The notes under the pieces were generated by a model. That model had not been told where the DNA came from. It did no database searches and was given only the letters and a program-made list of their open reading frames with translations. Of a stretch of DNA of 64,000 nt, positions 1 to 64,000 are shown piece by piece. The stretch covers positions 11,544,962-11,608,961 of the forward strand of contig NC_134034.1 in NCBI RefSeq assembly GCF_964204645.1, in the 5' to 3' direction. Source of the DNA: Tubulanus polymorphus. Its lineage: Eukaryota; Animalia; Nemertea. The position numbers were made by a program, and so were the translations under genes. Numbering within the stretch: position 1 is the first letter of the stretch; every line of letters begins with the position of its first letter.

Positions 1-138
1 CACTATGTTTGACAGGTGCTGCCATCTTTCAATAGAGATTAAAACTAATTACATCAATACACCGCAGTGCGTTGTACTAGCAAAATCCATCACCGATTCA
101 TACACCGCACTGCAGTGTAGACGCACTGAAAGGGTTAA
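1..138. mobile_element. Partial copy of the piggyBac-type MITE
   Basis: Matches the 3' half of 29438-29726 and ends in CACTGAAAGGGTTAA. Confidence 0.75.
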
Positions 139-216
139 TAACAACGGGATTGATTAGAAAAATCATGAAAATTTTTACAAATTATAATAATCGATTTTGT
201 TTGCAATGTTTTTCAG

Positions 217-3200
217 GTTTTACAACCTCCGGCTGGTTACGCTCCGATACGTACTCCGGCTCGTCGACTGATCGCTACTCCGACGCCGATCGCCGGCACT
301 CCGGTCGGATTCCGCATTCAAACTCCCGATCATAAAACTCAAGTCGTCGACATGCAGCCGAAGGGTAACCTGCCGATGATGAAACCCGACGATATTCAGT
401 ACTTCGATAAATTATTGGTGAGTCTAGAAAAAATGCACAACACGATCTCCATGCGACTCCGTGATTCCTTAAAAACTCCTTCGAAACAAAAAATGCCCTT
501 TAAGGTCGTTGAAACTCCTTTAATTTGAACGAAATGTTTGAAAGTTCTTCAATTTTGAGAAATAGGTAATTAGAAATTTTGTCTAGTTTGTAGTTGTACA
601 GTAAACTACGCCTTAATCGTTAATTACCGGTTTATCCAAAATAAAGAGTACCGGTTTAGGAGGAGTCTACTGTAATTGGGATATGAAAGTGATGCAGACG
701 CTTTCTCAAAATTTGCTCCTTTAAAACTCGATGAAAACTCCTCAAATCAAGTAATGACCGATCTATAGCGACCCTGTATATCCAGGAATGGCTGATCTGT
801 AGAGAGACTCTTCTGGAAATTTGAAATTGTCTCCTTTAAATCTCCTTGAAGACTTATATCCTGGAATGACTGATGTGTAGGGACCGTGTGTTTATTTGGT
901 AATATACCGACCCTCTCTGCCCCCTCATCCTCAGTTCCTCGTAAACTCACTATACCTGTCTTACCTGTATTAGAGATATTGAAATATTAACCGCGAAACT
1001 CGACAATAATTGAATTGTTTTGCGATGATTTCAGGTTGAAGTTGACGAAGAGTCTTTGTCGCCCGAGGAGCAGAAAGAACGTAAAATCATGAAACTATTG
1101 CTGAAAATCAAGAACGGCACGCCACCTATGCGTAAAGCCGCGTTAAGACAGATCACCGATAAAGCGCGCGAGTTCGGCGCCGGGCCGCTGTTCAATCAGA
1201 TCCTACCGTTGTTGATGTCGCCGACGCTCGAAGATCAAGAGCGCCATCTACTGGTTAAAGTCATCGATCGTATATTGTATAAACTGGACGACCTCGTTCG
1301 GCCGTACGTTCACAAGATTCTCGTCGTCATCGAGCCGTTGTTGATCGACGAGGATTATTACGCGAGGGTCGAGGGACGCGAGATCATCTCTAATCTAGCT
1401 AAGGTAAACTAAACCCGGTCCAGGATAGCCACTGACCCGAGAAACTCGGAAATGTAAATCGGGGAAACTTGAAGAGAATTTGGCAAATTCTAGGCCGGAA
1501 AGCTGGGGGAATCACAAATCTGGAATGAATTTTGAAGAAAAAAATCCTGGGCCCGGTTTTATAGACTGGTATTACCTTTACACCCGGTGGTTAACTCGTT
1601 TGAAAAAAAAATCGAGTTAATCGCCCAGGGTTAAAGATAATACCAGCCCATAAAACCGGGCCCTGCTTCGGATAACGCTACCGACCACGCGTTTCTTAAA
1701 CAACACGTGAAAAATGAATAGTTCATGAAATTTTAAACCCCGAAAATTTCTCTCAATTCACTCGCCGCAGAATCACTCGGAGAATTTCTCCATTCACTAG
1801 GATTCATTTCCCACAGTTGTTAGAGTTTTAAACTGATTGAAACGAATTGAAAATGAATTAATTTTAACTCAGAGTTAACTGTTAACTCTTAGTTAGAATT
1901 AGTTCATTTTAAATGAGTCGAATCTTAACTCGAGCCTGTGGAACTGGGTCCTGCAAAGTCAGGGAAACTCGGCGAAATTGTTTTTAATGGGGGATGTGCC
2001 CCCCCCCCCACTCAACATCTTCATCAATTCGATATTGCTGTATGTTATTTTCAGGCGGCTGGTTTAGCTACGATGATCTCGACAATGAGACCGGATATCG
2101 ATAACATGGACGAATACGTGCGTAACACGACCGCCCGAGCGTTCGCGGTCGTCGCCTCGGCGCTGGGAATTCCGTCGCTGCTGCCGTTCTTGAAAGCCGT
2201 CTGCAAGAGTAAGAAGTCGTGGCAGGCTCGTCACACCGGTATTAAGATCGTCCAGCAGATCGCGATATTGATGGGCTGCGCAATTCTACCGCATTTGAAG
2301 AATTTGGTCGAAATCATCGAGCATGGTAAGTGTATAGTAGTGAACATTAACGGGGTTCTTCTTGCGGATCAGGAGAATCAGGGGATTCCGGATTTATTTT
2401 TCCCTGCAGGGAATATCGTGGAATTGCGACTATCTTCCTGAAAATCAGGGGAAAATGTCAGGCAATTTTTGGTGTCTTGTTGTTCTCGCTGGTGACAAGT
2501 GGCACGAGGAACCTCTTGATAACAAACAGCCCTCACTGAGGATACCTTATAATTTAATCAGGGAATTTGAATTTTTGGTGTCTTGTTGTTCTTGCTGGTG
2601 ACGAGTGGCACGAGGAACCTCTTGATAACAAACAGCCCTCACTGAGGATACCTTATGATTCAATCAGGGAATTTGAATTTTTGGTGTCTTGTTCTTGCTG
2701 GTGAAAATGTTACAAGGAACCTCTTGATAAGAAAGTGCGGACTTGTGATTTCACCAGAAGACTCTTTGTTCAAAGGTCAGGGAAATATCGGGGAATTTTG
2801 AATTCCCTGATCTGTACGAACCCTGTATGGAGTAGTTATTACTGTTTTTAGAGCTCAATTACTTTAAAAATATGCTCAATATCTCATTCATTTCAAGTTC
2901 AGTTTCAACTACTATTTTTGATATCAAATTACGATCAATTTGTTGCAAAACCTCTCGAATAGAAATAACAGGTTCTGAAACGCCAGTGACTTAACGCGGT
3001 TCTCATTTCATTATTCTAAGGTTTGGTGGACGAACAGCAGAAGGTACGTACGATCACGGCGTTGGCGTTGGCCGCGCTCGCCGAGGCGGCCACGCCGTAC
3101 GGTATCGAGTCGTTCGACAGCGTGTTGAAACCGCTGTGGCGCGGTATCAAACAGCATCGCGGTAAGGGTCTCGCCGCGTTCCTGAAAGCGATCGGTTATC

Positions 3201-6200
3201 TGATACCGTTGATGGACGCCGAATACGCGAACTACTACACTCGTGAGGTGATGTTGATCCTCGTTCGTGAGTTCCAGTCGCCCGACGAGGAAATGAAGAA
3301 GATCGTCTTGAAGGTGAGTGTGAATTAACTGCCGAATTCTAAATTCAGGAAACACTGGTGATTACGACTTACTCAGATTTAACGGGGTTTCCTAGTTAAA
3401 ACCAGATAACTATATTGAACCCTCGTTGATCTCTCTCTCTCTCTCGCGCTCTCTCTCTCCTCCTGCCTCTCTCTCCCTCTCTTTCCCGCTCTCTCATTAA
3501 TTGATTGTCTATTGTTGTAGGTTGTTAAGCAATGTTGCGCCACTGACGGTGTCGAGCCTCAATACATCAAAGACGAAATTCTGCCTCCGTTTTTCAAACA
3601 TTTCTGGAATCAGCGAATGGCGTTGGACAGACGCAACTATAGACAGGTACGCAAGACAGCAGCAGACAGATAGCTCTGCTGTCAGTCGGTACAACTTAGA
3701 TAAAATAGGGTGGTAACTGACCTGGAAACTCAGGGACTTGGATAAAAACCTAGAAGAAAAGAGAGAATTTGGATATTGACCACGTTTTTCTTTATCAGTA
3801 CATGATTTAATGAAAAATGAATGAATTGTAACATTTTAAACCTAAAAATATCACTATTCACCCGTAGCGGATTATGAGCATGGGAGAGTAGCCAACCTGG
3901 AGAGCAAAATTCGTTCACCTAAAATTGAAACATGATATCATGTTTTTCTTGCAGCTGGTCGATACGACCGTAGAGATCGCTAATAAAGTCGGAGCGGCTG
4001 AAATCGTCGGTCGAGTCGTCGACGATCTGAAAGACGAAGCCGAACAATATCGTAAAATGGTGATGGAAACGATCGAGAAAATCATGGCTAATCTCGGCGG
4101 GGCGGATATTGATTCACGGTTAGAGGAGCAGCTTATTGACGGTATCTTATACGCCTTCCAGGAACAGACTACTGAGGTAAACATCCCCCACCCCCTTGAC
4201 CTACCCTAACCCTCCTGCAGGGCTCTACCCTAACCCTCCTGCAGGGCTCTACCCTAACCCTCCTGCAGGGCTCTACCCTAACCCTCCTGCAGGGCTCTAC
4301 CCATTCCTGACATTTCATTTGTTCTCTCACCCCTCCACTGCTAGGAACAGACTACCGTTGGTAAACATCCCCCACCCCCCTGAACTACTCTAACCCTCCT
4401 ACAGGGCTCTACCCTAACCCTCCTACAGGGCTCTTCCCTAACCCTCCTGCAGGGCTCTACCCTAACCCTCCTACAGGGCTCTACCCATTCCTGACATTTC
4501 ACTTGTTCTCTCACCCCTCCCCTGCTAGGAGCAGACTGCTGAGATAAACTCACCCCCTTACCCGGCCTCCTACTGATTAGCCTCAAGGTCCAGTTGTACG
4601 GTTAGGACTTGGTCCAAAAGTGCTCTTAAATCTTAAGACTGGTTTAGGTTGTTAGATTGAGTATAAAACTAAGATGGTCTTGAACCTCAACCATGACTGC
4701 GCCCCTGGGCTCTCCTGTCCTGGCATTTCACTTGCTCTCAGTCAAACCGGAAACCAGCTGTCTTAGTAACCAGGTCCCTTTTGATATGATTCGGCCATTT
4801 TGTTCGTTCGTCCGATTTATTCGATGAAACGAAATTTTGCGTTTATATTTACAGGATGTGGTAATGTTGAACGGTTTCGGAACGGTTGTGAACGCTCTCG
4901 GTAAACGAGTGAAGCCATATCTACCGCAGATTTGCGGTACGATTCTGTGGCGTTTGAATAATAAATCGGCTAAAGTTCGTCAGCAGGCGGCGGATCTGAT
5001 CAGTAGAATCGCCATCGTCATGAAAACTTGTCAAGAGGTATGTCTTTAAGGGTCAATCTGCTGTCCTGGGGATAGCTCCAAGCTGCTCTGCCACCGAGGT
5101 AGTGGCTCCCAGCTGTTGATTGTCTGAAAAAGGGTGGCTCTGGGCTGGTGTTTGACTTACGGGTGGCTCCTAGCTGCTCCGTGACCAAGGAAGTGGCTTT
5201 GTTTGTCGGAAAAGGGGTGATTCTAAGGCTGCTGTTTGACTTTTTGACAAATTGTTTGAATGGGTGGCTCCTGTCTGCCATGCTGCAAATTGTCTGATAG
5301 TGGGTGACTGCATTTCCTGCTTCTAATATGACTCGACCATTCATTGATATTTGCAGGAGAAACTGATGGGACATTTAGGCGTTGTATTGTATGAGTATTT
5401 GGGAGAGGAATACCCGGAAGTGTTGGGTAGTATACTCGGCGCGTTGAAGGCCATCGTCAACGTTATCGGAATGACTAAAATGACGCCGCCGATAAAAGAT
5501 TTACTGCCTCGATTGACGCCTATTCTGAAAAACAGGTTCGTTAGGTTGCCTTCCAATAAATCCCCCTATGACTTCATAAAATTGATAACTTATTTCTGAT
5601 AAGATGGCCCCCATAAATCTCCCTATGACATCATCAATTTGCCAATTAATTTGTTATATAGACCATTTCTAAAAATACGGCTACTTCCATAAATCCCCCT
5701 ACGACATCATTCCATAAATCCTTTTATGACATTACCAAATTGAGCAATGAATTGATACAAGAGCTAATATGTGATGTCATAGGGTGATTTTCTGGAAGCG
5801 GCCATGTCTGTAGAACAGCAGGGAAATTTTTTTCTTGAATATTCGATTGCATTTGTTTTAGACACGAGAAGGTGCAGGAGAATTGTATCGATTTAGTCGG
5901 ACGTATTGCCGATCGCGGTTCGGAGTTTGTTTCGGCGCGAGAGTGGATGCGAATCTGTTTCGAATTGCTCGAATTATTGAAAGCTCACAAGAAAGCGATT
6001 CGTCGAGCGACGGTGAACACATTCGGTTATATCGCTAAAGCTATCGGGTATGTATGTCTCTGCTGAGGGAGAGTTAACTGTCCGTCTGCTGAGGGAGAGG
6101 AGAGTTAACTGTCCGTCTGCTGAGGGAGAGGAGAGTTTACTGTCAGTCTGCTGAGGGAGAGTTTACTGTCCGTCTGCTGAGGGAGAGTTTACTGTCCGTC

Positions 6201-8141
6201 TGCTGTGGGAGAGTTTACTGTCCATCTGTTGAGGGAGAGGAGAGTTAACTGTCAGTCTGCTGATGGAGAGTTTACTATCTGTCTGCTGAGGGAGAGTTTA
6301 CTGTCCGTCTGCTGAGGGAGAGTTTACTGTCCATCTGATTAGGTTTCACAATAAATTCATGTCTGAATATTTGTCTGTGTATTTTCAGTCCTCACGATGT
6401 GTTGGCCACGTTACTCAACAATCTAAAAGTACAAGAGCGTCAAAACCGTGTCTGTACGACCGTTGCTATAGCGATTGTTGCCGAGACGTGTTCTCCGTTC
6501 ACCGTGTTACCGGGGCTGATGAACGAATATCGCGTTCCAGAGTTGAACGTACAAAATGGCGTCCTGAAATCACTGTCGTTCATGTTTGAATATATCGGTG
6601 AGATGGGCAAGGATTATATCTACGCTGTGACCCCGCTGCTCGAAGACGCCCTCATGGATCGGTAAGTTGAATCTCACGTTCACCTAGTTCTAAACTCAGT
6701 TCTACAGTCCAGGTCCCGGTTCCACAGTTCCGGATCCAGTTCCACAATTCAGGACTCAGTTCTAGTTCCACCATGCGTAACCTGGTTGGATATTTTGAAG
6801 TTGCTCAATTCTCTGGTCCAGTCATTCAATAGATGTTAGAACATGATACCACGAAATTAACAGGGTTCGGATTCAAAGAGTCTGGTTTTAAAGATCCGTT
6901 TTAACCTTTAACATAAAAATGGCAGGTTTCCACGCGGGGCTAGCGTCAAGCCAAAACAAGGGTCTCTGATTACGAAAAGACCCCTCAAGGATAAATTTCT
7001 ATCTTGTTTTTTTTTTCTTCTCACAGTGATTTGGTTCATCGTCAGACGTCGATGGCGGCGATACAGCACATCGCGCTCGGTGTTTACGGTTTCGGCTGCG
7101 AGGACGCGTTGATTCACGTTTTGAATCACGTCTGGCCGAACGTGTTCGAAACGTCGCCGCACGTCGTACAGGCGTTCATGGGCGCGATCGAGGGCATCCG
7201 AGTCGGGCTCGGTCCCAGTAAAATACTACAGTACACTTTACAGGTAAATTCGTTGACGCTGTTTTCAGTATATATTGCGTAACTCGCGCGCTAGGCGTTC
7301 CCGAACAGGGCGCCCACTGTCCCGGAAAAATCTAGAAAATATTCAGAGACGACTTGATGAATTTTGTGTAAAACATGAAAAGATAAGGGAAAAACTCAGG
7401 GTATTTATAAATGGGGAAAGTGAATGAATACTAGTTAATTCTTAGGTTCTTACCCCAGCCGACCCCTTTCATTACAGTATTTTAGAATGATTTTCCTTCA
7501 CGTTGCATTACAAATCTATAGATGAGGGGAGTGTAAACAATTGATCTCTTGGCCATTTCTCCCTTTGCAATAACCTGGGTGGCCACTTAGCTGGAAATTA
7601 GGGACTAGTCAGGGAATTTTGTAAAGAAAGGTAAAAATCAGGGAAATTTGATTATATTGCTAGATCATTGTAAAATCAAACAGTTTCTATCTATGTGTTA
7701 CGTATTTGACTGTGTTAATTGATCAAATTCTTAGCAGATCAAGTCAGGGAAAACAACGCGTGCATGTCAGGAAAAAAGCTAGTCAAACGAAAGTGGCCAC
7801 CCTGATGAATGGATTTTATGTTTGAAATTGATAATTTGAAAACATTTCAAATTGTTTTTACTTGTAACTAAACGTCTGATGTGCAGCAGCTGAGAAAAAC
7901 TAGATTCCTTTTAATTAAGGAATCGACGAGAATGATTTTTTCAAAACACGCTGACGAAAACCTCGGTTTTGCTTGTTTTCAGGGATTGTTCCACCCGGCG
8001 AGGAAGGTTCGCGACGTCTATTGGAAGGTCTACAACACGGTTTACATCGGCGCGCAGGACGCCATGATACCGTCGTTTCCACGGATACCGAACGACGTCA
8101 AAAATCAATACCTTCGATACGAACTCGATTACGTGCTGTAA
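217..8141 (+). CDS. SF3B1: Splicing factor 3B subunit 1 (SF3b155), 5'-partial; exons 217-417, 1035-1403, 2055-2325, 3021-3313, 3521-3646, 3955-4176, 4855-5037, 5357-5535, 5862-6047, 6389-6661, 7027-7243, 7983-8141
   Basis: Spliced frame is continuous (2679 nt) with GT-AG introns; translation is near-identical to the SF3B1 HEAT region ([73 protein letters not shown]...YELDYVL*). Upstream exons lie before the window. Confidence 0.98.
440..890. mobile_element. Dispersed repeat (AAACTCCT-rich family)
   Basis: Homologous to 23400-23795 and, inverted and interrupted by two family A MITEs, to 48655-49200. Confidence 0.6.
1547..1665. mobile_element. Harbinger-type MITE family B
   Basis: CTG|GGCCCGGTTTTAT...ATAAAACCGGGCC|CTG; relatives near 13790, 14764, 40765, 49940. 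Confidence 0.75.
2350..2825. mobile_element. Dispersed non-autonomous element with internal ~105-bp tandem repeats
   Basis: Unit GGGAATTTGAATTTTTGGTGTCTTGTT...CCCTCACTGAGGATA repeated about 3x; same family at 9040-9420 and inverted at 45530-45950. Confidence 0.7.
4160..4560. repeat. 24-bp minisatellite nested in a larger duplication that includes the SF3B1 donor site
   Basis: CTACCCTAACCCTCCTGCAGGGCT repeats; exon-end copies at about 4343 and 4527. Confidence 0.85.
6058..6337. repeat. ~27-32-bp minisatellite
   Basis: TCTGCTGAGGGAGAGTTTACTGTCCG tandem copies. Confidence 0.85.
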
Positions 8142-8971
8142 CCGTAGCGACCGTCGGTGGCGCGCTGCCCGCATTTAATTCGTAATATCGGCGGGGTTCT
8201 TACGGGTTTTTCGGAAAGTTTTGGAAAATGGGAATTGTTTTTCAGGCCCTTGAAAAGCTATGGAAATTTTGTTATTTCTCTATGGCTGTGGAAGATCAGA
8301 AAACGGTCTCAAAATTAATTTCTCATTTTATTATGAGGCTATCGCCTACTGGTATGCCTAATTGTCTTAAGACACATTTGATAAAAAATTTATGAAAAAA
8401 CTTTATCGATGGTATTGATAATTGGCACTTATTTACATTGCCTGTTCTAGTTGGTGATGTGTTACTTAGAGTTATGGAAAAGTTATGGAAAATGAAATTG
8501 GGAAACCCGTTAGAACTCTGATATCATCAATATCGCACTCGGTCGAAAATTACTCGCACCCGGTCCCGAATTATTCGTAAAATATTTATATTTTTATGTA
8601 CGTGCTTTAATGATAGATATAAATTCAAAGGGTCTCCTGTTTTATCAGTAAGGGCCCCTTGGCATCACGTCGTCCCCGGGCCCTGGTTTGGACACAAAAA
8701 AAGTTGAAAATCTTGCAGTTGGGGTTTGGAAGTTGGGAGAATGTCCTCAAAATAAAAATTCGCCCTTAAACGATCGTAGAATTTTGCCGCTGTAAATAGT
8801 CAAATGGTGTGAAAGATTTGAGGAAAAATATTCCATCAGAATTTGTATAATTTCTTCTTTTCTTGTCGTATATTGTTTTCAGCTGTTTTATCAATGTCAC
8901 CACGGTTAATATTGTACACGTCTGTGTCTCTGTGTGTGTTAAACAGTACAAACTGAATACGTGTTTTTGTA

Positions 8972-8977
8972 AATAAA
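8972..8977 (+). promoter_or_regulatory. Probable polyadenylation signal (AATAAA) of SF3B1
   Basis: AATAAA about 830 nt after the stop, following a T/GT-rich UTR segment and just before an intergenic repeat. Confidence 0.5.
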
Positions 8978-9620
8978 TTCCATTCTAGACGTCGAAAATC
9001 AGTGTTTGAATTCAGCTCACTGACAAGTCGGTTTCAACAGTGGGTTCTAACAGATCAGGGAATTCCTGATTTATGAGTGAAGATCAGGGAATTCTGACTC
9101 TGCAAGGAAATTTGGGGAATTTGAATTTTTGGTGTCTTGTTGTTCTTGCTGGTGACGAGTGACACAATGAACCTCTTGTTAAGAAACAGCCCTCACTGAG
9201 GATATCTTATAATTGAATCAGGGAATTTGAACTTTTGGTGTCTTGTTGTTCTTGCTGGTGACGAGTGACAAAATAAACCTCTTGATAAGAAACGGCCCTC
9301 ACTGAGGATATCTTATAATTGAATCAGGGAATTTGAATTTTTGGTGTCTTGTTCTTGCTGGTGACGAGTAGCGCAAGGAACCTCTTGATAAGAAACAGTC
9401 CCCACTGAGGATGTCTTATATATAATTTAATTGTTGAATGTTTGCTCAAGAGTTAGGGGAGTATGAGATAACTTTCATTTGAGAAACCAAAATTAATTTT
9501 ATTCAAAACTCTTTAAAAAACACTTACTTTAGATTAACATTAAAATCTTAAAACAGATTAAACCGAAAACTTCTACAACAAAATATTTCTTTTGTAAGAA
9601 TAACTTTTCATCTAACACTG

Positions 9621-11267
9621 TTATTGTTGGTGTAGACTACTGGTGGCTCCCTCTAGAGTAATACCAGTGGCTCCCTCTGGTTTTAGCAACTGTTGCAGAC
9701 GTCCGAGTCGAGCGAGAAGTCGTTCTTTCTGCTCGATTAAATCTCGTTCGTAATTCAGCGCGCATTCGATGATTTCGTCTAAAGCCGCTTCGCATTGTTG
9801 CTCCGTAGTAACGCTAGAACTGACACAACAATAAACAACTCAATTCGACCAACTTTTCGGCATGACCCTTTGATTAAGCGCACTAGTCCACCCCCTTCAA
9901 AATTTAAGTGTGCCCTCCGAGAAAACATTTTTTGCAAAAGACAAATTCAAACGGGCCCTGATAAGAACCAGGGGCTGGTTGCACAGTCACAGCTTTGACT
10001 TAAGACCAATTTAAGACCATGTTAGTTCTATAGCCAATCTAACAACTTAAGACTAGTCTCAAGATTTAAAACCACTTATAGACTTAAGCCATGACTGTGC
10101 AACTGGCCCCGGAGAACCCAAAGCCCTCCCATCAGAGTCGAATTGGAACTGGATCCAGTGATTAATTAGTTCATATTCAACCTCAGTCAAGTAAGGAGAA
10201 CTGTGTAACTCGAGTCCAGTGTTCCAAAACATTGGCTAACACTGTTACCTCTAATTTAAGAGACAAGTAACTTACTTAAAATGTTGTAAGTACATGTTTC
10301 GGATAGAACTGGTCTCTGAGTTCAGATCTGAAAAAAAAATACCAAAAGTGAAAAAATCTTCATTGTTTCCTATGGCAATGGAAGATGAAAATAGTTTTTT
10401 ATTTGTGGAGATTTTAAACTTGTGCGGCGAACGTACTTTTGATAAGGTCATCGAACGGTATAAAATGATCGTCAGCGTTCGGTGGAGTAGATTCTGCAGC
10501 TGCGCCCTCCGGTGGGATATCGCTCTTTTCCATCTCGCTGCGACCTAAAAAATCAAAGACGACCTTGAGATCGAGATCATCCGAGGAGATTAATCGAGGA
10601 ATTAATGTTCGGTTTCTAACCTGAACTGGTATCTTGATTACTGAATTGATTAGATCCTGAATTGGGTTCTGTCTGAAAAAAAAAGAAGAAAATTCTTAAG
10701 ATAAAATTCCAATCAAAACTGGTTACCATGGTTTCCCTTTCATTAGTTAGTTAGCTATTGACGAGGTCAGGGGCCGGTTGCATAGTCATGGCTTAGACTT
10801 AAGACCAGTCTAAGACCAACTTAGTTCTATAGCCAATCTAACAACTTAAGACCAGTCTTACGATTTAAGACCACTTTTGACCTTAAGTCACGACTGTGCA
10901 ACCGGGCCCTGGGGTTTAGGGGTCCTAAGCCCCTGACCTCGACTGGGTTTAGGGCCCCTAAACCCCGCGGTCAAACTGGGTGACCTATCGGATAGAATCT
11001 TACTCGCTCTGCCGTAGTGAGGTTTTTGAATCGTTTTTGTGGCTGTTGATTGATTGAGTCGCTGAATGCAGGATCGCTCCAGTCCCCGGAGCAGCCCGTC
11101 AGAGAATTGGAGGATGTGATGAGGCAATCGTTGGGATCTTTCGGAGGAGGCATCAAAATTGATTCATCTTCCTGCGATCTGAAGAATACTGGAGGTGGTG
11201 GTGACAACAACATCCTCGCCTGCCACTGCTGCTGCTGTTGTCCTCCCTGCTCTTCAATGTCTTCCAT
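9621..11267 (-). CDS. TEX12: TEX12-like synaptonemal complex central element protein, 224 aa; exons 11267-11004, 10672-10621, 10544-10437, 10327-10276, 9819-9621
   Basis: Five GT-AG exons sum to 675 nt with matching phases. C-terminal FDDLIKNLNSETSSIRNMYLQHFNSSVTTEQQCEAALDEIIECALNYERDLIEQKERLLARLGRLQQLL aligns without gaps, from memory, to the human TEX12 core ([69 protein letters not shown]). Gene structure high confidence, name moderate. Confidence 0.72.
10768..10911. mobile_element. MITE family A copy in a TEX12-like intron
   Basis: GGGCCGGTTGCATAGTC...GACTGTGCAACCGGGCCC with the family's TTAAGACCAGTC internal subrepeats. Confidence 0.85.
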
Positions 11268-11759
11268 TGTTACTCTTGTTTCAAAAACAACCTGAAAGAA
11301 AACAAAGGGAAAACAATTAAGAGGAAAATGAATGGTGTTCTTAAGTCTAGGTAGATATACACGGATAGGCCTAGTGAGTGGTAGGAGGACGGATGGTGGT
11401 ATCCTGTCAAATGGTCTCAAAAAGGGTAATGAGGGGTTGATCTAGTTAGAATGAGGGTTTAGAGTTACAGGAGGGGTTCGTGAGGGATATATAAAAAGTG
11501 TACCATCATTATCAAAGCAAACAGACCAAATTTATTTGATTGATTGCAGACGAATCTTTTATATTTTCTACAGTTTTTGTGGTTTTGAGTCGATCACTCC
11601 CCTACTATCACTCCCCCTGACCTGGGGAACAGACTTGGTCTTTTAAAGAAACAAATACAGGACAAGACGACGCCTTTAAAACTCTCGAATTATGAATTAA
11701 ACAGACGTAAAAACATGAAAAACACAATTTCTTCAGAGATACCCGGCAATCGATGATGT

Positions 11760-11920
11760 CACTCTACACGGGATTCCCGTATATCCCAGCGGGCACTGGC
11801 TGACGTCAGGGAATTCTCAAAAATCCCCGCCCGGAATCTCTCCGCACGGGTATGCCCAGGGATTCCCTGTCGGGATATACGGGAATTCCGTGACGTAAAA
11901 CAATCCGCCATTTTCCTTGG
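11760..11920. promoter_or_regulatory. Putative bidirectional promoter (TEX12-like / Ral) with CRE, YY1 and kappaB-like motifs
   Basis: GC/CpG-rich island between divergent genes: TGACGTCA 11801-11808, TGACGTAA 11891-11898, CCGCCATTTT 11905-11914, GGGATTCCCG 11770, GGGAATTCTC 11809, GGGATTCCCT 11859, GGGAATTCCG 11881; donor-like sites flank it on both strands (minus 11742, plus 12039). Confidence 0.55.
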
Positions 11921-12370
11921 TTTCGAGACCAAGCCCAAAATCGGAGTTTGAAAACAAGTGAGTTTTAACGTTGAATTCGACGCAAATTGCGACTTATCGA
12001 CAACTGTAAACTGAGATTTATTAAAGATTTTAATTAAGGTCAGTGTTTTTATCACCTGTCATTGCGTTATAACGATCAAATCTGCAGATTTTTAACTGTA
12101 ATCAGAGGCGTTTCCGACAATACCAGATTGAATTGAATTTATTGCCTATGTGATCGTGTATTTACTGTTTTCGGCGAAAATGCCCTATGTTTGGAGCTTG
12201 GAAGGATTCTTACATCAACTTAAAGCATTATCAGTTGATGTGGCAATTCCTTCCTGTAGAAGTAGGCAAGTCTTATAAACTTGCAAATAAATTCCATCTA
12301 TTCCAACCAGAAAACCGGTCTTGCCTCTTGGCCGCCTCTGGCTTCTGGTTGGCCTGAGCCTACTACACTT

Positions 12371-12505
12371 GGGGCCAGTTGCTCAAAGGGTTGGTTAAAG
12401 ACAACCAAAGGATACAAACCATAGCAACAAAACTTTTAATTGTCATTATATCAACTTTACTCCACTGGTTCACTGTAACAAACTTTTTAGCAACTATGGC
12501 CCCTG
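12371..12505. mobile_element. Harbinger-type MITE family C
   Basis: GGGGCCAGTTGCT..AAAGTTGGTT termini with shared internal sequence; copies near 28056, 32440, 34494, 39268, 42470, 49705 and a cluster at 52715-53145. Confidence 0.75.
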
Positions 12506-13052
12506 CTACTGTTGAATTATAGTTTGGAGAAATTGTAAATAATTTTTTTGCTGTTTACCAGTTTTTTCTCAGTATCTAGCCTGTCATACGCTTTCTGTGA
12601 AATAAATTTGAGCTTGAACTTAAGCTGTTCTTGTTGACAGTGGTTAGAAATGAATATGACATGAACCTCTAGGTACAGACCTATAAATATAGAATCATTG
12701 ATAAGCTACTGGATGAACGGAATGCATCACGGTTATCAATATGAGTCACACGGAGGGAGGGAGACTGTAGGGTGTAATCACTATCAGTTTAAACAAACGT
12801 AAACAAATTGATTCAATTATGTGTCATCAGTTAATATTGCTTCATTGTGTATAAGAATTTAGTTTGTTTGAAATAAGCTTCAGTCATTGAATAGTTGTGG
12901 TGAGAGTGGCCTCTATGCTATAAGGAATTTGTCTTCAGTGAAATAGTGTAAAACCTAAGCTCCTACTAGTCATTCAGCTCTCCGTCAGCAGCTGGAATTT
13001 CTTTGATCTCGCACTCCTGATAGTCCTAGCGCGGATTTGACCGTTAATCGAA

Positions 13053-13081
13053 ATGGGAAAACTGTGGCAAGTCTTATGCGG
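13053..13081 (+). CDS. Candidate alternative first coding exon of Ral (MGKLWQVLCG...)
   Basis: gaaATGG context, 29 coding nt, donor GG|gtaaga; phase 2 matches the Ral acceptor at 19333 giving [25 protein letters not shown] in frame. Confidence 0.55.
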
Positions 13082-13396
13082 GTAAGAATCAGTTTATGAG
13101 TTTTTTCAGTTTCTAAAAAAATACTTCTTTATTCAAATATTTTCCCGATTCTTCTGATACCAGAGATACTTTACGCGTTAAGCTAATAAAAAACTGATAC
13201 CTCCTTTCTCCTAATCGGCCGGGTAACTTTTGTAAACTGCGATAAAATTTGTAATCAGTTCGTTTCTATAACTGCCGGGTTTGTTAGTGTTAGGTCTGTT
13301 AGTTAGGGCTTGATCGTGATTTTAAAAAGAAGTGAATGTACAGGATAGAAAGGCGACCGGCCGGGTCAACTTTTGAGCTCAGCTGTATGAGCTGAT

Positions 13397-13637
13397 GAGA
13401 AAAAAGGTCACGATAGGTAGAACACAATATCCGTGTTGACGCGATGAGGAGAGAATCCCACAATGATAATAAAAAGTCCGAAAATGAAACTTCGAGATAG
13501 TAGTTTATTTCAACGTTTCGACTATATCCTAAAGATCCTGAAGATGACTATTAGGATATAGTCGAAACGTTGAAATAAACTACTATCTCGAAGTTTCATT
13601 TTCGGACTTTTTATTATCATTGTGGGAGAAAAAAGGT
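13397..13637. mobile_element. Penelope-like palindromic insertion carrying a hammerhead core, flanked by a 12-bp target-site duplication
   Basis: Perfect inverted arms 13456-13532 / 13551-13627 (77 bp); GAGAAAAAAGGT at 13397-13408 and 13626-13637; CTGAAGA-T-GACTAT..ATAGTC-GAAACGTT at about 13538-13571. Confidence 0.7.
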
Positions 13638-15769
13638 ATCCGTTTTCTAGCCTTACACTTGTTATTTAACTACCCTGTATTCATCTTAAACGTAATATTG
13701 GGTAAAATTCAAATATGAGTTGAAAGGAATAAGGAAATTTATCCTTTTTCGGTCGGAAATAAGTAAGAGTTTCAGATCAGGGCTGGGTTTCATAGAGGTG
13801 GAAGAAAGATAGTCCCTGGGAACATTTTGAAATTTGTCAGTTATAACCATGGTTTCTCATTGTAACTATGGTGGTTGTTACCCAGATTGACGATTTACCC
13901 CTAGGGATAACTTTGATACTCAGTCTATGAAACCGGGCCCAGGAATTCAATATATTGCAAAAACATAATTTAGGTACTGAAAATTGTAGACTGATAGAAA
14001 TGTAGTTATTTCGAAGTCTTATTTTGATTGACAGAAGTTACGAGAGGTTTTTACGGCAGGTTTTTCTTCAGCTGAGATATTATTAAAGTTTTCTCTTATG
14101 AGTCATTGTTTCTATACTGGATTTGATTGAGTCATTCGTTGAGCCGCCGCGTGCTGGCACAATACTGTCGCAATACTGGCACAATACTTTATAAAGCCGT
14201 CACACAAATATATCTATTGAAATAACTATGCAATGAATTATATTTGTAGGGCTCTATATATATATAATATATTGTTCTACACCCTCAAAAATAGAAATAA
14301 AAATATTATGTTTGTTTTGAGAAATATGCAGCCAGTTGACATGCGTGTGTTTTAATAATATCGTAGGTTTAAGGCGTAAAAATGATTAACCCTTAAATCG
14401 GTTATAAAGATGAAGTGATTTAATCAAGAAAATAGATTTAGTTGAAAGTTCAAACACTACTTTGTGAAAACCCGGGTCCAGTTCGTTTAGTGAATTGTGT
14501 ATTTCGTGGACTCCTGGGCCCAGTGCACGTCTTGCCTTAAGTTTTAATCTTAAGACCGGTCTTTAGTTGTTAGATTGGCTATAGAATCAAGTTGGTCTAA
14601 GACTGGTCTTAAATCTAAGCTATGACTATGCAACAGACCCCTGGGGCCGGTTCCATAGACAGGACTTAGACTTAAGACCAGTCTAAGACAAACTTAGTTC
14701 TATAGACAATCTAACAACTTAAGACCACTTTTGGTCTTAAGTCTTGACTATGGAACCGGCCCCTGGGCCGGGTTTCATAGACGTTGTTATAACCATGGTT
14801 TCTCATTGCGGTGGTTGTAACCCACAGATTGATGATTTACCGCCTGGGGCGGGGGATAACTTTGAAACCGGGCCCTCGAGAATAGATTTACGATGACCTT
14901 GATCGAACAGGGGTCAACGGGTTCGTCGCGTGGATTAATTTCAGGTAAAGTACGATTTGATTTAGAACTCGTTTAGAACTCATTCGTCAGTCTTGTCACG
15001 TCGTCGTTCGGCGCTGTGACTCAACCAGCCTGCTCGGTGAATGCTGGATCAATGTGTATCTGTTGCAATAAAACTGCTGCTGTCTGGCTGGCTCTGTCTC
15101 TCTGTGATGCTGTGTCCGGCTACTAGCAGCAGCAGCAGCAGAAGCGAGTCTCGCCCTGTTGCTCTCGAGACGTTCCGTACATCTGGACCCGACTGGCTCC
15201 AAAATCCGTGTTAAACAAATAGCGAGGATTATGTTTTAAAAACGGTTTTAGAATTTAGCGTTTATCGGAATATTTCGAATTTGTGAGGATTATTTTTCTT
15301 GGATCGTCGTTGATGTGCGTGAATATACGTGAAATAGACGACGATGTTTGCCAGGTAAACTGAACCTTTCTGTAGAACGTCAGTGAACCCCGGGAACTGA
15401 TAAAAAAACTCACTGTTTATTTCATATTCAGTCTGTTGCATAATATCCATCATTTAGACAATGATATAAACAACGCAATAACAATTGCCACACTCTACTG
15501 CCAGTTACTGTATGTGTGCTATTTAGATGCTACCTTCATCAAATTCAGTTTGTTGTGAATAAGAGCAGGCGGGCGAGCAGACGGTGGGTCGGTCTCTTGT
15601 AACAATGGGAACCTGTATGATGATATAGCTACTTTAAAATGCTCCTTGCATATGGTTTGATATAATTTGATAGTTATCCAATCAACACTTGTCCCTGATC
15701 TAAATGAAGCTCTGTGTGCTGTAGGGTATGGCTCAGTGTCCGGTGAACCATCAGGTTTATATCCCTGTA

Positions 15770-16617
15770 AGGGATGTGTCTGCTAAGGCAGGGGTTTGTA
15801 CTGTGACTGAGTCTCATGGTGTCATTAGGTTCGAATACCTGTGAGGGAGGATATATCTAATTAGGGCAGGGGTTTGTACCACGCCAGGCTCATATGAGGC
15901 AGGTACATTGCAGAGTGCATGGTGTGAGGGACGGGTGTAGGCTATTAGGGCAGTTTGTACCACGCTAGGCTTGAGTCAGGAACGTGGCAGAGTCTCTGGG
16001 TGTGAGGGACGGGTGTAGCTATTAGGGCAGTTTGTGCCACGCTAGGCTTGAGGCAGGAACGTGGCAGAGTCTCTGGGTGCGAGGGACGGGTGTAGCTATT
16101 AGGGCAGTTTGTACCACGCTAGGCTTGTAGCAGGAACGTGGCAGAGTCTCTGGGTGTGAGGGACGGGTGTAGACTATTAGGGCAGTTTGTACCAGGCTAG
16201 GCTTGAGGCAGGAACGTTGCAGAGTCTCTGGGTGTGAGGGACGGGTGTAGACTATTAGGGCAGTTTGTACCAGGCTAGGCTTGAGGCAGGAACGTGGCAG
16301 AGTCTCTGGGTGTGAGGGACGGGTGTAGGCTATTAGGGCAGTTTGTACCACGCTAGGCTTGAGGCAGGAACGTTGCAGCGTCTCTGGGTGTGAGGGACGG
16401 GTGTAGACTATTAGCGCAGTTTGTACCAGGCTAGGCTTGAGGCAGGAACGTGGCAGAGTCTCTGGGTGAGAGGGACAGGTGTAGACTATTAGGGCAGTTT
16501 GTACCAGGCTAGGCTTGAGTCAGGAACCTTGCAGAGTCTCTCGGTGAGGGACGGGTGTAGGCTATTAGGGCAGTTTGTACCACGCTAGGCTTGAAAGAGG
16601 AATGTGGCGGAGTCTCA
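15770..16617. repeat. 78-bp tandem repeat
   Basis: GTGTGAGGGACGGGTGTAGACTATTAGGGCAGTTTGTACC... about 10 copies, degenerate at the left edge. Confidence 0.9.
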
Positions 16618-17874
16618 TGAATAATGCCTGCTTGCTATCAGGAGATGAGTAGATGGACCTGTTGCTACCATACACCGGTACTATCCATGTTTTATGAGGT
16701 GTATTATACAGCGTGTACAGAATGCTATAATTTGATGGTTTATCCCTCGGGTGAAGGGCGAACGTTCAGGAGTGGAGAGGGGAATTTTTATTGCCAGGTT
16801 AATTGTATAGTCCACTCATGAACACTCTCACAGCCAGCTCTGACTGTTCTCTCTCTAACAACGCTGCCATTTACATTTTTAGTGCCGCTAATTTCCTGAT
16901 TTTGAGCTCCTTCTCTCCGCACCCAGAATCAGCGAGGCGTTCGTTCGTTCATTCAGTCATTTTAGATGCAGATTTTATGGTTTATACAGTTGTTGACCCC
17001 GGCGAAGTCGTCAGTCGCACAAGTCGTCTCTTTTTTTGAATCTCGATTTGTATTTTCCGTAAGAAAAAAAATTAAGAAGTCATCAACGTAATGATCATCG
17101 TAACCAACGATAACTTCAGCTCAAATTTGACTAATTAAGAAATTTTAGTTCAATCTCTTATTTTGAGCCCTAATTTATATTTCTAAATCAATTACTAAGC
17201 ATAAGTGGTCATTTCGATCAGTCATTTCGATGACTTTCACGGTGAGTTTGACAGACTGAAGACAATCCTAGATAAACTCTGGACGCAGCTCCCTGCAGTG
17301 ATTTTCATTCAGAAATCTTTAGATGAAAGAAAAAAAATGATCTGAGAGGAATTGAATTTTCACTCGCCGGAGGTCACAGCCAGATTTCAATCGATTTCTA
17401 GACTGAAGCGCATCCGTTGCGCGCAGGGCATCTCTTAGATCGCACCTGCTCGGCCCGGCGCCTGCGGGCTCGTATATTGGATCGGCAAATGATATGAAAG
17501 TCAAAAGATGTCACCGGTATATCATCGCTGACGTCTGCGTGTTCAGTGGTTAATCCGTTTCGGCAGAAAAATCAATACCTCCGCGTCTGCTTGTGATGAT
17601 ATTATTTAGTTTTCTATTTATACTCGTCTCGTCGATGTGCGTCAGGTTTGTGACACTTTCATCGTTCATACGATTTCGAACAATCGCCGAATGATAATGC
17701 GATTTATTTCGAGGTTTTCTGTAATTGAATGATTAAATCTTCTTATCTGAGTTCCGGGTATGTGTGGCGTGCGCGCGTCATTAGATCGACTGATTTGTGG
17801 TTTCAGCAAACGTGATCTGTGGATCAAACAATATCTGGTTGAGCGAGCAGTCATGTTTTAGAATCGTAAGGACC

Positions 17875-18600
17875 TAGGACCAGTTTCACAATCATGACTT
17901 GGTTTGAAATTCTGAGATCGGTCTGAAGTTCTTAGACTAACTATGGAGCTGAGAAATTAAGCTGGTTTTAAGTTGTTAGATTGTCTATAGAACCAAAACG
18001 AGCTTATACTGGTCTTAAGTTGTTAGATTGGTTATAGAACTAAAATGGCTATGGAACCAAAATGGTCTTAGACTGGCCTCAAGTTGTTAGATTGGCTATA
18101 GAACCAAAATGAGCTTATACTGGTCTTAAGTTGTTAGATTGGTTATAGAACTAAAATGGCTATGGAACCAAAATGGTCTTAGACTGGCCTCAAGTTGTTA
18201 GATTGGCTATAGAACCAAAATGAGCTTAAACTGGTCTTAAGTTGTTAGATTGGTTATACAACCAAAATGGCTATGGAACCAAAATGGTCTTAGACTGGCC
18301 TCAAGTTGTTAGATTGGCTATAGAACCAAAATGAGCTTAAACTGGTCTTAAGTTGTTAGATTGGTTATACAACCAAAATGGCTATGGAACCAAAATGGTC
18401 TTAGACTGGCCTCAAGTTGTTAGATTGGCTATAGAACCAAAATGAGCTTAGACTGGTTTTAACCTGATAGAATGGTTATAGAACCAAAATGGTCTTAGAC
18501 TGGTCTTAACCTGTTAGATTGGCTATAGAACCAAAATGGTCTTAGACTGGTCTTAACCTGTTAGATTGGCTATAGAACTGCGTTGTTCTTAAGACTGGTT
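17875..18600. repeat. Satellite-like expansion of the MITE family A interior
   Basis: GTTGTTAGATTGGCTATAGAACCAAAATGGTCTTAGACTGG subunits amplified with higher-order periodicity. Confidence 0.85.
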
Positions 18601-18954
18601 TCAAGGATTACACACGAGCTGAAGAGCTAGGATCTTCTTGGACATGGCTCAATCTCTCGCAACATTACATTTCAGTAAATCATGCCATAACATTCGGAGA
18701 TATGCCGGGTTCGCCGTGTGTTTATTGAATTCTCCAGACACAGGAACTCAGTTGAGAACGCGCACGTAGATTAAAACTCTCATATTCAGATAAGAACCTC
18801 CTCTCTCTCCTCTGCGATAATGGTCATATAGTGTTTGTATGGTAAATGGATTGATTTTGGAGTAATATGAACAGTCTCTGAGCGTCTCTGTGTCTCGTGA
18901 GCTGTTTGCGTCATATGTCGTTTATTGTTTTCATTGTTCACTTGTCGCAGACCA

Positions 18955-18992
<38 letters not shown>

Positions 18993-19143
18993 CTACTGAT
19001 AATAAATACGGCATCAAACCCTGGATCAATGAGAGACCAGCGAAACACTGACTATAAACACCTGTGGTCAGTCACTCAAAAGCTGGTTTGAATTGACCGT
19101 TGGACCAACTTCATGGTTGCAATGTCACTTGGTGTTGACCAGA

Positions 19144-19243
19144 GACCGACCGACCGACCGACCGACCGACCGACCGACCGACCGACCGACCGACCGACCG
19201 ACCGACCGACCGACCGACCGACCGACCGACCGACCGACCGACC
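19144..19243. repeat. (GACC)n microsatellite
   Basis: About 25 perfect tetranucleotide units. Confidence 0.95.
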
Positions 19244-19363
19244 AGGATTCAAACACATTAACTCGGATTATTGAGACTGCCCCTCCCCCCACCTCCCTCA
19301 CGTTTCTGATGATCTGTTGTTTCTATTTTCAGTTGTTTCCCAAACAGAGATTCATCGTTCACG

Positions 19364-23953
<4,590 letters not shown>

Positions 23954-25544
23954 AAACAAAAAAAAAGACAAATTTAAAATTGGAAAAAAGACATTATAAT
24001 TCGTTAATCAAAAGACCGTTTATAATTTGATGACTCATACGACCACCAGGAGGCGCTGTACATACATTTCAACGTGACACCTATTGCTATTGGGAATGGA
24101 AAACAATGCAAATGCAGATCATTATACAGAATATTGAGCACCATCGAGCTGTAGTGTATATTTTGATGGATAGATGGCGCAGGCGGGGTTCGTGCAGCTC
24201 CCCTACATTGTTCAACTCGAGACAACAATGCACTCGTCTCCAAGGTGACTGCACGGCCATTTTGTTTTTAAGAATATAGCATGCACTTCATTTTGTGCGA
24301 TACACACATTCACTAAAAACATTATTATACCTGATACTAATGCAATATTTATGAAGAAATCAATGTCTTAAAATATATTCAAATACAGCCTGATAGGAAC
24401 TGAGTTCAGGGATGGGATGGGGAACCTACAATTCTGCTGTGGCAATTGAGTATTCCACTTATGACAAGTAAGACCCACCAGGTGTCACTAGTAGTTACGG
24501 CACTCCGTGTTCAATTTCTCCTACAATTCAGTGAGAAACTTTTCAATGAAAACTATAGCAATCACTGAGTAGAAAATAAATTCCTGATTATATTAAGGTC
24601 CTGTGATAATGTATGGATTCAGGGCCTAGAAATTCAGTTCAAAATTGATTGAAAATTAACTCTTATTTTAACAAAGCTTAAGACCAAGTGCTCGCCACGC
24701 CACCTGGTGTGATAGCTGGTGCTGCGGTTCTCCATTCAACCCGAACTGCAGTGTCCTGTGAATTCACTATTTATTTACCTTAAATGAGAATAAATCTAAT
24801 AATTATTATAATTGTAAAACTCTTGCGAACACCAGTGAATCGTCGTGTGTTTATGAAGTAAAATGGTGTTTAATGTGTATCTCGTTAATTAACGCGCGCG
24901 TTGCTGCTATAGGATACGATTCATGAAATGTTGAATTTATATTTTTACAACTTCGATGATGATATGTGGCTTTTTATAGAATGAATTAAACTCTAATCAT
25001 TGAGAAATCTTTGCTGGAATAATCGGTTTCATGAGGACGGCTAAATTTGAACAAATGAAAACAAGAAACGACTTGCAGCAACTGAGTTTAGCTTTTTCGA
25101 GAAAATGGCTCGGGATTCAAGGCAAACTTAAAGCCAAAGCTCTAGGATCTATTATAGATCTTAATTAAAACTGGTCTTTAGTTAATAATGGCAATTGAAA
25201 ACTCAAAGCAATTAATAGCTAAGCTGAGTTGAGCCTTTTCATGAAACTGGTTCGGTGGCTCCGGATTCATGGAAACTTAATACCAAAGCTCCGGGGTCCA
25301 TTTGTAATATTAAGTCATATAGGATTTTGAAACTGGTCTTTAGTGATTAGATAGACTATAGAAAACTTCAACATAGATTTTATTTATTTGCATTTAAACT
25401 CATTTTGAAATGAGCTTCAATTAGTTTTAATCATTACTACCAGCAGCAGCAGCAGCAGCAGACGGACTTGTACGAAAATCATCCATTATTCCGGTGCCCG
25501 GGCAACGACCCTCGGCTCAGTATCGCTAGAAATATCGTCCAAAA

Positions 25545-25731
25545 ATTTACTCTGACCCTATTCCGCAGTTTACTCGGACCCTATTCCGCAGTTTACTCGG
25601 ACCCTATTCCGCAGTTTACTCGGACCCTATTCCGCAGTTTACTCGGACCCTATTCCGCAGTTTACTCGGACCCTATTCCGCAGTTTACTCGGACCCTATT
25701 CCGCAGTTTACTCGGACCCTATTCCGCAGTT
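25545..25731. repeat. 23-bp minisatellite derived from a family D MITE end
   Basis: GGACCCTATTCCGCAGTTTACTC x ~8 running into CCGCAGTTGTGAGTT. Confidence 0.9.
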
Positions 25732-26063
25732 GTGAGTTTGGATTTGACTAGGGTGAGTACTCATGAGGTCAGTGGAACTGGGTCAGTTGCTCGAAAGATG
25801 GCCAAACTTAACCGCCAGATACAATAAGAATGGACTTTTAATCGTCGCTCTATCAACTATCCACTAGTTAAGTCTTGCTAGCGTTAAAGGAACTCATCCC
25901 CCCCCAAATTCTTGGACACAGAAATCTGACATTAATTGTGCTGCGTACTCGTGTTAATTTTTGTTTTATCGTTTTCAAACAAATGTAAATAGTTCAGTAG
26001 GTTTATAACCAGTGGAAATTAGCTCGTAGTTGATCAGCATCACGAATCTGCTTAATTCGGATC

Positions 26064-26173
26064 ATGTTCGGTGGGATCTATATTCTCCTGATGTTCGGTG
26101 GGATCTATATTCTCCTGATGTTCCGTGGGATCTATATTCTCCTGATGTTCGGTGGGATCTATATTCTCCTGAT
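26064..26173. repeat. 27-bp minisatellite
   Basis: ATGTTCGGTGGGATCTATATTCTCCTG x4. Confidence 0.9.
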
Positions 26174-29100
26174 GGTACCCTGGCTACAGACGTTTTGAAA
26201 AATAACCACAAATCTCCGTGATACTAACTTCGAAATGGTTCTGATTTCGGCCACAATTACCAATCAGGACCACAGATCGGCATTTCCCAGTCATATTTTG
26301 ACTCTTATTCGGGTTAACTAGTTTCAGAACTGGGTCTAGTAATTTAAAAATGTCTGTAAAGTAGGTTTTGATTGGTCTCCACCGATTCTGCAATTCTCTT
26401 CTGGCGCGTTCGTGTCAACCAGAATATGCTCTACCTATTCCGGGATGGTATAATCTGTAAACCTGATAGAAGCGGTCGGTAGAGTTTGTAATATGTAAAC
26501 CTGATAGAAGCGGCCGGTAGAGAGTTTGTAATCTGTAAACCTGATAGAAGCGACCGGTAGAGAGTTTGTAATTCGGAATTGCTTAATCGGTATACGTCCA
26601 ATCGAAACCTGCGTTAGATTGAAAAGAAATTATTTTCAATATTGAGAAGGCTGTAACTTGCTTAAAGTCGTCAGTGCTGATGATGACTTAAACCTGGCAG
26701 ACTGCCAGGGGTCTGCACGGAGAACTCCGAGTATTCTATCAGTCTTTCTTTGAATGTAAGCGTATATGTTTTGGCGTCTGCTTGGAGTACTCCGACCGAC
26801 CGTGTAGGTTTCAGTCTACTACGCTCCCCCATGACTTGTTTTAACGCTTTGTTTGTTGTCAAACCTCAGAATAGAAATATCTGAATATTTTTTCATGTAC
26901 ATGTATAACGTTAATGTACTAATAATATATAATATTGTATATATATATGAATAATTATAATAATAATAGTAATGATGATAATATGAATGATAAACTGGTT
27001 CAATACGATTATTATTATTACTATTATTATAGTGTAAAATGTTTACAATTGAAAATGAATAAAATTTGAATGAAAATTTATATATATACGTATCCTAAAT
27101 CAAGCATTACGTTCTGAATCTAATGATTAAACCCCTCAGTCCAAGGGCTGCAGTACGAGGTCAAGGACAGCGGTTTCTTTAGTGGTGTACTCTCGCCTCC
27201 CGGCAATTGTACTCTATCATTGGCCTTTTCGAGAGTCCGAAACCTTTCTGTCGAGGTCGTGCGATTGTGTGATTCGGATTTTGTGCGGCCCAATACCTGT
27301 CATTTCGTTACCTGCTCTGAAGAAGCATATCATATTTGAATTGTACGTTCCAGCCGTGCATTAACCACGTTCGTAGAATTTCGTATAAATATTTCTTTAT
27401 TTTAGCTGAAATCACAAAGTTTACTACATATAATGTTATTATCATAATTCCTTCATATAAAAATGATTTATGTAAAAAAAAAAAGAAAAAGAAAATCACT
27501 TTTTACAACACTGAAAAACCACTTAATCGTCTTATAGATAATTCATTAACTAATTCTTGTTAATTAAATAAAACTCTCAACACGAATTATTGATAAAATA
27601 CAAAATTTCGGCTTTTTCGCTTTTATCAGACGGCGAACAGTTGACTGAGTGAAGGCATTCTGATTCAAAGTCTTTTCTGACCCGGAGTCGCGTAAAGTCA
27701 CATATTCGCTTCACTCATCAGTCGAGTGTAAACCCCTTTTCTATAACCGAACAAAAAGTCACCTTATGAAAACATTTTCTATGAATTTTCTTCAAGAAAG
27801 AAATGTAAAAATATTTCCAATAGAAATGATATAAATATGACACAATGAAATGGAAGCAGCAATTTAACTATTAATCGTTTGACCTAAACATCGAAATCGT
27901 GAGAAACTCGATGTTTAAATATGCTAACATGATTATGAGGACCAAGCAATGCTACCGTGGTGAGTGAGGATTCACCAGGGGTCGCTAGTATGAAGTAGGA
28001 CATCAACTATTGCGGTAATAGAGGATTCCACTTGTGGCAGGTGAGGATCCACCAGGCCTGTTGCTGAAAAATTGGTAAGAGTTAACACCAGTGGATAGTT
28101 GACATAGTGACAATTAAAAGTTCATTGTTACTATGGTATTTATCCGCCGGTTATCTTTAACTAACTTTTCAGCAACTGGCCCGAGGTGTCACCAGTACAC
28201 TACACTAGGACATCAATGGATGAAAATTAACCCACCTACAGACATGAAACGCCATCTGGAGGAATAGCTGGGTCAACGTAGAATATTTCTTCAGCTTCAC
28301 TACTAAAGTCGATCTTATAACGTAAAGTTAAGCGGAGCTCAGTAAAATGAGTCCTAGATCAATCAGTTCGGATTCTCGGCTGAAGTTCAACACCGGTGGT
28401 TAGCAGATTTAAACATGGAGACAGTACACACAGGTCCCAGGTTTGATCCAGATTCTAAAACAAGCAAATCAGGAATCCCCTAACCGGGCCCTACGTTCCC
28501 TAGCCGAGCCCTGCGTTATCCAATGAAGCCCTACATGCATTCTCTACAATTTCTTCATAAGAAACTAGTCGTCGATATTACATGTACTATAACTAAATCA
28601 GCGCCGCAAATGAAAAAAACCTTTTTTATAAATGCAAATATTGAAAATATTTCACAGTGTTACGTATGTCTATAGAATGCTATAATTCGGATTCCAGTTC
28701 CACAACAGTCAGATAACACGCGTTTGCAGAACTGGACCCCGTCTTGCGTTACTGGCTATTAATAGATTGAATATTCTATTGAAGAGATTCGCGTGAAAAT
28801 ATGATCGTTCGTCTTATTCCGCTTAGATCGGATGAAATCGGTTCGGTCACAGACACTCCGGTTAAACCGGGGCCGTGATACGGAAGTTTTCTGAAACTAA
28901 GTCAACGGTTCCGACAGTTTCATCGGTTTTTCGGAAGATCTCGAAATTCGTGTGAAAATAATTTCAGATTATTAAAACGGTACATTCGTGGCGTAGACTT
29001 TACGAGTACTTATCGTAGAAAATCCCTGATCATCGCGGAAATGAGGGGCAAGACTTCGCTTATCGTTATAAACACAGAAATGAACGAATACCCTAAACAC

Positions 29101-29437
29101 AGTCCTATTCACAGCGTCGTATAAAAGATCTACGCTACCATTTAGGAGATCTTTGCAAACATTCTGAGAGGATATTCTTACCTTTTTTTATCAGCTGGGA
29201 GCTTCTTTACAGGACAAACAGTCGTTACGAAGAAACGGAAAGACAGTATTTGAATCACAGGACACCTTCCACTAATCATGCACGATTGACACTACGACGA
29301 ACCTACTAGACATTTTTTAAGACGCTCGGGTCTTTTTTAAGCTCTATTTCTATAAGTAAACCCCGACGCGGTTGTTGGTTTGACCGGATATTGAATACAA
29401 CTGCGGGCAAATACTACATTGTTCATCTATCTATGTA

Positions 29438-29726
29438 TTAACCCTTTCAGTGGTGACTAATTAATGCCCTAAAGTGCTGGAGATAATTTCAAAATTTTGA
29501 AAAATTCCACCCTAGTGTGTTGAATAAGGGGAATAGCACTATAGTGCGTCTACACCGCGGCGCGGTGTATCGTTAGTTACTGATATTTCACTATGTTTGA
29601 CACGTGCTGCCATCTTTCAAGAGAGATAATTACTAATTACATCAATACACCACAATACGGTCTACTAGCAAAATCCATCACTTATCTATACACCGCACTG
29701 CGGTGTACATGCACTGAAAGGGTTAA
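29438..29726. mobile_element. piggyBac-type MITE (TTAA TSD, TIR CCCTTTCAGTG)
   Basis: TTAA|CCCTTTCAGTG ... CACTGAAAGGG|TTAA; partial copies at 1-138, 30887-31090 and about 35050-35323. Confidence 0.85.
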
Positions 29727-32700
29727 TGTATGTATCTATCTGCGGCTTGGATCCTGCACCCCTCATATATCTACTATTGTAGTGTGGACAATCAGTTTTT
29801 GATATTGCGCTTATAAAATGTCTGGTGTTTGTAGTTCATTTTCAATAAAAAGTGTCTCAGGTGAAGTTCTCAACACTAAGTGAAGTGTGAATGATCAGTT
29901 TGAATGATAAGTGTGCTGACGCTCACGTTCAATTTTGGCCTGGATCAAAATTTAAGAAATTTAGTCAAAATTCAGTAACAAGAGTAATAAGTTTAAAACC
30001 GACTACATCTAGAAGCAAAATTTCAAACTTATCATCGATTCTCAACATCAGAGTCTGACTATTCTACTTCAATCAGTAAGAAGAATGTCTATTGCGCCGG
30101 GTCCAGGCTGAGAGGGGGTGCAGTATCCACACTGCGTATCGATACCTGTATAAACGGTGTAAGGTTTTTAAAACCAACGATTATCATACATAATACATAA
30201 CTAGATTAATGGCATCGATCTGAGTTGATATTTCAACGGGAAAATCTTTATGATAAACTTTATCTATTACAATTTTACTTCGTGTTTCATGCAAAATACG
30301 TATTTACAATTTTCATGTCTCTATCAAAGCGATTGGCTTTCAATAATAATTCGATTAATTAATTACCGGTACCTAAAATCGCTGTAATTAATCAGTTATT
30401 TATAGCGAATGATTTTATGTGCATAATGGTGTTGTTTTATCTAGATGAGTTCGAATCATATTTACAAATTGTGATGAGAATTTCAAACTCAAAAACTGGT
30501 GAAAACACACGGCTTTATATAGCAGAATATTGGCAGCCGTCACCTTTAGGAGATTCTTTACAATAAAACACAGCAATGACACGTTTACATGTTTTGGACC
30601 CACAATGTGTTGATGATTAATAACAACAATTAGTTGAACAGGGGCTCGTCAATTAGGTCAAGAAGCTAGTTCCAAAATGGTCTTAAATCTTGATACAGGT
30701 CTTAAAGTTGTGAAATTGGCTATGGAGCTAAGTTGGTCTTAGACTAGTCTTAAATCTAAGCCAAAATGTCTGCGCAACTGCTCCTGATGTTTTGGCCAGG
30801 ATGCTTGAGATTTATTTGAAATGATGTCAAAGCTGGGTAGGAGCTTTCTGACCGAACCGTCATTGTAACAAAACGTCATTAAAGCGTTAACCCTTTCAGT
30901 GCGTCTACACCGCAGTGCGGTGTATAAATCGGTGATGGACACCGTATCGCAGTGTGTATTGATACTAATCAGTGATCAGTTTTTATCTATCAAAAGATGG
31001 CAGCACCTGTCTAACAGTGAAATATTAGCAACTAATGATACACTGCATCATGGTGTAGACGCACTATAGCGGTATGCCCGTTATACACCGCACCCAAGTT
31101 ATCGCCAACAGTTTCAGGTATTTGTAATAATATGAAAAGGTTTCAATATTGTGGGTCTTATATACACAAACTACATGGATTGCACTAGTCTTAATTGATT
31201 TTGACAGCATTAACATTTTACGCCTGATGATTTTTTGTGCGCGTTGAACTCAGATGAATTCTTCTTACAGCAGTTTTTCAAGTTCCCGCCGCTCGCTTCT
31301 GAGGTCGTCGTCAATTGCAAAATCGATTCCCATCAACATTCTACACCGCGCAACTTTTCACGCGAAATGTTTCTCAATTCGATACACGAAATATAATGAC
31401 ACAAGAATTGTATATACGGGACTATCATTAATCTCAGGATAGGCATTTCGTTTAAAAGCACCCCCTAGTTGGCGTATCATTGAGAAACGCCCCTTAAAGG
31501 GCATATCACATAGAAACGCCCCTTGCGTATCAGCAAGAAATGCTCCTAGGGGGCATATATCACCAAGAAATGCCTCCTAGTGGACATATCAGCGAGAAAT
31601 GCCCCCTAGTGGACATATCAGCGAGAAATGCCCCCTAGTGGACATATCAGCGAGAAATGCCCCCTAGTAGTTCGTATCGATATTCTTATATAAGCACACA
31701 CCATTGTCACAAAAAAGTGGTTTTATATAGTCATTCGTTATTTAGATGACATCCTAATAACATTTAGCACCATTTGAGAAATATGACATTATTATTTGCT
31801 TTTTCTTTCTTTCGCACGACGAATTCATAGATAGAAAGAGATGCCGGTTCAAGTAAAACGACGATTTGTGCTTTGTGGCGTTCGTCGCGAGGCACTCGAG
31901 GACCTTCATTTACGAATAAAAATCTTCCTAACGCGATACGACATCGAAATTATTGCTAAGCGTGAAATTCTAAAAGGGTAAAAGTTACTCGGAAAAGGCA
32001 GCGGCGCACGCCCAGCAGTTGAAACAAGTATCGAAGAGATGTCTATCTACCGTCGTACGAAACCTCGCCGCCGTTTCTAAGGAGCAGACGTACGTATGCC
32101 CCGGTTAATCGAGGTCGAATATTCAAGGTCGAATTCGTTTGATATTCATCAACGAATCGATCGGTCGCTTGGAATCATTTCGAGAAGTTTTCGAAAAATT
32201 CACAGGTTCCGGAAATTGGCTGGGACGTACGTCTGCCCGTCGTCGAGACGACAAGTTTACAACAGTTACTCAGCAATAATCAATAATTCTCATACATGCA
32301 CATGTCAACGAATGAACATGTAATAATGACATGCTGCACAGTAATTGCATACAAAAATCTTCATAGCACGCAGACCGTAAGTAACAATGCAGTTTTAATT
32401 GTCGCTAGGTCAACTATGAACTGGTAAACTCCATAAATCTGGGGTCAGTTGCTGAAAAGGTGGTTAAAGATAACCGGCGAATAAATACTGTAGTAACGAT
32501 GAACTTTTTATCGTTACTATGTCAACTATCCGCCGGTTGACTCTAACAAACCTTTGAGCATCTGCCGCCCCTGGTCTGCAGTTCTGCCCAAATGCACCCG
32601 TGTTTTGTACACGTATGAGAATTCTAAGCCTGATTCGTATTTCCATGTATTAAAAAGGCACCTTCTTAAAATAGTAGTTTCTCTATACAATAATGATAAT

Positions 32701-33046
32701 ACTACACAGTACGAGATAATAAGCCCCGCCCCCTAGTTACGTCATCGCCGTCGCTAGCTGGATGATTGACAGTTCGCAGCGGTCATGTGGGAGGAGCCGA
32801 AAAAAAAAACGTTTCGCACTACAGCTCGCAAAGTCGTGGCCCCGAAGTGAAAACGCGCGTCGCTCCAGGTTCAACCGTGTCACTATAGATGGCGCTAGCG
32901 TTTATCCGAATTCGCTACAGATATCGCTGGTTGAACCTTTGAAATAATACTACTCTGCACCGACTGACCTCCGTCGCCTCCTCGTTAACCCATCGCTTAA
33001 TCGATTAATCAATACTCCTAGTAAACGCGTTAATTAAATTAATTAA

Positions 33047-36000
33047 TTAATTATAGTCTACGTCGTTATCGTCTATATATTCTTTCTCTTTGTTCATCAA
33101 CGATTGCTTCTTCTTTTTCTTCTTTTTCACGGTGACCTCGTGCATGCCCAAATCCTCGGCACGTTTACGCTTGAAGAAACCGAGCTACAACGACACGCGG
33201 AAAAAAAAAACATCGAATTAAAACTCTACGCATGAAACATCGTTCCCGCAGTTATACGAATTAAAAATTCCCAGGTTTTTCCCAAGTATTTCACGGGTGA
33301 TTTTTCAATTTTCCCATTAGGAAACGAACACATATCGTCATGCAACGGTCAACATTTAAGCGGCGACTGGTTGATAAAGGTGATTTTCAAGGGTAAGCTG
33401 AAGAAAGTTGCCCTTGGCAAATGCAGTATGCGAAATGTAAAGAATTTCCCAAGTATTACCCTGATTTGAGGAAAATTTTTCAAATTCCCAAATATTTCCA
33501 AACTGGGAATTATTATTTCAAAATTCCCAAGTTTTCCCAATTTCCCTGTTCTGTGAGAACCATGATGAAACTTTCAAAATATATCGAATTCAACAAGGGC
33601 GGATCAGGTCCACGGTCCACATCAACACAAAGAACAAGGGATCTTTTTCAGAAAGGGGCATTATAGAGGAATCGAACGCAATTCATAGTATAATAGTAAA
33701 ACAATAGCAGATTTGGGGGGGGGGGTCAGGACCACTGACGTTGCCCTTTTCATCAAGACAGATTGTCAAAACCTGCAAACTTGATGCTCATCCTCACGCA
33801 ATTTGCATCTTTAATGATGTATTTCTTCAAATATATCGCTAACTCCGAAGGTGGGAGCCCGCTAGTGGCCTTTGACTAGGCCGCTTTATCCGAGAGATGC
33901 CTTTTCTTTTCTTCTGGACCCCGCCTTATAACTTCACTAGATCCACCCCTGTTAAAAAGCATTTTCGACCTCCCAACCACCAAGAAAACTCTTTCGACAA
34001 TTCTTCTTCATCAGTACAGAATTGGTATGAAATTGATGGTTCATCGCACGTGGTCACATTAAGATTTTGTAGCCCCAAAATTAAGTAAAATATCACAAAA
34101 ACGAGTCTCATCAATAGATAAATACATCTTAGGTGCTTGACGTTGACTTACCTTCCAACAAACTAATATAATAATGATTAATAATAAAAGACCGGCGCAA
34201 ATAGCTACGATGATGATCCACAGCGGAATATCTTCGGCTTCTTTAGGGGGTATATCAGGATACGCAACGGTCAACGCCTGAAAATTTGTTTAAAAAACAT
34301 CTTTAATCGACACTTTCTTTTGATACGGAATGGACACTTAGATTTTGCCCCGACTATTCCCCGACATGCGCGTTGTTTTCCTTGACTCGATCTGCTAAGA
34401 ATTCGATCAATAAACATCGTCAAATACGTAAGACATAGACGGAAACTGTTTTGATTAATATGAGCGCGATCCAACAATCTCGACAAATTTTCAGGGGCTG
34501 CAGTCGCTCAAAAGTTGGTTAAAGATAACCGGCCGTTAAATACCATAGTAACAATGAAATTTCAATTGTCATCATATCAACTATCCACTGGTTAACTCCA
34601 ACCAACTTTTGAGCAACCGGCCCCTGGACTTTTCCCTGATAAAATCTGTTTCTCTTTTAGCTTTTTAAAAATTTCCCCAAATTTATAAAGGAGAGAAAAT
34701 TCCCTGACTTTTCCCCGATTTTCAGCTCAATGGCGCAACCCTGTATCATTAAGTATTTTTAGATGATATTAAGTCATTAATTAATTAATTTTATCATTAA
34801 TTAATTTATCATGGGATTTTATTCATATCAGATATTGAGTCGACGCGAGTCAGAAACACTTACGCTCGTATAATCGTTAGTCGTATCGTCCTGTTCGATA
34901 TTCAGTCGTTTGTCGATACGAACGATCGCTTTCGAACGAATGTTCACGTAATGCACGTACGGGTAATCCTTTAAATAAAATCAGAATTCTTAGAATTCTA
35001 GCGACTTTCACTAGAAAGCAAAGAGAAACGTACAATCGCGAGAAAAGCTTTCTAAATAATGAACGTGAGATAATTTGAAAATTTCTAAAATTCCACCCCG
35101 GTGCGTGTTGTATAACAGGAACACCGCTATAGTGCATCTACACTGCGGTGCGGTGTATCATTAGTAACTAATATTTCACTATGTTTGACAGGTGCTACCA
35201 TCTTTCAATAGAGATAAGAACTAATTACTAATGAAAACAATACTATGCGATGCGGTGTACACTAGTGAAGTCCATCGCCGATTAATACACCGCACTGTGG
35301 TGTAGACACACCGAACGGGTTAATCAATCGTTTGATCAAATCTTTTCATCTTATAGCTAAGTTGTACCGATTAAGTATCACTAGATGAAGTTATACACAC
35401 GCAGTAGCCACTGGTCTTTGAAACCAATTTGAATCGGACGCATCGAGCTACATCGGATTTCCCGGCGTTGTTTAATCGTTTCTCACCTCGACTAACGTGT
35501 GATTCCATAACCGCGCTCTGATTCTGATTGTCGCCGTCTCTCGCGGTCCTAACTCGGCGATTTGACATTTAAATCGGAAACATTTCGCCGTCCGGTAACC
35601 GCTGGCTCGTTTCTCACAATCCTGAATGAACAAAAAAAAAAAAAATAGTTTCTGCGGTGAAACGCCGTGTGCATGTTCCGACGACAAATTGAGAAACCCG
35701 CACTAAAATAACGAGATAGATGAAGTCCCAAAAGTTTCCTTTAAGCTAATGATTGCTGAAGGTGACTATTAGGTTGTAGTCAAATCTTCGAATGAAAAAA
35801 TTTACAGCTTAAAGGAAACTTTTCGCACTTCATCTTTCTCGTTATATCGGCGTGGCATTCTCAATTTACACATTCCTTGTTACAACGAACTTCAGGGTCC
35901 AGTTCCACAGTTCCGAACTTCAGAGTCAACTCTAACTCACAACTGTGGAACTGGGTCCAGGGCATCAGAAACTCTGATAGTTTGTTACGTATCCGGGATG

Positions 36001-38406
36001 AAATTATCAAAATTGTCGTATTCGGGACATAATCCTAGGTTTCTAATCAACAAAATATCCAAGGTGGTTATTACGAAATTCCACTGTAGTCAGACGCGCG
36101 TTGTTGGGTCCTATCTTTGATGTTGACGAGTTGGTAAGGCTCCCTCACCTCGCAAGCGGTTGAATTCATCTTTTTTATTTTTTTTAAGGGTTTTTTTGAT
36201 CTTAAAATAGGGATTGTTCCCATTATTTATTTATTTGGCTGGTAAATTTTGTTTGATTTTTCGATTGAGTGTCCCCTTACAGACCCACCACACCTGCCGG
36301 GAGCGAAACAGGGGGCTTGATTTTGAAATCGGAAATCGAAGTACAGATATAGATGTGTGATCAGCCGTCGAGTTAACAGAATATTTTTAAATCGAAGTAC
36401 ATAATTGGAAATTCGGTCTTTAGCCGGGATACCGGATAGATAGCGCATGAAGAGTAAAGGGTTAATATTACCACTCACCAGCGAAACGATGTTTTGTTTT
36501 TTCCCTCCGGTTCCGACGACCTCCTCCGAGCGGATGACGTAGTCGCGTTTGTTTCGGTTGCTAGGCGGCGTGTTATACGTCACCTCGTTGTTGTCCGATG
36601 AGCCGGGTTCCGCGTCGACCGGGCTGCGCTGGAAACGAAAATAATCACGGGAAAATGATTCATGAGCGAACAACCGAAAACACTTCCAGAAAACATGGCT
36701 GCCTCCGTAAATCCTCTTATGACATCATGAAATATACATAAAATTACTTCATCTATTATTATTAATGACCGATTAGATGTTATCGCAGCGACTAGCGATG
36801 ATGTCATAAGGGGATTTACAGAGGGAGCCATCTTGAAAAGGCGAACCCTATTTTCGACTTCAAATACAACACCGAAAACTACGTATTCCTTCTTCGTCGC
36901 AAGCGCAAGGAATTTAAATCAAATACAAAGCAATGATTTCTAATAAGTTTTAATCACCAGCTACCATAGATGCGCTTTCATTTATCCAGACAAAAACTAC
37001 ACCGATATACAGAATATTCATAGGTCAATGAATTCTCAGCGTTTTACTTAAGAATTCTTTCCCCGGCCCCGAAAAAAGAAGCAATTTCTTCTAACGTACA
37101 AAACGGACGACACCAAAACAAAATAGACAAAATGAACGAAATTTCGCGATCCATAAAGTACGAACGCTCTCCAAGGGTGAGGGCAGCGCAGTGTTCCCTC
37201 CATGTGCTAGAATTTTAAAGGGGCTGTATTATGATATCATGGCTGCCAATCCACCCAAAAAAAACAAACATTAAGCTTGTAATCTTCTATTTTTCACATT
37301 AGCTCAATATATTTCAAAGTAACTATCAGCATTGATAGAATATTGGCATCCACTCTGATAGGGGCAGCAGATATTCCATAAATGGTGGTTGATTTTCAGA
37401 AGGGTGGATGTAAAAATGTAACGGATGCCCGCCCCTCTAAAAAACCTGTTGCGGAGAACAATGGCTAATTCAAATTTTCTTATTTTTGCTATCGGATATA
37501 TCGAAATTGGGGGAACGAGGGGAGGATTTCTGAAATTTGGCACTGCTTACGACACCTTGCAGAGAGCGTGCGTAGTTCACGGACGAGACCCCGAAAATAG
37601 TCAAAGACGACAATTCCAATGTTTACGATAAAACTTACAAGCGTTAAACGATGTCTTTCATTTATCTGTAGTAGATGTAAACGATAATCGATGATTAAAA
37701 GGTAAACGATAATCGATGATTAAAAGGTAAACGATAATTGATGATTTAACGGTTCGTTTGCCCACGCATTCCACGTGAAGAAATTTCCAAAATTAAAAGT
37801 TTTTCAAAGGGTGATAAACATGCTCAAAAATATTTTAGCGTATTTTCATCGGCCCCGATGAGTAACCCCGACCCCCTGGCCCCACGTAGAGGCGCTTATT
37901 TATACACTTACCACAATACCAAGCGGATTCACCTGACCTGGACCCATTATACATTGACCTCCTTTACCTTCGACCTGAAATCAGAGGAATTAAGGAGGAA
38001 TCGTAAGCAACTCAGATTTCAAGGAGCAGAATCTCAAACCCCAAACCCTAAACTTTCCAAAACTTCAGTGAAACCGATTTCTAATTGTTGTTCATTAACT
38101 GATGTCATCACCGTAATTGATTTCATTTCGCACTATTATTTTATGCTACATTGTATCTGAATTATATTTCTGATATATTTCGTACAGCGCCTTAGAGCCT
38201 TAATGAATAAGGCACTGCACGAGTTTCAAATAACAATGATTATAACGATAATTGTGGGTTTGATGTTTTAGGAGACTGATGTTGCTAAATAACAATGATA
38301 ATTATAATGATAATGATAATAACAAAACAATAACAACAATAATAATAATAATAATAAATAATAATAATAATAATAATAATAAATAATAATAATAATAATA
38401 ATAATA

Positions 38407-38476
<70 letters not shown>

Positions 38477-38590
38477 TAATAATAATAATAATAATAAATA
38501 ATAATAATAATAATAAATAATAATAATAATAATAATAATAAATAATAATAATAATAATAATAATAAATAATAATAATAATAATAATAATA

Positions 38591-38651
<61 letters not shown>

Positions 38652-38665
38652 TAATAATAATAATA

Positions 38666-38713
<48 letters not shown>

Positions 38714-41700
38714 TAATAATAATAATAATAATAAATAATAATAATAATAATAATAATAAATAATAATAATAATAATAATAATAAATAATAATAATAATAA
38801 TAATAATAAATAATAATAATAATAATAATAATGATAGGTTTGAAGTTACCTGTGGTTTTTCGATGAGGTAAAGTAAATGTTTTCCCTGGTCTCGTTTGTT
38901 CTCGACCTCGTACGGCCAGTAGATCTCGACGGTCGAGTAGGCGATCGTTCCCGGTCCTTGATTCAACACCTCGTACGACTGAGTCAACGGATAACCGATT
39001 TCGTCTTCGAATTTGATCGCGCTCTCTCCGACGGCTGGATGACCGTAGAATACCTGCTCCGGAGTCGAACCGCTGAAATATATAGATATCGTACTCCAGA
39101 ATTATTCCTCCGGGCTGATTAACACCAGGGGCCGATTGCACAGTCGTGACTTAAGTCAAAAAATGCTCTTAATCTTAAGACTGGTTTTAAGTTGTTAGAT
39201 TGACTATAGAACTGAGTTGGTCTTAGACTGGTCTTAAGTCTAAGCCATGACTATGCAACTGGCCCCTGGACTGCAGTTGCTGAAAAGTTGATTAGAGAGA
39301 ACCAGCAGATAAATACCACAGTAACAAGAGTTCTAATTGTCTCACTATGTCAACTATCCACTGGTTACCTAGATACAACTTTTCAGCAACTGCGGCCCCC
39401 GACTAATATCTCTTATTTCTGTTAATAACACCTGAAATGAAAGTGATTTTAAATCAAAATTCGTACTAGTAGTTTAGTTGAGAATAAACTAGAAATGATC
39501 TGATTTTAAGAGTACATGCACGCAGATATTTCAAGGGATCAGAAAAAGAGTAGAAACAACTCTCAAATAGATCTGACCGCCGGAACGATTTTTGAATAGG
39601 CCTTTCCGGTGATATAGAGTACTCACCCGCGCAGCCAGATATCAGCTTTCTGTATAACTCTGATAGGAATGATTTTGTAATCATCTGTCGGTGATTTCTC
39701 TGAACTCGATCTGTAAACGACAACCAAACCCAAGTTTTAGTTAGTTACTGTTTTTCTGTTGTACATCATCTTTTTGAAGATATGATTCAGCGTGTAGTAT
39801 AACAGCTATAACTATCAAAACCGAAGCCATTCTGGAATTCTGGATGAAACAAATGCGCCAGAAGAAAACTCTACCGGCCGCTTCTATCAGGTTTACAGAT
39901 TACAAACTCTCTACCGGCCGCTTCTATCGGGTTTACAGATTACAAACTCTCTACCGGCCGCTTCTATCGGGTTTACAGATTACAAACTCTCTACCGGCCG
40001 CTTCTATCAGGTTGTACAGATTACAAACTCTCTACCAGGGCCGCTTCTATCAGGTTTACAGATTACAAACTCTCTACCGGCAGCTTGTATCAGGTTTACA
40101 GATTACAAACTCTCTACCGGCCGCTTCTATCAGGTTTACAGATTACAAACTCTCTACCGGCCGCTTCTATCGGGTTTACAGATTACAAACTCTCTACCGG
40201 CCGCTTCTATCAGGTTTACAGATTACAAACTCTCTACCGGCCGCTTCTATCAGGTTTACAGATTACAAACTCTCTACCGGCCGCTTCTATCAGGTTTACA
40301 GATTATACTATTCCGGAATAGGTAGAGCGTATTCTGGTCGAAACGAACGCGCCAAAAGAGAATTCCAGAATCGGTAGAGAGTAACTGATCCGAAGAGTAA
40401 AGCAAAGTTTACGTACGTGTTTACTCCGAGTTCGATGCTGATATCTCGATCTGAACTCGACAGACGCTTCGTGTGAAACGATATCGAGAATTCTTTCGTC
40501 TGATTCGCCGCGAACGGATTGCCGATTTCGCATCGTAAAAACCCGGCCGACTTCTCGCACGGGATATCCTAGCAACCGAGAAGAAAACAACCGACGATAA
40601 GATATAGAACGTTGAACGGGGCTTTCGAATTTGTAACGCCAGTCTCTAAATGGAACCAACTGCCTTTATGTCCAACAGTTGAATGTTTTAAAAAGACGTT
40701 TCGAAATATTCATAACTGAAATCTTAGTCCATATAAATCTTAACCTTAATGTTTATTCTCCGTGGACCGGTTCTATAGACTGGTTTAAACCCTTAGCCGG
40801 AGTTTAACTAAATCGGCGATGAATTTGTTTTAAACCTAAACCCCCGTAACAGTTAACACAGGTCTGTAAAACCAGCCCCAAAGTCCAGTACCACAGTTCC
40901 GAGTTTAAGATTTGACTCCGAGTCGAACTAACCTTAACTCAGAGTTAACTCATTGAAAATGAACTGGGCCGAGTTTCACGAAAAAGTTTAAGCCTAAAAT
41001 GGTTTAGTTTGAATTGTTGTCCTCATTGAAAACATGAAGTAACCAATGGCAATTACACCAAAAAATTAAGTTCAACTTTTTCGTGAAACTGGGCCCTGAC
41101 CTTAACTCAACAGTTAACTCTTACTCACAAATGTGGAACCGGGCCCAGGTGTTTTAAAATATTATTTCATCATTTTTGATTTCATAAAGATTCAAAGCAC
41201 AGCGATTACAATTCGCAGGAGCGCGCTTTATCAGAAAAATATATCATTATCATTGATTTTATTATCATTAACATTATCGCTATTAACATGACTATCATAA
41301 CTATTATTACCACAGCAATACACGACCTGGAATGAGACGATTTAATCGGAACTTACGAGTTTTTTTGTGACTAGAGTCGGAGGGAATTTCATGGTGAACT
41401 GTGAGAGATGAGCGTCTTCGCCGGTATTCGTCAGTTTCACGTCGACCTTCAACACTTTCACCTCGCCGTAACTCAACAAATACGTACCACCACGACCCCT
41501 AGTGGCGGAAAATATCATCGTTGATTTCACGCAGTATGTATAACAGGGTGGCCACTTATACAAATCTTCATGGGGCCAGTCGCGCAGGCGTGACTTAAAT
41601 CCAAAAATGGTCTTAAATCTTAAGATTGGTCTCAAGTTGTTAGATTGGCTATAGAACTAAGTTGGTCTTGGACTGGTGTTAAGTGTAAACCATGACTATG

Positions 41701-44700
41701 CAACCGGCCCCCGAATTTTTTCTAAATTCCCTTCCCTGAGTCTGATTGAATCAGAGAAATTTTCAGGTTTGAAATGTTAGAATTGGATTTGAGTTGGATG
41801 CCGCGTGATTTAGGATACTCACTGCTGGGGAAGGTTTACTTTCGCGTCGACTTTCAAATCGCTGTGACAAATCTGATCATCGCCGCAATTCTTTATGAAC
41901 TCCACCTATTGACGAAAAAACGAAATGAAACCAGATAATCGTTAACGTTAGGGACACGACGAGAGAGCGCCAGAAATTCCGACGGAATTCCGCGAAACGT
42001 ACTTTCAGGAATTGTTCGGAGACTTCCTTGTTAAACGTCGGGAACGAGTTGATGTCCGGAAGCGGTTCGCCCTCTTTCAGCGGGTCGGGAGTCTTCTCGA
42101 CGATGTTGTATTTGATCTTGAAGAAAATCGGATTCAGCAGATCCTGATTAGACGGCTGAAATAGGAAAGCGACGATAAAGGGTTAACGCGACGCAGAGGC
42201 AATAATCGAACGCGGTTTCGGTTTCGATGTCGGCGGTTTACGCTACAGATTTGGAAATTTGCAACTAGCTCCGAGTTGGAACGCAGTCGCTTAGTTCACA
42301 AAACAGATAATAAAATTGGGAGTTTGTCGACTGCGATGATGAAGCAGTGGGTTAATAAGCCATTGATACATATTACGATTTGTCCAATATATAGCGGTAC
42401 ATATTATATACACTAGTTACAAAGCCCAGGGTCCAAGTCCAGTTACTTTAACATAAAGCATATGAGTTGTATGGCTAAACCAGTGGATAGTTGACATAAT
42501 TAAAGGTCCACGGTATTTATCAAGGGCTGCAGTCCCCGAAAGTTGGTTAGAGATAACCAGTGGATAGTTGACATAGTGACAATTAAAACTGCATTGTTAC
42601 TTCGGTATTCAACAGCCAGTTAGCTTTAACCAACTTTCTATGAACAACCAGGCCCCACAGAGCGTTAAACTTTCAGGCAGCCTAAAAACCGATCTCCCCT
42701 CAAGAAATTCAACTCGACTTCCCAAGTCAAAACGACACCCCTGCGAGATCCTGAGCTGGATGGCCGTGATTTTTGGTCATGCAAAATAAACATTTCGACA
42801 ACATTGAGACGAACGTCTGATTTTCATCATTGATCGGGAAATGAAAAATTTCTACAAATTCTACACGAAAAAAGTTTCTTTTTACGGAAAAAAAAAAAAA
42901 TAAAATCAAGGCATTTAGAAAATATGCCTTATATTCGTTACGAAGCCATTCACACATTAAATGCGTTAAATAGATAATGAGCATGATTGACATATGACAT
43001 TATGTTAATGAATTTACAAGCCCCGCCCATCGGGTCTTGGAAACATCAATCATTCTGACTGCAAATAAAAGGATTAATTGACGATGTTTCTACTACGTCT
43101 ACTACGGACAAACCATACATAGATCACGTAGAGGAACCGAGAACAAAATCGTGAGGACTTTTTTTTCGTGAACTTCCTTGTTTCCTCGCAGGGGATTCAG
43201 GCTGATGACATTGCAAAGACCCTTTCACGTTACTCCTTCAGCTGGGATATGAACATGATGGCATCGCAAGACTGCCATGTTCCTCCCTCAGCAGGGTTTC
43301 CAACATGATGCCATCACGAGACTGCTACGTTCTTCCTCAGCAGGGATTCGAACCTGATGGCATCTAGAGACTGCAACATTCCTCCCTCGGCTGGGATTTG
43401 AACCTGATGGCATCGCAAGACTGCCACGTTCCCTCCTCAGCAGGGATTCCAACCCGATGCCATTGCGAGACTCTTCCGTTTTTTTTCAAATCGGAATCTT
43501 ATGAAAATCAGTCGTTATTCACAGATTTTGTTCTCACGAATCTCGACGTTTTACGATGGTTTTTATATCCGTTGATTATTTACACAAAATACCTTATCAT
43601 CATCACCGGTTCCCATCTGAAAACACATCGATACATTTAAACATCACACCCTCAAACATTGTCTATTCACACTGTTATAGATCAGATCTTACAGCCAATT
43701 ACATTATCCATGTGTCTACGCCATATTGGTTGACAAACACTATAAGTGGTCTACACAACAGACCCTTGAAGTTTGTAAATACACTGGGTCCAGTTCCACA
43801 GTTCGGAGTTAAAATTTGACCCCGAGTTAACTCATTGAAAATGAACTAATTTTAACTCTAACTCACAACTGTGGAACTGGGTCCCGATTATCTTATTTTT
43901 GTATAGCAAGTCTGCAGCACAGTTAGCAATAACTGATTTACATGACAGACCCTTGAAGTTTGCAAATCCCTTTGTTTTATTTTGTTGTCAGTCTCCAGGA
44001 CTGGTTTGCAAACACGATAAGTGATTAACCCGATAGACCCTCAAAGTTTATCAATCCCCTGATTATGTTTGTTTATGTATAGCAAATCTCCAGCATTGGA
44101 TTAGTGTACACTGCATTTCATTTTTGTTTCATTGACATATATTTTACTTCTTTCTGACAAAAGAATTGAGTTTTGTGTTCTGAGCCCTGATTGGTCAGTC
44201 GTCTGACAATGAGCCAATCGCGGCAGGTTTTACGTAATTTCAAGCCCGCCTCCTGCCGTTTGGTCCCCGGATTACGACGCGTCGATAACGTAACATTCTA
44301 CTTACGTCGAGGAAAGCGTGAAGTCGAACGCATTTGAAACGATCCTGGAACGCTTGATGTAACGTCATTTGACCGGTGAATCTGTAACGGTCGCTGCGAC
44401 CGCGAGGAACGGCCGTGAATGACACTCGCGAGTATTTAATAGACTCCTCAAAACGTTCCGCGATCACTGTATACGTTATACGCGGTGCTACTAATAACCT
44501 GCAATTACAATACATGATGTCATAGGGGGATTTATTCCAGGGTGCCATCTTTTCTGCGGGGTTATTTGATGATGTCATAAGGGGATCTATAAGGGGTGTC
44601 ATCTTTTCTGCGGGGTCATTTGATGATGTCATAAGGGGATCTATAAGGGGTGTCATCTTTTCTGCGGGGTTATTTGATGATGTCATAGGAGGATTTATGG

Positions 44701-47700
44701 AGGAAGCCATCTTTCCTGTAGGGTTACTTGGTGTGTCATAGGGGGATCTATTACGGGTGCCATCTTTTTGTAGATATATTTGAATGATGTCATAGGGAGA
44801 TTTACGGAGACGGCCATCTTTTCTAGAAGTGTCTATCGATCAATTTAATGATGTCATAGGAGGAAATAGAGGTAGCCATCTTTTCTGGAATCATCTAAAG
44901 ATCTATTTGATGATGTCAAAGGGTGATTTATAGACAAAGCTATATTTCTGGACGCATCTTTAAATGTATTTGATGATGTCATAGGGGGATTCATTGAAAG
45001 GTTTGCTTACTCTTTGTCGATATACTTGAAACAGATTTCGAGGTCGAAGCAGATTCTCGATTGTTCCTGACAGTACGGACCGGTATAAACCGGTCGTATC
45101 GCCGCCGGTATCGAGCTGAAGTTCGTACGCAGATTGATCGCCGGTCGCGCGCGCAGCAACGCGGCCGAATTCGACTCGTACGCCCCGACTAACAGATCCG
45201 GGTATCCGTTCAGATCGAGATCCATTCCGCCGGATAGCGAGTATCCGAACGTTTTCATCGCGTTCAGCGTCGTCGTCGATCGGATCCAGTTCGGGATTTT
45301 CATGTCTTCGGCCGTGATTCGTTGCGACGGTTTCGTGTCGAGGCCCGTTTTTTTGCCGTTGAAGATGTAAACGGCTCCGTTTCCTTCGTACGGCGCTCCG
45401 ACCGCTAGATCTACAAACCAACAACAATCGAATCAGTTACGTTCAAAACTTCAAATTTGCAATCGCATCGAGCGGCACAGACGCTTAGATTTAAGTTCTA
45501 AACTCATTTTGGTTCTACAGACAATCTAACGGGGTTCTTTCTGATCTGGGAATCAAAAATTAAATCATAAGATATCCTCAGTGAGGGCCTTGCGCCACTC
45601 GTCACCAGCGAGAACAAGACACCAAAAATTAAAATTCCCTGATTAAATTATAAGATATCCTCAGGGAGGGCTGTTTCAGATATATAAAGTATTTTCGATA
45701 TTAAATGTATGACTTAAAAAATGTATATCAGGGTGACAATTACTTGTGCCACTCGTCACCAGCAAGAACAAGACACCAAAAATTCAAATTCCCCGAATAA
45801 ATTATGAGATATCCTCAGTGAAGGCTGTTTCTAATCAAGAGGTGCCTTGTGTCACTCGTCACCAGCCAAAACAACGAGACACCAAAAATTCCCTGACTTT
45901 TCAAGAAGAGTCCCTGATTTCCCCGCGCTTAAAAAGCCCTTACTTTCCCTGAGGGGTCATTCATTTATTACGTATGCATTAGGGGAGGGGGGAGGGGTCA
46001 GTGCAATTGCGTACTGTAATGCTTAATGTATATGAAAAAATGGCCGCTTTGCGTACCGAGGGGGAGGGGGGTTGAAAAATTCAAATTTTATGCGTACGTA
46101 ATAAATGAATAATCCCTGATTTAACAACTAAATACCAGGGCCCAGTTTCACAGAAAGGTTTAACTCTTAAATCGATTTAATTTCTTGCTTTTTTCGTGAA
46201 ACTAGGGTCCAGTCCAACGATCTGAGACCGTGTTTTTAGGACCGGTCTATTTTACCGTTGTATCCGTCTTTGTTCAAGTCTCCGAGATTGGCGAGGCTGA
46301 ATCCGAATCGCGCTTGTTGACAGTTGAGTTTTTTACATTCGGTCGCCTCCATTTCTCGACTGAGAATCGAAACTGGTTTCGTCGACGAACGAATTCCCTA
46401 AAATTCACACACCACACATTACACAATTAATATTTCATATATAGCCAGTGTCGATCCAAGGAAAAACGAAAAAAAGGTATTTTATTGAAGTGATTAAATT
46501 CATCAAAATTGAAAAGCGATTGTGAATTGATCAAAAATTTTGCGGAGAATATAGAAATATTTTGCAAGGGTTGACCCGGGATACTTCCAAGTGTAGACCT
46601 GAAAATTTGAATGGGCACCTAATTTGAAAAGGCATATTTGGCAATCTAGGACAAAAAAATGTTTCCATATTTTTAGAGGGCATGTTCGAATTTTCACCCT
46701 GTCCACGCCCTAAATCCACCCTTCTTTAGGTTGGTAGTTTCAGTGAATATCCTGTGTGCGCCTGAGTGGGGTAGAGGGGGTAGAGAGGGGGGTTGAAGGG
46801 GTAGATAGGAGGTAGAGGGGTAAAGGGGGTAGAGAGGGGCTGGGGGTAGAGGGGATTGAAAGGGTAAAGGGGGTAGAGAGGGGGTGGGGGTAGAGGGGAT
46901 TGAAAGGGTCGAGGGGGTAGAATGGGGTAGAATGGGGTAGAGAGGGAGTAGAGGGGGTAGATGGGGGTTAATGGGGGTATAGGGGGTAGAGAGGGAGTAA
47001 AGGGGGTAGTGGGAGTAGATGGGGTTAAGGGGGGTATAGGGGGTAAGAGAGGGGGTAGAGGGGGGTCGAGTGTGAACACTTACCGATCCATTGTTCATAT
47101 AAACGAGTATTTTGCCGCCGACGAGTGGAGCCATGTAAAACGGGGCCCCGACGACCAGGTCGTCGTGGCCGTCATTGTTGATATCGATAACGACGACTTC
47201 GTAGCCGAACGACGCGCCGAACTGGTCGCCGGTTAACACCTCGACTTTCTGCAGCATTTTCTCCGTGGTATTCTGAGTGAACAGTATCACCTCGCCGAGG
47301 TTCAACGAGGCGTGAGGAGCGCCCGACGCGTACACGTCATCGATACCCGGTAATAAACGCCCCGTACCGACTGAAAATCCTACAATCATTCATTCAAAAA
47401 AAATGTTTTAAATAAAATTCTATTTTCAGTAGATTTTGGAGTAAGCGTATGACGTGCTTATGACTTAAGGGTTAGTTCAGGGACAGAATGAGTTTAGACT
47501 GGTTTTTAGTTGTTAGATGTTTAGTTAATTGTTTAGTTGTTAAGTTGTTATAGAACCAAGATTGTCTTAGACTGGTCTCAAGTGGCTAAGCAACTGGCCC
47601 ATATATAACTGGGCCAGTTGCTTAGTCAGGGCAAAGACTTGAGACCAGTCTAAGACAATCTTGGTTGTATAACCAATCTAACAACTTAAGACCAGTCTAA

Positions 47701-50700
47701 CCTCATTCTAGTTCTATAGCCAATCTAACAACTTAAAACCAGTCTCAGCTTATTTTAGTTCTATAACCAATCCAGCAACTTAAGACCAGTCTTAACTCAT
47801 TCTGGTTCTATAGCCAATCTAATAACTTAAGACCAGTCTAAGCTCATTATGGTTCTATAGCCAATCTAACAACTTAACACCAGTCTGAAGATCAAAGATA
47901 GCTTTTGGACTTAAGTCACAACTGGGCAACTAGCACTCCAGTAGTTGCAGGGGTTAGTTCCATAGTCCAAGCTTAAATTCAAAGGTCTTAGTCTTAGATC
48001 TTAGACTGACTTTACATTGCTAACAGTCCGTCCTAAGCCTAAACCATAACTAGGCCCCGGAGAACCCCCCCTCCCGACAAGTATCCCCGTAATACTTACC
48101 GAGATATGAATTTTTCGCGACTGGAGGCGGATCGACTTTACTCGTGTACCACCAGGTGTCGCCCTCTAACCCTTCGGCGATCGTGTTCTTAGAGATTCCG
48201 CCTGTCGAAACGAAAATAACACACGCACGAAAATTAATCACTCGATACCACAACGATTAACCCTTTCAAATCCGGACGATTCTTAATATTCGAAATTAGT
48301 TCTCCTCGAAACCAAAATCAGCAAACTACACGCATACGCGAATAACGATGACGTCATCGATTTAAGCTTACCCGCCCACACGTTTATTCCCGGCAGTCCG
48401 AGGATGATATTGTTTTGTTCGGACAGCACTCCGCTGACTCCCGCCTGACAGTATCCGTACAGGAAGTAGCCCTTGTAGGTTTTCGGGCGGCCCTCGCACG
48501 GCGGGAACGGCTTATCGACGTCTAACGAGTTATACAGCACGTAACAGATACCGTATCCCCATTGATACTGAGCCTTGACGCCGACTTTCTGATACCTGTG
48601 ACCACACGTCTGTAAATATATATATACAACAATTCATTAGAACTAACATTTCATACGGTCCCTACAGATCGGTCATCCCAGGGCCCAGTTGCACAGTCGT
48701 GATTTAAGTCCAAAAGTGGTCTTAAATCTGAAGACTGGTCTTAAAATGTTAGATTGGCTATAGAACTAAGTTGGTCTTAGACTGGTCTTAAGTCTAAGCC
48801 ATGACTATGCAACTCGCCCCAGGGCCCAGTTGCACAGTCGTGACTTAAGTCCGGAAGTGGTCTTAAATCTTAAGACTGGTCTTAAGTTGTTAGATTGGCT
48901 ATAGAACTAAGTTGGTCGTAGACTGGTCTTAAGTTGTTAGATTGGCTATAGAACTAAGTTGGTTGTAGACTGGTCTCAAGTTGTTAGATTGGCTATAGAA
49001 CTAAGTTGGTCTTAGACTGGTCTTAAGTCTAAGCCACGACTATGCAACCGGCCCCTGCTGGTTATAAGCAGTTTCACGGAGTTTTAAAGGAGAAAATATC
49101 AAATTTCGAGGAAGCGTCTTTCAAGTCTCAATTACAGCAGACTCCTCCTAAATTGGTACAGTTTTTGTCGGCAAACTGGTAATTCAGATTACCGATTTAT
49201 TTGAACATTTTCTTTCATATTTCAATGAAATGTTTCGAAAAGAATTTGGTGTTACTGATAGCACTTTTCAGAGGTTGGCAGCCCTGACATATCGAAAAGC
49301 AAAATTTCTTTTTTTTCACGACCGATATATCTATATTCTAGGCTCATATCGCTGATATTTTGCGCAGTAAATTCTCGACGTATAAAAACTTCCACACGAT
49401 GTTGTACACGTGCGCCGTTGAATTCGACTTTCTAGGAAAAGAACCGTTCGTCAAACTGAGTCAGACATTGGTTCTACGGGCCTGCGTTGTCAGGGTGTTA
49501 GCCGCTTTATGATGTCATCGGGCGATTCGGTAGACTTTCATCGAAACTTACGAGCACTTTTTTGCCGGGTCCCTGACTGCGTAACGTCACGCCCATCCAC
49601 TGGTTATCCTTGCTTTCATCGTCGGCTGGTTCTGAATCGAACAAATCAATCGTAGTTAAAACTTAAACGATCCACAATTATCATACACGTTATATTATAA
49701 CCCCAGGGGCTGCGGTCGCGCAAACGTTGGTTCAAGATAACCGGCGGATAAATACCATAGTAACAATGAACTTATAATTGTCACTGTGTCAAATATCCAC
49801 TTTTGACCAACTGCCGCCCCTAGGCCCACGAAAAAGTTAAACTCAAATTTTTTGTGTAATCGCCATCGATTACTTCATGTTTTCAATGAGGACAACAATT
49901 CCGTTTGAGGCTTAAACTTTTTCGTGAAACCGGGCCCAGAAGCCAGTTTTATAGATTGATATCAACTTTGATTTGCCCGGTAATTTTTAATCAACGCATT
50001 TCATTTCGAAACTAAGTTAACCACCTAGGTTAGAGTTAATACCACCGGTCTATAAAACTGGGCCCTGAATCCAGTTCCGCAGTTGTGAGTTAAGATTAAG
50101 TCAACTCTAACTCACAACTGTGGAACCGGACCTCGGATTCTAAATTTCTTTTCGCATGATTTCATCATTTCAATGTTCACGCAAACTTCGTCATGCATTG
50201 ATTTTCAGTCTCTTGGTTAGCGGACAATTTTTGGTGTTAGTAAAACAAATCGCACGCAGTTTTGTTTTAGTAAAATATCAGTAGCTACTGCATTTTGAAA
50301 TCGGCGACCCTCACCGTTTAAGGGGGGGGGGGGTACGAAGGGGCATTCGTTAATACGCAAGCAAATAGACTTCAGAAAGTGCTGCCATCTTCAGTTAGTA
50401 ATATGAATTAATCTAAAGAACGCGAGCATTTCACCCCCCGGGGGAGTTTCGTCTAAAAATGAATCATCGGATTTTTCCAAGGAAAAAATAGAATTATCAC
50501 AGAATCTCGCGAGATTGATAATAATTTCATCGAGCGAGAATCAATTTCCCGAACGTATCGACGACATTTAAAAAGAGGTTTGGATCGCGACGCTCTGAAA
50601 ATATTACTAAATCGAATATCTTTATATATGAAAACTTCAAGTCACGGTTTGAGATTGCGTCCTTCTACCTATCAGCTTATAGAAGCCCAGAGCTGGCACC

Positions 50701-53491
50701 GGGTTATTAGCCGCGATCGCGCAAACAAAGCTCAGGCCTGGTCCGATGTTTTCGGTTGGGGCAAACCGACACAGGGCCTATTTGGGACCCGTGTGAACAG
50801 TTGTTCTGGGCCAAAACGCGCTATAGACACCCGGAGTGACGATTGGTCCCCCAGGATCATTGAAGGGGCTGAGCAGATATATCGGAGATATATCCTACGG
50901 CGGGATTTGATGAACGATGATGAACTATCGATCTATTTTTATAAATACATGCTGTTCATAAACGAACTGAACCCTTTATCAGCCATGACCATGATACCGC
51001 CGTTCCATCATATCTCAAGGAAATAACATTAAAACCCAGGGGCCGGTTGCATAGTCATGGCTAAGACTTAAGACCAGTCTAAGACCAACTTTGTCAGCTA
51101 ATCTAACAACTTAAGACCAGTCTTGAGATTTAAGACCACTTTTGGACTTAAGTCACGACTATGCAACTGGCCCCAGTTTTTTGCGATTTCAAAGTATTCA
51201 AAAACGAAATTGATTTATAAAGAACTAAAATCAAATGTTAAAAGACAATATTTCGATTAAACGCTCGCTCTCTCAAGAGACCAGTGTCGTCGGAAGAAAT
51301 TAAATATCTTCAAATTTGGTTTCGAAAATACCGCTAAAATATAGGCACTGACTGATAGAGGGTTAATTACTAATGGCGAAGAGATACGATAACTTACTTT
51401 CAACACGACCTGTGACAAATTACAACAATTAATATTAGAATCGTTAGCAACAGAATAGTGAAACACAAAACACAAAGACTGTCGTATTAAACACAAAAAA
51501 CAACAACAACAAATATTTGTGACGGCGGAGGGACCCAGATCCACGCGTGACGGACCCAGATCCACGGCAGACGGACCCAGATCCACGCCAGACGGACCCA
51601 GATCCACGGCAGACGGATCCAGATCCACGCCAGACTGACCCAGACCCATGGCAGACGGACCCAGATGATGATTTTGGGTGAATTACAAACGTCTTGTTCT
51701 TGTGCAAACGTATAACAGTCAGTGAGATGGAATGTCTGTGGTCATTGAGTACAGGGCACGGGGAACCCGTCGGTGTCATTGAGTACAGGGCACGGGGAGC
51801 CCGTCGGTGTCATTGAGTACAGGGCACGGGGAGCCCGTCGGTGTCATTGAGTACGGGGCACGGGGAGCCCGTCGGTGTCATTGAGTACGGGGCACGGGGA
51901 GCCCGTCGGTGTCATTGAGTACAGGGCACGGGGAGCCCGTCGGTGTCATTGAGTACAGGGCACGGGGAGCCCGTCGGTGTCATTGAGTACAGGGCACGGG
52001 GAGCCCGTCGGTGTCATTGAGTACAGGGCACGGGGAGTCCGTCGGTGTCATTGAGTACAGGGCACGGGGAGCCCGTCGGTGTCATTGAGTACAGGGCACG
52101 GGGAGCCCGTCGGTGTCATTGAGTACGGGGCACGGGGAGCCCGTCGGTGTCATTGAGTACGGGGCACAGGGAGCCTGTCGGTGTCATTGAGTACAGGGCA
52201 CAGGAAGCCTTGATTTATCATGAATTACATCAATCCTATGCATATATAACAAGCCCTTGTGGAATTGCAGCAGCAACAACAGCAGCAGCAACAGCAGTGG
52301 GGGGATTGGTGGTGATAATCTTTTTCTTTAAAGTCACGTATCGCTCTCTGTCGATTCCACCACTTGGGAACAATTTATTCGCAATTACATTAACATATCA
52401 ACGACAAACGTTTGTATTAAGAATGAATCAGAATTCAGTGATTTGTGAACGAATAGATCTGATACATCTGAGCATCAATCTAATGGTGATGCTGCTGCTG
52501 CTGCGGCTGCTGATTCATCGTAGAAACTAAATCAAATCAAACTCAAACTCCTCACAAACGACGCTACTGAATGATATACGAGATGACCGTGATGAATTGA
52601 AGTTGATTACACAGGAGAAAGCTAACGCGTTGTAGGAGATCGAGAAAATGAAAGGATGCGGTTTCAATTCATGGTTCCTTCTCAACTTTTTAACTAACGT
52701 GGGTTCTAGACGTCAGGGACCATTTGGGAAAAAGTTGGTTAGAGTTAACCAGTAGATAGTTGACATAGTGACTATTGAAACTTCATCATTACATGGTATC
52801 TGGGGCCAGATGGGCAAAAGTTGGTTTGAGTTAACCTAGTTGATAGTTTGACATAGTGACAATTGAAACTTCATTGTCACATGATATTTACCTGGGGCCA
52901 GTTGCTGAAAAGTTGGTTAAAGTTTTTCTTAACCAACCTTTGAGCAACTGATCCCTGATCAATTAAGCTCTTTAACTGACGTGGGATTTAGGGCCAGTTG
53001 GGCAAAAGTTGGTTAGAGTCAACATCAGGGGATAGTTGACATAGTGACAATAAAAGTTCATTGTTACTATCACGGTATTAGTCAGGGGCTGCAGTTGCTC
53101 AAAAGTTGGTTACCTTTAACCAACCTTTGAGCAACTTCAGCCCCTGATCGCTAAAGGATGTCCAATCAAATGGGGGGGCGGGTTCGAGAGGACGATCTCT
53201 ACAGAAAATGAGGAAGGGGTGATGGGGTTTCTGACCACCTATATACAAGATTTCTTCTAGTGATATGATCAGCAAAATCGGGTTATAGGCGTAAATTGAA
53301 CCGAAATCGTCATTATTTTTAGAATATGGATTTGTATTTCCTCGCCGGGGTTAAACGTACCTAAATCATCGATGCGTAGTAGCTGACAGTCGGTGTGTCG
53401 GGCGTGGCTGATCGGACAGCTGTAAACAACTCCCGGACGAACGACTCGTCGCATGAACGTCGAATTACCACGCGGCGCCCCGATTAATATC
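33047..53491 (-). CDS. Integrin alpha subunit, alphaPS1/mew (ITGA3/6/7 laminin-receptor) class, 5'-partial; exons 53491-53361, 49631-49552, 48609-48372, 48201-48100, 47379-47084, 46397-46256, 45410-45011, 44498-44306, 42155-42003, 41905-41823, 41498-41357, 40568-40417, 39710-39627, 39072-38850, 37974-37912, 36628-36479, 35621-35487, 34968-34864, 34277-34152, 33184-33047
   Basis: Phases all match (3136 nt). FG-GAP repeats and DxDxDG loops (DINNDGHDDLVVGAP, DLNKDGYNDLAVGAP, DLDLNGYPDLLVGAY), QWMGVTLRSQGPGKKVLTCGHRY (ITGA6-like), genu CGDDQICHSDL, WPYEVENKRDQGKHLLYL (PS1-like), furin site RNKR, TM helix, GFFKR. No I-domain. Signal-peptide exon not found in the window. Confidence 0.96.
37189..37462. 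mobile_element. Dispersed repeat with CAGTGTTC-like termini
   Basis: Second copy at about 55323-55622 sharing TATCAGCATTGATAGAATATTGGCATCCACTCTG. Confidence 0.6.
37639..37665 (-). CDS. Candidate 27-nt integrin microexon (INERHRLTL)
   Basis: ctactacag|ATA...CTT|gtaagt, phase 0-0, no stop, lies in the variable calf-2 loop before the furin site. Confidence 0.5.
38295..38832. repeat. (AAT)n microsatellite, about 540 bp with single-A interruptions
   Basis: Direct reading; begins about 20 nt from the integrin donor at 38849. Confidence 0.95.
39868..40378. repeat. 40-bp minisatellite (about 11 copies) with a shared flank; inverted 3-copy version at 26380-26572
   Basis: ACTCTCTACCGGCCGCTTCTATCAGGTTTACAGATTACAA units followed by TTCCGGAATAGGTAGAGCGTATTCTGG flank. 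Confidence 0.9.
40880..41148. mobile_element. MITE family D (TCCAGTTCCACAGTT termini) with a nested family E MITE at about 40967-41096
   Basis: Inner element CTG|GGCCGAGTTTCACGAAAAAGTT...AACTTTTTCGTGAAACTGGGCC|CTG interrupts a family D copy; other D copies near 1800, 20755, 35894, 43785, 50066. Confidence 0.75.
44515..44992. repeat. ~55-60-bp tandem/dispersed repeat (TGATGATGTCATAGGGG...GCCATCTT)
   Basis: About 8 copies filling one integrin intron; related clusters at 5560-5810, 23150-23400, 36690-36835. Confidence 0.8.
45953..46116. mobile_element. PIF/Harbinger-type MITE with TGA 3-bp TSD
   Basis: TGA|GGGGTCATTCATTTATTACGTA...TACGTAATAAATGAATAATCCC|TGA. Confidence 0.75.
46765..47066. repeat. 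G-rich (GGGGTAGA-like) tract with G-quadruplex potential on the + strand
   Basis: More than 20 runs of 3 or more G separated by short loops. Confidence 0.8.
51037..51175. mobile_element. Harbinger-type MITE family A (~135 bp), representative copy
   Basis: TIR GGGCCGGTTGCATAGTC / GACTATGCAACTGGCCC with CAG on both sides; other copies near 4586, 9970, 10768, 14516, 14643, 30655, 39126, 41571, 47480, 48680, 48820, 55910, 56810, 57400. Confidence 0.85.
51398..51409 (-). CDS. Candidate 12-nt integrin microexon (DDL-G-RVE-K-PADD instead of DDL-E-PADD)
   Basis: ttgtcacag|GTCGTGTTGAAA|gtaagt, frame-preserving phase 1-1, long upstream GT/pyrimidine tract with TGCTAAC branch-like motif. Confidence 0.6.
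51530..51666. repeat. 21-bp minisatellite
   Basis: GACGGACCCAGATCCACGGCA units. Confidence 0.85.
51741..52205. repeat. 34-bp minisatellite, about 13-14 copies
   Basis: GTCATTGAGTACAGGGCACGGGGAGCCCGTCGGT. Confidence 0.95.
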
Positions 53492-54117
53492 CTAGGAGAG
53501 AAAACAACAACATAGCTTCATTAGTATCCTAGGAAAAAAAAACAACATAGCTTCATTTATATCCTAGGAAAAAACAACGACATAGCTTCATTAGTAACCT
53601 AGGAAAAAAAACAACATAGCTTCATTTATATCCTAGGAAAAAACAACATAAACAAGTTTAAAAAGAGAATTTATTTCAGGAAAACAGGCAATTTAATCAG
53701 TTATTAAAAAGTGTAAACAATGACTGCCCGCATTAAAACAAAACAGGAAAAACCGCGTCAAACATAATATCCTGAATCACGCAGTCCTCAATAAACAGGA
53801 TTTCCTGTCGAGGATCGTACGCAGTTAACACGCGCAGTTCTGTCGGTATTTACAACTCCGACCGCAGCAAGAATTCATTTTAATATTTCATACTGTAATT
53901 ATGGATATAACTCCTATACACCCGTGCACCTCTCCCCTCAAAACATCGTAACAAAATACTCAATTCAATTTATATTTGACAGCACCACTCCTGGTGTCGT
54001 GAAACCATGCGGTGTTGTTACAGAATTCAACTGTCGTTAGCCGATACCCGATAATCCGGATAATTCCAGATCACATAGCGTTCTACGGCTGCTCCGCCGG
54101 TGACCTTGAGAATCTAA

Positions 54118-54802
54118 TAGAACTGGGTTCAGAGTCAACTGTGGAACTGGGTTCAAAGTCAACTGTGGAAGTGGGTTCAGAGTCAACTGTGGAACTGGGT
54201 TCGGAGTCAACTGTAGGACTGGGTTCAGAGTCAACTGTAGGACTGGGTTCAGAGTCAACCGTAGAACTGAGTTCAGAGTCAACTGTAGAACTGGGTTCAG
54301 AGTCAACTGTAGGACTGGGTTCAGAGTCAACTGTGGAACTGGGTTCAGAGTCAACTGTAGGACTGGGTTCAGAGTCAACTGTAGGACTGGGTTCAGAGTC
54401 AACTGTGGAACTGGGTTCAGAGTCAACTGTAGGACTGAGTTCAGAGTCAACCGTAGAACTGAGTTCAGAGTCAACTGTAGAACTGGGTTCAGAGTCAACT
54501 GTGGAACTGGGTTCAGAGTCAACTGTAGGACTGAGTTCAGAGTCAACTGTGGAACTGGGTTCCGAGTCAACTGTGGAACTGGGTTCAGAGTCAACTGTAG
54601 GACTGGGTTCAGAGTCAACTGTAGGACTGGGTTCAGAGTCAACCGTAGAACTGAGTTCAGAGTCAACTGTAGAACTGGGTTCAGAGTCAACTGTGGAACT
54701 GGGTTCAGAGTCAACTGTAGGACTGAGTTCAGAGTCAACTGTAGGACTGGGTTCAGAGTCAACCGTAGAACTGGGTTCAGAGTCAACCGTAGAACTGGGT
54801 TC
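54118..54802. repeat. 24-bp minisatellite derived from a family D MITE terminus
   Basis: GAACTGGGTTCAGAGTCAACTGTG x ~28; explains the spurious ELGSESTV ORFs. Confidence 0.95.
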
Positions 54803-57800
54803 TGAAGAACCACAGAACCACTCGAGCTCGATCCAGTTAAACGACGACACATTGAGATGTGATGGAATGCTAATAACACTCAATTTTCCTTATGTCGGAA
54901 AACATGCGAGCGCAAAAATCCACAAATCGCTCGGCCTCGAACGGCGCGGGCGTGTAATAAACTCCATTATAACAGTGATATTCGACCCAGGGGGATGAGT
55001 TTTTATCAGAACCATTAGAACCATAAGCGGCAGACGCCGAGCGAATCGACGAGATATTTCACTAGGAATCGCTGAAAATCCCTGACGATTCCCTCGACGC
55101 CGCGCGACCCCCCGTGATTAAACGCTATCGTTTCAAAACGCATTTTAAATCGAGTTTGGGAATTAATACATCGAAATAATACATCGAAATGCCGTAAATT
55201 GCGTAGAATTCATCTAAATAGAACAGTCATTAAATCGTAAATAGAATAGTTGAAGTTGTCGAGGCGAAAGTGTCGTTTCAGTAGATCTTGTATAAAACTG
55301 AGAGTCATCATCACTGACAGCTCAGCGTTCCTTCAGTATGCTGCAATGTTAAAAGGGCCGTATTATGACATCGTGGCTGCTGAACTAACAAGGCTTTCGA
55401 TCCACCCAAAAAACAGAGTTTAAGCTCGTAATGTTCTATTTGTCCACATCCACTCGATATATTTCAAAACAATTATCAGCATTGATAGAATATTGGCATC
55501 CACTCTGGTCGGGACAGCAGATATTTTATAAAGGGTTGGCTGACGATTTTAAAGAGGGGTGGTTGTGAAAATGAAAGAGGTGTGGCCGCCTCTCTAAAAC
55601 CTGTAGTGGATTGAGAACACTAGAATCGATAAGAGCTATATTTTCATAGCTGTTTCTCAAGCAGAACGAACGGACTAAACAGACTGACCGGACAGACGAC
55701 TATAATAGACTATAATGGACTAGACTAGGACGGTTGGTTATTACCCGTCTCTCAATAATAATACGCAATCATGTATGATTATGTGATTTTTGGTAGAGTG
55801 TCTTCACGCATGCGAAGATCTATAAACAGCCGATCGGTCGGTCCGGTTATCATTTCCCCCCCCCCCCCGGGTTCCTCCTGATCAAATCGACCGGTCTTCG
55901 TAAATCTGGGGTAAGTAGTCAGACTTAAGACCGGTCTAACACCGATTTAGTATCATAGCCAACATAACAACTTAAGACCAATCTTAAGATTCAAGACCAC
56001 TTTTGCAACTGTGCAACTGGGTCATTCTACACGGGGTATCGGGTTTTTAAGCTGATTTGAGTTTGACGAAAGCATTTTGGACCGCGTCCTTGAATTGGCC
56101 CGGCCTAGAATAGATACTTAAGCAGTTTAAACCACGTCCTTGAATTGGATTTTAGTATAGAACTAGAACAGATGTAATGTCATATAAAATCCGATAACTG
56201 GCTCTCAATCTGCGGGTGTCTGAGTCAGCAATCCGGATTTTTACTGAACCGCTACATAAAGAATCGGCGCTATATAAACACTGTATACTGTAATATCATC
56301 TGACATATGAGAGATGAGACGATGAGGGGGGAGTGGAGAGAAGGGAGAGAGTGAGAGGGGGTGAGAAGAGACAGAGTATGAAGATGAAGAGAGAGAGAGA
56401 GAGCAATTACATTATTCATAACCCAGCACCGGCGTGCGTAGTCGTTTGTGAGAGTGGTTAAAAATATATAGTTAAGAGTTTTTTTGAGTTGTACGTTCAA
56501 TATCTACAGGAAACTAGTGCACGCATGCACGCGTGCGTGCGGAAATAGGGTGGCTCCATGCTGCGTGTATTTTAGATTGAGTCTTACTATAAACATCAAC
56601 CCTTGCGTACTCTTAAACATCGACATATTTTTCCGGTTACGCATTATTTGCAATAAACCGAAGATGTTTTTTCGAGTCAAGATTCGACGAGATTTTCGCC
56701 TTGTTTTGAGGGTTCTAAAATCTATCGTAGTAATCAGCACGAGTCCATGGTCCAGTTTTTTATAGCAAAATCATGATTACTTACTTATGCGGAGCTTTCA
56801 TTTCCCCCAAAAATGGTCCTAAGACTGGTTGAAAGTTGTTATATTGGCTATAGAACTAAAATGGTCTTAGACTGGTCTTAAGTCTAAGCCTTGACTGTGA
56901 ATTAGCCCCGTCAATTGGTCACGTGACTTAAGTCCCAAGTGGTCTTAAATCTTAACACAGGTCTTAAGTTGGTAGATTTGCTAACGAACTTGAAGTTGGT
57001 CTCGGCCCGGTCTCAAATCTAAGCAACATGGCCCCAGGACTGAAGAAATCAAACTGGAGTCGTGTTTTTCACCAAATTTCTAAAATCAGAATTTTTTTGT
57101 TGGCAAAAGTTTGATTCATTGATTTTAGTCATTTTTGTTGTCACTGTAAAGATCAGATTTTTTTAGATCACGCAGTGGTGTTTGGCATGCCGTTGGTGTG
57201 AGAAGAGTAGATCGCAAACATTCTCTTTGCTCTCTCTCTCGGCAGACGGATTAATGCGTCGAGATAAGAGCTAAATAAACTCCGTTCCGACTGTTCAGAA
57301 AATACGGGCTGAGATTGAGCAAGAATCATAGGAAAAAATCGAGGGATTTTTCTATCAGGTTTTTTGTCCATATAGTCACAACTAACATCAGCAACAAGCC
57401 CGAAGACCATCTTAGTTCAAATTTCCAAGACCAGTCTAAGACCATCTTAGCCACTCTAACAACCTTACACCAATCTAAGCTCATTTTAGTTCTCTAAACA
57501 AGCTAACAGCTTAAGAACAGTTTAAGGTTATTTTGGTTCTATAGCCGATCTAACAACTTAACACCAGCCCAAGACCACCTTAGTTCTGCGAACAATGTTA
57601 CAAGATGCTACGACCACTTTTGGGCTTAGGCCTCAAATGGAACCGGCCGCAAAATCCAGATTTAAATCCAGTCCAAGCTCAGTTTACGTATCAAATAGAT
57701 ATCATAGAGGGGTATGTGGAGGTGGTGTTCATTTCCAAAAAAATTTCATTCATCAATCAGTCATGATGATGTCATAGGGGGATGATTAAGGATGGCAGCG

Positions 57801-58059
57801 AGAGCATGTTATATGTATTGCTGTGGCAAGTGAGTAACAGGATAATAATGAAGGAAATGGTGTTAAACGTTTAGAGAAATATAGCATTCATCAAGAGTTT
57901 TTAATGTCAGAAATATTTCTCCTCATAGAAAACAGGAATGATTCATTCATGAGATTTAAACGCTAGCAGATGAGACATAAGAGAGAGGGAGAGAGAGAGA
58001 GAGAGGGGAGAGAGAGAGAGAGAGAGAGGGGGAGAGAGGGAGGAGAGAGTGAGTGAGTA

Positions 58060-58100
<41 letters not shown>

Positions 58101-58484
58101 AAGAGCTACTCTTGATTCTTATCGATATAAAATATACAGGCATTTTTTCACAGTGAATTGCTGTTGATTTCTGACACGCGCACAAGCGCACGGCCCGCAC
58201 CCTGCACCCTGCAGCGTAGCTCGGCGAGAGGAGTTTATTTCTCACTGATTAAAACTAAAAAACACCGACCAAGGTTTATTCAATCAGTCATATATCAGTT
58301 CCCTCTCCCCAAAACGACCAGTCCAGATACTGAAATGAGGCCTATTAGAATCTTGTGTATATATGATAATAATTACATGTATACAGGATAATCATCTCAG
58401 ATACATACGCACATTACTAATAGAGGAATGTGCTGAATGAGTTTATTCAAATAACACTAACTTCCAACTTTAGATAACATAGAG

Positions 58485-59120
58485 ATAGAAAGAGGTGAGG
58501 GGGTGAGTGGAGGACAGAGTCGAGAGATGGGAGATAGGGAGGGAGAGAGGGAGAGAGGAGAGGAGAGAGGGAGAGGAGAGAGAGGGAGGAGAGGGGAGAG
58601 GGGAGAGGAGAGAGGGAGAGGTGAGAGAGGGAGGAGATAGGAGAGGGGAGAGGGGAGAGGGGAGAGGAGAGAGGAGAGGGGAGAGGGGAGAGGAGAGAGG
58701 GAGAGGTGAGAGAGGGAGGAGATAGGAGAGAGGGAGAGGAGAGGGAGGAGAGGGGAGAGGAGAGAGGGAGAGGAGAGGGAGGAGACAGGGGAGAGGAGAC
58801 AGGGGAGAGGAGAGAGGAGGGGGAGAGGAGAGAGGGAGAGGTGAGAGAGGGAGGAGAGGGGGAGAGGGGAGAGGAGAGGGAGAGGAGAGAGAGGGAGGAG
58901 ACAGGGGAGAGGAGAGGAGGGGGAGAGGAAGAGGGAGAGGTGAGAGAGGGAGGAGACAGGGGAGAGGAGAGAGGGGGAGAGGAGAGAGGGAGAGGTGAGA
59001 GAGGGAGGAGAGGAGAACAGAGGAGCAGAGGAAAGAGGAGAAAGAGGGGAGAGAAAAGGAGAGGGATCTAGAGAGAGAAGGGGAGAGGGGGATAGAGAGA
59101 GTGGAGAGGGAAAGAGAGAG
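58485..59120. repeat. GA-rich polypurine low-complexity tract
   Basis: GGAGAGGAGAGAGG-type repeats. Confidence 0.9.
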
Positions 59121-60553
59121 TGGATATAGGTAATATCAGAGACGTACAGACTGATGACTACACGCACGAACTGAGAGAAAGTTCAAGAATGTTTCAACAA
59201 GGTCATCTCTCTATCCGCCGCCGTACCTCCAGCCTCACAGTTTACAACACACCGTGATGAAAATAGTGCCGGCATTCAAAAAATAGCAGCAGAAACCGTG
59301 AAATATGAAATCAACGATAGACTATGTGAACGAAACGGAAATCATTGAGATAAATCTTGAGCTGTTTCATCCTCCTCAAGGAAACACATTGACTGTGAAC
59401 ATGTTTTTTTCCCCGTTAACTACTGTGCATAAGATCGTTAGCATTAAAGTTAATTAAGATAAGGTTAATGAAGTACTAAAACTGGCAGTAGTACTGGTAC
59501 ACTCTCTGCAGGAATGTATGCTTTGTCAACTTCATACAAAGAGTTTTAATATTGTTTATGTTGATCTAGTCAGGCCCCAAACTAATCATTCCTCATTCAG
59601 GTCAAATCATAAATTACCAGATAACATTTCATGAAACAACAGACAGCGCGACAGATAGGACACTAATTCAGTAGTTATCAGCCGCAACCGGAAACCGCTA
59701 CTGGCAGGTGAGGTCAAGGGTGCATCTAATTTCATCATCGGGCGAGCATTTATCCAAAACAATTCTTTCCTCTCAATCGCAAAAATACAACGGCAACAAA
59801 AAAGTGTTCAGGGGGGGGGGGGGCAGATCCAGGAACTCAGAATGCAGGGTCCTAAACTTTCTAGGCATAAAGAGGGACCCGAAAGGCAAGAAAAAGGGTT
59901 TCAGGGACTCCCCCTAAAAAATTTGAAAAAAAATGTATCATTTTCTGAGCGATTCTAAAACGAAATGACCCGCATAAAAAACCTGGGCAAAGAATAAAAT
60001 CCTAATTTCATTATCATCGCAATTTTGACTAGGCCTAGCGTTGAATAGAATAAGACGAATTCAAATATCTTCGTTAAATCTGTAGAATAAGATGAATTCA
60101 ATGAAATATCTTTCTTAAATCTATCTGCGTCGCTCACAGGGGCATTTCTGAAGTAAGGATACAGAATGTAGTACAACTGGATCTGGTATAAACAGCAGCG
60201 GTGCTGGTTTTTTTTTCTGTGAAGTAATGAATGAAATATTCTCGTTTCCTCGGTTTATAGTGAAACACATGCATAAAATAGTTTATAGCAGCAGCCGTTT
60301 ATACGCGAAGAGTGCTTCATACAGCGCGATGTATTATTGTCATCTCGAAATCGGATAACTTTATATTCTGATTTCCCGAGTGAAGCACGTTTTTAAATTG
60401 TTCGTAAAACTGGCTTCTGAATCCGTTGAGTTGTTACCGAATAACTGCGCCCTAAACAGGCTTTACGATTGGAGAGCTTTAACAACCATCGATGAAATAC
60501 TCCCTGAGAGATGATATAAAATCCCTGCAAAGATTTGAAAGAGTCTGAAATGT

Positions 60554-61780
60554 TTCCTTGAGCTAGTGTAGTTTATTCAACGTTTCGACTTTATCCTAAT
60601 AGTCATCTTCAGGAATACAGTATTCCTTGAGCTAGTGTAGTTTATTCAACGTTTCGACTATATTCTAATAGTCATCTTCAGGAATACTGTATTCCTTGAG
60701 CTAGTGTAGTTTATTCAACGTTTCGACTATATTCTAATAGTCATCTTCAGGAATACTGTATTCATTGAGCTAGTGTAGTTTATTCAACGTTTCGACTTTA
60801 TCCTAATAGTCATCTTCAGGAATACTGTATTCCTTGAGCTAGTAGCTTATTCAACGTTTCGACTATATCCTAATAGTCATCTTCAGGAATACTGTATTCC
60901 CTGAGCTAGTGTAGTTTATTCAATGTTTCGACTATATCCTAATAGTCATCTTCAGGAATACTGTATTCCTTGAGCTAGTGTAGTTTATTCAACGTTTCGA
61001 CTTTATCCTAATAGTCATCTTCAGGAATACTGTATTCCTTGAGCTAGTAGCTTATTCAACGTTTCGACTATATCCTAATAGTCATCTTCAGGAATACTGT
61101 ATTCCCTGAGCTAGTAGTTTATTCAACGTTGACTATATCCTAATAGTCATCTTCAGGAATACTGTATTCCTTGATCTAGTGTAGTTTATTCAATGTTTCG
61201 ACTATATTCTAATAGTCATCTTCAGGAATACTGTATTCCTTGAACTAGTGTAGTTTATTCAACGTTTCGACTTTATCCTAATAGTCATCTTCAGGAATAC
61301 TGTATTCCTTGAGCTAGTAGCTTATTCAACGTTTCGACTATATCCTAATAGTCATCTTCAGGAATACTGTATTCCCTGAGCTAGTGTAGTTTATTCAATG
61401 TTTCGACTATATTCTAATAGTCATCTTCAGGAATACTGTATTCCCTGAGCTAGTAGTTTATTCAACGTTGACTATATCCTAATAGTCATCTTCAGGAATA
61501 CTGTATTCCTTGATCTAGTGTAGTTTATTCAATGTTTCGACTATATTCTAATAGTCATCTTCAGGAATACTGTATTCCCTGAGCTAGTAGTCTATTCAAC
61601 GTTGACTATATCCTAATAGTCATCTTCAGGAATACTGTATTCCTTGATCTAGTGTAGTTTATTCAATGTTTCGACTATATTCTAATAGTCATCTTCAAGA
61701 ATACTGTATTCCTTGAGCTAGTAGTTAATTCAACGTTTCGACTATAACATTAAGTCATCTTCAGGAATACAGTATTCCTT
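60554..61780 (-). ncRNA. Tandem array (18 x ~68 nt) of minimal type I hammerhead ribozyme-like units
   Basis: Minus-strand unit UAUUC-CUGAAGA-U-GACUAU(UAGGAU)AUAGUC-GAAA-CG-UU-GAAUA: helix I, conserved core, helix II, palindromic ACGU helix III. Confidence 0.7.
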
Positions 61781-62887
61781 AGGATAATTAGGATTAAGTT
61801 AAGTTAAATAAACCACAGCATCAGGAAACCTTTTTCGAATACCCTATAGGCCCATTGGAACGCTTGAATTTTGATTCCGAAAAATATTTGAAACGAAAAC
61901 TATTTTTCGGGATAAAACTCGACCATGAACGACCGGGTCTCAGGCGTAAATATAGATATTCGTTTGCGTGAATATTTATTGATAATATTTGAGAGGTCGA
62001 TATAATAGGGACCCATGAGCCGCGAGATAAATATTGAAATATCGAAAAATAAACAAAACTCAAATCACGGGAAATTAAACTAGAATCGCGCGTGTCGTGT
62101 CATACAACAAATGGCTGGTGAATTTCTATGAGTAAAAATGACTTTAATTCGAAAATGCTGAATTTCTAGTAAAACCGTTTAAAATGTGGAATTTCTTGTT
62201 AAAACCATAAAATAGGTCTCTCGTTTTCTTAAGAGTTTCTATTCAACGTGTTTCTATTCCTGGCTTTTCTAAAAACCAACCAACACTTCGAAAACCGTAG
62301 CTCAAGGCTCCCATACTAATAATGGAACATGGTTCCTACAGATAATTTTTTACGGAGATGATTTCCAGAACTTTAGGGGTATTTTAGGGGCCTGAGGTTC
62401 AAAAGCCAGAATTTTAGGGTATTTCTTCCCTAAAAAATGGAATTCCGGAATTTTAGGGTATTTTAGGAATTTTAGGGGCTGTAGGAACCATGTGGAACTG
62501 CAGAAAGAATTTCTATGAATCAGAATTTTCCTTATTGTTTTTCTTAAAAACAGAAAAACTTCAAGAAGTTACGAGCGAAAACGTCAATGTACAGACAGTA
62601 TAGCGCGTACAGCGGTGAAGTATGAAATGGCACAGTGGCCTATTAAACCAGAACACAATAGATCAGGTCTCTCCTCTACCCTAGGCTAATTCAGTACAGA
62701 CATTTTTTTACCTCAACTATTTCCTTCCTAAAATAGAAGAGAGAAAATTTTAAACTACATACACAACGACGGCGTAGAGATCGTACTATAAGCGCAGCCA
62801 GACAACTGGCTTAAAAACTGTTTTTAACTATCTTTGTAAGAAAATTGGGCTCAGTCTAGTCTGATTATCCAGAATCAAATCTTAATC

Positions 62888-63425
62888 GAACCCACACAAC
62901 TGTGGAACCGGGTTCAAGGTGAAATCAAACCCACAACTGTGGAACTGGATCCAGAGTCAATTTAACCTACACAACTGTGGAACTGGATCCAGGGTCAAAT
63001 CAAACCCACACAACTGTGGAACTGGATCCAGAGTCAAACTAAACCCACAAAACTGTGGAACTGGGTTTAGAGTCAAATTAAACCCACACAACTGTGGAAC
63101 TGGATCCAGAGTCAAATCAAACCCACACAACTGTGGAACTGGGTCCAGAGTCAAACTAAATCCACAAAACTGTGGAACTGGGTTTAGAGTCAAATTAAAC
63201 CCACACAACTGTGGAACTGGATCTTGAATCAAATCAAATCCACATGAATGTGGAACCTCGATCCAGAGGCAAATTAAACCCAAACAACTGTGGAACTGGG
63301 TTCAGAGACAAATTGAACCCCCACAAATGTGGGACTGGACTCAACTGGAGACAATAAGCCACACAACTGTCAAATTAAACCCACGCGACTGTGGAACTGG
63401 GCTCGCCATACAACTGTGGAAGTGG
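62888..63425. repeat. 39-bp minisatellite derived from a family D MITE terminus
   Basis: AACCCACACAACTGTGGAACTGGATCCAGAGTCAAATTA-like units. Confidence 0.9.
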
Positions 63426-64000
63426 GGCGGATATTAAGCAGGGAATTCATGAGTAATTTATTCCGGGCAGTGAGTAGATAATTGTGGTGAAATTATCTGT
63501 GTTCATTTCCATTGATCTATGATATAATTAATAGATTAGCCTAGTGACTACAGAATTACACGCACACACACCAGTCAGTGAGAGAGAGCGGAGAGAGCAA
63601 CATTGTCAAATAGTTTCATCATGAGTAACAAAAGCAACTAAATTGACGAGTTCTAATAAAACCACATAAGGTCTTTGTCAACAAGAATTATTTATTGAAA
63701 TGCATATATTGGTTTTATCAACGTCGACACTAGAATGCTTTTATAGAATGCTTCTTAGTATCAATTATTAATAAGAAATCTTTGTAAGTCTTGTTGTCGT
63801 ATCGAATGGGGGTCTGTTTGTTTAACGATACCGGTATCAAATTTATGGAGAAGTGATGACTTATCCGACTCGCGGAGTCGTAGTTTATTGAACCCACATC
63901 TTGAGTCACCTGTGGGTCTTCCTAGAAATTGTATATTTTGGTTTTCCCCAATACGTTCCCGGAATGGAATAGAGTTGACCGAGCCTACAATATTTTTTAA

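Follow-up and report, generated by a model that had tools for sequence, protein, structure and literature searches.

A tandem array of minimal hammerhead motifs in an integrin alpha intron of Tubulanus polymorphus, probably a decayed satellite derived from a Penelope-like element

The closest described relatives of the repeat reported here are the minimal hammerhead ribozymes of Penelope-like elements (PMC4209133; Lunse, Weinberg & Breaker, RNA Biol, as cited in PMC6765202), whose four defining features are covariation, an unpaired base inserted between positions 9 and 10.1, the pairing of G10.1 with C11.1, and a palindrome at 15.2-16.2 (PMC4209133). Topologically, these are type I ribozymes: helix I is short and open, helix II is long, and helix III has shrunk to a 4-nt palindrome, so that they are active only as dimers. 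They reside in the terminal repeat of elements with a reverse transcriptase (RT) and a GIY-YIG domain and occur in many dispersed single and head-to-head copies. All these traits recur in the repeat of T. polymorphus, in which helix I has 5 bp and helix II has 6 bp and which has the same unpaired base between A9 and G10.1, followed by the same G10.1-C11.1 pair. Two features set it apart from the ribozymes described before: the 61- to 63-nt ribozyme segment has itself been amplified, into head-to-tail arrays of 7 to 36 units of 69 nt, and the units are joined by a new palindromic junction, which is absent from the parent and is predicted to block helix I.

A similar comparison can be made with the animal non-LTR retrozymes (PMC7229834; 10.64898/2026.07.22.740005), which derive from Penelope terminal repeats (Li, Clavereau & Pollet preprint, 10.64898/2026.07.22.740005). 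Like them, the repeat is arranged in tandem with a single type I hammerhead in each unit, is noncoding and low in GC, originates from a Penelope terminal repeat, and shares its genome with autonomous Penelope elements. It differs from them in having the minimal ribozyme variant, devoid of loop-loop contacts, in the presence of one Penelope tail per array, and in being known from DNA rather than from RNA circles. The preliminary description of the locus considered its unit much shorter than the 150- to 400-nt units of known retrozymes. This holds for the classical size, since 65 to 69 nt is below the usual 170 to 400 nt and outside the classical definition of approximately 150 to 450 nt, but not for the group as a whole, as consensus lengths of non-LTR retrozyme families range from 51 to 972 bp, which includes 69 nt (10.64898/2026.07.22.740005). 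Retrozyme arrays of up to 300 units have been reported in an insect (10.64898/2026.07.22.740005). A 167-nt satellite of the same genome (L076) is closer to the classical retrozyme form. Finally, the hammerhead satellites of the newt, the cave cricket, and Schistosoma (Sm-alpha) are likewise repetitive DNA with dimer-dependent type I hammerheads in the transcripts, but their units are 330 to 500 nt long and their cleavage has been demonstrated, whereas the unit studied here is of 69 nt and its ribozyme is a predicted one. The array therefore has a place in a known class and can be called either a minimal-hammerhead satellite of Penelope origin or a short non-LTR retrozyme.

The window, i.e., the whole stretch of DNA analyzed, comprises 64,000 nt of contig NC_134034.1 (positions 11,544,962 to 11,608,961). 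Tandem Repeats Finder called a repeat at 60554-61780 of the window with a period of 69, 18.1 copies, and 91% matches, and additionally reported higher-order periods of 205 and 270 for it. Splitting of the minus strand at the conserved core resolved the array (60556-61780, minus strand) into 18 units of 65 to 69 nt, each composed of a minimal Penelope-type hammerhead motif and a linker of approximately 25 nt. In a canonical unit, read on the minus strand, helix I is formed by UAUUC and GAAUA (5 bp), the core sequence CUGAAGA is followed by one extra U, helix II consists of GACUAU and AUAGUC (6 bp), and the GAAA after helix II leads into ACGU, U17, and the next G1.1, which makes GUU the predicted cleavage triplet. 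The extra U between A9 and G10.1 is found in every unit of the window, and the junction between units is the palindrome GGAAUACAGUAUUCC.

The units differ in how well they preserve this arrangement. Five of the 18 are canonical (units 7, 11, 14, 16, and 17), and four others (units 8, 12, 15, and 18) deviate by an A.A mismatch in the fifth pair of helix II, a distal position that leaves the 4 bp next to the core intact. Another five (units 2, 4, 6, 9, and 13) have ACAU instead of ACGU, with C3 changed to U as well in unit 2, three (units 3, 5, and 10) have GAAA shortened to AA, and unit 1 is divergent. The helix III 4-mer is ACGU in 13 units and the nonpalindromic ACAU in 5, and a hammerhead descriptor matched 14 of the 18 units. 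Apart from the units with GAAA lost and the one with C3 altered, the array thus shows the catalytic core expected of the Penelope type, CUGANGA and GAAA together with A15.1, U16.1, and a base other than G at position 17. Both the 18-copy array of approximately 68-nt units given in the preliminary description and its tally of variants (5 intact, 4 with the mismatch, 5 with ACAU, and 3 without GAAA) were reproduced, the latter exactly. An Rfam scan of 59500-63000 returned no family at an E value of ≤1, Hammerhead_1 (RF00163) included, as is to be expected given that the Rfam hammerhead models need a closed helix III. Assembled contigs of two runs from one study confirmed both junctions of the array with its flanks, showed that the summed word depth over it is very high, and gave no presence/absence allele.

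Judged by its sequence, the motif in the window represents the ribozyme that a resident Penelope-like element carries. A genome-wide search for its exact 35-nt core gave 1292 occurrences (671 forward and 621 reverse), many of the copies forming close head-to-head pairs, compared with 0 for a reversed control. An identical core is present once per 2856-nt unit in tandem intact Penelope-like elements on C12 (L073) and near C2:31.46 Mb. On C12, it sits between tandem open reading frames (ORFs) of 802 aa which bear RVT_1 and GIY-YIG (Pfam) and resemble arthropod Penelope clusters; a Pfam scan of the genome for GIY-YIG gave approximately 150 matches, many of them in open frames of 817 to 841 aa. 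The identity with the ribozyme of intact elements, together with the 1292 occurrences against none for the control, shows that the motif did not arise by chance.

Three further element families of the same genome have a hammerhead of the same architecture built with different helices (GGCUAA/UUAGCC, GGCUAAUG/CAUUAGCC, and GGGUGGU/ACCACCC) and with ACGU, ACAU, or AUAU as helix III. Three of the four families have U as the additional base that follows A9 and one has A, and the G10.1-C11.1 pair is invariant. In an alignment of five sequences, 94.5% of the cells were paired, against 29 to 42% for slid partners, and both sides had changed in 8 of 11 pairs across the element families. Because the sequences were picked with a pairing/structure descriptor, this signal is partly built in, and it is the constant position beside the Penelope ORFs that gives support independent of the descriptor. 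The assignment to the Penelope-type minimal type I hammerheads with a palindromic helix III, made in the preliminary description, is thus supported by the core being identical to that of the ribozyme in an intact Penelope-like element and by the presence of the hallmarks of the group.

Traces of the same elements are found elsewhere in the window. At 13408-13627 lies a head-to-head pair of Penelope 3' ends, each comprising the ribozyme part and the tail, which is 97.6 to 97.8% identical to the intact C12 element, is joined near the ribozyme core, and looks like a recent insertion remnant. A weak (78%) remnant of the Penelope ribozyme segment is present at 35746-35796.

A genome-wide comparison revealed both other arrays of the same satellite and their link to Penelope termini, two points on which the preliminary description had looked for an answer. 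A 207-nt query gave 237 matches and 706 first-look candidates and located the satellite on at least 9 contigs, and arrays of 7 to 36 units were found at more than 20 loci. In the unit of the C12 Penelope-like element, the counterpart of the 69-nt repeat unit is the segment at positions 149-209. The upstream flanks of the arrays are unrelated to one another, while downstream approximately 75 to 90 nt are conserved before the loci diverge. Every sampled array closes with one copy of the 3' tail of the Penelope-like element; this tail can be aligned with the 3' end of the autonomous element, and the alignment extends to where individual copies of that element cease to match one another. In the window, this single tail occupies 60482-60555 on the minus strand; it starts with AAACATTTCAG and ends in ...TTTCATCGATGGTTGT, has an internal deletion relative to the other copies, and is followed by sequence unique to the locus. 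Just upstream of approximately 9 of 21 arrays there are inverted fragments of the ribozyme; a head-to-head arrangement has been described for Penelope insertions (PMC4209133).

The tail occurs in two subtypes, and that of the window is common to the 167-nt satellite on C8. The unit of that satellite consists of the ribozyme unit plus the Penelope tail; at C8:372-374 kb (L076 1105-2917) it is present in 10.9 copies with 98% matches, and it is also found at many other C8 loci. The consensus at C8:372-374 kb has G in place of C11.1, which means that the G10.1-C11.1 pair is disrupted in most units of this locus.

No remnant of a Penelope ORF was detected by tblastn in the window copy, which makes this copy a nonautonomous Penelope derivative, and inspection of the flanks of the window copy and the other arrays revealed no convincing direct repeat that would represent a target-site duplication. 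The 5' ends cluster in unit phase: among 22 arrays, 17 ends fall inside a 12-nt interval at the unit junction, and five of these, that of the window copy included, coincide to the nucleotide with the 5' edge of the junction palindrome. Such clustering is not accounted for by a simple random 5' truncation, nor is the single tail per array accounted for by pure rolling circle on 69-nt circles. One possibility is that the phased starts were caused by template switching of the reverse transcriptase at a defined 5' end of the RNA.

We consider it likely that the array is a nonautonomous Penelope-derived insertion of the non-LTR-retrozyme kind, which was dispersed with a 3' tail and has since decayed in intron 1 of an integrin alpha gene, and that its cleavage is absent or inefficient. 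According to this proposal, a 61- to 63-nt segment of the terminal repeat of the element, including the dimer-type hammerhead, would have become the 69-nt tandem unit, and multi-unit copies ending in the 3' tail of the element would have spread through the genome, most likely, we infer, through priming in the tail by the reverse transcriptase of Penelope. The copy in the integrin alpha intron would later have expanded and decayed in place through unequal crossing-over. In a multi-unit RNA, the palindromic junctions would pair together and sequester the 5' strand of helix I, making cleavage absent or inefficient, and the intron carrying the array would probably simply be spliced out. The stand-alone "ultra-minimal retrozyme" suggested in the preliminary description found no support, since each array has a single Penelope tail and is one of many dispersed copies.

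Comparison of the window copy with its relatives revealed its particular history. It is the second most diverged of 22 arrays, with 1.9 mismatches per unit, while most arrays have 0.3 to 1.0, and it holds all the 65- and 67-nt units, all the units with GAAA lost, and 5 of the 6 ACAU units of the sample. Its defective variants are arranged within 205/270-nt higher-order repeats. The confinement of the variants to this copy and their arrangement in higher-order repeats indicate that defective units were amplified in place, at the DNA level, regardless of the integrity of the ribozyme.

The satellite as a whole presents a different picture, on which an alternative view of the arrays could be based. 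The 297 units from the 22 arrays are very homogeneous, with 0 to 4% variation per site and the helix II mismatch position (A in 150, T in 129) as the sole exception, and the intact ones make up 71% when units with the distal helix II mismatch are counted among them. A young, homogeneous family in dispersed arrays, most of its units intact and its motif a genuine, covarying ribozyme family, is what could be expected if ACGU double hammerheads between neighboring units released monomers of approximately 69 nt which were then converted to circles and used by the Penelope reverse transcriptase to seed arrays, i.e., if the repeat were an active ultra-small retrozyme; a pathway through circular RNA has been suggested for Penelope elements (PMC4209133) and demonstrated for animal retrozymes of 170 to 400 nt (PMC7229834). 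We nevertheless regard this as unlikely. A circle made of the unit only cannot supply the single 3' tail that ends every array, and the 5' ends of the arrays are not at the cleavage site. Moreover, no selection on the ribozyme is visible among the 297 units, in which the core and the linker vary equally, the satellite family being too young for selection to show.

The predicted folding of the transcripts also speaks against an active retrozyme. A lone unit has the hammerhead fold as its minimum-energy structure, but this fold is no more stable than that of shuffled sequences (z = -0.28). In predicted transcripts of three and four units, helix II forms with a probability of approximately 0.99 (0.38 with the A.A mismatch), while the equilibrium probability of helix I is approximately 0, owing to the palindromic junctions GGAAUACAGUAUUCC, which form hairpins or pair mutually. 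The competition of a junction hairpin with helix I, proposed in the preliminary description, is thereby supported in silico. Forcing helices I and II in four units was predicted to require +30.8 kcal/mol, compared with +3.6 in the context of the parental element, which does not contain the junction palindrome, and the palindrome is predicted to disfavor helix I by approximately 7.7 kcal/mol per unit; these values describe folding at equilibrium, which leaves out cotranscriptional folding, tertiary contacts, and protein chaperones. The 4-bp intermolecular helix III is also weak, with only approximately -1.7 kcal/mol predicted for ACGU/ACGU and +0.9 or worse when ACAU is involved.

The published activity of ribozymes of this type is low. 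The cleavage of Penelope hammerheads is poor even in dimers or trimers (PMC4209133). It is dispensable for in vitro transposition, and in Anolis RNA-seq ends are absent at the site (PMC11167929). Of nine Xenopus retrozyme dimers, eight stayed uncleaved. The disfavored helix I, the degeneracy of the window copy, and the poor activity reported for related ribozymes all argue against efficient cleavage, and efficient cutting of the integrin pre-mRNA is therefore unlikely. Some cleavage would be possible, given the presence of five canonical units and four that have the distal mismatch only.

A more elaborate scheme, to which we assign a slim chance, would make the 69-nt unit the smallest working retrozyme. 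In that case, 69-nt RNAs set free through double hammerheads of adjacent units would circularize, the palindromic junction would act as a switch keeping most multimers uncut, and the reverse transcriptase would jump from a tail-bearing RNA to monomers or circles and in this way build arrays ending in a single tail.

The position of the array relative to the integrin alpha gene was determined by homology. An integrin alpha exon whose translation reads ILIGAP...GVVYSCPI...C..L lies 3' of the array on the minus strand, at 53269-53510 with an approximate upstream boundary, and a profile search gave FG-GAP Pfam matches on the same strand at 47102-47209 and 45172-45249; PF08441 (Integrin_A_Ig_1) had no match in the window. 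A motif search of the window itself did not reveal exon 1, which was found in the 10 kb past the end of the window, 521 to 676 nt beyond the last position on the minus strand, as an open frame encoding a signal peptide and then FNLDTHIP...YFGFSVAEH. With exon 1 past the end of the window and the next exon at approximately 53.3 to 53.5 kb, the array would be situated in intron 1, in the sense orientation, and the intron would be approximately 11 kb long. This agrees with the preliminary description, which had placed the array sense to the integrin pre-mRNA and in intron 1. In the sense orientation, the array is expected to be transcribed as part of the intron. Other repeats are present in this region: a tandem array at 62884-63339 with a period of 39/117 nt, 11.6 copies, and 82 to 88% matches; a 24-nt repeat in intron 1 at 54012-54998, with GSESTVEL-like open frames on both strands; and, also in intron 1, a short tandem repeat directly upstream of the second exon, at approximately 53520-53800.

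The sense orientation inside intron 1 would be compatible with an exploitation of the ribozyme by the host, in which cutting of the nascent integrin alpha pre-mRNA in the intron would tune the expression of the gene, and conserved intronic hammerheads of amniotes are among the cases cited in PMC7229834 (reference 22 therein). We find such a role very improbable here. The satellite is present at dozens of unrelated loci and shows no strand bias across the genome (671 forward, 621 reverse), and the window copy is decaying, with GAAA or helix III altered in 8 of its 18 units, one of which has a changed C3 as well, and with these defective units amplified. In addition, Xenopus retrozymes are depleted from introns, which suggests a cost rather than a use (10.64898/2026.07.22.740005). 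Most likely, the array is a neutral, inert passenger in intron 1 of the integrin alpha gene.

The idea that the repeat is ordinary satellite DNA with a merely coincidental likeness to a hammerhead, which could draw on the lack of an Rfam match and on a monomer fold no more stable than that of shuffled sequences (z = -0.28), has next to nothing left in its favor and is refuted by the identity of the core with the ribozyme that intact Penelope elements carry in their terminal repeat, by the covariation over four element families that keep all the hallmarks, and by the 1292 occurrences against 0 for the reversed-pattern control.

The array is a clean example of the terminal ribozyme segment of a Penelope-like element turning into a satellite. 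A single genome contains the 69-nt hammerhead repeat with the tail of the element, its 167-nt sister satellite, and intact autonomous elements, and this set supports the recent proposal that animal retrozymes are nonautonomous Penelope derivatives. It also offers a compact system in which to study cleavage by dimer-type minimal hammerheads in vivo and the effect of the junction palindrome.
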